A stretch of DNA of 64,000 bases from Felis catus (taxonomy: Eukaryota), in assembly GCF_018350175.1 (NCBI RefSeq), contig NC_058377.1, positions 90,024,001 through 90,088,000 of the forward strand, written 5' to 3'. The translations under genes were made by a program, and so were the position numbers. Of this stretch, positions 1-64,000 are shown in pieces. The notes beneath the pieces are model-generated. The model was not told the origin of the DNA, made no database searches, and worked only from the letters and a program-made list of their open reading frames with translations. Positions within the stretch are counted from its first letter, which is position 1, and each line of letters begins with the position of its first letter.

Positions 1-3000
1 TCCTCCTGCCTGCCATCCATGATCAGCTAGGATGAGCTGAATCTGTCCCACCCACTCAAGATTGGGTGGTTTTGGATGCCTTTCCCCAGACATCCTTGTT
101 TTTTGGGTGTTTTTTTTTTTTTTTTTTTTTGCATTTTTCCTAGCTGAACTTCATTTTTCTGTTGGTGGCGTATTTTTTGATGTCTTAGACGTGTCAGCTG
201 TCTTTCATGTCCAGGCTCCTCTACTGCTTGATTCAAGTGATGTGTATTCCACGTCTAAGTTCATTTATGGGTTGGGGGCAAGGCACCAAGTAACAATGGG
301 CCTCGTTCCCAGTCCCAAGTCATTTCCTAGGTGGCTGCTATTTAATGTAAACGGTTGTTGGCTCCAAGCCATCGGGCCGGGGAGGTGGTGCGGTTGCCGC
401 CATTGGGCAGGGAACGGGACCAGAGAAAGGTCGGGTTCTTCCCAGCCCTGGCACCACACAGCTCCATCACCACAGCCTGCAGCAAGCATGTCCTCAGCAC
501 CTTCCAGAACCATGCCTTTGTTAAGGGCCGGGAATGCGGTGAGGCGAGTTCCAGGAAGAGATGCTTAAAAGGACAGACCGTCCAAGATGGATGCCTGAGT
601 CAAGGCTGGTTCTTTTCGTTTTCCTTTGTCCTTCTGGGGGGAAGGAGGGGGATGTCTCAGCAGCCTTAAGCCCCACAGATGTCCAGTTGGCGTATCCTGA
701 GGTGAAGCGAGCAGCACACAGAGTGGCCGCAGCCAGGGTTGGGGAGGTCGGTCTCCCTTTCCCGTGGGCCTGCTGCTGCAGCCTGTGGTGGACAGGAGAC
801 CCCCCCCCCCCACCGCGAGAGATCGGAACCTTTGCGCCCTCAGTACACACATCCAGGATGGTCAAGAGGCCCTCCCTGAGTTACCAGCACTTGAGCCACA
901 GCTCTGCCAGCCCCGGGGCGGGGAAGCCTGCCCCTGGGGCCCCTCCCCAGGTGCTGCAGGGTCTGCCCCAACCCTACCCTCCTTGCATTTGGGCCTGGGC
1001 CCCCCAGCATTTCGGGGAATAAGAGGACAGTGTGGGGCCGGAGGCAGGGTGAGGGAGACCCTGTGGGACCAGTACGCGCAGGGGTGGGGGAGTGGGGGGC
1101 GAGCAGGTGTTGAAAAATCCTCCTGGGGAGGTGATAGGAGGCAGGACCACAAGTGAACCCTATCAGATTTCACTTACAAAACACAAGTTTGAAGATAAAA
1201 AATACTAAGAATTAAAATGGCAACTGCAGAGCATTAAACCCCAAGCAGGAAGCCCTTCAGGCCATGAGGCCCGGAGGAACATAGGACCATTTGGAGGGTA
1301 GGAGCCTGTGTGACTGCAGATTCCCAGGAGAGAAGACTGTTGGCTCAGTTTGAGACCTGGGTCAGCAACGGGATAGGAAACAGGCCAATCAGCTAAGCCA
1401 GAGATGCAGGCTGTGATCAAGGGGTTTGAGCTTGCACAGTGGGGCACAGATCCATTGAGTGCATGGCGGGAGGTTCTCTGGAGAGCAGGGGCTGTGGGCT
1501 AGGCTGGGCCCAGTGATCCTTCCTCTGCGTGCACGTGACAAACAAAAGCTGGAGACCAGTTAATCAGCTGTAAAATAAGAGCAAAATCCACAAATGCCTA
1601 CGGATAGAAGAGTCTGCAAGATGCTTTTGAAAGGTGCTTTAGTTTCCTGGAAAAGGACGAGTCCACCGAAATAGCCTCAAAACTGCGTGTGACCAGTGGA
1701 TTTTGACCACAGGGCTGGGGAGATGGCAGAATATGGCTAGAGGCTCCTTAAATCCCCTCCTGAGCCCAAGTTTCTATTGCTCTTGTTTTGGCCTAAGTTA
1801 TAGAACTGCCATGCTGTGTATCATGAGGATTTTAAAAGAGTATTTTCTTTTCCATTTCTCCATAATACACAAATCATTCCTTTTCATTGAAAAAAAAATG
1901 TCTTTTTTTCTTCCCCAAATGTCTCCTTGAAGGGGGAGAAGTAGGAGAGAGAGGGAAGAAGAACCTGGGCCATCGTTGAAAGCTTATCCCTTAAGGTATA
2001 GATACAGAGTGATTTTTATCAAGTAAAGAAAACGTCAACAGATTTAGGGACCCTGTATCACTTTCTCTCCTCTTCTACATATTCTGTCTCTCATCTTGAT
2101 TTCTTAAAAGTTCAAAATGGGCTTCAGCACCAAAACAGGCAATATATATTCAGCCAATGTTTATTAACATCTGCTATGTTTGGGGCACTGTTCCCAGAGC
2201 AGTAAGAAATGGCCTTCACCGCTAAGGACCTAGTGAGTATGATACAGGGTTTGAATTTGTTTCTTTAACTCATGACATCGCCTGGACTAGGCTTTTATCT
2301 CTCTGTTGTGAGTACTTCCTGTTCTCCCACCACTCTACCCCCACCCCTGCCATTTAAAATGTAGACGTCATAGGACAAAGTCACAAAAACTGCATTAAGA
2401 GGGAGGCGCAATCACATTCACAGGTGCATTGCAGAAACATGACATCTTGGAAGGTTGTAAAGTTGTTTTGGAAGAAGCCTGGGACATCTGTGTTGGCATC
2501 AGAGGTGGTGACAGAGACTAATGGCATCAGGAGCCCTTGCACAGAGCACCCAGGGGAAGTTCTGAGAACTTCACCTGGATGGGTGATAGGGACCCACACA
2601 GAGACTTGAGGCCCCAGCTGCTCAGAAACATGCAGGTGGAGCGACTGCCTTCTGGAAGGCACCTGCACAGTCCTTTCCTGTCCAGCCCGGCTGTCACAGA
2701 GCCTTGCTTCTGATAGTCTAAATTTGGTGCAGTGGTGTTTTCTTGCTTTCTGACCCAGAAGCTGTTGGGATTCGTTTGCTTGGCTGGAAGGTGGAGAATG
2801 CAGGTGGGGTCTCACTGGAACTACCTCTCTGTTCCATTGTTCTGTGTAAAGGAATTGATTTTTGTCTCCTTTAACAGAGTTGGTGTTCTCCTAGAAGATG
2901 TCATTCCGACTTTGAGTTGGGGTTCCATCTTGACACTAAACGCTGGCCAACTACCTTTTGAAGTTAGATCATCTCTTGTGAATTTTAATAGGGCTTCTGA

Positions 3001-3185
3001 AATTTGGTTTATATGTGTGACTCACAGAAATGTGACAGTTCCTTTGACAAAATATTTTAATATGTTTGATGTAGGCCCATTCATTACCGACTCTCTTTAA
3101 CTCCCACTCCTTTGTGAAGATAGATGGGCTAAGAGAACAGCTATTATCATCAATGCCCATTACCACTGAGTACTAAGGACATGAG

Positions 3186-3189
<4 letters not shown>

Positions 3190-3220
<31 letters not shown>
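3190..3220. repeat. (TG)15 microsatellite
   Basis: Read directly. Confidence 0.98.
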
Positions 3221-3223
<3 letters not shown>

Positions 3224-3239
3224 GACTAAGTCTTATAAG

Positions 3240-3380
3240 AACTTTATGATGTTGCTGGTATGGTGCCATTTTACAGCTGAGGAATTCAAGTATTAGAGAA
3301 AGTTCAAGATCACACAGCTCGAGTGTGGCCAAGCTGGGACTTGAGCCCCTGTCTGATACCCAAATTCTTTCCACTCTGCT
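3240..3380 (-). mobile_element. MIR remnant (representative; similar cores at ~8890-9050, 9880-10000, 13440-13600, 17190-17300, 23930-24080, 31430-31630, 34990-35120, 37060-37250, 54860-54960)
   Basis: MIR core motif cattttacagatgaggaaactgag / cctcagtttcctcatctgtaaaatgg. Confidence 0.7.
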
Positions 3381-4388
3381 ATGCACGAGGGTTTGCATCA
3401 TTGTCATCGTTGCAACAGGGTTTTAAGGTTTTATAAAGGAGAATACTAAGAAATGCATTAGGTTTTCTATAGGATACAGATCACCATGGGCCCCCTGTCC
3501 CATAAGCATAGGACTTTGTTAATCTGATAATGTGAGGTGAGTGGAGAGGCACCAGCGCATCCTTGCTCTTGGAGCTTCTGTGACCTGTGAAGAGGCTGCT
3601 CCACTTCTTATGGGACCAGCGCTAGCCCTTCAAGGGGGCTCTGGGTGGGGAGACTTGCTAGAAGGCAACAAAGCAGAGTGGAGAGAACATGGCTTTTAGA
3701 GCCAAGAAGACCTGGTCTGTCTCCTGTAGGCAGTCTCTTCACTGACCGTCAGTAAAGTGAAGGTCATGGCACCAACCGGATAGGACTGTTGGGAGGGTAG
3801 CAATTAGGTGAAATGAAGGATATAAACCCTCTGACATGCGCAGAACACTCAGCAGTTGCTAGGTACAATTGCACAAGGACTTAACCGTACTCTCTCTTTC
3901 CACAGCTTTCCATGCACACCCTCACTGGTGGACACATACTCACGGCTGCTTAAGGTTTTGCATACAGTCTCTTTCATGCTTGCGTGGGAAACCCTAAATT
4001 CATCTCTTAAAAAAATATATTATCTCTGCACAATTTCCCATTACCTCAACGCTCCCTTTTCTGAGTTTAGATGAAGGGCTTGAAGGACATCGGGTGTCCA
4101 CCACAGGCCTGCCGGAGGACTCAGCCAAGCCTGTGGCATGCCTCCTCCCTGCTTGGAGGGATGGAATGGTGGTTGAGTTTGGCTCTCGTCTCCCTCGTTT
4201 GCCGTGGGATGTCTTGTTGACTTCTCCCGAAGCCTGATCTTCCAAGAGGACAGATGGCTTCTAGTACTGGGAAGCGTGACTGGCATCCAAGGGCCCAGAG
4301 CCCCGCGCCCTCACCCACTGGACGTGGAAGAGGTTTTGTCGGTGCGTGAAGTAGCCCAACCCTTGTGTTCTTTGTTCTCTCTTGACAG

Positions 4389-4446
4389 AATCAGCTTCTT
4401 GCCAAAGGCCTGTTGTTTGTGGAGGAGAAGATTAAGCTGTGTGAAG
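4389..4446 (+). CDS. PRR5L: PRR5L internal coding exon (NQLLAKGLLFVEEKIKLCE-G), 58 nt, GC donor
   Basis: Acceptor cttgacag|AAT. Translation matches recalled PRR5L NQLLAKGLFFVEEKIKLCEG. Donor GAAG|gcaagt; the split Gly codon joins the next exon in frame. Confidence 0.95.
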
Positions 4447-5139
4447 GCAAGTACAAGGCAGCCCTCGTACAGTGGGCCCTGTGACTCAGCCTCTGCTGTT
4501 TGGACAGCTGAAATGCTTCTGTCCAAGAGTGGCAGGCTCCAAGTGAGTGATTCACCCTGTCTCTCGCTCCCCCCGCGAGCGGCCCCACTTGCTTGGAGCC
4601 AGCCACTGTGGCTGTGCCCGTCAGATCTGTTTTTTGAAAAATGAGGTGGGATTGGGGTGGTCTTCTCCGAGAACCCTCGCCGAGGGTGTTTCACGGGATG
4701 CGTGCTGGCGGTCCCCTGTGGAGGGATAAATTCTACCACGGATCCTGACGTGCTGTTCTCCCTCGTCTGACCCAGGCTATTTCTAACCGGCCTTTTTCAT
4801 CTTAGTTGAGGTCCTATATGACAGGAGGCCTACCTGTTTGGGGGGCATTAGGCTAAACAGGCCCCTGCTGAATGGCGTATGATTTGATAGGCAATGGAAG
4901 ATTCCTGGCCTGAAAAGATTCTAGAGCCCAGCAGACAGAATAGAAAGGGACCGAATGGAGATGGGAGATGGGACCAAGGCAAAGTGCGGCCAACCCCGGG
5001 ACTCTATCAAGGGCTACCTCTCCGCTGCCTCCAAGGTGGATTCTGACCTTAGCTTACCACCTACTTCTTCGGTGACTTTGGCCAAGTTTCTAGTTCCTTT
5101 GAGCCTTAGTTTTTACTGATTATTTATTTTTGAAAATTT

Positions 5140-5325
5140 TTTATTAAAATTTTTTTAAGTTTATTTCGAGAGAGAGAAATAGAAAGAGAGAGAAAGAGAA
5201 TCCCAAGCAGGCACTATGCTCAGCGCAGAGCCCAGTGCAGGGCTTGAACTCATGAACCGTGAGATCATGACCTGAGTTGAAATCAAGAGTCAGATGCTTA
5301 ACTGACTGAGCCACCCAGGCGCCCC
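5140..5325 (-). mobile_element. Carnivore SINE (SINEC, CAAGAGTC-type)
   Basis: Reverse-complement head ggggcgcctgggtggctcagtcagttaag, (GA)n tract and T-rich tail. Confidence 0.9.
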
Positions 5326-7204
5326 AGTTTTTTATCATTTTTAAAATGACCAAATGGGCTAGGGGTTATAAGGAGTATAAGGAGTGTACCTGGCGTAGCA
5401 TCATACTTGGCATGCCGTAGGTCCACAAACTGGTTTCTTTCTTTTTTTTTTTTTTTTTGGTACTTTAGCCTAAAGACCTCTATCTGTAGGTCAAATTTAC
5501 TACTAGTCCCAGACATATCAGGCCATAGAGCATCCCTTTTTTTTCACCTCCATTCCCTGGGAAAGAGATTCTTGTTCCATGAAGTGTCCCCTGGGAAGAC
5601 AAAGTAGGAGACAAATGAGAAGCTGACACCGGAAAGTTCCGGTGCTTGGCCCACAGTAAGTGCTCAGCAGACCTTTGGATGAATAGAGATTAGAAATTAA
5701 CTTCCATATATGTGACAGCTGACTGAACTTGTAACCTTGTTTTCCTTCCATATAGCTGTATTCAGGCTTTCTCAACCTTATAAACACCCACTAGCCCAGG
5801 GTCTTAGTTTTAAGTGAGTGGCTCTGACAGGGATTTTGTGCCCCTTTTGCATTTAACAGTCGGGCCAGTACACAAGTACGGACAGTGGCTGCCTAGTAAA
5901 GGGGGGGAAGGGAAGCGTGGTCTCTCGCCACATCATTTGTCTGTAAGTCACCTGAGGGGTTACTACATGCTCCTGCAAATGTGGGAAACCAGCTTCATGA
6001 AAAAGATACCGAGCAAAACCAGGTCTGTAAGTGTTTTCAGGGAAGAGTCGATGTCTCTTATTCCAGTGACGCTTGACACGGATACATTTGGAGCGAAGGC
6101 TCAGAAATGGTGCTGAATGGGGTAAATGAAGGTCATCTGAGGTTCTCTGCCTCTGCCCTAAAGCACGCCATGGGGCACCAGGGCGGGGGTTCTCCCCGGG
6201 TCCGTGCTGGCCATGAGGTCTGCATGTCACCTCTGCACAGTGAAAGAGGTGGAGAACCTTGAAGGGCCTTTCCTGTCTTCAGCCAGAACTTCTCCACCTT
6301 TTTATTTCATGTATTACAACCGCACGAAAGATTTTATTTGACAGAAAGGATTCCCTTGCTATAGGATCCATCCTATCACTGAACAGACCGTACTCTGTTG
6401 ACCTGATTGTTTTATGGACACATTGTACATGTGTCCCTTACGGCCGCAGAAAGGACAGAGGTAGCTCTTATCCTTGTGTTGATCTTTTGTGGGCAGGATC
6501 TGCCGTGTTTCTTCCAGGAATCTTTCCCAGAGCTTTCGTGGCCTCGACCGTAAGGAGTCCCTGATTCCCCTTCTATGGGCTTCCGGTGATCTAAACTCCT
6601 GTGGCACATTTAGAGGACAGTTTTTATAGGGTGGTTGTCTAGAAGCTTCTGTGCAGCCCCCTTCATCTTTGCGGGGAGCTAAGTCCTTAGGGGCTGTTTC
6701 TGGAGGTGAAGTCACCTCCCTGAAACTCTTTCTTCCCCGGGGTCACCCTGTTTTGTTAGCCTGTGTCAGTCGGACATTCTTCTCTGAACACTTTCCAAAA
6801 CCTCCATTACTCTGTGAAGTTCGAAGCCAGCAATTAGACCCGAGTTCCCAGGAGAGGTGCCTTCCTGCTGCTGGGTTGAAAGATTACCTCATGTGCTGAC
6901 GAGCTCTCCATCCTGGCGGTGGAGGGGAATAAGTGGGCACCGGCACGGATCTGCAGGATTCTCCTGCCCTTCCTTCGTGTCGGGAAGGCCTCTGCTGGGC
7001 TTTGTAATGGAAGGCTTAGGATACAGGCTGTCAATAAAGCAGCTGGAATATGGCCTTTTCTCCTGTGCAGTACGTTCCCCGGGTGTTGGGTTCACCTTGG
7101 TTTTGGGTACCAGGATGGCTTAACATGTCAGATGTTCCTTTTGAGCTCCCCGACTCCTCCCTGCCACGAACTAGCATAGCCTACATTTGAAAAGATTGGT
7201 TCGT

Positions 7205-7800
7205 TCAGACATTGGTTGATTATCAGCCATCTACCAGGCACTTTGCTAGGTGCTGGGGACACGGTGGTGAACAAAACCATCCTAGGATTCCAGGCCCTCG
7301 TGGATTAGCTCATAACCCAGTGGTGAAGAGAGAGATTAATCAAATCATTATGAAATATAACACTGTAACTGCAGCAGGTACTAAGAATACAGTCTGGGGC
7401 ACCTGGGTGACTCGGTTGGACGTCCGGCTTTGGCTCAGGTCACGATCTCACGGTTCGTGGGTTCGAGCCCCACATCGGGCTCAGAGCCTGGAGCCTGCTG
7501 GGATTCTGTGTCTCCCTTTCTCTCTGCCCTTCCCCTGTTCCTGCTCTGTCTCTCTCTCAAAAATAAATAAAAATTTAAAAGATTAAAAAAAAAAAAGAAT
7601 ACAGTCTGTAGGAGGGAGGTTTGATCCATGGGTGAGACTTTGCTATAGAAGTGATGCTGGAGCTGAAACTAAAAGAATAGGCAGGTGTAGGTGAGGCAGA
7701 AAGAGGGGTAAAGAATAGTCTAGGCAAAGGGACTAGCACATGCAAATGCCCTGTGGTGTGCAGAGCATGGTGAGCCTGAGGGGCTGAAATAAAATCCACG
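7205..7800. mobile_element. L2 3'-end remnant interrupted by the SINE
   Basis: Resembles recalled L2 consensus (ccaggcactttgctaggtgctggggacac...ggcaaagggactagcacatgcaaatgccctgtgg). Confidence 0.65.
7396..7594 (+). mobile_element. SINEC inserted in an L2, with 13-bp TSD aagaatacagtct
   Basis: TSD copies at 7383-7395 and 7595-7607. Confidence 0.92.
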
Positions 7801-9317
7801 TACTTAGGGGAATAGAGAAGGAGGGTGAGGATGCAGAAGAAGGAAACAGACTGTCCCCTCCAGATTGCCCGTGTTGCGGATGTTTCCTTGATCTAAGACC
7901 AAAGGAAAATGTTGGAGCTAATTATTAAGTCCTGCTGTGTCCTGTCCCATGCTGGGGCTAAATGTTAACCCCCTTCACTCACCAGCCGCAGCATCTGCGA
8001 AAGCCTGTACCCTTGATACTTGTGATTCATTCACTCAAAGATTTCTAAAAAGTAATTTATTGATCTGGCAACATGCCAGGCACTAGAAATAATAATGGTG
8101 GGGCAGGACAGACAGGACCCAGACGCCCATCCCATTCTAGGAGAGGAGACAGAGAAGTCAATCAGTGATTCCAACAACGTGTAATTAGCACTTTGTGAGG
8201 CAAATTACAGGGGACTATGGATTTGCATTTTCCCCTAGCGTGTGTCTCTCCAAGCTTTCAAAAATCCATGCATCTTTGGCCCCGCTAGCTGCTGGTTCTG
8301 CCCTTGTTCTGTTCTGTCTCCCAGCCGCTGCTTTTATTGTCCATTAAATTAATAGGCGGAAGAGGCTAAATGAATCTTTCAAGATCTGTTCAGTGGAACT
8401 GGCAGTGTTTTGCCAAACGCATCTTTCAGTGTCTAATCTTGGCCGACCCAGTTTCTCGGCCTCAGATGAGCAAAGACGGTGCCCAATCAGCTCTGTTATC
8501 TAGGTCATTAAAAAGCAGCCACCGTGTAGGCTCCTCTCTGCCAGTGCCGGCCTTTCCTGCAGGTGCGGGGTTCCTGGCACGGCCTTCTGGTGGCATTGGG
8601 TGACCCATGTACACCCAGCCTGGGAGCGGTGCCTGACCAGTGGCTCAGGATCCCAGGGGTGAGCGTACGTATAGCATCAGGAGGCGGGGCCTGAGTTCTG
8701 CAGGTGATACGCTGCCTCCCTCTCCCCGCTGGTTATTGCAAACCAGTGGGTGGAAGTGACAGTTTCCAGGCCCTTCTTTTCACCTCCTTGTCCCAACAGC
8801 TCAAATCCAGAATGAAAACCCAGTGTCGTAGTGATTAGAAAATCAAAACAATATATAATTGTGCACGTGATCGTCCCAGATAATGTTGGTCAAGGGCATG
8901 GATTCTGGAATCCCAGCTCTGCCTTCTAGCCGTGTGATGTTAGGCTAGACACCTGGCCTGTCTCTCTGAGCCTGTAAAGTGAGGGAATAGTTTATTCATG
9001 AAATGTAGATGAGGAGTTTAGTACAGTGCCTGAGAATGTTGTTACCATTCTCACCACAGCAGCAACTGTTCTGTGATTTCCAGACTTCAGCTCCCTTTCC
9101 TGGATTGGGGGATAGAAGACATGTTTGCCTCTTTTCGGTTAAGTCTTTCCACTCATTCCCACGTTTACTTGTAGCAGTGCCTCCTAGATGAAATGTAGGT
9201 CATGAGTTACCTGCCCCCATGCTCCCTTTGACACGGAGCGGTCTCTAGCCTCTCCTGCAAGTAATGACAAATTCTTTTTCTTTCTTTCTCCCCTCCCATC
9301 TTCTCGCCCTCGTGTAG

Positions 9318-9409
9318 GTGAAAATCGCATTGAGGTTCTGGCTGAAGTGTGGGACCACTTCTTCACTGAGACTCTCCCCACCCTGCAGGCAATATTTTAT
9401 CCAGTTCAG
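9318..9409 (+). CDS. PRR5L: PRR5L coding exon (G-ENRIEVLAEVWDHFFTETLPTLQAIFYPVQ), 92 nt
   Basis: Acceptor gtgtag|GT, donor CAG|gtcagt; translation matches recalled PRR5L. Confidence 0.97.
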
Positions 9410-10612
9410 GTCAGTCTCGGAGGAACGACCTCCTGCCGGCCTCAGCACTCTGTCTCATTCCTTGGCCTTTGCCAGCTCGGGCCTCCTGGTGAACCGGGGA
9501 GAGGCAGGACGTTGGGTGCCTGAGTCGGCTAAGGACCTTGGGGCTCTTTGAAGGGCTCTCTGGTCTGTGTTTAGCATCTGACCTCCAGCAAAGAGAGAGC
9601 GCCTGCGTAACTAGCAATTTGTAGGCTCTCCTCACCCTCTTGGTTTTGAATATGCCTTGTATGTTCTCGGAGTGGTTTGTTTCTTCCAGCTTTTCAGAAG
9701 CAGAGATGGGGTAGGGAGACTGTTTTCTTTTCTGTCCCTTTCTTTCTTTGCTCCCCCCTCCCTTTCTTTGAAGCACAATTTTAAGGCAGGGTTCCTGTTG
9801 TTCCAAACTGTGGGAAAGGAATAATGTTTCTTGCCCTCTGTAAGGGATTCCCGAAGACAAGTAGCCACATGATGTAGCAGAAAGAACACTAGACTGAGAA
9901 TCAGTAGTTGGTCCTGGGCAAACTCATTTCACTTCTCTGAGCATAGCTCGGTTTCATCTGCAAAATGTGGAATTTCGTGTGAGCAGTGAGTAGCATCTCT
10001 TTGGTATTATTGTGTGACCTGGGCTTCTCCTAACACTTGAGGTGATTTCCTTCCATCTTCCCGCAGAGTCTAATAGCAGGACGAGGCATTGCCAGTGCAG
10101 AGTAGACGCCCCCGAAGGCAGGTGTACCAATCGATGTTCCTCTCCCAGACTCACCTCTCCATCCTGCATTAACACTGCCCCCCCCCCACCCCGCCCCTGG
10201 GCTTAAGGCTCCTATCTCACCTGGCTTTGGGGAAGTGTGGGTGTAGGGCATAGCAGCTGAGCCATTAACAGTGGTAGGAATGACCCTGGTACCAGACCTA
10301 AGGGCCCACATGCTTTGTTTGCTCTGAATGGTATTTTATGGGAGCTTGGAATTCTTTTAAATATGTATCAATATTTAAACATTGGGAAGTTATGCCTACA
10401 GAGCTCCTTTCCATTTCTGGCCTGCCCCTAACAATTTTTAGTAGAAGCCTCTGGCCTGCACAGCTCACTGCTCTTTTGATCCCTTCCATTACCCTCGGGT
10501 CCATCCTTTACCCCCGTGAGGGGGTTTGCAGCATTTATGTAGACAATTCAGCCCCCGTACCATGTGATAGTCACTAGGCCAGCACTGGGTCCTAAGAAGA
10601 CAGACCTAGGGG

Positions 10613-10763
10613 TAGGATTCCCAGATTTAGCAAATAAAATGACAGGATGCTGAGTTAGATTTCAATTTCAGATAAACAATGAATAATGCAACATTTGGGG
10701 TGTGCTTCTACTAAAAAATGATTCACATTCTACTGGACATCCTCTGTTTTATTTGGCATCCTG
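10613..10763. mobile_element. MER53-like palindromic hAT MITE, centre partly deleted
   Basis: taggattcccagatttagcaaataaaatgacaggatg...atttggcatcctg, with terminal inverted repeats. Confidence 0.75.
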
Positions 10764-12190
10764 TTGGCGGAGGTGTATAGACCCGGGTCTCTCTCTTGGG
10801 ACCTGGTGGGCATGGAATTTCAAGGGGTGGGTGTATCCAGATGGGTTTAGAATGGAAGTGTGGCACCTGAGTGAGCATGGCCCTGGGACAATCGTCAGAT
10901 GGCCAAGAAGGGCCCTCACATACATCCAAGCGGGAGCCCAGCTGTGAGGGTCTGAGGACGTTACTGTCCTGCTTCTCTCGAAGAATCAGAAGCTCCGGTG
11001 ACGGGTGATGCTGCCCGTCCATCCGCTTCCCCACACACGGTTTCCCAAGTGCTGTTGCTGCCGCTGCTGTTCCAGACACCCCACCGCGGGAATCCCTGAG
11101 TTAGCGGTTCTCACTACTGGTGGTAACACACCAAGGTGTCTGTTTGTCCGGCTAGATCCTTCTTAGAGCCCCCTGCCTGGATGGGTGTCTGACACCTACT
11201 TCCTCATTGGACAAGTGTGGTTTTGAGTACCTACTGTGTTCAAGGGTGTGGAAGCTTGCCTTCATCTTCCTACCTCATAAGGGGAAAGGAACCCTGGAGG
11301 GGAAGCGAGGGCAGAGACCTAAGAGACAGGCGGTCAGTGTCGAGTGCTGGCGTGTGGGGCAAAAAGTAGCAACTGTAGCACCTTAAGGTGGTGGGGAAGG
11401 CAATCAGGGAGGGGGGTGGTTGACCCGAGCCTGGAAGGCACTGGTGGTGGTTGTGTGCATCTCTTGGTGGAGGGAGTGGGGGGATGCGGGGATGGCAACC
11501 CTAAGGAGTTACGGGAAATGTAAAATTTCCTTAAGCCTTGGCAGACTTGTGGGATGAAAAGCTACATCCTGTTTGGCAGGTGCCTTGATGATATCTTTGG
11601 CTCTCCCAAGAGCAACCCATCTTTGGTGTGTGTTGTATATATATGTGCAAAGGAGAGTCTAGGAAAGGGGCCCTCCTTTCTCTTTTGGGAAACTTTGGCA
11701 GCTCTAAAATCAACCGGTTAATGTTTGAGATCCAGCTCTTCCCTGGATATAGTACCATAACCCTGTCCTTCAGGGTTTTCATCTGCGGAGTAGGTTTTGT
11801 AATAGTACCTATCCGAAAGGGTGGCGACTAAACGTGTTACTTCCATCTAAAATATTTAGAGTCATGGCTTGCACAGGGAGCTTGGGTAGTATCAGCTCTT
11901 AGGATTATTAGTTATGTTCATCCTCCGCCTGCACCCTGCACGGTCAAAACGAGTCCCTGTGTTTTTCCTTCTTTGCCTGTCATGCGCCAGGCGCTCACAT
12001 ATTAAGCAAAGTTGAGGAAGCAGCCTTGAAAGTGGGGGGCAGGGCTAGTGTTGATCTTTTCTCTCGCTTCCCCCCATCTTCCTTTCTTCCTCCTTCCTGA
12101 ATGCCCCTTGCCCCCCATGACAGCATAGCCCCCATGTATCTTGTCCCATCTTGGGTCACTTAGGCGGATTGAGTGAGTCACACCTTATCT

Positions 12191-12410
12191 TTTTTTTCCT
12201 TTAATGTTTTATTTATTTTTGAGAGAGAGAGAGAGAGAAAGAGCACAAGTTGGGGAGGGGCAGAGAGAGAGGGAGACACAGAGTTGGAAGCAGGCTCCAG
12301 GCTCCGAGCCGTCAGCACAGAGCCCAGCACGGGGTTCGAACCCACAAACTGTGAGATCATGACCTGAGCTGAAGTCAGACGCTTAACCGACTGAGCCACG
12401 AGGCACCTCT
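12191..12410 (-). mobile_element. SINEC with TSD tgagtcacacctta
   Basis: TSD copies at 12174-12187 and 12410-12423. Confidence 0.92.
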
Positions 12411-12634
12411 GAGTCACACCTTAATCTTAAATGAAGTTTTCATTTGGAAGGACGGGGGGAGGAAGGGGCCAAATCTTCGACTTTTTGGCAGTCTTCTCCC
12501 CACCCAGGTCTGCAGACACCTCATCCCGGCCCATCGTGGTGCTCTGTACACACTGGTTGTCCTGGAACCCCCGTGGTTAGTGGCATATCCAGCGGGCTCT
12601 CACCTCCCAGCCCTGCCCCCTCTCTCCTCTCCAG

Positions 12635-12772
12635 GGCCAGGAGCTGACCATCCGCCAGATCTCTCTGCTGGGCTTCCGCGACCTGGTCCTGCTGAAGGTG
12701 AAGCCGGGCGACTTGCTGCTGGCCCGGTCCCAGCCGCCCTCATCCATTGTCCAGATGTTGCTCGTCCTGCAG
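12635..12772 (+). CDS. PRR5L: PRR5L coding exon (GQELTIRQISLLGFRDLVLLKVKPGDLLLARSQPPSSIVQMLLVLQ), 138 nt
   Basis: Polypyrimidine tract then ccag|GGC; donor CAG|gtgggt; 46 codons, phase 0/0; matches PRR5L. Confidence 0.96.
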
Positions 12773-15724
12773 GTGGGTGAGGCCCCGGTGGAGATGTGGC
12801 TACCTGGCCAAGGGAGGAAGAGACCCTGTGGGACGGCAGAGGGACCAAACAACTTGAACGTCTTAGCTTAGCTCGTATTCTTTAGTGTAGCTGTTCCTGG
12901 GCCTTAGCGCATTTGTTCCCTTGCTGTACCTCCACTGAGCACCTGTGAGGCCCCTGGCACCGTGCTCCATGCTGGGATCCCAGTGGGGGCCAGAGAAGCG
13001 GGTCTTGTCATTCAGGAAGCGGCACCCTCCCCCCTTTCCTGCATGTCAGTGATCCATAAGTCACATGCGACCACAAGAGCCTGCTGTAGCTGAAGCCAGA
13101 CCAGGAATTCCCCCGAAGGTTCCCGGGCAGGTGGGCACCCTAAGAGACTACAGCCAGAAGTGAGACCACATCAGGCCCCAAAGCTGCCAGCCTTTCATCA
13201 CTTACCAGTCTTGCCTTCTTTCTCTCTGCTGCTACCTCTCCTGGCCCTGCCCGGTGCCTCATGGCCTTGGTGTCTCTCCCTTTCTCCCTCCTTCTGCAGA
13301 ATTGTATTCAGTACTTTGGTTTGCACCTGACCAAACGTGGCATCCCACACACAACTCCCGTGTTTCCACCAAGAGCTGACCCAGATGGTTGTCTCTTAAT
13401 CCCAGTTCTGAATCAACAGTGGGAAGATGAGCTAATGCTACTGGCTGATTTCTGAATCAGATAATCAAAAACGACCACCTTATGAGGCGGACAGTGTTGT
13501 TATTCCCATTTTACAGATGAAGAAATGGAAACCCGGGAAGTGTGTGTTTGTCCAAGCTCCCTCAGCAAGAGGTGGTAAGATTCAGAGCTATGTACACTCA
13601 GGGGAAAGAATTGGATTTGTCTAGCTCTGGCTACACGACTCCCCTTTGCCAGTCAGCCATGACCTTGGGTCGAGTACCATAAACATGGCGTCAGGGAGCC
13701 CGATCCGATGGACGGGGGTGCATAATTCCCAAGAAACAGAGCTGCAGCCCAGGGACAGCCCCAGAAGATGGCAACTATGCCTCCACCTCTGTAACAAGTT
13801 CAGCTGCCACAGCATCAGGTCTGAGCCGTTCCCCAGGGCAGCCGGTTCCATCGTTGGTCAGGCTGGTGGTGACCCCGCTGCCCTCTTGGCAGGGGTAGAA
13901 CAGCAGGCTTGGGGCCCTGGTCTCCCCCTCCCCCAGCTGCTGTTGCCTTCTGGCTGTCTAAGCTAGGCCATCCTTCTGGGCATTCTCCCCCTTTCCTGAA
14001 GTCAGAGGAGCAAGAGCTGCCTAATAGGACGAGGGGGAGCTTAAATGTCTGGAAAGCCAGCTCAGGCATGTTTATGGCAGGGAAGGAGAAGGCGTGGGGG
14101 TCAGAAAGTGTGTGTGTGGGCTCATGTCTGGGATGCATAAAGCAGAGCTTGCATCCCACGGAAAAAGTCTAGAAAATGAGCCCTTTAGGGTTCGGATAGG
14201 ACAATTGGGAAAGAGGAGTTGGGCTTTCCCCCTCTTATTTCCATTTATAATATTTTAGGGATGACAGGTGTTCCTTTGTTGTTGTTGCTGTTTGTTCTTT
14301 TGGAGGGAGAACTGGGGTGGGGGTCCCCACCTGCTGACAGTAGACCAAAAAGGACTGTCTCTGTACTAATGAGAAACACCCACCACGTTCCCACATGGGA
14401 CAACCCAAGAATCACATGAGAAATCTGCCGTCATCCCCCCGAAGCCCTGTAGGGGTTAGCCTGCTTGCCTGGGAGATGCTTCCTTCATCCATCCTGGCCC
14501 CCAGTCCACACCGCTGTCTGTGAGGTTCCCGGTGGGATCTTAGGAGAGCAGCCCAGTCTGTACCCTGGCCTCCGGTCCTTCCACCTCCCCATCCTCACCT
14601 GGAAACTGCGGCCACACTGGCACCCCCTTTGTGTCTCCCTACACAGCAGAGTCTTCCAGGGTCCACGGTCCCCTTCAGGCCAAGGCAGGTCTGTATGTTT
14701 GCTCCTCCCTCTTGTTCCTTCAGCACATAGCAGGCCCGGGGAAGGGTGAACAAAACACCCATTCCGCAAGTGATGGCACAGCCAGAAAGAGCCTGAGTAG
14801 GACTGACCCCAGGTCTCTGGCCTCAAATCCCCTGACAGTGACCATCACGTAGTTGGGATTTGTCTCTTGGCGGACAGAAGTACAGTCGGAGAAACTCCAT
14901 GGTCGTGACAGAGGTCTGGGAAGTTGGGCAAGGAAACAGTCCCCGTTTTCCTGTTTTCACAGATGAGGCGGAGATTCAGAGAGTTGGCCAACCAGCTTAA
15001 GGTCACGTCCTAATCTGTAAGATCTGGATCTGTCATCCAGTCCTCACCTCTTGCTACCTGCCCACCGAGCCGTGCCCAGCTACAGCTGCCTGCCCTCCAG
15101 CAGTCCCCCCAGGGTCCTGGGAGATGCTATATAAGCTTCTAAGATGGTCCCCTTTAATGCTGGGCATTTGGCGTTATTTCCCCCAAGGGTCTCATGGGAC
15201 TAGTTCTGGCCCACGTTCTTCCTCACCCTGGGAGCTATAAAGCCCAGGGCTGGGAATGTGACAGTGACGAATCGGGATCTTTGGCCAGTCCAGGTCTGTC
15301 ATCTTGAATAGCAGGATGGCAGCTGCTGGGTCTGAATGCAACTTGCAGGTTGCCGTGCCCTGGGATCATTCCAACTGCAGGAAATTTGGGTCCCAGTAGT
15401 TAGAATTGCTCCCTTCTCTCCCCAGACCCCCACTTTCCCCAGTGCCATGAGATCTGGGGCTGGCTTTTCCCTGCCTGACTCGTACAGAGAAAAGAGCCAT
15501 TTCTCAGGCCTTCTCTCCCTTTTCCAGTGCTCTTCCAAAATGTCACTGAACAAACCTCTCCCTCCCCAAAATACGCAAGGGGCTCCAACTTCCCTGCTAT
15601 GGGCTGTATGCTCCCAAGCTACCCCAGGGAGAGGCTGAACCACCGGTTTTGACCACTAGAGAGATCTGGTTCCTCCTGGCAGGTACAGACAGGTTCTGAG
15701 ATCATCCTAGAACAGTGCCTTCTG

Positions 15725-15885
15725 AGGGGTACCCGTGCGGTCACCCGGGGTCCCATGCCAAGCAGGGCCCTGTGCTTGGTTTAATTCTCTCCCACTGCCA
15801 TCTTGAAATTCTTAATAATTTTTCAGTAACGGACCCCCACATTTTCATTTTGCACTGGGCCTTGCAAATACATAGCAGTCTGGCG
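15725..15885. mobile_element. MER91-like hAT-Tip100 element
   Basis: gggccctgtgcttggtttaatt...cttgaaattcttaataattt...cattttgcactgggcc resembles the recalled consensus. Confidence 0.55.
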
Positions 15886-17637
15886 GCCAGGCTGAGGGCT
15901 GTGTGCAAGCCAGGCTATCCAGGAGCTACCCTGGGAGAAAACCATCCAGTTCCAAACCATGCACTTGTTAACCCATTTTCTTCCCACCTCTTGCCTCCTC
16001 TCCTTTCTCTGTTGCCCCTCTCTGTTTAGCGTTTATTAATCGTAGTGGGGGAAACACTTGGGTGGGGGGCGGGGGAGGAGAAGGCAGAGAAATAACAGAG
16101 AAATATCTCAGAGAAATATCCCTGAGAAATAACAAGGAGGAAAAAAATGAAAAAGAAAAAAGTCTCCTCAGCTCTGAACACCAGTCGAGGTGGTTTAGGG
16201 GCTGAAACTGCTGCACTCTTGAGGCCTGGGTGGTTCCCGGGGAGCATTAACAAGGCTCCGCTCTCCCCTCTGTGGCCTTGAGGATTTCCTTCCCCAGTGA
16301 AGCAGGCCCTGTGCTTTCCCCCTTTGCTTCCGTGGCTTCGGCCCACGCTGAGGGGTATTAGAGCCCGGGGGGGCATGAGAAACATCCTGCCTTCTTCCCA
16401 CCGTCCCCTGTCCCCTGTCCCCTGCCAGTGCTAGGGAGTCTGAGGCCCACTCGTGTTTATTCTGCATCTCCTCCCTTCCCACCCTTCCCAGCCCCAGCCT
16501 CCAAGTCTTCTGTCCCCACAGCCCCCTTCTGCAACCTCCTTTGTGTTTCCTTAAGCCACTCCTTCCCTGTCACTGCCCCCAGCCATCCCTGTCTCCGTGG
16601 TGGGGGGAGCTGACAAGGGGCCAAGTCAGCCTGTGTGCAGGGGAGGCTCCACCCCACCCAGGCCTCCCCCACCTGTGGGATGGGCCCTTCCCGCTTCACC
16701 CCTCCACCATCTTTTCCTCTAATCCCTGAAAACTCCAGCACAGTGAGGAGTTTTTACTTTTTAGGTAAAGGTGATTGTAACATCAATTCCAATTTGAGAA
16801 TTTGGTGGGACGTCCTCTTGGGCCGAGGGGAGCCCCCACGGAGCCTTTTCTCTCTGTCTTTCCGCAGTCCCTCAACACAGAGCAAGGCTTCGAGCCCTTT
16901 CCAGCAAGATATTGGATTCCCTAGGAGTCTACTGGTCTTCTAGAGAACCTTCGTCATGTTTTGTCTCCTTTTTGGTTTTGACCGTTGTCATATGTTTTAG
17001 TTGGTGTTTGTTCAGGCTTAGCCCTGAGGACTCCTGTCCTTTTGGGCTTTTGAACTAACTCTTCTTCATCTTGGTGCCTAACATCTGTCTGGCTCCACAG
17101 TGAGTCTCCCTTTCTTCTACTGTTCTGGATTTTTCCATATTCTGTCCCCCTTTCTTTTCTAACCTCCTTAACAAGTGGCAGTAAGATGGGTTCAGAGCCA
17201 GACAGCTGGCATTCCAGTCCCAGGTTTTTGCCACTCACCAGCTGAGTATTCCTGGGAAAGTTACTTGAGCTCTCTGGGTGCTACTTCCTCATCTGTAGAA
17301 GGTGGACGACGAGGGAGGGTCCCTGGCTCCTTGCGTTGTTGAGAGGCCTCTGCTTTGGTCCGTGTAAAGTGCCTGCATTGTGGCAGTGGGGTGGGATTAC
17401 ATGGTTGGGACCAAAGTGGGCAGTCCCACCTGCCCTGGACAGTTCTGATCCCTGTGACCCATGGCAAGTGACTCGGGCTTTAAGCCTCAGTTTCCTTCAT
17501 TCCAGCCACAGCGATGCCGCCTGCTGGTGTCACCACTTTGTATGTAGTAGGAAGGCAATCAGGACTTGGTGGCTGAGTGCCAGCTGGCCCTGGCAACTTT
17601 TGACTGACCCTTGTCTCTCTTGGATGTTTATTTCCAG

Positions 17638-17764
17638 AGTGTTCACGAGCCCACAGGCCCAAGTGAGGGTTATTTGCAGCTGGAGGAACTGGTGAAGCAA
17701 GTGGTGTCTCCGTTCCTCGGCATCAGTGAGGACCGCGGTGTCTCGGGTCCCGCGTTTATGTTGG
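17638..17764 (+). CDS. PRR5L: PRR5L coding exon (SVHEPTGPSEGYLQLEELVKQVVSPFLGISEDRGVSGPAFML-A), 127 nt
   Basis: Acceptor tttccag|AGT, donor TTGG|gtaagg; lies within ORF 17611..17862; matches PRR5L. Confidence 0.97.
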
Positions 17765-20700
17765 GTAAGGGGCAAGGCTCTCGGGCTGCCGGGTGCTTTG
17801 GTGATAATGCTGCCAGCTCTGTTTTCCTGAGCCTGGATTATGTCCAAGCCCCTGGCTTCTGATGTGGGTCCGTGCAAATCTGTGCCTGGTAATCACTCGT
17901 GTGTCCTGCTGGCCTGTGTGGCCGTAACCCTCCCCGCCTGACGATGCCTCCCCAGGGACTGTGCCTCTGTGGTGTTGCTTGTCTGATCCGCATCTTTGAT
18001 CAGTGGCTTTGATCTTCTCTGTGGGCCTGCAATACTTTTCCTGTATCTGATCACCAGAAACTATGCCTTATTACACGCCCCACACACTCGAGTGCAGAAA
18101 CCACCCGTGATGGATTTTCCCTTGAAAGCAGCTTGAAATGTGAAGCCAACTCATTTTATGTGCGGCCAGGGACAGATGAAATTGAGCTGCTGTCACCCCC
18201 TCCTTGTCTGTAGGTACTGCCAGGGCCCACATGCCAAGGAAAGGGGCTCCTGGACTGGGGGACAAATCCTGTTGGTGGCTGTAAGGCTAGCATTAGCGTC
18301 AGGCTCTGCATTTGGCCCCCTGGAGAATCTCGAGGTGAACGGGATCTGTTCCTTCTCTCTGTGAAACCACGGTCCAGATGGGGAAATAGCCGTGTAACAG
18401 GCTTATCATAAGACACATTCCTGTCACTCTTTGAAATGAAAAGTCCCCCAAAGGCAGGAATTTTTCTATCCCCAGTGACTTTAATGGTGGTTGGCGATAG
18501 TAGGCACTCAAAAAATACTTAGTGGATGGACGACAGGCAGTTGCACCCCAAGGCGGGGCTGACTGGCGCCCATACAGAGCTGCAGAGGTGAAAAGCGATT
18601 CCCTGAACTGGGAATCTTTTGCCTCCTCTCCTTGCTTTAATGGAGTTGCAGCCGAGCGTCAAAGGAAAGGGCAGAGGAACAGCCTCCAGCCTGGCTCCTA
18701 CCCCTTCCTGGGCCTCACTACTGCAAGCAAAGCAGGGCTGGCTGCCAGTCTTCCTGGCCCCTTCGTGTGTTTTCTCTGGAGACACCAGCCTAGCCACAGC
18801 CACCGCACATCTGGGGTGCTGGCCCAGCCCGCCTGCCCAGTCCATCCCCCGCCCTCTCTTCCACCCTTGCTCACTCACTCATTCCGCCCAGGGGCTGGCA
18901 CGAGCCACAGTAGCAATGGCGGCTGAGGGCAAACCGTCCCCTGCCTCTCTGGCCGTGAGCGGGGCGCCACGTTGCTATGCCCTCCCTGGAGCCCACCTTC
19001 TTACTTCAGCTCAGCCCACTGGCTTGCCGGCTCACCCACTTTGGGCCGGGAGGATCCGGGTAGATGTCAGGACACCATCAGGTGAGCTGGGCCACGTCGG
19101 GGACTTTGCCATTGGCTGGGCCTAGAGCCAGGAACAGGGACAGATTTGGAAGTTTGCTCTGGGAGTACTTACTCCAAGAGGGGACACCTTTGGCTTCCCA
19201 GTTAGGATAATACATTCTTTTGTCAAAGTATAAAGCAAAGGTCTGAGGTTTTTTTGTTTGTTTTTGTTTTTTGTTTTTTTTATACCAAGGACAATCCTTG
19301 TGTGGGGCATTGTCTCAGGAGGGACAGAAGGGGAAGAAAATGACTCTTATGGATTGTTTGATTATGATTATTTTAGCAAATGTATACTGAAACCTTACCC
19401 CTGGTACCTTAGGAGGTGCTGCAGGTATATCCATGAGTAAAACCGACCCATCTCTGCCCTGTGGGGCACACGGTCCAGTGAGAAGGTCTCAGACAGTACA
19501 TCATGACTCATTAATGAACAAGTTCTCTGAATGGGGGAAGTACATCGGCCACAGGGCCCAGGGCAGGGGCACTTCACCTGGACTGGGGGAACCAGGAGAG
19601 GCTCCCCAAAGGAAGTGATACCTGTGCTGAGTCCTGTAGGATGGATTTGAGGTAGTCTCCCTTTGCTGTTTGCTGAGCTATCCCAGGGAGAGGGAAAGAT
19701 CTTTGGGAGGCCTTTGGGGTAGGGAGAGTGGTGAACGGGGCGGGGGCGGGGGGAGGGGCTGGAGCATTTGAAAAACCAAGATACCGTCAGAGTTGCAAAG
19801 TGGCTGGTGGCCAGGGAAGGCACAGGCCACAGATTACATCCTGGGCATTATGCTGGGTGGGCTGGAGACCATACCGCAGAGTGGGCACCATTGTTCCCAT
19901 TTTACAGCTGAGGGTTCAGGTCACTTGGCTGTTGGAGCTGGGATTTGAAAGCCCCAGGTTGTTTGCACTTTACCAGTTATCCTACATGCTCCAGCCTCCC
20001 CCCGCCCCTGTCAGTTTCTAGAAGGTCATTGTGATTTTACTGAGGGACAGCTGAGGAGGTGATCCTTCCCCCTCATTCCTTAGCTCCTCAGGGCTCCAGG
20101 GCCAGACATTTCACCCCGAACCTCTGGATACTAAAAAGTTGACATGGCTACAATGGATCTCTTCCCTGTTGAGGACACCCCTTTGCCAGATAAAGTGAGG
20201 ATTCTCTGTGCCTCAGTCTTCCCCTCGGTAAAACATGGAGACCATGACGTTTATCCTGCCTGAAGGAGAAGAGTGTGCAGACCACCAACTGAAGTGTGAA
20301 GCCACAGGAGGGCTTTGCCGTGGTCCGCTGGGGCGGGGGTGGGGGTGGTGGTGAGGGGAGCAAAGGTGGGGCGGGGAAGGGGAAGGGGAGGGGGGGCATC
20401 CAGGGGTGAAGAGCGGTCGAGGGCAGCTGGAGCGCTCATCTCAAAAGCCACCACTTATCAAAATGCCTGTCATGTTTCAGGTGCTGACCAGGCACTTGTC
20501 CTCTTTGCACAGCCCGCTGAGGGGTGGGGGAGTGCTGTGGTTGCCTCAGTCTCAGACTCCGGAAGAGACCTCCCCAGGGCTGCGTGGAGTAGATGACCAG
20601 AGACAGAGAAGAGGTTTCTCCAGGGGGCGCCCCTCATTGCACGCGCCTGTCCAGGCACGTTTGACCCCACGGGGATTCTGGGGAAAGCTCTCTTCCTGTC

Positions 20701-21404
20701 AGCCAGGCCGATGGGTGTGAGGAGCGAGCCTCACCCCCTGATATACGAGGCTTGGCAGAGAGAGGGAGAGGACTCTGAGGCTCGTGGGAGCAACTGTGTG
20801 CGCAATGTGGCTCTCCTCCAAAGCAGTCCCTTTTCCAGAGCTGTGGGGAGGTGGAGGTGAGGAGTAAAATCTTTAAACAAAAACAAAAACAAAACTGTTT
20901 TGTCCTACCTTTCTAGTTCCCGAAGTCTCCAAGCTGCTGCCCTGGCTGCCTCCCGGGCCCCCCAGCAAACACTCAGAACACTCAGCAGTGCTGTGTTTTT
21001 CTCACACAAAAGCCCTGGCCTCCCACAGATCTTCCTCCATTGTGTCTCCAGGGGAGGGCCCTTTTCCTCAAGACCCTGTAACTTCTCCACGTGACAAGTA
21101 GGCATTCATGGGCTTTCAGGTGCCTGGGCCCGGAGAGGGACGTCCACAATGGGCTTGGCGTGCAGAGGGCACAATACCCGCATTATGGCGGCCACTCCTT
21201 CGAGCCTGGGAGATCAAAGGCCTGGGAACGGAGTCCCCCACAAAGGGCCCGAGGACCGCCTCATCCAGGCTTTGCTTCTCTGGGGTTTGAAAGGAACTGC
21301 CATTGCTGGCTCCGGTGTAGGGGGATGAATGCCAGAGCTCAGTGGGGCGCCTGGGGAGTGATGAAGGCAGAAAGGCTCCGCTTGCCCCACCCCGTGTGAA
21401 AGGC

Positions 21405-21437
21405 AGGAGGAGGAGGAGGAGGAGGAGGAGGAGGAGG
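21405..21437. repeat. (AGG)11 microsatellite
   Basis: Read directly. Confidence 0.97.
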
Positions 21438-22449
21438 TCTGGAGGTGGGTGCCTGCCCAGGTGGCAGGACACGGCTCCTCTCCCAGCTCAAAGGGTACCG
21501 TTGCAAGGGAAGGACCCATTTCAGCCCCCGAGGGGTGACCACAGCTTAATCAGCCTCTTAAAGGGAGATTTTCTTCTCTGAGTGGCAGGGCCTGACTCTC
21601 CCTGGTACAAATGAGAAGGCCGGGAAGATGATAGGCAACAACAGTGTGGGTAGCTGTCTCAGCTCCAGCCTGGCCTGTGGTCTGACCCCACTGGGGCCGC
21701 AGCTGACGTGCTTGTCTGAGGTTGACTCTGGAGTCTGGTGGGAGCTTATCGAGGAAACGCTGTCTGCCCCCGGGGACTCGGCACAGCCCAGCGGCCCCTG
21801 TGGTCTCCACTCTGCCCACACCCAGTCTTGGGAACCAAAACACTCCACCCAGCAGGCAGAAGGAAGAGTCCTAGGCCTCTCCCGTGAGTCATCAGCAGGG
21901 AACAGCCATAAGGAGAGAGGCAAGGCCAGAAGGAGCGGGGCCTCAGAAACCACAAGGGCTGCGCTTTGGCTGTGTGGCCTAGAGTCAGTTACTTGATGTC
22001 TCTGAGCTGCAGAGAGCTGAACACAGAGAAGGAAGATGCCACCCTGTCTCAGGGCAGGGCCCAGGCAGAGCTGCTACCTGCTATGATATGGTCCCCAGCT
22101 AGAGGCAGCCTGGCCCCCTTGGAATGCCTCCAGATGAGAAATTGTATGTGCCTCTCCCCGGACCACATCCCGACCCTTGCCATGCTGCATAGTCATGCCT
22201 GATGATTTGTCAGTCTCCCCCTTAGACTGTTAGCTCGTCGAGGGCAGGGAACGTGTGGTTCCTCTTGTACCCCAGGCCCTAGCGTAGGTGTCTGCTCTGA
22301 GTGAGTGTGTGAGTGAATGTCTGGGTTCCATCCGTCAGTCACTCTGGAGCAGGCCCATCCGAAATGACTCCTCTTCAAGACTTCTCCTCCTCTGACTCCT
22401 CAGAGAGCTCCTGCCTGTACCTCTGCCCTGTCATTCGTTGACCTTGTTC

Positions 22450-22538
22450 GTTTTTTTTTTTTTTTATTCCAGTAGAGTTAGCATGCAGTGCTATATTAGT
22501 TTCAAGTGTATGATACAGTGATTCAACAATTCCATACT
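22450..22538 (-). mobile_element. Short carnivore-type L1 3'-end fragment
   Basis: T-run then tattagtttcaagtgtatgatacagtgattcaacaattccatac. Confidence 0.6.
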
Positions 22539-22551
22539 TGTTGACCTGGGT

Positions 22552-22777
22552 TTTTTTGTTTGTTTTATTATTTTTTTTAACGTTTATTCATTTTTTGATA
22601 GAGACAGAGCGTGAGTGGGGGAGGGGCAGAGAGAGAGGGAGACACAGAATCCAAAGCAGGCTCCAGGCTCTGGACTGACAGCACAGAGCCCAACACGGGG
22701 CTCAAACTCACAGACCGTGAGATCATGACCTGAGCTGAAGTCGGACGCTTAACCGACTGAACCACCCAGGTGCCCCC
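22552..22777 (-). mobile_element. SINEC with TSD acttgttga(c/t)ctgg
   Basis: Head and tail intact; TSD on both sides. Confidence 0.92.
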
Positions 22778-23037
22778 ACTTGTTGATCTGGTTTTAACAG
22801 GTACTTGTGTGTAGGCTTCCCAGTGGGCATGCAGGAGCTCTGCCTTGAGGCCTGGGCTTGAATCCGGATTACACCGCTGACTGGCTGGAAAGTTATTTCA
22901 CATCTTTACTTCAGCTTCCTTTTCTACAAAATGGTCAGAAGATGACCATGTCGGTGAGGCACCTCCTTTTTTGATACAGTATGTGGCACGTACTAGATGC
23001 TCATTGACCCAACCCCCCACCACATACATGCACATGT

Positions 23038-23038
<1 letters not shown>

Positions 23039-23066
<28 letters not shown>
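23039..23066. repeat. (CA)14 microsatellite
   Basis: Read directly. Confidence 0.98.
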
Positions 23067-23071
<5 letters not shown>

Positions 23072-26000
23072 ACTGGGCTCGGGCCCCTGAGGCGGGCCCC
23101 ATGTCAGATTCACATTTCTCCCTCCCAGCAGTGACCACAGTGTTTTGCATGTTGCAGTTCAGAGCATTTGGGGCAGGAGAGGGCAGATGTCATGGAGACC
23201 CCCTCCTCCATGTTGGCCACCCTCACTGTGGCTCCAGCTTGCAGCAGCAGCTAAAGTGGCCTCTCTTGTCTCTTCTGCCTGTTAACCCCCCCCCCCCCCG
23301 CCCCCAGGACTTTGGGCTTCTTGGCTAACAATGTGGGAGAGAGACGGAGAACATCCAGGCACCCATCTGAAACACCCTTCCTGGATCATTCTACTGGAGT
23401 AGGGCCCCTGGAAACGATCAAACAATCCTCATTTCCTCCAGAGATGCTGTGTGTGTCCCCCATCTATCCCCCATGCCCTCAACTTACCCTGTGTCCTGGG
23501 CCCAGCCCAGCCTTTGCTCTAGCTCTTTCCCCTTCCTGGATCTGCGTGTAGTAAATGCTCACCGAACAGTCTAGCCCAGTCTCCTGCCCAGCTGGTTGAA
23601 GGTTTGGGCCACAACACAGATCTTTGCAACTGCCGGTCGTAGGTGCTTGTTTCTAATAGCAGGGGACGAATGGATGGTTTTCAGGGGCATTTTTTTAAGG
23701 ATGTTCTTTAATGGGATCCTTGCTTCTTGGTCGCTCTTTGCCACCTCATCTCTCCTTTTCATTCTTCCCCAAAGAGAAAGGCCGCTGAACTAGCCTCTCC
23801 CAGCCAGTAGCAGCCTCTTATTTGGCACCTCAGGGGACAGTGTTTGCTATTACCTGGCATCAGAGGGTGGGGGCGTGGGGGGGTCAGGCAGCAGTGGAAC
23901 CCTGAGACACAATAGCACGCAGTGGGGAAAGTCTGGGCATGGCTGTTGAGAGCCTGTGAGAGTTGGGCTGAGCCTCAGTCTTCCTCATCTGAACAATGGG
24001 AATAATGAGAGTAGCCTTGGTGTTTCAAAGGGAGATTGGGACTCAGCAGTGAGAAAGTGGATGGGAACACAGTAAAATTCTACATATTACTTGGGTCTTG
24101 AGAAATAGTTACCTGCCAAAGATTTCCTGTTGGGCTCAGGGCCAGCAGACTTGGTGACTCCAACCTAGGGCTTAAGATTTCATTCTCTTGTCGCTGCCTG
24201 TGCATATATGTGTATGTAAGGACATGCAGAACCGTCCAGTGACAGGGGTCGCGGAGAGCTTTGCAGGGGACATGGCCCGTCTCACTGTGATGCCCGTCTA
24301 GGAGCATGAGCTCCGGAAGTGACGACAGTGTGCGTCTGGGCCCTCCAGACCCACAGGAAGAGCCAAGAGTAAACTAAAGCAGAGTGGGTCGTGTGCCCCC
24401 AAGGACAGTCTCTGAGCAGCACTGTTTGCTTTCTCTTTAGGGACTAAGTCTTCCCCTCTGATCCTGCCACTGTTCAGGAATAGCAGCCCTGTCACACTTC
24501 TCCATTGCGGCCTGCTGCATCCCCCTGCTGAGAGAGGGTGCTTTTGGGGGGCCTTCGGGGTCTCAAGGACATGGGAGCTGTGGAAAGTCGTGATGGGAAA
24601 ATGGGGTGGGTGGCTGGGAAGACAGGAGAAGTATGCCCCGGTAGAAAGAGAGAGGTTGAACCCACTTGTCCTCAGCCCTCCATTCTCAGTCCTGTCTCTC
24701 GCTGGGGTCCTTCATCCCACTCGTGATACAGATGAAGGGCCCACGTGAGAGAAGAGGTGGGCTGCCTCTCCAGGAGCGTGGGGAGGAGACCTCCCTGACA
24801 CGGAGGGGATGTAGGTTTGTCGTGATCCTGGCCTTCCTCACTTCTGGGCCCTCGGGCTCCAACTCTGCATAACTCCTGCGGGGTGCATCTTCCTGGAGCA
24901 CAGCCCCCATCCTGCGCCGTATCCCTGGGCTTGTCTGATCACCAATGGTTCCATCTGGCTTTCAGGGGCCCTCCTGCAGGACCCAGGGTCATCCGCCTGC
25001 TTGTGCACGTCCCCACTGTTTCATGCGTACAGTGTTCGGCCAGGCTGGGGCCCGGTGGCGCACCTGTCTCGGCACCTTGCTCGGGCTGTTCCCACTGCTC
25101 AGAATGCTGTCACTCCTCCCTTCTGGGAGCTCTGCTACTCTGAAGACCAGCTCCGGGCTACATCTGTCCTGACACATGGATACACTTGTCCCTGCCTCTG
25201 AAGCCCATGCACTTGGCTTGTCCTTCCTTCCCTGGCGGTACTCAGCCTATTGTAGTTACGTGCGTGTTGTGTGGGTGTCCAGGAAGAGCAGCGTCTGCAG
25301 GGAGGCCACCCTTAACTCCCCGCTGTACCGCGTTCTAGCGATGCGCACGTCGGTAAGTCATCACCTCTCTGATACTCCCGTTTTCTCATCTGTAAAGTGG
25401 GAGCCAATAAACCTATCATGACTTAAGCTCAGGTTTTGGGAGTCAAAAGATGAGTGCATGTCAAGGCCTAGCGTAGTTTCTAGAATGTGGGGAGAGCTCA
25501 AGCAGCAGTGGTTTGGTGATGATTCATGTCCAGCCCTCCTCTGTGTGTCTGGCTCCACGGGGCCATCCGTGGAGCCCAGCCCGTTCTTTGATGGTGCCAG
25601 AGGCTGTTGGAAGCGAGTAGGACGTGAACAGCACATAGGTCTCGGGCCAGTGGCCTGGTGGGAGGGGAGTGCTGTAGCCCTGGTCAAGATGATTTGGAGG
25701 ACGTCCCATTCCCTAGCTTTAATAGCCGAGGCCCCCTCGGGTAAGCTGGACCTTAAGCTCCTGGGGCCTTTTCCACTTCATCTGCTGACACTGGGGAGGC
25801 CACTTCCTGCTCCACAGAGCTGGGGGTTTTCTTGTAGAAGCTGGTCCGGCCTGTGCCCAGGCCTTTGGAGGAGACAGGTTGAAAGGAGATTTAGGACAAA
25901 TGCAGTGAAGTTCAGGCAGCAGCTGAGAAGGAGGGGAGATCCCCTTGAAGCTAGTCTGTCCCGGAAAGCCCTTTGGCGACCCTGCTACGGTGGGAATGTT

Positions 26001-26206
26001 GGCGGGGCAGTGTCGGGCACACGCAGGTAAGGCTGCGAGGGAAGCAGGCTGACCTTTCTGGCTCCTCCCTTGCATCCGGCTGAACTGTGCCTGAAGCTAC
26101 TCCTGAAGGTGGAGCCACCACCTCCCTCTTCCCCCAAATTGATGAGTAGGCGCGGTTGGCCCTGTGTCCCTGGCAGTTACCGCCTTTGCTGGCTTTTGTC
26201 TTGCAG

Positions 26207-26601
26207 CGAGACGCCACTCCAGGGTCCGGCCCAAGGTGGCTGTCCTGAACTACGCCTCCCCAACGACCACCGTCAGCCGGCCGCCGAATGAGACGGCTCT
26301 GACCCCTCTGACGGAGCAAGAGGGGGAGGCCTACCTGGAGAAGTGTGGCAGCGTCCGAAGGCACACGGTGGCCAACGCCCACTCAGACATCCAGCTGCTG
26401 GCCATGGCCACCATGATGCACTCAGGCTTAGGCGAGGAGCCTGGCGGTGAGGACAAGTGCCTGCTCCTGCCGCCCAGCTTCTCCCCACCCCACCGACAGT
26501 GCTCCAGTGAGCCCAACATCACCGACAGCCCTGATGAGCTGGAGGAGGTGACAGGGGGCAGCCAGGGGGACTCTGAGCTGAACTGTGCTTCCCTCGGCTG
26601 A
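26207..26601 (+). CDS. PRR5L: PRR5L terminal coding exon (A-RRHSRVRPKV...ELNCASLG*)
   Basis: Acceptor ttgcag|CG; lies within ORF 26164..26601; C-terminus SVRRHTVANAHSDIQLLAMATMMHSGLGEE matches PRR5L; TGA at 26599-26601. Confidence 0.97.
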
Positions 26602-29000
26602 ATGCCCGCCTCTGGGACTTCCCAGCTCCGGCCTGGTCACCAACACGAGGACCGCCCCATCCCCAGGGGCTCACCAAGGGGCTCTTCCTGCGGGTGACGC
26701 TGCCCGTGTCAGGCCTAGCCCAAGTGCCCTAGTGGAAATCCCGGGTGTGAACCTCTCTGTTTTTGTGACTATGACCATCTCTTTACAGCCACACAGACCC
26801 AACTGCCTAATGTTCACTTTCTGCTTGCCTGACTCCAGACCCCCCCCCTGGGATTTTCTCCCAGATGGTGGACTGTCCGACGCTCCCAATGATGCAGCCC
26901 AGGGCCCCCCTGGCGTTATGATAGCAGGAGGTCGGCTGAGCCACACACAGAGCCAGAGAGGATGCGTCGGCCTCTGGGGTTCCCCGTTAGGTTCTTGTGA
27001 TGCGGGGCTCACAGGTGAGAACAGGTAGTGGAGGGGTGTCCTTCCCGCCTAGTCTGTGGGGAGTGGAAGGAGGCAGCAGCCCGACCAAGCACGACTCTGG
27101 GAGTGTACCTTCCTTGTTTTAGTTTCACAATTACTGGAAAGAGTTGCCCCCCTCACGCGGGTGAGGGCCATTCTCACCCGGATCCAGATCCTACCTGCCA
27201 CCTTTGCCTTTTGGCCCAGGAGGGCTTCGGGGCTGGGGAAGTCCCCTCTTTGACAAAGCCTCAGCATTTCCCTCTCAGGCCTCCCCACCAAGCTCAAGGA
27301 ACTAACCTCCTGGGTGGAGTAGCTGGTGCCTTCATTCCTCTTTCATTTCAGACACTGAGCATTTTCCTGTTGTGGGTGAGGGGCCAGCTGATAACCAACC
27401 AATTAGTCTGTTCCTGGATTTGACTTGAATTTTGTAAATGTGCATCGTTTCAAAAGGAAGTGTTTGCAAATATTTGCACGTAGGATCTTGCACTGCTCAT
27501 TTCCAGTGGGGTGTGTCCTCAAACTAGAAAATAGCCCCCCCCCAGGAAAGGAGTCTGGAAGTTGTTCAGGGCGCAGGGGATCCGTGGTGGGCAGGGCTCA
27601 TCAGCTGCTGAGCGCCGGAAGCCACTGGACTTGAATCCAGAACGGCCTGTGTTTGTGAGTGTCACGGTCGACAGCACTGAGGCTGGGAGCCTCACTTTGC
27701 CTCGTGAGCAGAGGGTGGCAGCAAATGGAATGTCTCAATGCTTCACCATAGAGGGAGATGGGGGAAATGTGGGCAGGACCTTTTGGAGAGCTGTTCATTC
27801 CCTGTGATTAAAGAAATGCCAGAAGTGCCTGGAATTTCTAACATCTGAGCTCTCAAAATGCTATTTGGGGCAGCAGGCTTTGGTACTGTGCTGAATCCTT
27901 AACGCTGCTCCCCCAGGTCTGGGCTTTTGATCCACCTAGAACCCCTGTTCTTCTCTTTGTATCTGCCTGGTGGCCTCACTGGTAACGCATCCCGAAAAGC
28001 GAGAAGGATCCCCTGAACCCTTCTGGCACCTTTTAGGTGTGCTGTTGGTCTTTGGAAACTGTTTATGAAGTCTCAGAGACAGGAGCCAGCTTGGCCTCCA
28101 GTATGGCAGGAGGAGGCTGGGAGAGGACGAGGACAGTGTAAGCTGCCAGCAGGGGAAGAGGCCTTCTAAGCACATCGAAGCCTTGATGGCACATCCCTTC
28201 TGGGTGAAGATCTGGAACGTGACCAGAGTCATGCTTTTTTGACGGCTTCTGATTTGGAAACTTTAAGAAGTTGTCTCATTTTTATTCTTCTAAGAGAGGG
28301 TGGAAGAGAAGTGTCCAAAGGAGGTCTTCTGAGAATTTCAAACAAAAAATTATCTCTGTGTATGTGTTGGATAAAGTCCACAAATTGACTAACGTGCGTT
28401 AGCAAATAGAACGTCAGTAAGTAACAACATGATGATTTATTTAACTGATGGTGTGTGTCCTTACTGGTACACTTGGCACTTGGGACTAGTATTTATTGAT
28501 CCAGGCAAGGTAATTAATCAGGCTTGGGTTTGCTTTTTAGTTTACAACGTTCAAGATCTATATGCTTTTAAATGCCTTGTCCGTATACTAAATGCCCCTG
28601 ATGAGGACAGCAGTCATCGGTTAAACATGTCAGCTCTTAGGATGAGAATGGGAGTGTCAGTCCAGACCCACTGTACTTACTTGCTGATGACTGTTAGCCA
28701 GTTTACAACTTCACCTTTGATGTACCTGCCTGATCTCGTACTGTAAATATTTCAGACTACACACACCATTTTGTTGATGCTTATGGGCATTTTAGCCATC
28801 TGAGCTACGGCAAGAGTGATGGCTGTGTTTGCAACCACTTTTTTGCCCCTTTAGAAGATGAAGCTAGAATCTTCCAGTGGCTGAGTTCTAATGACAGGAA
28901 GCTAACACGACTCGGAGCTCTGAGTGAGCTCACAAACCAAAAACCTTTCATGTTGCCTGTTTCCAAAATAGATTCAATAAACGTCATTTTGTACACGTCC
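26602..29000 (+). other. PRR5L: PRR5L 3'UTR (inferred end)
   Basis: Runs from the stop codon to ~20 nt past AATAAA at 28976; contains a Pumilio-type TGTAAATA at 28742-28749. Confidence 0.7.
28976..28981 (+). terminator. Poly(A) signal AATAAA of PRR5L
   Basis: Canonical hexamer ~2.4 kb after the stop, followed by U/GU-rich sequence (cattttgtacac...tgctgtgt). Confidence 0.7.
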
Positions 29001-29914
29001 TCCCTGTCCCCATGCTGTGTGGCCGGACTGAATCTGCAAGCGCCACCGCCCCCAGCTCTTCATGCATCCTGTCCTCACGCTCTCTGTGCCGGCTTCCACT
29101 CCAGGATTAGGCAGCAGCCTGACCTCAGCCAGTGTCCCCTGGGTTTTGTTTGCCGTCCTCAGCTGGATCGGCAAGTCATTTCCTGGAAGGGCGGCCTGTC
29201 TGCGGAGCTTGGAAAACACTGAACAAAGTCTGGGAAGGCAAGGCCTCTTCTAAAACCAGTTTGGGCTCTTCCCGAGCCTTTAACCTGGAGGGGGACACTT
29301 AACCGTGTCTGTTCACGGACTCTCTTGTCATATGCTCCCCTCCGATCTGTTTGGCAGAGGGAATCCATAATATTTTACTCTCTGCGTGTGTTTTCCTAGG
29401 AGGGCTGGAGCAGAGTTGGACTGAGATTGAAGGCTGATTAGTAAGAGCATTCAAAGAGGTGGGACCTGAGCTGAGCATCCCGGGGGAGGGTGGGGGGTTG
29501 GGGGTTTGGGGGTGGGGGGGAGCGCATGTACATTTGTATTGAGCCTTCAGAGGCTATGTGGTGGGAAAGAGCTGCTGTATGTTGTGCCTTGGCAGATCTC
29601 TGGTCATGTCACTGGTGCACCGTCACACTCGCTCATCTATCCACCAGGAGTTTGTGGAGCGGCCACTGTGTCATAGGCGCTTGCTTTGGAGCTGGGGATG
29701 CGGTGATGGACAGCCAGGCAAGGTGCCCGCCCTCCTGGAGACAGTCTAATGGGGGAAGGTGGGCAATCGGTTCAATACAGGCGTTTCAAATAACAAAAGA
29801 CACTGGAAGAAATCAAATGCAAACCTCAGTGGCTGGGGGGTGCGATGAGAGGGCAATCCTGGGTGAGGTGGCTAGAGGAGTTCTCTCTAAAACGCCCAGC
29901 GTTATGATCTGCTT

Positions 29915-30260
29915 GTGTTTCCTGTCACTGCCATCACAAATGGCCGCCAATGGCAATGGTGTTGAGTGGCTGAAAACAACACACAGTTATCGCCTCACGG
30001 GACTGGAAGTCTGACATGGGTCTCACTGGGCTAAGATCCACGAGTCGGTAGGGCTGCGGCCCTGGCTGGAGGCTCTGGGGGAGAATCCGTCCCCTCACCT
30101 TTGCCAGCTTCTGGAAGCCGCCTGCATGCCTGGGCTCATGGGCCACCTCCTGAGGTTTCCAGGCCAGCGACGGTGGCCCTGGGATTCCATTGCCCACCCT
30201 CCCCGAGATGACACAGCATAACCTCCATCTTGAGATGTCATGGGCACTGTCTCCACTGCC
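29915..30260. mobile_element. MLT1-type (ERVL-MaLR) LTR remnant
   Basis: gtggctgaaaacaacacacagttatcgcctcac...ggaggctctgggggagaatcc...gccagcttctgg. Confidence 0.6.
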
Positions 30261-30851
30261 TGCCTGTCCCAGCAGGAGAAGGGCCACCACAGAGTGTGCT
30301 GGGGACCCTACAAAGATGAGACTGTAGTGGGCGGGCAGGTGCCTTGGCCCAGACTCCCACGCCAACCATGATTCTGGAGTCTCTTGCTCCAACCTTTCTC
30401 TGATTTCTAATCTCATTTGCTTGTCAAGCCTTCATCCTCCCCCGTCTGGACTCCTCCAACTGGGTACTCCCTGTATCTGTCTCCAGATTCCATCTCTCCC
30501 CATGCACGTCCCCAGCAGATTTTTCTAAAACGTAGTTAAAACTTCTCCCTGGCTTCCAATAAAATCCACACACTGGAACGTGACTTCAAAGTCCTTCCCA
30601 AGCTGGCCCTCCTCTGCCTTCCCGGCCTCCTTTGCTGCCCCCTGACTCCCTCCCTGTGAGGCGTCAGTCTCACTGGATGGTTCGTTGTCTTGGAAGGCGT
30701 CCTCCACGTGCACGCACCCCACCTCGTTCCTGCTGCCCCCACACCCCGGGCGCCCTGCCCACTGCTGCTCTGGGTAGACACTTCTGCCTCTACATGTGCA
30801 GGTGCCTCCCCAGGAAGGCAAGGATACGCGGGACTTGTGTTTGCATGCCTA

Positions 30852-30917
30852 GGGCTTAGCAATACAGAGAAAGTTCTAAGTCAGGGGCTTAGCAATACAG
30901 AGAAAGTTCTAAGTCAG
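30852..30917. repeat. Perfect 33-bp tandem duplication (gggcttagcaatacagagaaagttctaagtcag x2)
   Basis: Read directly. Confidence 0.97.
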
Positions 30918-31786
30918 GTGCACTGGACAATGAGATGGTAGTAATTCTGACCGCCACTCCTTCCCTCCCATGTGTTCGTACAGAAGCCCTTCATCCCCTT
31001 TCCTTTCTCTGTAGGCAGAGACCTTCCCCATGCCGCTCTCTAGAACCATGTTCCAGCTGAGGCTACGTGGTCCGGTGACCCGTGGACGCCGCTGGGGGCC
31101 AGGACCAGGCCCTTCCCTGCGGCCCGTCCCCTTCCTGCTCCAGCCGGCGGCTGCCGGTCCCTGTGGAGCTCTCGGACCCTGTCCATCAGGCTGCTGCTTT
31201 GCTCCCGAGCCAGCTGCTTCCTTCCTCGCCTGTCCCCTTTCTGTCTGTGGTGAGAGATTCCTTCAGGGCCTGAAACGTGTGCTTATTGTTGGCGGGAGGC
31301 CATCTCTTTGAAGTTCTCCTGCCAAGAAGTGAGCGGGAGGATTCCTGGCCCGTGTGCTCAGGCAAGGACCTCCCGGCCCTAACCCAAGAAAGGCCCAACA
31401 CGAGGGAGCTTCAGACTCTGCCCCGGTGTGCCAAGCACTATGCTGATCCCCACAACAACTGTGGGCGGCAGGTATCTCCCCCATTTTGCAGATGGGAAAA
31501 CCGAGGCTTGGGTTCTCCTGCCCCACGTCCAGTGGCCATCCTTCCTGTGTTCCATGAGGTGTCCTGGCTTGGTAGAGGATGAAGAGGCAGAACAGCTAAG
31601 CCAGGGGCACATTCCCTCAGCCCGCTACACAGTGGGATGGTTTCAGCGTTTCCAGGGAGCCGAGAAACAAAGCTGTGGGGGAGGGGTGGGGGGAGTGGGG
31701 GGATTCTGCCGTCCTGAACAGCTGATTTCCTGTGCAGGAAAGATTGCAGTGGGTTGTTTTGGTTTGTTTAAAAATTAGTAAGTTTT

Positions 31787-32001
31787 GGGGCGCCTGGGTG
31801 GCGCAGTCAGTTAAGCGTCCGACTTCAGCCAGGTCACGGTCTCGCGGTCCGGGAGTTCGAGCCCTGCGTCGGGCTCTGGGCTGATGGCTCGGAGCCTGGA
31901 GCCTGTTTCCGATTCTGTGTCTCCCTCTCTCTCTGCCCCTCCCCCGTTCATGCTCTGTCTCTCTCTGTCCCAAAAATAAATAAAAACGTTGAAAAAAAAA
32001 T
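31787..32001 (+). mobile_element. Young felid SINEC with 17-bp TSD taaaaattagtaagttt
   Basis: Diagnostic ggcgcagtc / tcagccaggtcacg / gggctgatggctc / gtcccaaaa; CpGs retained; TSD copies at 31769-31785 and 32002-32018. Confidence 0.95.
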
Positions 32002-32689
32002 TAAAAATTAGTAAGTTTAAATTTGGATTTAAAAGTAATATTTTAATAAGTTTAATAATTAGTATTCATTTAATAAATAATTCAGGTAATAATGTCTTCA
32101 GAGTCAATATTCAATTTAAGATACAAATTTAAAAGTCTTAGGCTTTTAAGTTTAACTCACAAATTTTATTATTCTATTTATAAGTCTAGCAGATTTTAGC
32201 ATTAATTTTGGAGGAGCCTTTGAATAATGCTTTGCTCCCATTTACAAGCCTAGCTCAGCGCTTCAAACACTTCTAAATACATTTATAAGTTTAATATTTC
32301 TTTTTTAAGTACTTCACTTTTTCTGACGGCATACAAAATCTTCCCCAATCCTAAATTCTTATAGAAACTCAGAAGTTAAACTTATGACTAAGGGAAACTT
32401 TAAATGTTTTTATACTCTATTTAAGCTTAGAAGACATCATAAAAAAAAAAACAAGTCTTAATTAATTACTCAATTATACATTTTAAAGTGGAATTATAAA
32501 ACTGTCCCTGAACAGGGCCTTATTCTCTTAAATATCATGTGTCTAAAACACCAACTATGCACAGATTCCTTCCTAACACAAAAGTCTTAGTGCTCTAGTT
32601 TGTTTTCTTTTAAATCTTCCTACACTTGAGTCTAAATCTTCTTGGTATGTTGGTTGTTAAGCTGTCGTCTCTCAGCTTCCATTCTTTTC

Positions 32690-33090
32690 TGTATTTTGGG
32701 ATGCTGGGGCTGGAAATCTAAAACCACATTTCTGCTTTGTCGGCTGGGTTCCTGTTAGGCTCTGCCTGCAGGGGGCGCTGGAGGGCTGCTGGGCAGCCCA
32801 GGGAAGGAGAAGAGACAGACTTACCCCAGTCTCCTGCCTTTGTCAACATGGCTGGTCCAATGGCAGTGGCTAGGATCAGCCTCAAGTTTTCCTCACTCTC
32901 AGAAGCGGCCTCAGACGTCTCCCTTCAGAGGCAGCAGCGCCAGCCGGCCTGGGCCCCTCCTCTAGCCCTTTCAACGTCGACCATCCCCACCTCTGTCTTT
33001 TGTGTCCCGGCTCCTAAGAGTGGTTGCTGCTCCCTGTACTCACCACGTCTGCGATTCCCCCGTGTCTCCTCTTTGCCATCTGACTTGTCC
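32690..33090. mobile_element. Old ERVL LTR remnant (LTR16/LTR33-like)
   Basis: accacatttctgctttgtcggctgggttcctgttaggctctgcc resembles recalled ERVL LTR consensus; family uncertain. Confidence 0.4.
32765..32778 (+). promoter_or_regulatory. Candidate CTCF motif CCTGCAGGGGGCGC
   Basis: 13/14 match to CCASYAGRKGGCRS. Confidence 0.45.
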
Positions 33091-34399
33091 AATACCTGAT
33101 GAACAATTTTTTGTGTGTTAAATTCTCCGTTTGGATGTTGGCGTGGCTTTTGCCCCATGATAGACCCTGACTGATAAACCACTCACTAAAGAAGACACTG
33201 ATCCTCTCAGTTAACCCAGGTTACTCATGACCGGAAATTTCCTTTGGGTATGCAATCCAGAGCCACAGACACACACAGCGATTCTTGGTCGCCCTGACCT
33301 AAGGACACCACGACATCTTTTCAGGTAACTTTGGTGACTGTTCCTCTGCATCCTTGAGTTTACTGGTGAAGCATATTTGACTCTTGTCAGAATCCCCAAG
33401 AGATACTGGATGCTATTTCTGGTGGCTTACTCAGTGACTTCATAACCCTAAGAGAAGTGATCTAGTAGGCAATTGCCTTATCCAGTTGCCTCGTTCTTTG
33501 GTCTCCCTTCGGAAATATGACCCTCTCACCAAGCCACTCATTAAATTCGTTCTCATTTTCCATGATCTTTTGGCCTAGGTCTGGTCCTCTGAGAAGAATC
33601 CTAAGCAATATAAATACCTTGTACCTACTAGGCTCCTGAATTCTTGCATGTTCTCAGGGCCGCGTAACTTAACAGATGCCTAAACTTCAGTCTGAGATGA
33701 ATGAAACATCTCAGATAGCTTTGTCTGGGAGCCAACTTACGAGGTCATCTCCCTCCCCGTTGACTGAACTAGGATCAAGTCAGTTGCCTGCCAACGGAAA
33801 CTTCTGGTGTCCACTCTAAGGCCGTGGTGAGAAGGGCTTAATAGATGAAAGTACGGTAACACTTCTGCTTCTGGCCAGAGGGCAATGGCTTGTATCAGAT
33901 TAATCTTTCTGTCAAAATAATTATAAAAGCTGGACACAATATGTAGGGTAACCGTTTGAAGGAACTGAAGAGCACTGGGTGCAAGTCCACGTGGCTATGA
34001 TCCCTGAGAGAAGCAAAATGCACAGTCATCCCGGTTTTTCCCAAAGGCATTTTCCCAGATCACGGGCGGGGTGGGGAGGGGAGGAGTGGGTGATAGCAGA
34101 GAACTGCAGTCTTACTGGGCTGAGATCAGAGGTGAAGGCTGCCAGAGGAGCTGGAACTCGAAGGGAGAAAGATGGAGAGGAGCAAATGAAAAATCTGCAA
34201 ACGTGTTTCCCTCAAGTTATTGTCTGACTCCTAAGCTGAGCATGCCGGGAGAATTCCAGGGAACCAGCTGAGAACAGAAGCTGGGAACTAAAGAGCTGAA
34301 CGGATTTCACCTGCTGCATAATGCGGAGGAGCCAGAGGCCTGAGTCCCACCGAGGGGGAGGAGCTTTGGCAAACCTCCTGGACTTTGGGTTGAGAACCC

Positions 34400-34643
34400 A
34401 GAAAGGAAACACGGTAGCAAATGGTAGACGTAAACACAAGTACAGCAGTAATTACATTAAATGTAAATGGGCTAAAGACTCCAATGAAAAGATGAAGATG
34501 GTCACATCAGATTAAAAAATAACAATAGGCTGCTTATAAGAGACATAACTTCAAATATTGGGACACAGAAATATTGAAAATTTAAAAGATGGAAAAACAT
34601 ATACCATGTAAACAATAACTAAAGAAATTTGGTGTTGTTAATT
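34400..34643 (+). mobile_element. Ancient L1 ORF2 endonuclease N-terminal fragment
   Basis: attacattaaatgtaaatgggctaaagactccaatgaaaaga = ITLNVNGLKTPMKR (L1 EN ITLNVNGLNxPIKR); degenerate downstream. Confidence 0.7.
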
Positions 34644-34661
34644 TAGAGTCATGCATATTTC

Positions 34662-34868
34662 TTTTTTTTTTTAAGTTTATTTATTTTGAGAGAGAAAGAG
34701 TGCATGTTCATGTGAGTGGGGGGGAGGTAGAGAACGAGAGGGAGAGAGAGAATCCCAGACGCCTCACTGCTGCCAGTGCAAGCCTGACTCCGGGCTCGAT
34801 CCCATGAAATTGACCTGCGCTGAAACCAAGAGTCAGACACTGAATTGACTGGGCCACTCATGTGCCTC
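34662..34868 (-). mobile_element. SINEC with 18-bp TSD tagagtcatgcatatttc
   Basis: TSD copies at 34644-34661 and 34869-34886. Confidence 0.92.
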
Positions 34869-35440
34869 TAGAGTCATGCATATTTCATAAAAGGATGATT
34901 CAATAAATAATACATTATCGTTTATTGGTCATCAACTATATGCCAAGTACCACAAGTATTTCATTCATTGTTGTGTGTAATCATCTGAGTGATTTTATGA
35001 AGTAAATTTTATCATCCCCATTAGACCAGGAAATTGAAGCTCAGAGAGACAACCATTTTCCTAAGGTCACACAGCTAGAAAATGGTAGTGAAGATTCAAA
35101 CCTAGTTCTGTCTGACCTCTTGCCAAAGGGCTTGAATCACAGCTCTGCTGCCTGTGGTGTGCTTTCTCGAACCAGTTGGAGAGGGCCCCTGAGGGCACAG
35201 GAGACCATTTCAACACAAGCGGACTATGGGTACTGCTGGGATGCTGGACTGGAAAGCCTTCAAGAACTAAGACCCTTAGATTTTCTGTCACACACTCTCA
35301 CACTTTATGAATGTGCTGCTCTTCTATACACATGGTCTCCAAGCGGTACAGAGACTTTCCAATTCATGGGCTACTGCAGCCTGATTCTTTGAATTTCTCA
35401 GTCCAAATTCTCGAGAACCTCGTGTAGTTTAAGAATCATG

Positions 35441-35667
35441 GGGGCGCCTGGGTGGCTCAGTCGGTTGGACATCTGACTTCAGCCTAGGTCATGATCTCAC
35501 AGTGTGTGAGTTCGAGCCCTGCATCGGGCTCTGTACTGATGGCTCAGAACCTGGAGCCTGCTTCCAATTCTGTGTCTCCCTCTCTCTCTGCCCCTTCCCT
35601 GCTCATGCTCTGTCTCTCTCTGTCTCAAAAATAAATAAAAACATTAAGAAAAAAAAATTAAAAAAAA
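35441..35667 (+). mobile_element. SINEC with TSD aagaatcatg
   Basis: TSD copies at 35431-35440 and 35668-35677. Confidence 0.92.
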
Positions 35668-36390
35668 AAGAATCATGTATCCACTCCCGATTTGATCAGC
35701 TGCCTGCTGCTCAGGAGCGCCATCTTATCTGGTTTTAGGTTTCGAGCTTTTCAATCCTTTGGAGTTGAAGGGGAGGGTTCGGCGGTTCTCAAGAGGAGAG
35801 ACTCACCTACTCCATGATGAAGTCATGCCGTTGTGGGTGGGTGGGAATCAGAGTCGAAAACCCCCAGAGAATCCTTCCCAAGCCACTGCTAGCTCTGGTC
35901 TTCACCTAAAACACAAAGATGCCTGGAGTGGGGGGGGGGGGGACAGATAGCAGGATCAGGCAGAAGAGGCTGGGGGAGCCCCAAGAGAGAGTGGGGGACA
36001 GATGGGCCCATCGTTAGGGTGGGAGGGGAAGCTGGAGGCAGCCATGAAATGAAGCATTCTCTGAAGTGGGCAGTCTGGGCTGCAGCCCCTCTCTGCCCTC
36101 GAGCTCCAGGGGTATTTCCCTCAGAGGGTATTGTCACCAGTTGCCACTTCCCTTACTACCTGGGCAGGTGCATCTGGAAAAGCCTACAGAGAAAACAGGC
36201 TGAAGTTTGGGGCATAATGTGCTGTGGTGATGGATAGTCAGGATGACGTAGGGGCCCCAAGTGTCTTCTAAGCTCCTGGGACTCCAAGGATAATTCTGTA
36301 GCAAGTAATTACAACATTTAGTACTTATTTAGGACCTGCTATGGCCAGGTGCTAGTGTAGTCTTTGCTCTCTCTCTATTAGCTCATTTAT

Positions 36391-37052
36391 TTTTTTTTTA
36401 GTGTTTTTTTAATGTTTATTTCTGAGACAGAAACAGAGCATGTGGGGGTGAGGGGCAGAGAGAGAGGGAGACACAGAATCCGAAGTAGGCTCCAGGCTCT
36501 GAGCTGTCAGCACAGAGCCTGGCACGGGGCTCGAACTCAAACCGCGAGATCATGACCTGAGCCGAAGTCGGTTGCTCAACCGACTGAGCCACCCAGGTGC
36601 CCCTCATTTATTTTTTTAATGTTTATTTATTTACTTTTGAGAGAGAGAGAGAGCACAAGCAAGGGAGGGACAGAAAGAGGCAGACACAGAATCTGAAGCA
36701 GGCACCAGGCTCCTAGTTGTTAGCTTAGAGCCTGAAGCAAGGCTTGAACTCATGAACTGTGAGATCATGACCTGAGCCAAAGTTGGAAACTCAACCTACT
36801 GAGCCACCCAGGCGCCCCTCTCTATTACCTTATTTATTTATTTTTTATTTTTTTAATGTTTATTTGTTTTTGAGAGAGAGAGAGAGCAGGGGAGGGGCAG
36901 AGAGGGAGGGAGACAACAGAACCTGAAGCAGGCTCCAGGCTCTGAGCAAGCGGTCAGCACAGAGCCCGACGCGGGGCTCGAACCCACAAACTGTGAGATC
37001 ATGACCTGAGTCAAAGTTGGAAGCTCAACTGACTGAGCCACCCAGATGCCCC
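36391..37052 (-). mobile_element. Three tandem same-orientation SINECs (~36391-36602, ~36617-36818, ~36840-37052)
   Basis: Three heads and three T-rich tails separated by copies of the same target sequence. Confidence 0.92.
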
Positions 37053-37293
37053 TCTATTATCTCATTTAAACCTTAGAACAACCCAGAAGCGTAGACACCA
37101 TTATTATTCACATTCTACATATAAAGAAGCTGAAGCACAGAGAAGGTAAATAACTTGCCCCCGAGGCCAGGGAGCTAGAAACTGGCAACAGCAGAATGTG
37201 AACTCAGGTTGTCCAGCTCCAGAGGCCTTGCTTTTAACCGTGATACGCTCTTCCTCTACTCTTTGGAAAATGTAACCTAAATTACCCAGCAGA

Positions 37294-37500
37294 GGGCAGC
37301 TGGGTGGCTCAGTCGGCTCAGAGTGTCCGACTTCGGCTCAGGTCATGATCCCATGGTTGGTGCGTTTGAGCCCCGTGTCGGGTTCTGCGCTGACAGGGAG
37401 GAGCCTCCTTGAGATTCTGTCTCCCTCTGTCCCTCCTTCTCCCCCTGCCCCTCCTCTCCTCTGCTTACACGATCTCTCTCAAAAAAAAAAAAAAAAAAGG
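37294..37500 (+). mobile_element. SINEC
   Basis: Head gggcagctgggtggctcagtcgg, CT tract and A tail; taaattacc on both sides. Confidence 0.88.
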
Positions 37501-38009
37501 TTTAAATTACCAAGGAGAATTACAGTCACTGAGAAAAGCAAGAGCTTGCCGGGCAGCCCCTTGGAACTCCTGGTTTCCCAGAGGGAAGTTGTTCTACTTG
37601 AGAGAAGTTCCCTCTGTGAGGCTCCCCACCCGCGTGTGTGAGGCACATTGAGGCTAGGCCTCCAAAACCTGCCGCCTGAGAGCCAGTGAGCACATGGGGG
37701 GGGGGGGCCGAGTCCACAGACAATCCAGACAGACCTCTGTCTCCTCTGTCACCCTCATGTCACTGCTGTCAGTCAGACCTTTGTCGATGCCCAGCAAAAC
37801 GAGCTGGGTGACCCTTCACAAGTTACTTAACCTTTCTTCTCTTCTGTGAAATGCAGCTAATTATGCCTGTCTTGCAGGATTCGAGAAAAATAATAATATC
37901 TAGACACATGCATATGCACACACACCCATATATACACACATACATATGTGTGTGCATAGGGCATAGAAAAGGTTTAGGCTGTCTCTGGGTTAGGTGAAAT
38001 CATGACTAT

Positions 38010-38975
38010 TCTTGGCAGCCATGATGTGTAATAACCAGAAACCAGAAGCAACCTACACATCTGTCGACTGATGAGCGGGTAGATAAACGAGGTGTATCCA
38101 CACACTCAAGTTCTATTTGGCACTGAAAAAGGAACAAACTATGGACGCGTGCTACGTCACGGACAGCCTTCAAAAATGTGACGCTGGGTAAAAGAAGGCA
38201 GACCCAGAACGCCACATTTGTGTGACTCCATATATACGTAACGTGCAGAAAAGGCAAATGTTTAGAGAGAGAAGGTAGATCGGTGGTTGCCCTGGGGGTG
38301 GAGTGGGAATGGGCACCAGGGATCCTGCACAGAGATGAAAACTCCCTAAAACTGATTGATGCTACTGCTGCATCACTGGGTAAAGTTACAAAAAGCGACC
38401 TGAACTGTACCTCTGAGGTTGCGGGGGTTTCTTTTTTTTTTTTATTGTGGCAAATGTACAGAGCCTGAACTTTGCCACTCTGATAACTTTGGGATGTACA
38501 CTTCGCTGGCATTAAGTACGTGCGCATCGTTGTACAACCATCACTGACATCCACCCTCGGAACGTTTTCATCCTCCCCAACTGAAACTGTGTCCCAGTCA
38601 AGCAGAAACCCCCCTCTCAGCTCCCCACGGTCCCTTACTCTCTTTGAATCTGACTAGTCTAGACACCTCAGGTCAGTGGAATCACACGGTATTTGTCCTT
38701 TGTGACTGCCTTCCTTTGCTTAGAATAATGTCTTCAGGGTTCATCTATGTTGTCGCACGTGTCAAATTATCCTTCCTTATTNNNNNNNNNNNNNNNNNNN
38801 NNNNNNNNNNNNNNNNNNNNNNNNNNNNNNNNNNNNNNNNNNNNNNNNNNNNNNNNNNNNNNNNNNNNNNNNNNNNNNNNNNNNNNNNNNNNNNNNNNNN
38901 NNNNNNNNNNNNNNNNTGACATGTGTGGACTTTATGATACGTAGCACATATCTCAATAAAGTTATTTTAAAATAA
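38010..38975. mobile_element. Old L1M 3' end on + (38010-38420 and 38917-38975) interrupted by an L1MB-like 3' end on - (38425-38781)
   Basis: Typical L1M 3'UTR motifs (aaaaggaacaaact...gcctt-caaaaatgtgacgctgggtaaaagaag; gtggaatcacacggtatttgtcctttgtgactg; terminal ctcaataaag). Confidence 0.75.
38782..38916. other. Assembly gap (135 N)
   Basis: Run of N inside L1 remnants. Confidence 1.
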
Positions 38976-40419
38976 AACTTTATGTTTTCTGTCTCTCTCA
39001 AAGATCAACAAACTATAAAAAAATTTTAAGACTTTATTGTCAAAACTTAAAGAGCCAATAGATGGTAGATGCTGTTATTATCAATAACTTAAGGAATGGT
39101 AAATTTGACCAATAAAGCGAGTTTTAAGAAAATAATGAAGAAGATACGCTCTTGGTTTTTTCAAAAAGGAAAAACACAAAAAAGTACAAAGAAAAAAATC
39201 TCGGTAATCTCACGTAGACAAAACCTGCTGGAAGGTTACTTTACAAAAATTACTAAATTTTAATTTTACCTGAAATTAGTAGAAGGAACTGAAATGAAAT
39301 GAAATACTGCTGAACCTCAGATGTTTACTCACAACAGAGATAGATTCATTCCTAAACTAGCCCTCTAAAGGCAAAAGAAGTTATGAAAAAATAGGGAGGT
39401 TGAGTTGGGACACGCGGTATTTCCATTCCGGTTCATGTTTCTTGAAGCTGAAAGTTTAATTGTTCACCCGAGGTGAACAATTGTTTTGTAAAAATCAGAG
39501 GATATTTTTCATGTTTAAGCAAATAAAGTGCCTGAATTTTTAGATTAAAAACAAAAGAACAAAGCTGAAAACCTTAGCAGGCTGTTCAGAGAGACTTCTA
39601 AGAAATTATTAGGGAATGACGAAGTTGTAAGCCAGATAACTAGAAAGAGGACCAAACACTTTATTTACAAAACAAGAGGAAGTGATTGTGGCTGGTGTCT
39701 GAAATAAATCCAAGAAGGCTGTACGTGAATTCTGAATATCAGTCAGTTTTCTCCTCCCTCTGAATCAAGTGTTTCTTGTGTTTGAATAGATCTGCTCTAG
39801 CCTGAATTTTCTCGCTTCTCCTCTGGGAGCGGAGTCCACACATTTCATATTGTGTTGTCTTCGTTCACTGTAAAAAAGAAGTGTTTAAAACTTGGAAATA
39901 AGGCAAAAAGTTGGGCTGCAAGTCCTTTCAAAGTCCTACTGGGGAATTGTTTAAGTCACCCCAGGATTATTTAATTTTCTAGCACAATATGTCTGTGTTT
40001 GACTTTGCTATTTATTGTTTGGTGACAGCCAGATACTGCAAAGTTATGGGTTAATTTGTATTTTTCTATCTGGTAGGAAAGATAGCCCCAAAGGTTACGG
40101 TTGTATTAGCCTGCAGGATATTAACTAGTTTTTTTTTTTTTTTTTTTTTTTTAACCTAGCAATCTTATTCTAACATTCTTTTGTTTTGAAATGCTTTCCC
40201 TGGGAGATTATATCAACTCTTTTTCCTCAAATGCTCTTGGAATCAGCTTTGCCATCTATTGGTTCTGTTGTAAATTTATGAACTGAACAAAACCTTTGAC
40301 ACGTGTCCATCCTATATTTGAATGAGAGCCATGATTTTACCATTTTAACAATTATACTTTGATATAGCTGACCAACCTCAGCTCATTCTCTCTCCGGTCT
40401 CCTGTGATGACTTACTCTC

Positions 40420-40590
40420 TTGTTTTGCTGAAGAGTCACCTGGGAGCCTATTTAGAATGCAGATTACCTTGCCCACTACTCATTCTAATTCTAGGGTTTG
40501 GCATGGGGTCTAATGATACGCATTTTCACAAGCACCCCAGGAGACTCTGAGGCCCTTGATCAGAGATCCGACCCTTTGAGAAAGCCCCCC
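40420..40590. mobile_element. MER5A-like hAT-Charlie remnant
   Basis: cacctgggagcctatttagaatgcagatt...gcattttcacaagcaccccagg...ctttgagaa. Confidence 0.55.
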
Positions 40591-41130
40591 AGTAACCTGG
40601 GTAGGCCACAGTTCAGAGTGGCCAGAAAAGGCTGGGCTTAAACGTCTAGGCCTTGGGATGGACTGGAGTCCAATAGTCCATTTTCCTAAACTTCAACCTG
40701 AAGACGGTAATTGATCTCAGACGTTCTACCCATTGGCTGTATCACAGTGAGGATGACCAGGAATCCCTTTATGAAAGTTGAACCTTGACAAATTGCCAAT
40801 ATTCATCTCTTCTAGTGACCTTACAAAAACAGCAGGTTTGTAGGGGCCAACCTAATAACTCCTAAGGTGTTTCCAATATGAAGCTAATTTGGCAACTAAG
40901 TTGTGACTATAATAATCGGGACATGGAATTTCCAATATTTGGGGAAATTGCTTTGTAGTTTCATCAGACTTAAAGTGGGGAGAAAAAAAAAGACTCTCCT
41001 ACCAGAAAAATGCACAAAGTACAACTTTTTGCATACAATCTCTGAGAGATTTATGGACTCAAAAGTCCATGGTCACTCCTATTTTACAACTTTCTTTCTG
41101 AAGGCTGCAATCTTTAGGGATGGAGCTTTG

Positions 41131-41144
41131 CTGCCCCCTACTGC
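41131..41144 (-). promoter_or_regulatory. Candidate CTCF motif GCAGTAGGGGGCAG (on -)
   Basis: 13/14 match to CCASYAGRKGGCRS. Confidence 0.4.
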
Positions 41145-43438
41145 TCTGTGGTTCTTAAACTGGGTTTGCTTGGCTTGTGACTCTCCCAGTGTGGAGCTTT
41201 GTAGGAGCTACAACCAGCTGTCACCTCACTCCAGCTGTCAGAGTAGTCCACTTCTAGGTACAGGAACAGGTATTCCAGACGTATTTACTTACAATTCACA
41301 TGTTGCAATGAATTATTACTAGGACAGGGGTGGGGGAAATTTTGTGTTTTGATGAGACGCTGCATTATCCTGTCTAGAGTACACCCTTCATTCTGACTCT
41401 AAGGAAGCTATTTTTCAGCTCTGTCCTGTAGATAACTGAGAAAATGCAAAACAATTCTTGTTTTTAGAAGCGCAAATTATATCTTGTGGGGAGAGGTTCA
41501 CTTGACATCCCTCCCCAGTGGAGGAAGAAGCTAGCTTTGCGTCCATTTGGACATTCATTTAAATATTCCTGGACTGTGTCTGTTCTTTGGATTCTGCTAG
41601 TTATAACGTCCACCTGGTTCCCTCATTTAAAATTAAATAAAAAATTTAACTTGTGTTCATTTGAGATCTGTAGGAGACAGACTCTCTTTTGAGAGGGCCA
41701 GGATCATATCAGAGATTTTGAAGGGCTGGCCCTTCCCTTGAAGGCTCGCTCATAGTCTGATGAAGGAGACACTTAATGGTTGCCAGTAACTCTGACACAG
41801 CAGGAAGCAATCTGCCTCTCTTCTTTTCACCCTCCCTCCAGCCCCCCTGTATTCAAACAGGTAGCACCCTACTAGGTGGAGAGAGATGGAATGCATATGA
41901 ATTTGGCCTCCAATCTGGGCTATTTTAAATCCTCAGATCTTGACTCAAAAGACAAGTTGCATTCTGATGAACTCATCTGGGTTCTGGGGCTACATTTAAA
42001 AAAGAACAGAAAATATCAGAACGCATCAGATGGCATAAAAGCAAGTGTTTCAAATACCTTTTGTCACAGTTTAGTCAGGGTACATATTATTTATTCATCT
42101 TACCTCTATTATTTATATCTATCTATATATCTATATCATTTACTGTGGTTCATGAGCCAAAACAACAAAAACAAAAAGCAAACAAAAACACACAACAAAA
42201 ACCGTTGCACAACACTGACCCTAGTTGTACCCAGAAAATCTGCTTTCTTTTTTCACAAAGGCTCCAAAAGAGTATCAGATTAGGTTTGAAATAAACTTTA
42301 CTTTCAAGCCCCTAACTATTCTAAAGGGAATGACTAGTTAGCTTCAGCTTCCTTAAGCACTGCTGATGGGGCTTTGTCTGCATCTAGACACTTCGAGGAC
42401 TGGACAGAGGGAAACAGAGCTGGGATTACCACGCCAGACCTTCCTACAAAGAGTTGGGTTTTTTTTGTTTTTTGTTTTTTTTCTAAATCAACCTCTGCCA
42501 GTCAGGGTGGAGCGGCCAGGAGAAAGTCTGGGATAATGATGAGGATTATTTTTTAGGATTTCAAAACCATCTCAGCAAGGTTTTATTATTTAGCTGCCAG
42601 AAGTATAAATTCTGTGAAGCTCAGACTTGCTGACTCGTTTTATATTAAAATGTGCAAATCCCCACCCAGACCAAGCAAAAATTATTGTGATCATGCATCA
42701 TTTCCTGAAAAGATTAAAATTGTCACTTTATAAAGTAATCCTGGTTCCTGTTGGTCGCCATGCAAAAATTAATTTTAAAAATGTGACAAGTGTAACAGCA
42801 CATCTACAAGAATGGACTAGAAGTCAGTGTCAAGAAGCTAACCCAAATTAGAGGTGGAATGTTTAAAAAAATTTTTTTTTACGGCTTATTCTGGGATTAA
42901 TACCAGGATTTCACTTTTGGAACTTCAAAAATGAAGGCGGCGTTTTGTGAAGCACGTGCATGCTTTACCAGCTTTCGTATCCCACTTGGGGAAATTGAGC
43001 CTCCTTTAGAAAAGACAAGGACTGACCCACAGGAAGCTTCCTGAAAATGCTTTTTTGGCATATGATAGAGGCAGCTATCGCTTAAAACCATGTCTGGACA
43101 GTCTGCCAGCAAGGGGGTGGCTGGGGACAGCCACAGCCTGGAATTGGTTTCATACTTTCTATTTACCTGGTTTTCTCACTGGGCCTAAGATGGTTGTAGG
43201 AAAGTTTTCTCTTTGGGCCTAGCCTTATTTTGCAAAATGCAGTTTTAAAAGCCCTAGGAAGAAAACCACAGCCTAAATGGAGCGCTAGAATGAATCCTCA
43301 TTTACCATTTCCTGGAGGAGCCTTAATTGTATTTCATGTGTAAACCAGCGCCTGGGATCATTCTTCCCTCCCAATATAGTGAGTTACAGTCTCCAAAATA
43401 AAACAAAGATAAAGCAAAAATCCAAGCAGTATAGTTAT

Positions 43439-43444
43439 TTTATT
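43439..43444 (-). terminator. Candidate distal poly(A) signal AATAAA of TRAF6
   Basis: AU-rich upstream context and a U/GU-rich downstream element (tttttgctttatctttgttttatttt on -). Confidence 0.55.
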
Positions 43445-43600
43445 AAAACAAACACCCAGAATACCAGTTATATTTTAATATATGTATTTCACTTTAATTA
43501 AGAGTACTCCTTTGGTAAAGATGTTGGTGCTATATATAGGCTGACAATATCCACAACAGGTGGGAGCAGGTAGGCAGGTCAGTCTGGCATGTTTTCTTCT

Positions 43601-43805
43601 TTACAAAAAAAATTTTTTAATGTTTATTTATTTTTGAGTGCAAGCAGGGGAGGGGCAGAGAGAGAGGGAAACACAGAATCTGAAGCAGGCTCCAGGCTCT
43701 GAGCTGTCAGCACGGAGCCCAACACGGGTCTCAAACTCAGGAACTGCAAGATCATGACCTGAGCCAAAGTTAGATGCTTAACCGACTGAGCCACCCAGGC
43801 GCCCC
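43601..43805 (-). mobile_element. SINEC in the TRAF6 3'UTR (sense to TRAF6), 17-bp TSD ctggcatgttttcttct
   Basis: TSD copies at 43584-43600 and 43806-43822. Confidence 0.93.
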
Positions 43806-46800
43806 CTGGCATGTTTTCTTCTAAGTTAATATTCAGTTAAGGTGCCATTCCAGAAACTCTGTTTTGGTGATACTCTTGTAACCACTACTAATACATGATC
43901 TACTGTAAAATCTCCAAGTGCCTCTGTGCGATACATGTGAATCTATATGCATAACCTTGGGCTGGAAAGAACAGGTCACACTTATCTACCAATGGAGTAG
44001 AGACCCTGCTTATCGCTCGGCCACCCCCGCCATCCTGACGGAGATCACCAGAGGCTGAGCCGGGGCAGCAGCAGGGCTTGCTGTCTGTGTTGTGCATGGT
44101 GATGGGGGTGGTCGGAGGGGGAGCAGTGGAGGGCGTGTGGCAGTGAATCTTGGTAATGCCGTTAACACACGCCCTTCCATACGTCCTGCTCAACGCTGAT
44201 TTTCGGTCTTTCTGTGATTAGCCTCCCCCTGCCACCTTTGCTTCACTCCCTCTCACAAAGCACATTATTTTGAGTCCAGGTGGATTAGCAAAACTGCTCA
44301 CAAATTCCACAGCAATAGTAAATTCTGAGCAACAGCAGGCTTTTTGATAAGATACTCTGACCACGGCCCATGCTTTCATTTTCAAGTCAGCTTTCATCCC
44401 ATAGCGTATCATACAGTTACACACTTAGAAGAGCCTCCCGGGCTCATAAAGCATCTTTCTGAACAGATCCAAGCATTAATAAATGTTACCCATTACTTAA
44501 TAATATCCAAATTTCAAATGTTATCCTCCTCTTTACAGGTACCTAAACAGACACCGAGACAAAGAGAACAGATTTGCCCGTGGTCAGTCAGCAGTAACAC
44601 CGAAGTCTCTTCACTCCTAATTTACTGGTATATATGCTAAATTACACTGCCTCCTCAGCCCTCTGGGAACATAATCCTGGAACCCTGTGTAAGCAAAATG
44701 GGCCCCAAATTACATTCTCACCAGAGAAATTAATTGGATAATTTATCAAGTGCGAAAATAACATCAGAATATTCTGCACAATTGATCGAGGACTTTCACA
44801 TAAATCCATTATAAAAAGGATCCCTTCAGGCAAAATAAATAAGATTAAAATTCAGCATAATAGATTTCCAAGTTGAAGACGAGCTGAAAGCGAGGACTAC
44901 AATTCTAGCTACAGCTCACATATCACACATTTCCTCGAAGAGTTTAAGATGACTCGGTAGAGGCTAATTGTCTTAGATTTTTAAAGAGAAACCAAACTTG
45001 AGGAAGTCTCATTAAAATTAACACTAAGTAAGAAAGCAAATGTTCCAAAATGTTACTCGTAGAGGTTAGGTGGTGGTTGTTCACTGTACAATTCATTCAA
45101 CATTTTTGAACGTTTGAAAATATCATGAAGCGCAGAGGTTAAAAAGCAAACCAAAAAACAAAAAAACAAAAAAACCCAAAAAACCCCATCTATACACTTC
45201 CACCCAAAACTTACATGCGACAAATAAACTACCAGAAATCGGCCGGCGTGAACCAGAATTTTCGTTAGCTGCTCCTTACTAAAAGTCTGTGAGCATGTAC
45301 TTTGTGCCAGGCGCTGTGCAGTGGCACTCACCACTTCGGTGGTGACAGTGTTTACACTCTCCTGAGGACTGGAGTAAGTCATTACAGGCTTCTAAGACCA
45401 GCGGCATTTCTCTCCTGTAACACAGGAATCCGTACTTTCTCTTCCCCGTTGGGACTTTAGCTTGGACCCTGAAGTCCATGGGCAGGAGCACTGGGCGGAT
45501 GCCATCGGTCAGCAGGGGCAAGGAATCTCCAGCAGGTGCTCCCTTCCAGAAACCCCGCTGGGCAGTAGCAACGCAGTGTGCTTTGCTGACCTTCCAGGAG
45601 GGCTGTTTCAGCGGCAAGCCTGGAGGGAGCAGAAGAGTCCGCCTCTCCTTCCCTCTTGTCCTCAAGGCGGGGCTAGTGTCCTGCTGAGAAAGCACTTTGA
45701 GAGAGAAAAAAAGAGCACCACATCTCCTCATTCTACAAAATGTATGCCCCATCTGGCATTATTTTTTAGTATCTTATAAATTTATAGTAACAATTTGGGG
45801 GGAGGAAAAAGCTTTAAAGCATTAAAGGCTTAGGTGACATTTAGAGAAACCAGTAGTCCTCTCCTTGCAAGTGCATGACTATAAGTGAAGGCTGGAATTG
45901 AATATTACAATCTGAAGAGATCCATCTAACCAGATTTCATCAAATCATCTTTCTGGATACTGGGAATTTGGAAGTGTTGACCCCATTCCATAGATGGCAA
46001 TGGTATCAACTGTGAAGCTAACTATAAGCTTATCATGCGAATCTGGGAAATTTAGAGAAAAATGTATTCCAAAAGAAATATACAAATGACTATTGTCCAT
46101 TTTTCATTTAAGGCACTGCACTGCTTAGGCGTTGTAGAGCTAGGCATCACAAAAAACACCTAATGGTGTTTTGTATAAAATGATGAGTTGTGACTTAATC
46201 GAGGCAAGCCAAAAAAATGAGGAGTAACAAGTAAAGAACATTGCTTTAAAGTCTTAAGTTAGAAAAACTTCTCTACTAATTAAAAGTGTTTTCTGGTCAC
46301 CAGAGAATTGACAGTTCCCTGGATAACAGTTCCTCTTTATGGAGAATGTAATCTAACTGGATGCATAATTCCTCACCTCTTCCTGCTTACCTCATCTAAG
46401 ACTTACTGGTACAGAAACAGTAATGGAGAACATCATTTTACACCTGTCACAGAAACTGCCAGGTATCATCCAACGTCTCCATGTTAATCCAGTATTAGAG
46501 GAACAAAACTTGCCTTTCATTCTACTTCACTTTATTCATCCCCACAATAAAAGTTGCATCCCACTGTAGCATAGCCAGAAACCGCCATTGCTGCAAGGGC
46601 TGAGGGTCGGTAAAAACTACCAAACTACCAATCGACATCCTGACTTGTTTTCCTGCGGCAAAATATATGACTTGCAACAAGTTTCATCCAACACTGGGTT
46701 GGACACCTCTGGGAAAAGAGGAAACAATTTCGCTAAGTTCAAGATGACGTCAGAAGATAAACATGTTTAAAAGGTCAATAAAATAAAAATACATGGGGCA

Positions 46801-48477
46801 AACACTGGGTGAGCCAATTGAGTGAAACCAGCACGTGTGAGTGGGGCGGATTTGAAAACCCACGCTTGATTCTGAGTTGAAATCTTAACAAAAGTTTCTA
46901 TTTAGAATGACAGTTTGACCATTACTTTTATTCTATATTCACAATGAATGGCCAGTATAAAATAAGTGCCTGGTTTCTTACAAAATGTTTGCGGGTTAAA
47001 AAAAAAAAAAATTGCTTATTTGAATTAAGAGGAGACCCAGCTGATGGACACATTTGAAGTAGAATATTATGTCAGCAAAAAATAAGGTTAGGCCATTTCC
47101 TACTGGCAAAACTCTTTAGTAAGTATTGTCAACACTCTGCTGGTTACAACTTAATTTCTTAAAACAGAATTTTATGGCTGGAGTGGACCTTAGAAACATC
47201 TAAACCAACTCATTTTACAGATGAGAAACCTGAAGCTAGAAGTTGAAATCAAGCAAAAACTGTTTTTGTTTGGATTAAGTATAGTAGGAAAAAAAATAAC
47301 ATAACCAAAGCAGGAAATGACTGGCCTCAGAACCTAAAGCACAACCATGCTTTTTATAGAAATTTGACCAGGAAGCTTTTAAATAGCATTTCCTTTTTTG
47401 GTAGGGTTGAATGTTTTGTGGCAACCCCTTTTTTCCCCCTCTGATAAAAGTTACGTTTGCAGTAGAAAATGTAAAACATATGAAGAAAGCACAAAGAAAA
47501 AAATAAGTCCTCAAAAATAGTTCAGTATATTTCCTTCAGGCTTTTTCTATGTAATGAAAGTAACTACCATTTACTTCTTAAATGGAACTCAACAGTTATT
47601 CACTGAAAAAGTCACAAGAAGGGCAGCGGTGCAGGGTTTCGAACCTAGATGGTGGTGCCGCAGCGCTTCCTGGGAGCTAGATGGAAGGCACGGCGGCTGA
47701 GGGACACAGACTTCAAGGAAGCAAACTGGGAACCGGTGATGAGCAGGTGGTACGGTTGGTAACTCTGGGGAACAGGATCCCTGCATGACCTTTGTTTTTA
47801 CTCTAGAACATGAACCCATCAGAGAGGAAGTCTAAATGTTGGGGGAGAGGGGCAGACAGACAGGTAAAGGGAAAGGCCACAATGACACTTGCTGGGTCAG
47901 CCTGGAACTGAAACCATTCTGCTCCACAGACAAGGTCTCTTGGCTTTCTCTTGAAATTAAGGCTGATCTTGAACGCTCAGATTTGGCTTCTCTAAACAAA
48001 AGTACCATCTCTCATGACCAGACATTATTAAACAATCTTGTGTAAACAGCAGAGTGTGTGGGTCCTCTCAGAGTCTTCTAAGAGCCTAGACTAGCTGTGG
48101 GACTCCCTGAGAATGAGATTTCACCGTATTTATATCTATAGGCCTTAACCAACAAATGGCCTAAAAACCATCTCTATTAGGAACACTTAGCCACTTTGAT
48201 ACATTCCACATGACTCTCCTCAGGTATATACTGCTGGACTAAAGAACCTATTCATGCTAAGTCCTGATAGAACCACCAGGATTTCCCACCCTGGTTTGAT
48301 GACCTCTCAGGTATCTCCAAGGATCTCCCAGATATTAAGAAATTCTGCCTTTAGGAAATCAGTTTTGTTCCATTTAACTAACTCCCAGAGAGTGTTCAAA
48401 AGAGCTGAAAATTTCTGGCTCAGATTGCTTCTGCCACCACCAGGAGATGCCATGTTGGTTGACTAGTTGATATATTT

Positions 48478-48696
48478 AAAAAAAATTTTTTTTAATGTTT
48501 ATATTTGAGAGAGACAGAGAGACAGAGTGCAAGTGGGGGAGGGGCTGAGAGAGACAGGGAGACACAGAATCTGAAACAGGCTCCAGCCTCTGAGCCGTCA
48601 GCACAGAGCCCAACGCGGGACTCAAACCCACGAACTGTGAGATCATGACCTGGGCTGAAGTCGGACGCCCAACCGACTGAGCCACCCAGGCACCCC
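48478..48696 (-). mobile_element. SINEC in the TRAF6 3'UTR (sense to TRAF6), TSD tga(t/c)atattt
   Basis: Full head, CT tract and tail; imperfect TSD. Confidence 0.92.
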
Positions 48697-49035
48697 ATGA
48701 CATATTTTGTATGTTGGTGATTATATATGTGCATCTCCTTGTCGTATAAGCCGTGAGTAGCAGAGAACATACGTAAGGCTGTGGAATTCAATCTGCAGTG
48801 AACAGGCAAATTATGGCATAACACTGGGCAGTTGGTATCCATATGGTCCTCAGCGTTCGAAACTCTGGAGAAGATGCTACATGTAGCCTCAAGGAAATAT
48901 GCAAGCCACGTAGAATGAAACAAGAATTATTCAACAGACATGTCTGCACTAAATAAGTAAGGTTATACCTGGGGTTTAAACTAGTTTCTGAATATCCTTA
49001 GTCGCACCCCGGGGGTGGGGGGGAAACGGAGTAAA

Positions 49036-49043
49036 TGAGAACT
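49036..49043 (-). promoter_or_regulatory. miR-146a/b 8mer site 2 (AGUUCUCA) in the TRAF6 3'UTR
   Basis: + strand TGAGAACT; upstream UGGAA can pair with miR nt 12-16. Confidence 0.85.
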
Positions 49044-49104
49044 TAAACTTTCCAAGGATTAAGGTTCAAATCCTCTGAAATCTGAAATCTGAAGGTCAAA
49101 TAAA

Positions 49105-49112
49105 TGAGAACT
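49105..49112 (-). promoter_or_regulatory. miR-146a/b 8mer site 1 (AGUUCUCA) in the TRAF6 3'UTR
   Basis: + strand TGAGAACT equals miR-146 nt 1-8. TRAF6 is an established miR-146a target. Confidence 0.85.
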
Positions 49113-49588
49113 CAGCTCCAGAGTAATAATTCTCGCTGGCACCAGCACAAGGCAGTAGTGATTCTCAAATTTAATATATTACATATAATATAAAAATAAG
49201 CTGAAGTTTTAAGGAACGTCCATTATTATTAAAAGGTTTGAGCTTTACTACTCCAACCCTGGGCTTTTTGACAATAAAACACACTGGAGCAAAAAAAGCC
49301 CATGAAGTGCAACAAAGAGGTATACTGACTGACAGACAGACAGCCGCTGCAATATGCCACAGGCACTCCAGTCTTTGTGAAACTGTGGAACATGTAGGTT
49401 CCAAGGGAAAAACCGCTTCCGAGATCTGTAACGGGAAGAAGCGGTAAGTGACCTCAGTAATAGCATTCGCTGCTGGGTACGATGTCTTTCCACTTCTTTT
49501 CTTGTTTGCATATTATTGAGAACAAGGCAAGGAAAGACGGCTTTCTCCAGACGGCTTTTTTTTTTTTTTTTAAACACACGCAGGGATG

Positions 49589-50458
49589 CTACATCCCTGA
49601 ATCAGTACTTCGTGGCTGAAAACCCTCCCTCCGGAGACTACCCATGTCAAAGCGGGTAGAGACCTCACAGCGCACTAATAAAGTATCGTCCTTAATGAAG
49701 GTTCTCTGTCTCAGGGCTTCCAGATGCATAAAAGTCACATAGCCAAAACCTTTTGGGTTCCGTGGGATTGTGGGTCTCTGGAAGGCAAGCAGCTCTGGTT
49801 TGGCATCCATGATCTCTTCATGGTTTTGCCTTATAGGTGCCTCAGACTGATCAAGAATCGTAAGGCGGATTGTACCCTGGAAGGGCCAAGGGAGGTGGCT
49901 GTCATACTCTCCTTGCATTGTGTGCACAAAGAGGGATATGTAATTAGCACAGCGCTGAGCCGACGGTAACTGAAGGTGCAGGCGCATGCACAGTTTGTAC
50001 CCGGGTTTGCCTGTGTAGAATCCAGGGCTATGAATGACAACAGGTTTCTCCTCTTCTTGAGATTTCAAATGCATCCCAAAGTTGCCAATCTTCCAGATGT
50101 AAATCCCATTGCACTGCTGTGCTTCTATTTCAACAACTTTGTCCTCAAGGGTTCGAATCGTTTGTTTGAGCTCACTTACGTACATGCTCTGAGTTTCCAT
50201 TTTAGCAATTAGCTCTCGGATTTGATGGTCTTGTCTTACAAGGCGACCCTCTAACTGCTGAATGGTTTCTTGGAAATTCTGGACCTCTGGGTGACACCCA
50301 GTGGAAACCCGGGACGCAGAGGAAGAATCGTATGGAGGCATATCACACTGAGGTACAGGAGGTAACGCAAGGCTTAAACTCTGAACAGCCTGGGCCAACA
50401 TTCTCATGTGCGACTGGGTATTCTCTTGCAGGTGGCGTGCCAAGTGATTCCTCTGCAT
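49589..50458 (-). CDS. TRAF6: TRAF6 terminal coding exon: coiled coil and TRAF-C/MATH domain (MQRNHL...STDSGM*)
   Basis: ORF 49589..50458 (289 aa); acceptor tttttag|ATG; MATH motif [15 protein letters not shown]...[13 protein letters not shown]. Confidence 0.99.
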
Positions 50459-51281
50459 CTAAAAACCAAGCACAAGCCTTAGGTTGGGACTAGATACTGT
50501 GAGGACTAGGAAGGGACCTAGCCAAGCCAAATAAAAGGTTTTTAAGTCATGTCATCACTTCCCTCAGTCCCCTACCATCTTCTTCAACAAATTCTTGACC
50601 TAGTGAGACGATCTTATCTATTCATCCACTGGAAAAGTGAGGCTATGTGCCAAATACTCTCACCTTTCACTCAGATAAACCTCCCTCCCACCTACGGAAG
50701 TATCAGGATCCCTACCCCTTCATCTGACTCAGAGACGACGCTCTGCTTGTCCAACGTTAATGCTTCACCTGGGCTCTTGCTGGCACTCGCATTTTCAACA
50801 CCTCAGAGGTTTTGCTCAGTCATCCCCCTTTTCCTTTATCTTCATTCTCTCCCCCTGACCCTTCCCTCCAATTAGTCTTTCCTACTGAAAAAAAGGCACA
50901 CCTCTCTATTGATCTCACGTCTCTCTTTAGCTAATACCATTTTCTCCCTCTTTCTTTTACGACCAAGAGCAGTCCGTCTGCACTGTCCCCAAGTCATTCA
51001 TTTTATAAATCTACTGCAAAGTATAATCTTCCGTGTCTCCACACTCTTCTTAGGTTGTCAAGAACATCCTGTTACATGAAAAAATACTTATGGTAACTTT
51101 TATTATAAAAGCAATTTGTGTGTATTATAGAAAAACAAAATATAGACGACCAAGATGAAAGTTCCCTATTATCTCACCTAACTACCATTAACATTTTGAT
51201 ACATTTCCTTTAAGTCTTTTTCTCTACGCACACATACAGAATCCTCTCACGAAATGTAATCTCGGCATATATCATTTCCTC

Positions 51282-51482
51282 TTTTTTTTTTTAAGTTTAT
51301 TTATTTTGAGAGAGACAGAGAAGTGCGAGTGGGGAGGGGCAGAGAGACGGAGAGAGAGAATCCCAAGCAGGCTCCGTGCTGCTAGCACAGAGCCTGACGC
51401 TGGACTTGAATTCACAAAACCACGAGATTGTGATCTGAAACCAAGAGTCGAGGCTTAACTGACTGAGCCACCCAGGCGGCCC
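51282..51482 (-). mobile_element. SINEC (CAAGAGTC-type) in a TRAF6 intron
   Basis: Head, CT tract and tail. Confidence 0.9.
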
Positions 51483-51943
51483 TCTTCTTTTTATTCTTAA
51501 AATTACTAAATGCATGCTTATTGTAAAAAAGTCAGACAAAAAAGTATAATGGAAAAGCAAAAACATAGTTGTACTCTCCAGAAAGAATGACTTACAATAA
51601 TCATCGATCTCAAACATGACACAACTGATCATTAGTCTTGAAACTAATTTTTTGGAGAACATAACCATACCATCTCCTTCAATTTCTAATACGGTTTGTT
51701 CACGACTCCTATGACGGTCTGCTTCTCCTTCCTGTACACACTCACTCTATGATCTCAATCGCACCTTCCATCACCATCAGGCATCCCATCAATATCCTGA
51801 GTCCCAGTTTCTGTTTGGAGCTCCAAACTCATACAACAGTGCATGCCAGTCATCTCCCTGTCCACTGGTACTCTCAAATCCACTATGTAACAGAATTTTC
51901 TTCATCGGTATTCAATAATTAAAGAAGAAAAAACAAGCTTTAC

Positions 51944-52021
51944 CTTTACATGGCAACCAAAAGTACTGAATGTGCATGGAATTGGGGCTGTAGGACAGTC
52001 CAGGTCGTAATGATTAGGCAT
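51944..52021 (-). CDS. TRAF6: TRAF6 coding exon 5 ([26 protein letters not shown]), 78 nt
   Basis: Acceptor ttttcag|ATG, donor AAG|gtaaag; found by manual translation. Confidence 0.96.
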
Positions 52022-52780
52022 CTGAAAATCAAAACAAAGGTTAAAAAATGGTTTTCCTTGCATATCATGTTCTAGTTTGATGAGATCACATTTGAAATAA
52101 AGATTTACATTTCATCTAAACAGAATCATGTATTGTCTATGGATGCTTTTGCATAATGCAGAGTTGAGTGGTTACAACAGAAAGCGTGTAGCCCACAAAG
52201 ATTAGTATTTACTTCCAAAGTCACAGAGAAAGGAAATAGCAACATCTCATACCATCCCCCCAAATCGCTCAAAATTCCAGATAACGAGTTTGTTTCTATT
52301 GCTGGGAAACTAACGCCCTCTAGGGACACTTCAGAGAAAAAACTTCTTCTGATGTCAACTACAACTGCAAACTCAAGGACTGCTGTGGTCCAGGCCATTT
52401 AATAGGGACCAGTTAACTGCATGGACCAGCTAATAGGGACCATGCACTGACACCACTGGCTGCACCCATTATTTCCCTCATGACTGTCTCATATGTCCTC
52501 TTACTTTTTTTTAACCAGGGCATGCCTTGATTACCATGGGAAGATGCAGATGTTAGAAGGTATTTTAAAGCACATTAATAACAGTTCTAAAGAAAGTCAC
52601 AGCCTTTGACTCGGGGACTCTAAAACACATTCTTCAAGGTGACACTCATTATGCAAAATTATGTTCCTTGAAAGTGGTACCAAATTCCGTTTAGAAATTT
52701 AGTTTGGCTCTCCTCATAGATACTTCAATCAGAAATGACCTTTGAGACCACTTACTCCAATCCTTCATGTTGTATAGTCT

Positions 52781-53004
52781 AGGACAGCAGTCTACAAAAT
52801 GTTGCGTAATGAGACGCATAATAAATATTTTCAGCGTTGTGGGCCTTATGGTTTCTGTCCCAAGTACTCAACTCAACTTACCATTGTGGTACACTAGCCA
52901 TATACAACACACAGACACACGGGCATGGCTGTGTTCCAATAAAATGTATTTACAAAAACGAGCAGTAGGCCAGACTGGCTGGTGTGTTGGTTTGCTGATT
53001 CCTG
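52781..53004. mobile_element. MER58A-like hAT-Charlie element
   Basis: taaatattttcagcgttgtgggcc...ggcatggctgtgttccaataaaatgtatttacaaaaac. Confidence 0.75.
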
Positions 53005-54018
53005 ATCTAGAAGGTCAACTTTCTCGTCAGAGATCAGTGGGCAGGTTAGTGGCACAGCCAAAATCAAAACCTAGGTTTTCTCTCTTAAGCTAGAGTTTTT
53101 TCCTACATTGTTTTATTTTTACTGGGTTTAATATGTGATACATATTAAATATTAAAACAGAGAAAACAAAAACTAAGGAGGTGAGACTTCATAAGCAAAA
53201 AGAAGTTTAACACCTTCAAATTAAGGCTTTGTTGGGAAAGAAACTAAAAGACTGTTAAAAAACAAATGGAAAAGTTTAGTCAACTGACTAAACTTGGTTT
53301 GCTTGCTGCTACTTAGTAAGGTAATCAATTATGATCTTTGGGTTTGCAGATTTCATGGGTGTGTAAATATTTAGTGACTACTATTCATATTTTGTGGGTA
53401 AACTCCCCAAATGTCAAAAGATACTACTCAGATGGAATTTTCCTTTCTCTATTAATACAAATGTACAGCGTTCTACTATAACTACTACTTCTGATGATGG
53501 CCATTAGTGACCTATAGCACAAATGACAGAGGCGCTACCAATCCTGGAAATCTCAAAATGTCCCAACATTTCTCAGGGCCTACAGCTACAAGTAGTGCTC
53601 TGCTACTGACCAGGTCTGCTTTCTTCTATTTCACTGTTCTCTCACTCTTTCTCTCTGTTCTCTCTGCAGACCCAAGATCCTTATTTCACAGCGTACAAAT
53701 ATGTATTTCTCAAAGAGTTTTCTTTCTTTACATGGAGATTTTTTTATTTTTACCTGACAAGTACCTGGGTTTGGTGGGAATTTTTAAGAAAACACATAAA
53801 CATGGGTATTATGTTAATGACAGGAATTTTAAGTACTTACAGCTGAATATTTTGTTCTTTCTGAAAGTACTATATTAGTTTACATGAAAATTTTTTCAGT
53901 TTTAATACTTCTTCAACCTATATTCATTGTGCTTTACTGACTTAAATTTTTAATTGAAAACCTAACTTGTTTACTTCATCTGATGGAAATATTAACTTAG
54001 GAAAGGGAATCATTATAC

Positions 54019-54090
54019 CTGTTCTCTGATGAGCATGGTATTGCAGTATTCACAGATGACATTTGCCAAAGGACAGTTCTGGTCGTGGAT
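54019..54090 (-). CDS. TRAF6: TRAF6 coding exon 4 (IHDQNCPLANVICEYCNTMLIREQ), 72 nt
   Basis: Acceptor atttag|ATC, donor CAG|gtataa; found by manual translation (too short for the ORF track). Confidence 0.96.
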
Positions 54091-55511
54091 CTAAATTTTA
54101 TTAAAAAAATATGTAAAAAGCATGAGAAAATTTGAAAAAGAACAGTCTATTTTTATAAAAACTAATTCTTTCACTATAAACAAACTAAGGACCTCAGTTT
54201 GTGCAAAACAAAAATGTAAGAATGATATACAAAGGTTATTTGCCCTCCCTCTGCCAGTGGAGTAATGAGAGATCCATCTTGCCTTCCAGCTCTTTAACAG
54301 AGTATGAGTACACATAAGAGAATCTTCTACACCACTTTTGAACCGAGGCACAGCATCTATGACTAGTTTGGACAAAATTTACCAATACTAGGAGTCTCCA
54401 AAGGCCCCCTTCCAAAAATTTCAAATAGCTGCATGATGACTTAGGTAAAACTCTTTTCAAGAAGGGTAAAAGAAGACAAGTATTATTAGGGCAAGAGGCT
54501 TTAGTGCCCAGGTTCTCATGTGCTCCAGACGGACAGCTCTGTGTTCCAGAATACAATAGATCTGTTCAGTCGATATGCCGAGAAATCATTAAGCTTCCAG
54601 TTTAAGTCCATTTAATTTACTGAAGTTTAGAGAGACATCAATTTGCTCTCATTATGCCTCAAACCTTTCTACATTTTTAGCAAGTTAGCAGACTTTTTTT
54701 AGTATTTCATCAACCTAATGAATATGCTTGATCTTCTAAGAAAGTAGGAAAAATTACCAAGATGAATTTATAAGAAATAAAGTTTAAAGAAGTATCTTAT
54801 TAGTTATAAAAAAAGACATAAATTAGAAGTAGGTTATTTCAGTAAAGGCATAAGACAGGGATCCAGTTCTAGGATCTCAGTGCTAGCTTTGCCACGGACT
54901 ACACTAACATAAAATTACTTAACCTCTCCCCATCTCAGTTTCTGAATGGAAAACTGTTCTATGGTTACGGTGTGGTCAAGCACCATGAAGTTTCTTTTTA
55001 AAGATACACATTTTAATTGAAGTGTAACATGTACAGAAAAGTGAATTCATTACATGTGTACAGCTCGATGAATTATCACCAAAGGAACACACTTTGTGGA
55101 ATTTAATTTATTCTCCCTAAAGGTTTTAACAACCCATTCTTTTCAAAGTGAAAAGTGTGAGTCTGATAAAGTCATCATTCTACTTGTTTGTCTCTAATCC
55201 AAGACTGGTCATTAAAAAAACATATCACATAGGAAAGTAGATTAGCAAGTCTTTCCTAGAAGCTTGTGTTACTCACAGATCTACTATAGTGGTTACGTCG
55301 TATAAACAATGTTTTCTAAGAAAGATATACAAGTATAAACCCTACACTTACTTAACTGGTTTACTGAACCTTCTTTCTTAAACATCAAGCTTCCCACACA
55401 TGATCACAGAGACCCGGATTTGGAGTAACATCTTCATCTCTTACCCTCAAATGTACATTAACATTTTTTTTTAAGAAGTAGGGAAATTAACAAATCCAAG
55501 CTGGTACGTGC

Positions 55512-55670
55512 CTCTTTATCTTCAAATGCCATCAATGCAGCACAGTTTACACAAGAAACCTGTCTCCTTGGACACTCCTTGAGAATGTGAATATTAAGTT
55601 GGCATTTTTGGAAGGGACGCTGGCACTGAGGACAATTCATAAGAGCAAATTCACAATGTGCTTGGTGATC
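55512..55670 (-). CDS. TRAF6: TRAF6 coding exon 3 ([16 protein letters not shown]...AFEDKE), 159 nt, GC donor
   Basis: Acceptor ttatag|GAT; zinc-finger Cys/His pattern; the frame into the next exon requires donor GAG|gcacgt. Confidence 0.95.
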
Positions 55671-56130
55671 CTATAATAAGAAAGAAATAATTGATTAATA
55701 TTTGCCAATCTTTTGAAATTTCCTAAAATAATCTCTTCCAAAAATGTACTGTTCTCTTTTATAGAAATGGCTACCGAGACTGCTTTAACACACACCATAT
55801 AAAGGCCTTAAAGAATTTAAAAATAACGGTTGTGAATTATTTATACAAAGAATGTGAATTCTCAAGTTCACAATTGAACCTGAACAAAAAGGATCCAATT
55901 AGGCAACTGAACTTGAATAAAACTATCCAATTAGGGAAAGAAGTCAGATTTTCTGATGATCAATTGAATATTGTGTCAAAAGGACCATTCCTTCAAAAGG
56001 AACTAATTATGGGGGGGGGCAAGTTACAAATATGTTTTAAACACTTAATCTCAAATAGAACATAAGCTATATTTAATTTCTTATAAAATAACTAAGCTAA
56101 GAACTGACTTAATTTAAAAGCAAATGCTTT

Positions 56131-56295
56131 TGGGTCACCTTCGAAGCTCAGTGGGTTAAGTACCCATCTCTTAATCTTGGCTCAGGTTCTGATTTCAGTT
56201 TCCTGAGCCCGACACGGGGCCCGAACCCACAAACCGAGAGATCATGATCTGAGCTGAAGTCCAACGTTTAACTCACTGAGCCACCCATGTGCCCC
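56131..56295. mobile_element. Rearranged SINE: a + strand 5' part (56131-56200) fused to a - strand 5' half (56204-56295)
   Basis: gggtcaccttcgaagctcagtgggttaag...ggctcagg followed by gagcccgacacgggg...ctgagccacccatgtgcccc. Confidence 0.75.
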
Positions 56296-56363
56296 AAGAC
56301 ATATTTTGGATGTTGCTGATTATATGTGCATTTCAAATATAAGTTAATATATTAATATGTGTT

Positions 56364-56582
56364 GGGGCACCTGGGTGGCTCAGTTGGTTGAGTGTCTGAC
56401 TTCGGCTCACGTCATGATCGGTTTGTGGGTTCGAGCCCCGCGACGGGCTCTGTGCTGACTGCTCACAGTCTGGAGCCTGCTTCGGATTGTCTCCTTCCTC
56501 TCTCTACCCTGCCCCTGCTCACAGTCTCCCTCTCCCTCTCTCTCTCTCAAAAATAAACATTTAAAAAAATTAAATAAAAAAA
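56364..56582 (+). mobile_element. SINEC
   Basis: Head ggggcacctgggtggctcag, CT tract and A tail. Confidence 0.9.
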
Positions 56583-56662
56583 TTGTTATGCTCCTCAGTT
56601 TTACTGCAGATAATGTTCACCTAAAAAACTTGTAGTAGAATACTGATTTTTCTTTTAATAAG

Positions 56663-56844
56663 ATTATCCTAGATTTTTTTTTTTTAAGTTTATTTATTTT
56701 GAGAGAGGGACAGTGCAAAGTGGAGGAAGAGCAGAGAGAGGGAGAGAGCCTGACTTGGGGCTCAAACCCATGAAACTGCGAGATCATGACATGAACCGAA
56801 ACCAAGAGTCAGATGCTTAACCAACTGAGCCACCCAAGCACCCC
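56663..56844 (-). mobile_element. SINEC (CAAGAGTC-type, internally deleted)
   Basis: T tail, shortened body and head. Confidence 0.88.
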
Positions 56845-56905
56845 TGACTTTCTTATTATCACTGGGGCAAAGCCACAGGAAATGGAATAAGAAATTTATG
56901 GTTTC

Positions 56906-57135
56906 GGGGCACCTGGGTGGCTTAGTCAGTTGTGCGCCTGACTCTTGATTTTGGCTCAGGTCATGCTCTCATTGTTGTGGGATCAAGCCCCGCATAGGGC
57001 TCTGCACTGACAGTGGTAAGCCTGCCTGGGATTCTCTCTCTCCCTCTCTCTCTCTGACCCTCCCCTGCTCATGCGTGCATGATCAGTCTCTCTCTCTCTC
57101 AAAATAAATAAACATTAAAAAAAAAAAAAAAAAAA
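56906..57135 (+). mobile_element. SINEC directly abutting an L1
   Basis: Head at 56906; A tail runs straight into L1 ORF2 sequence. Confidence 0.92.
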
Positions 57136-58580
57136 GACGACTTCACGTTGTTTTACAAAGCTGTAATCATCAAGACAATACGGTACTGGCACAAAAACAG
57201 ACACTCAGATCAATGGAACAGAATAGAGAACCCAGAAATGGACCCACAAACGTACGGCCAACTAATCTTTGACAAAGCAGGAAAGAATATCCAATGGAAT
57301 AAAGACAGCCTCTTTAGCAAGTGGTGCTGGGAAAACTGGACAGCAACATGCAGAACAATGAACCTGGACCACTTCTTACACCATACACAAAAATAGACTC
57401 AAAATGGATGAAAGACCTCAATGTAAGACAGGAAGCCATCCAAATCCTTGAAGAGAAAGCAGGCAAAAACCTCTTTGATCTTGGCTGCAGCAACTTCTTA
57501 CTCAACACGTCTCCAGAGGCAAGGGAAACAAAAGCAAAAATGAACTACTGGGACCTCATCAAAATAAAAAGCTTCTCCACAGCGAAGGAAACAATCAGCA
57601 AAACTAAAAGGCAACCGATGGAATGGGAGAAGATATTTGCAAACGACGTATCAGATAAAGGGTTAGTATCCAAAATCTATAAAGAACTTATCAAACTCAA
57701 CACCCAAAAAACAANNNNNNNNNNNNNNNNNNNNNNNNNNNNNNNNNNNNNNNNNNNNNNNNNNNNNNNNNNNNNNNNNNNNNNNNNNNNNNNNNNNNNN
57801 NNNNNNNNNNNNNNNNNNNNNNNNNNNNNNNNNNNNNNNNNNNNNNNNNNNNNNNNNNNNNNNNNNNNNNNNNNNNNNNNNNNNNNNNNNNNNNNNNNNN
57901 NNNNNNNNNNNNNNNNNNNNNNNNNNNNNNNNNNNNNNNTGCTGGTGGGAATGCAAGCTGGTGCAGCCACTCTGGAAAACAGTATGGAGGTTCCTCAAAA
58001 AATTAAAAATAGAACTACCCTATGACCCAGCAACTGCATTACTAAGCACTTATCCAAGGGATACAGGTGTGCTGTTTCGAAGGGGTACATGCACCCCAAT
58101 GTTTATAGCAGCACTATCAACAATAGCCAAAGTATGGAAGAAGCCCAAATGTCCATCAATGGATGAATGGATAAAGATGATATGGTGTATATACAATGGA
58201 GTATTACTCAGCAATCAAAAAGAATGAAATCTTGCCATTTGCAACTACGTGGATGGAACTAGAGGGTATTATGCTAAGCAAAATTAGTCAGTCAAAGAAA
58301 AACAACTATCATATGACTTCACTCATATGGTGACTTTACCATACAAAACAGATGAACATAAGGGAAGGGAAGGAAAAATAATATAAAAACAGGGAGGGAG
58401 ACAAAACATAAGAGACTCTTAAATATGGAGAACAGACAGTTACTGGAGGGGCTGTGGGAGGGGGATGGGCTAAACGGGTAAGGGGCATTAAGGAATCTAC
58501 TCCTGAAATCACTGTCACACTATATGCTAGCTAACTTGGACGTAAATTTTAAAAATTAACTAAATTTTAAAAAAAGGTCA
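57136..58580 (+). mobile_element. 5'-truncated, frameshifted carnivore/felid L1 (ORF2 C-terminus plus 3'UTR), antisense to TRAF6
   Basis: ORFs read [40 protein letters not shown] and CTPMFIAALSTIAKVWKKPKCPSMDEWIK (L1 ORF2p); frame break near 57375. Confidence 0.95.
57715..57939. other. Assembly gap (225 N) inside the L1
   Basis: Run of N. Confidence 1.
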
Positions 58581-58756
58581 TTAAAAATTTATGGTTTCTA
58601 ATTATATTTATACTCAATTATAAGAGAATCGGGATAATAAGCAAAAATTTATTAACCAATCACTATATGCTAGGCACAGATGGGACACAGCAAAGTGCCT
58701 ATTCTCTAGGAACTGCCTTGCATATACGCTAACTGCTAGAAAATAATTTTTAATAC

Positions 58757-58907
58757 CTCAAGATGCCTCAGTTCCATCTTGTGCAAACAACCTTCATTTG
58801 GACATTTCACCATCAGAGAAAGAATCTCTCGTTTTGCAAAATTGTCAGGAAATAGTTGATTTTCCAGCAGTATTTCATTGTCAACTGGACATTTGTGACC
58901 TGCATCC
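58757..58907 (-). CDS. TRAF6: TRAF6 coding exon 2 ([10 protein letters not shown]...MELRHLE), 151 nt: RING end and zinc finger 1, includes K124
   Basis: Acceptor ttttag|G, donor GAG|gtatta; ORF 58736..58936. Confidence 0.98.
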
Positions 58908-59911
58908 CTAAAAGAAAACAAGTAAGATACATACATTTATTAGATTTAAACAAATGTTAACGTTAGAAAACACAAAATTTATGTTAACAACTTGAATAAA
59001 TTTAAAAGGACTAAAAAAAAGAAAACACAACCCACAAACTTTCATTTGCCACATACACACTCTCCACTTACTATTTCCTATGGAAAATAATTTAATACCT
59101 TATATTGCATATCACCAAAATAAACTGTCTTTCGGTGGACAGTTCAACAATTGTCCTTCACTGAAATGAATACAAGTAGCACCAATTTTGATTACCTATC
59201 AAAAACTATGGGATTTTAGATTTGGGGATAGATTTTCAGTAAAAAATGAGAAAAAATACTTGAATGAAACCTTATTTTGACTGGCATGAGCTGAAATGAG
59301 AGTTCAGGGTGGGAATTTTGGCGGTCTGGCAGGTTCCTGTTCTGTCAGCAGCCGTACCGGGTACTAGTGAGACAGAGCTCGATGTGCTGCTCACGTGCCA
59401 ACATGTCCACAATGTGTTGCTCGGTTACAAGTAAAAGTTAAACCAATTAGCAGTACCCCTAACCGGACCACATTTTTAGATTTACTCTGAACAATCCTCT
59501 GGCTCACAGGCAACAGAAGCTTTCCTTTATGTTCAAGGTACAAGTTAGAGAACCTCTATGTCCTGATTCCCAGTGGTTTATTCGATCTTATGATGGAAAA
59601 GCCATCCCCAGGAAGCTTGGTCGTCTGTCACTCCCTTTTAACTTTCTGAGATGTCTCAACCTTTAACTGACAAAATGTGGCAGGTTGGGGAGGCTAGACA
59701 ATCACTCAAAAATTTGTTAAGCAGCTCCTATGTATAAACCGATAGCACTAATTGCTTTGGCAGGTAAAAAACTGCTAAAAAATGGGGTCTGCTGTCAAAT
59801 GTCTTAGAAGCAGTAAACGTGAGAAGCATGGTCTTTATGGAACCTGTCTCAGAATGCATACTGTTACTACATTATCAAATACTTTCTGACAAGCATAGAA
59901 ATAGATGCTCA

Positions 59912-60120
59912 GGGGCGCCTGGGTGGCTCAGCTGGTTGAGAGTCTGACTTTGGCTCAGGTCGTGATCTCACAGTTTGTGAATTTGAGCACCACATTGGGC
60001 TGTCTGCTGCCAGCACAGAGCCTGCTTCATATCCCCTGCCCCCTCTCTCTCCGCCCCTCCCCTGCTCCTGCGCACATGCTCTCTCTCAAAATTAAATAAA
60101 AACATTAAAAAAAAAAAAAA
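59912..60120 (+). mobile_element. SINEC
   Basis: Head ggggcgcctgggtggctcag and A tail. Confidence 0.9.
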
Positions 60121-60634
60121 AGGAAATAAATACGTGCCCCAAACCTAAGTGATGGATAACTAAAAGAAAGTAAGAACAATCTTACAGAGTAAACTGGAAA
60201 CCACTGTCCACAGCATTAGCAATCACTCCGAATGGAAATGGAATTGGACTGAGATGTATTTTGATTCCTTGAATGACCATAACAGATGAAAAATTTCAGA
60301 GCTGTTTCTTTAAGAATTTTAGAGTTAAAGCTAAGTGGTCATTTCTAACTTAGAGGGAGAGAGAAACAAAAAAAAGGCTCAGACTTCCTTTTGTGGGTTT
60401 TACTTCCTTTTCAGACCACTGTCCCACTACTTGCATGAATATTTTGCTATTAAAAAACTGCTAAAGATTCGTTACCTTCCTGGGATGCATGACACTTGGT
60501 AAAATACTATACATTTCTACCTATAGGAAAATCAACAATCCATTTTTGTTACCTACATACAATATAGATAAAAATCATAATAAACAACAACAAAAAATTG
60601 AGCCTTTAACGTCATTCTCGTGTATATTCTAAAC

Positions 60635-60839
60635 CAGTGGTTTCAACCAGGACAATTCTGTCCTCTATGGGACATTTGGCAATATCTGGAGACACTCTGG
60701 GTCTCAGAGCTAGGGAGGACGGAGATACCACAGCATCTATGAGCAGAGGCTGGGCATGCTGCTAAATCATCCTACAATAGCTTCCCATGACAAAAGTTCT
60801 CTGGCCCAAAACAGAAAGTGAGGAGGATAAGAAAACCTG
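60635..60839. mobile_element. MER20 hAT-Charlie element
   Basis: cagtggtttcaacc...gggacatttggcaatatctggagac...atgctgctaaatcatcctacaat...ctggcccaaaa. Confidence 0.8.
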
Positions 60840-60885
60840 CCCTAAACAGACCTTAGCAATTCAATAATGGGTGACACATCTTTTT

Positions 60886-61106
60886 TTAAAATTTTTTTTT
60901 TTCAACATTTATTTATTTTTGGGACAGAGAGAGACAGAGCGTGAACAGGGGAGGGGCAGAGAGAGAGGGAGACACAGAATCGGAAACAGGCTCCAGGCTC
61001 TGAGCCATCAGCCCAGAGCCCGACGCGGGGCTCGAACTCACGGACCGCGAGATCGTGACCTGGCTGAAGTCGGACGCTTAACTGACTGCGCCACCCAGGC
61101 GCCCCC
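60886..61106 (-). mobile_element. Young felid SINEC with TSD gacacatcttttt
   Basis: TSD copies at 60873-60885 and 61107-61119; same diagnostic positions as 31787. Confidence 0.95.
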
Positions 61107-61479
61107 GACACATCTTTTTCAAAAAGTGATACAAGCCACATGTTCCCTTCTAACTTAAATTAAGCCAAGTCCCAAATATGGATGTAGTTATCCCAAATTC
61201 AAGTTTTATAGCAAAGTTAATTTAAAAGTTGAAAGAGAAAAACTTGAAGACTAGTGAATAGTCAGCTTAAGAATGATTTTACCAATATAACTAGATATTT
61301 ACTGAAGAACATAAAATACCCCCACTTCTTCCAATATTTTTGCTCTGAATAGAACTCCTTAGTCACCTAGAAATATTCCCATCTACTTCTGAATTATAGT
61401 AAAATGTATCTATTTCTCAGGAGATGAACTTGAATCACCTGTGGAAATCCCATACACCTTCATTCGGTTAAAGCAACCA

Positions 61480-62170
61480 TGATTTACTCATGTTTTACTG
61501 AGTACCTACTGTGTGTCAGCCATTGTTCTTGGTACTTAAAAAATATCAAGAAATAAAACAGATCTCAACCTCTGCTCTTAAGGAGGCTTCTTCCAGTTAA
61601 ACCAGCAGACAACAAACAAATTGTCTGGTATTTCAGAGGATGGAAACTGCTAAGGAAAAAAGAAAAGTAGGTAAGGGACATTGGGAGTGTGCAGGAAGGT
61701 AGGCATGCTGTGGTATAAATAGGGTCGCCAGGGTACCTATGAGAAGGTGAGATGTGAGCCACACTGGAGGAAGGGAAGGGTCAGCTAAGCAGTCAGCTGA
61801 AGTAAGAGGGCTCCAAGCAGAGAGAACAGTTAAAGCCAACTCCCCAGGGCAAGAGCACACTTGACATGTCCAAGAAATAGCAGAATGAATGGTGGAAGGA
61901 AGGGGAGCGTAGCAGAGAGGCAGTCAGCAAATGGACTGAGCCTATCATCCCAGATGACCTGATGCCATATTCTTAGCAGAGATGACATCATCCTACTTAT
62001 TTTACCAGGTTTTGTTTAGAACAGTCTGGAAGAAGGCAAGGGTAGAAGCAAGAGGCCTGTGATGGCTGATGGTGATTCAGCTGGCAATAGCAGTGGAGGC
62101 AATGAGAAGGAGTTCGATTTTAGGTGTATTATGAAGGTACAGCCATCAACTAATACTTCCTTAAAACTAG
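61480..62170. mobile_element. L2 remnant
   Basis: ttttactgagtacctactgtgtgtcagcc...gaaggtgagatgtgagcc...caagagcacacttgac... Confidence 0.6.
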
Positions 62171-62182
62171 TAGTCATTTTAT

Positions 62183-62440
62183 GGGTGCCTGAATCTCCCA
62201 GTCTGTTAAGCGTCTGACCCTGGATTTGGGCTAAGGTCGTGATCTCACTTGAGATTTGTGAGTTCGAGCCCCATGTCTGGCTCTGCACTGACAATGCATA
62301 GCATGCTTGGGATTCTCTCTCTCCCTCCCTCCCTCCCTCCCTCCCTCCCTCCCTCCCTCCCTCCCTCCCGCCCCTGCTCGTGCTTGCTCTCTCTCTCTTT
62401 CAAATAAATAAATAGAAACTTAAAAAAATAAAAAATAAAA
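62183..62440 (+). mobile_element. Older SINEC with expanded (CCCT)n
   Basis: Degenerate head gggtgcctgaatctcccagtctgttaag; (CCCT)~12 at 62323-62369. Confidence 0.88.
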
Positions 62441-62532
62441 ATACTGGTGATTTTACAGTTGTCTATAGGCACCAGGTAACACAAGTTTACAGGGCTACTA
62501 AAATAACTGATCACTTAAGAGTAGCATTCCTT

Positions 62533-62754
62533 GGGGCGCCTGGGTGGCGCAGTCGGTTAAGCGTCCGACTTCAGCCAGGTCACGATCTCGCGGTCCGGGA
62601 GTTCGAGCCCCGCATCAGGCTCTGGGCTGATGGCTCGGAGCCTGGAGCCTGTTTCTGATTCTGTGTCTCCCTCTCTCTCTGCCCCTCCCCCGTTCATGCT
62701 CTGTCTCTCTCTGTCCCAAAAAGAAATAAAAACGTTGAAAAAAAAAAATTAAAA
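62533..62754 (+). mobile_element. Young felid SINEC with 16-bp TSD aagagtagcattcctt
   Basis: TSD copies at 62517-62532 and 62755-62770. Confidence 0.96.
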
Positions 62755-62825
62755 AAGAGTAGCATTCCTTGTATGATTGAGACTGTCAGATTCTAGTAGC
62801 ATCGTCATTTAAGGTACATTTATTT

Positions 62826-62932
62826 TTTTATAAGCTTTTATTTTTAAGTAATCCGTACACCCAATGTGGGGCTCAAACCCACAACCCCAAGACTGAGAGT
62901 TGCACATTCCAACTGAGCCAGCCAGGTGCCCC
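62826..62932 (-). mobile_element. Short old carnivore SINE (no CT tract), 16-bp TSD taaggtacatttattt
   Basis: TSD copies at 62810-62825 and 62933-62948. Confidence 0.85.
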
Positions 62933-63249
62933 TAAGGTACATTTATTTTATATTATTTTCTTAGAGCATAGAGACTCACCTCCTAGTGTGCAACAGAAGT
63001 GTTTTAAGTAGAAGTGGCTGATTTACCTGTTTATTTACCTGAGGGTCAGGAGGGGACAAGACAGCAGTTACTTTTCCCACCGCAGGAGAAACTGAAATAA
63101 GAATCTAAATTGCTCCACTTGCTGTCCAGTGTTCTTTTCCCTAAGTAACTTGTTATGTGTAAGACTAGCCCCAGAAGGGCCTGTGTTCTAGGTGATAATG
63201 TTGTCTGTGCTTGGCTCCGTTACAGGACATGGCTCTGACACTTACGTAC

Positions 63250-63545
63250 CTTATTGATTTGATGATGCAAGCTCTGCAGAACCTGTGGCCGCACGGTGTC
63301 TGCACTGCCTCCCGGAGAGCCATCAGGCAGATGGGGCACTCATACTTGCTCTCCAGGGGCGGGTCAAACTCCACGTCATACCCCTGGGTCTCTTCCATGA
63401 AAGAGTTGGAGAGGTTCCCCGTGCTGGCGGTTCCACTCACACTGTCATCTTTCGCCGCAGCGCTACAGGAGCTGGCCATGGCGGCACAGCAGTCACTCTC
63501 AGACTGGCTGGATCCGCAGCTGTTTTCACAGTTTAGCAGACTCAT
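63250..63545 (-). CDS. TRAF6: TRAF6 first coding exon ([10 protein letters not shown]...RING N-terminal part ...CIIKSIR). Whole exon is 63250-63567, including 22 nt of 5'UTR
   Basis: ATG at 63545; acceptor cctacag|AGCGG at 63567; donor ATAAG|gtacgt; C3HC-type RING motif [24 protein letters not shown]. Confidence 0.98.
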
Positions 63546-63762
63546 AGTAACGTAATTATCAACCGCTCTGTAGGAACAATGAGAAAAGAATGCATTAACA
63601 TGTGCACACAGGCACACACGTATGCCATAGCCTACCTGTACACTTCACCTTTCGGTTGATATGCATTAGCTAAGTTAACGTTATTCACAGAAGACTTTGA
63701 AAGTTCTTTGAGTTTTGCTTCATGACTACGATTCTTATTTTAAAAATATTTTTTATATTTTT

Positions 63763-63984
63763 TTTTTTAATTTTTTTTTTTCAACGTTTATTTATTTTTG
63801 GGACAGAGAGAGACAGAGCATGAACGGGGGAGGGGCAGAGAGAGAGGGAGACACAGAATCGGAAACAGGCTCCAGGCTCTGAGCCATCAGCCCAGAGCCT
63901 GACGCGGGGCTCGAACTCCCGGACCGCGAGATCGTGACCTGGCTGAAGTCGGACGCTTAACCGACTGCGCCACCCAGGCGCCCC
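63763..63984 (-). mobile_element. Young felid SINEC with TSD tattttttatattttt
   Basis: TSD copies at 63747-63762 and 63985-64000. Confidence 0.96.
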
Positions 63985-64000
63985 TATTTTTTATATTTTT

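Follow-up and report, generated by a model that had tools for sequence, protein, structure and literature searches.

In minigenes, sense and antisense repeats in the introns on either side of an exon are said to drive efficient circularisation, a finding credited to Liang and Wilusz in 2014 and to Zhang et al. in 2014. In the primate system the repeats are 7SL-derived Alus, placed in sense and antisense orientation in the introns on either side of an internal exon whose splice sites are canonical, and the resulting circles have been observed. Inverted Alus within 2,300 nt accompany 45% of circRNAs, and they also accompany 22% of ordinary host exons; because ordinary exons so often have them, an inverted pair is a weak predictor of circularisation (PMC6487579). 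Circles that depend on such repeats are of the DHX9-sensitive kind, being suppressed by this helicase, and they are poorly conserved (PMC6487579). The efficiency of circularisation is set by the competition between pairing across introns and pairing within one intron, according to the account of Zhang et al. 2014 that is given in summary in PMC5731806, and back-splicing is reported to be largely post-transcriptional (PMC5731806).

Two groups of circular RNA bear on the coding potential of a circularised start-codon exon. The AUG circRNAs, which derive from the second exon and contain the host start codon with the N-terminal part of the ORF, form an abundant and conserved class, and neither ribosome profiling nor proteomics nor cross-species analysis yielded any sign that its members are translated (Stagsted et al. 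2019, PMC6487579); their flanking introns are very long (>6.5 kb), their inverted repeats are distal, and they are insensitive to DHX9. The second group comprises circles with a rolling-circle ORF (rcORF), whose length is a multiple of three and whose host frame has no stop, among them circPSAP, circPFAS and circABHD12 (PMC9242994) and circTau 12->10 (PMC11724312). In 14% of human circRNAs the host frame continues without a stop around the whole circle, and ORFs of this kind are reported to be translated with greater efficiency than circles that contain stops; the concatemeric products that were tested were degraded by the proteasome and reported to misfold (Fan et al., PMC9242994). Rolling-circle translation of cellular circRNAs has thus been reported in two studies (PMC9242994; PMC11724312), on the strength of junction peptides or reporter blots.

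The repeats of interest here are CanSINEs, the tRNA-derived SINEs of carnivores. Among feliform copies, subfamily II and its subtype IIB are marked by the motif GGCTCGG and by a G in the A box; insertions of subtype IIB have been dated to <5 My, and insertion hotspots have been described (Walters-Conte et al. 2014, PMC4084570).

The window, by which we mean the whole 64-kb stretch of DNA that was analysed, contains TRAF6 on its minus strand. Searched exon by exon against Pfam, the gene agrees with the domain order expected of TRAF6 (RING, TRAF6-type zinc fingers, coiled coil, MATH), with matches to the RING in the peptide of 63252-63545 (residues 69-97, profile positions 1-30 of 40), to the TRAF6-specific second zinc finger (PF18048, TRAF6_Z2; 55461-55670, E 3.5e-18), to a zf-TRAF zinc finger (51905-52111) and, in the last exon, to the TRAF/meprin MATH domain (49592-50458, E 9e-46). 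The first coding exon, which is exon 2 of the gene, occupies 63250-63567 on the minus strand. Its 318 nt (106 codons) consist of a 22-nt leader and 296 coding nt, namely codons 1-98 and 2 nt of the next; the first ATG stands at exon position 23 (63545-63543) and has an A at -3. Both splice sites are canonical, with the acceptor AG at 63568-63569 formed by a polypyrimidine tract and CAG, and the donor GT at 63248-63249 in the context GTACGT. The boundaries and the length of the exon are as an earlier note on this DNA had given them. The same note held that the RING lacks its last ligand pair in this exon, and we do indeed read that pair, C105/D108, outside it, at the beginning of the second coding exon (exon 3; 58757-58907, minus strand, 151 nt), which starts R99(part)-DAGHK-C105-PV-D108. 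The intron downstream of the first coding exon measures 4342 nt, and 433 nt of the upstream intron lie within the window before it ends at position 64000. The window also holds two runs of N, at 38782-38916 (135 bases) and at 57715-57939 (225 bases), the second of which falls in the TRAF6 intron downstream of the second coding exon.

Twenty copies of one SINE are present in the 64-kb window, and four of these are young, with bodies at 31787-31976 (+), 60916-61105 (-), 62533-62722 (+) and 63795-63984 (-). Two of the young copies bracket the first coding exon. The upstream copy, which we call U, extends over 63763-63984 on the minus strand, sense to TRAF6, and lies in the intron with 195 nt between it and the exon. 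Its parts are a tRNA-like head, a CT-rich body and a tail rich in A, where AATAAA stands at 63796, and it is framed by the target-site duplication AAATATAAAAAATA at 63985-63998 and 63747-63760. The downstream copy, D2, extends over 62533-62754 on the plus strand, antisense to TRAF6, 495 nt after the exon, with the target-site duplication AAGAGTAGCATTCCTT at 62517-62532 and 62755-62770. A third young copy, D4 (60886-61105, minus strand, sense to TRAF6), shares the downstream intron with D2 and has the target-site duplication AAAAAGATGTGTC at 61107-61119 and 60873-60885. The same intron contains two old copies in antisense orientation, D3 (62183-62441, plus strand, diverged to 67% identity) and D5 (59912-60140, plus strand). 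The arrangement of the inverted pair, together with its distances from the exon and a count of 3 differences in 190 body nucleotides, had been described before, and all of it was reproduced here: global alignment of the U and D2 bodies gave 3/190 differences, all at CpG sites, and a repeat finder returned arms of 198 nt (62533-62730 and 63787-63984) that are 98% complementary.

The 98.4% identity of this pair is not special, since any two young copies show the like: the six pairwise comparisons among the four gave 3, 5, 5, 6, 6 and 8 differences per 190, mostly at CpG sites. We considered whether selection or gene conversion between the arms could have caused the identity of U and D2, and rejected this on the equal similarity of unlinked young copies. 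An inverted segmental duplication or an assembly artefact was likewise rejected, as the similarity ends at the borders of the SINE and each copy has a separate target-site duplication. U, D2 and D4 have three different perfect target-site duplications, and they are therefore independent insertions.

In their structure the young copies correspond to feliform CanSINE subfamily II, of IIB-like type, with a tRNA-related head, A and B boxes, an A/T tail and target-site duplications. The sequences TGGCGCAGTCGG and GAGTTCGAGCC could be read directly, and the G of the polymerase III A box is present. D2 and the copy at 31787 keep GGCTCGG unchanged; in U and D4, CpG decay has turned it into GGCTCAG. 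The young copies resemble subfamily II/IIB further in their very low divergence, their perfect target-site duplications and their local clustering (PMC4084570); the assignment to IIB rests on motif marks, the marks compared being other than the subtype-defining T indel (position 51 in the alignment of PMC4084570). ARAGORN called no tRNA in the SINE region, as expected for a SINE head. These marks identify the genome as that of a felid. With U, D2 and D4, the youngest subfamily has inserted three times in 3.1 kb, a cluster with the look of a local insertion hotspot.

We then considered how these copies might pair in the pre-mRNA. When the 1452 nt between the outer ends of the pair (62533-63984) were folded as RNA, one long SINE stem closed the exon. 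In pairwise co-folding, U and D2 formed 217 bp across the exon with a ddG of -325 kcal/mol, while D2 and D4, the latter 1.4 kb further on, formed 212 bp within the downstream intron with a ddG of -303 kcal/mol. The old copy D3 is a weak alternative partner for U or D4 (ddG -116 and -124). In the minimum-energy fold of the 4.1 kb that run from the end of the window almost to exon 3, the U:D2 duplex was kept with 217 pairs and D4 was taken by D5 with 162 pairs, which leaves D2 free for U. The structural premise of the earlier note, an inverted pair able to join across the exon, is upheld in that U:D2 is the favoured fold of the visible pre-mRNA, but the note had overlooked D4, a near-equal partner for D2 within the same intron. 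Nor does the order of transcription give U:D2 a sure advantage, because back-splicing is largely post-transcriptional (PMC5731806). In these models the duplex across the exon appears to be thermodynamically favoured in the visible region, and U might be captured by antisense SINEs in the part of the upstream intron that lies past 64000, if such copies are present there.

Like the exons of inverted-Alu circRNAs, TRAF6 exon 2 is an internal exon with canonical splice sites and with sense and antisense SINEs in its flanking introns; the repeats stand 690 nt in total from the splice sites, well inside the 2,300-nt cut-off for Alu-dependent circles (PMC6487579), and there is competition with a partner within one intron, as for inverted-repeat circRNAs (PMC5731806). 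The repeats differ in origin, being tRNA-derived feliform CanSINEs where the primate ones are 7SL-derived Alus, and the primate circles are observed whereas the one proposed here is read from sequence alone. The predicted circle resembles the AUG circRNAs in its origin from the second exon and in containing the host start codon with the N-terminal part of the ORF (PMC6487579). It is unlike that class in its downstream intron of 4342 nt, in its proximal repeats (195 and 495 nt from the exon) and in the lineage-specific arrangement of these repeats. With the rcORF circles it would share a length of 3n and a host frame without stop; those circles are known from junction peptides or reporter blots, the TRAF6 circle only as a prediction from the DNA.

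These observations are best explained by recent and independent retroposition, probably neutral, of copies from a young feliform CanSINE subfamily into the A/T-rich introns that surround TRAF6 exon 2. Owing to the youth of the copies, any sense and antisense pair is almost perfectly complementary, and in the pre-mRNA the sense U and the antisense D2 can form a duplex of about 217 bp that brings the donor and acceptor of the exon together. This duplex should permit some back-splicing by the established inverted-repeat mechanism, and so to a 318-nt circle with the start codon, an AUG circRNA. We think it probable that the insertions are neutral and that any circle is a minor, untranslated by-product whose open frame is coincidental. 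The minor and untranslated status of such a circle is our prior expectation, in that we infer both its rarity and its lack of translation; it could be commoner than we assume, because the two repeats lie unusually near the splice sites (690 nt in total) and their match is unusually perfect. Whether the circle would be detectable in deep total-RNA data seems to us close to an even call, leaning slightly towards no, and that it would make up at least 10% of TRAF6 output is quite improbable. In genomes rich in SINEs, stop-free frames and inverted SINE brackets both arise commonly as by-products.

The main consequence of the SINEs might lie elsewhere than in circularisation, which we regard as unlikely but deserving of weight. 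In one form of this explanation the duplex would be edited by ADAR and unwound by DHX9 with no effect on splicing; ADAR acts mainly on long intramolecular double strands, which DHX9 resolves (PMC11724312). In another form the SINEs would act singly, and both copies have features that would suit them to this. As it appears in the TRAF6 transcript (62700-62754, minus strand), the antisense D2 has a long run of T, then ...CTTTTTGGGACAG and more AGs; this could plausibly serve as a cryptic 3' splice site, through which part of the element might be exonised. The sense U has an AATAAA (63791-63796, minus strand) and an A-rich tail about 230 nt before the start-codon exon, and might signal premature polyadenylation within the 5'UTR intron; for dog, one study reports that CanSINEs import polyadenylation signals (10.1101/2020.11.30.405357). 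Most intronic SINEs, however, are without such an effect.

A SINE-dependent circTRAF6 might instead be substantial and act through RNA processing, with back-splicing of exon 2 competing with linear splicing. The outcome would be either less productive TRAF6 mRNA or transcripts that join exon 1 to exon 3 and so are without the start codon and the initial portion of the RING; TRAF6 dosage would thereby be tuned in a lineage-specific way. The U:D2 duplex is strong, forms near the splice sites and is the pairing that the fold prefers, and the only canonical start codon sits in this exon; moreover, U and D2 are both young, and any effect would be lineage-specific as a consequence. The near-equal competitor D4 in the downstream intron speaks against a substantial effect, however. 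TRAF6 is a dosage-sensitive signalling gene, so that a large loss of its product would probably be selected against. Circles of the inverted-repeat type are, in addition, typically suppressed by DHX9 and poorly conserved (PMC6487579), and altogether we judge this explanation distinctly unlikely.

The coding potential of the predicted circle is of interest in its own right. A local script read the 318-nt circle through three laps and found 0 stops in the TRAF6 frame, against 30 and 15 in the other two frames; the claim that the back-spliced exon has no stop in this frame, with the junction R-AVDNYVT-M, is borne out by this reading, which gives the same junction. With a length of 3n, no in-frame stop and an AUG, the circle has the sequence features of a rolling-circle ORF. 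How often such a frame arises by chance can be estimated from the eight junction codons, which stay open in 56% of leader shuffles, in 62% of random leaders of the local composition and in 68% of cases under uniform codon use; the chance expectation of a stop-free circle from a start-codon exon is about 0.2 (P(3n) of 1/3 multiplied by P(open junction) of 0.56-0.68), or about 1 in 5. We expect the open frame to be a coincidence of the exon length and of a 22-nt leader that happens to contain no stop.

The predicted repeat unit is an acidic peptide of 106 residues (residues 1-99 followed by AVDNYVT) with a mass of 11.3 kDa and 10 cysteines. The match to the RING profile ends at position 30 of 40, and C105/D108 are encoded in exon 3; therefore one zinc site cannot form. 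From its predicted sequence, we would sooner expect this truncated RING to misfold than to work as a decoy. The exon contains nine DRACH matches, a count as for any 318-nt coding exon. The full model that builds on the earlier note, in which an exported circle is read by ribosomes lap after lap, starting at the TRAF6 AUG, to give concatemers of the 106-residue unit that act as decoys through their incomplete RING, is highly improbable, as the 3n length, the open frame, the AUG with A at -3 and the reported cases of rolling-circle translation (PMC9242994; PMC11724312) are set against an ordinary number of DRACH matches, the lack of translation found for AUG circRNAs as a class (PMC6487579), the missing zinc site, and the misfolding and degradation reported for concatemeric products (PMC9242994). 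A detectable rolling-circle product is scarcely to be expected.

On the preferred reading, of neutral insertions with at most a minor circle, the locus as it stands is one of many predicted candidates and adds nothing new on mechanism; it is of use, at the same time, as a well-defined test case whose coordinates are exact and whose competitor element, D4, has been named. Judged from its sequence features, TRAF6 would be a reasonable circRNA candidate and the decoy idea a speculative one. It is very unlikely, in our view, that a circTRAF6 made by two SINE insertions of the last few My is abundant and functional in felid immune cells, whether by diversion of the mRNA or by endless repeats of a RING fragment; were this so, a core innate-immune adaptor would have a lineage-specific regulator built by transposons. 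Demonstration of a SINE-dependent circTRAF6 would in itself offer a natural experiment on the creation of a circular RNA by recent transposon insertion at a key NF-kB gene, with relatives or alleles that lack one of the SINEs as the comparison, and would extend the inverted-Alu model to the tRNA-derived SINEs of carnivores. In the literature collection consulted, a search for circTRAF6, which covered spelling variants and TRAF6-derived circles, returned no relevant paper; a search on CanSINEs together with circRNAs returned no paper that links the two, and one for feline circRNA surveys found none.

Two minor features of the downstream intron complete the description of the region. The old copy D3 holds a (GGGA)n microsatellite of about 65 nt (62320-62385), which appears as TCCC repeats on the plus strand. 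Between the exon and D2, at 62845-62945, lies a fragment of the head of an older and different tRNA-like SINE in sense orientation (GGGGCACCTGGCTGGCTCAGTTGG...), which pairs weakly with D2 (ddG -26 kcal/mol).
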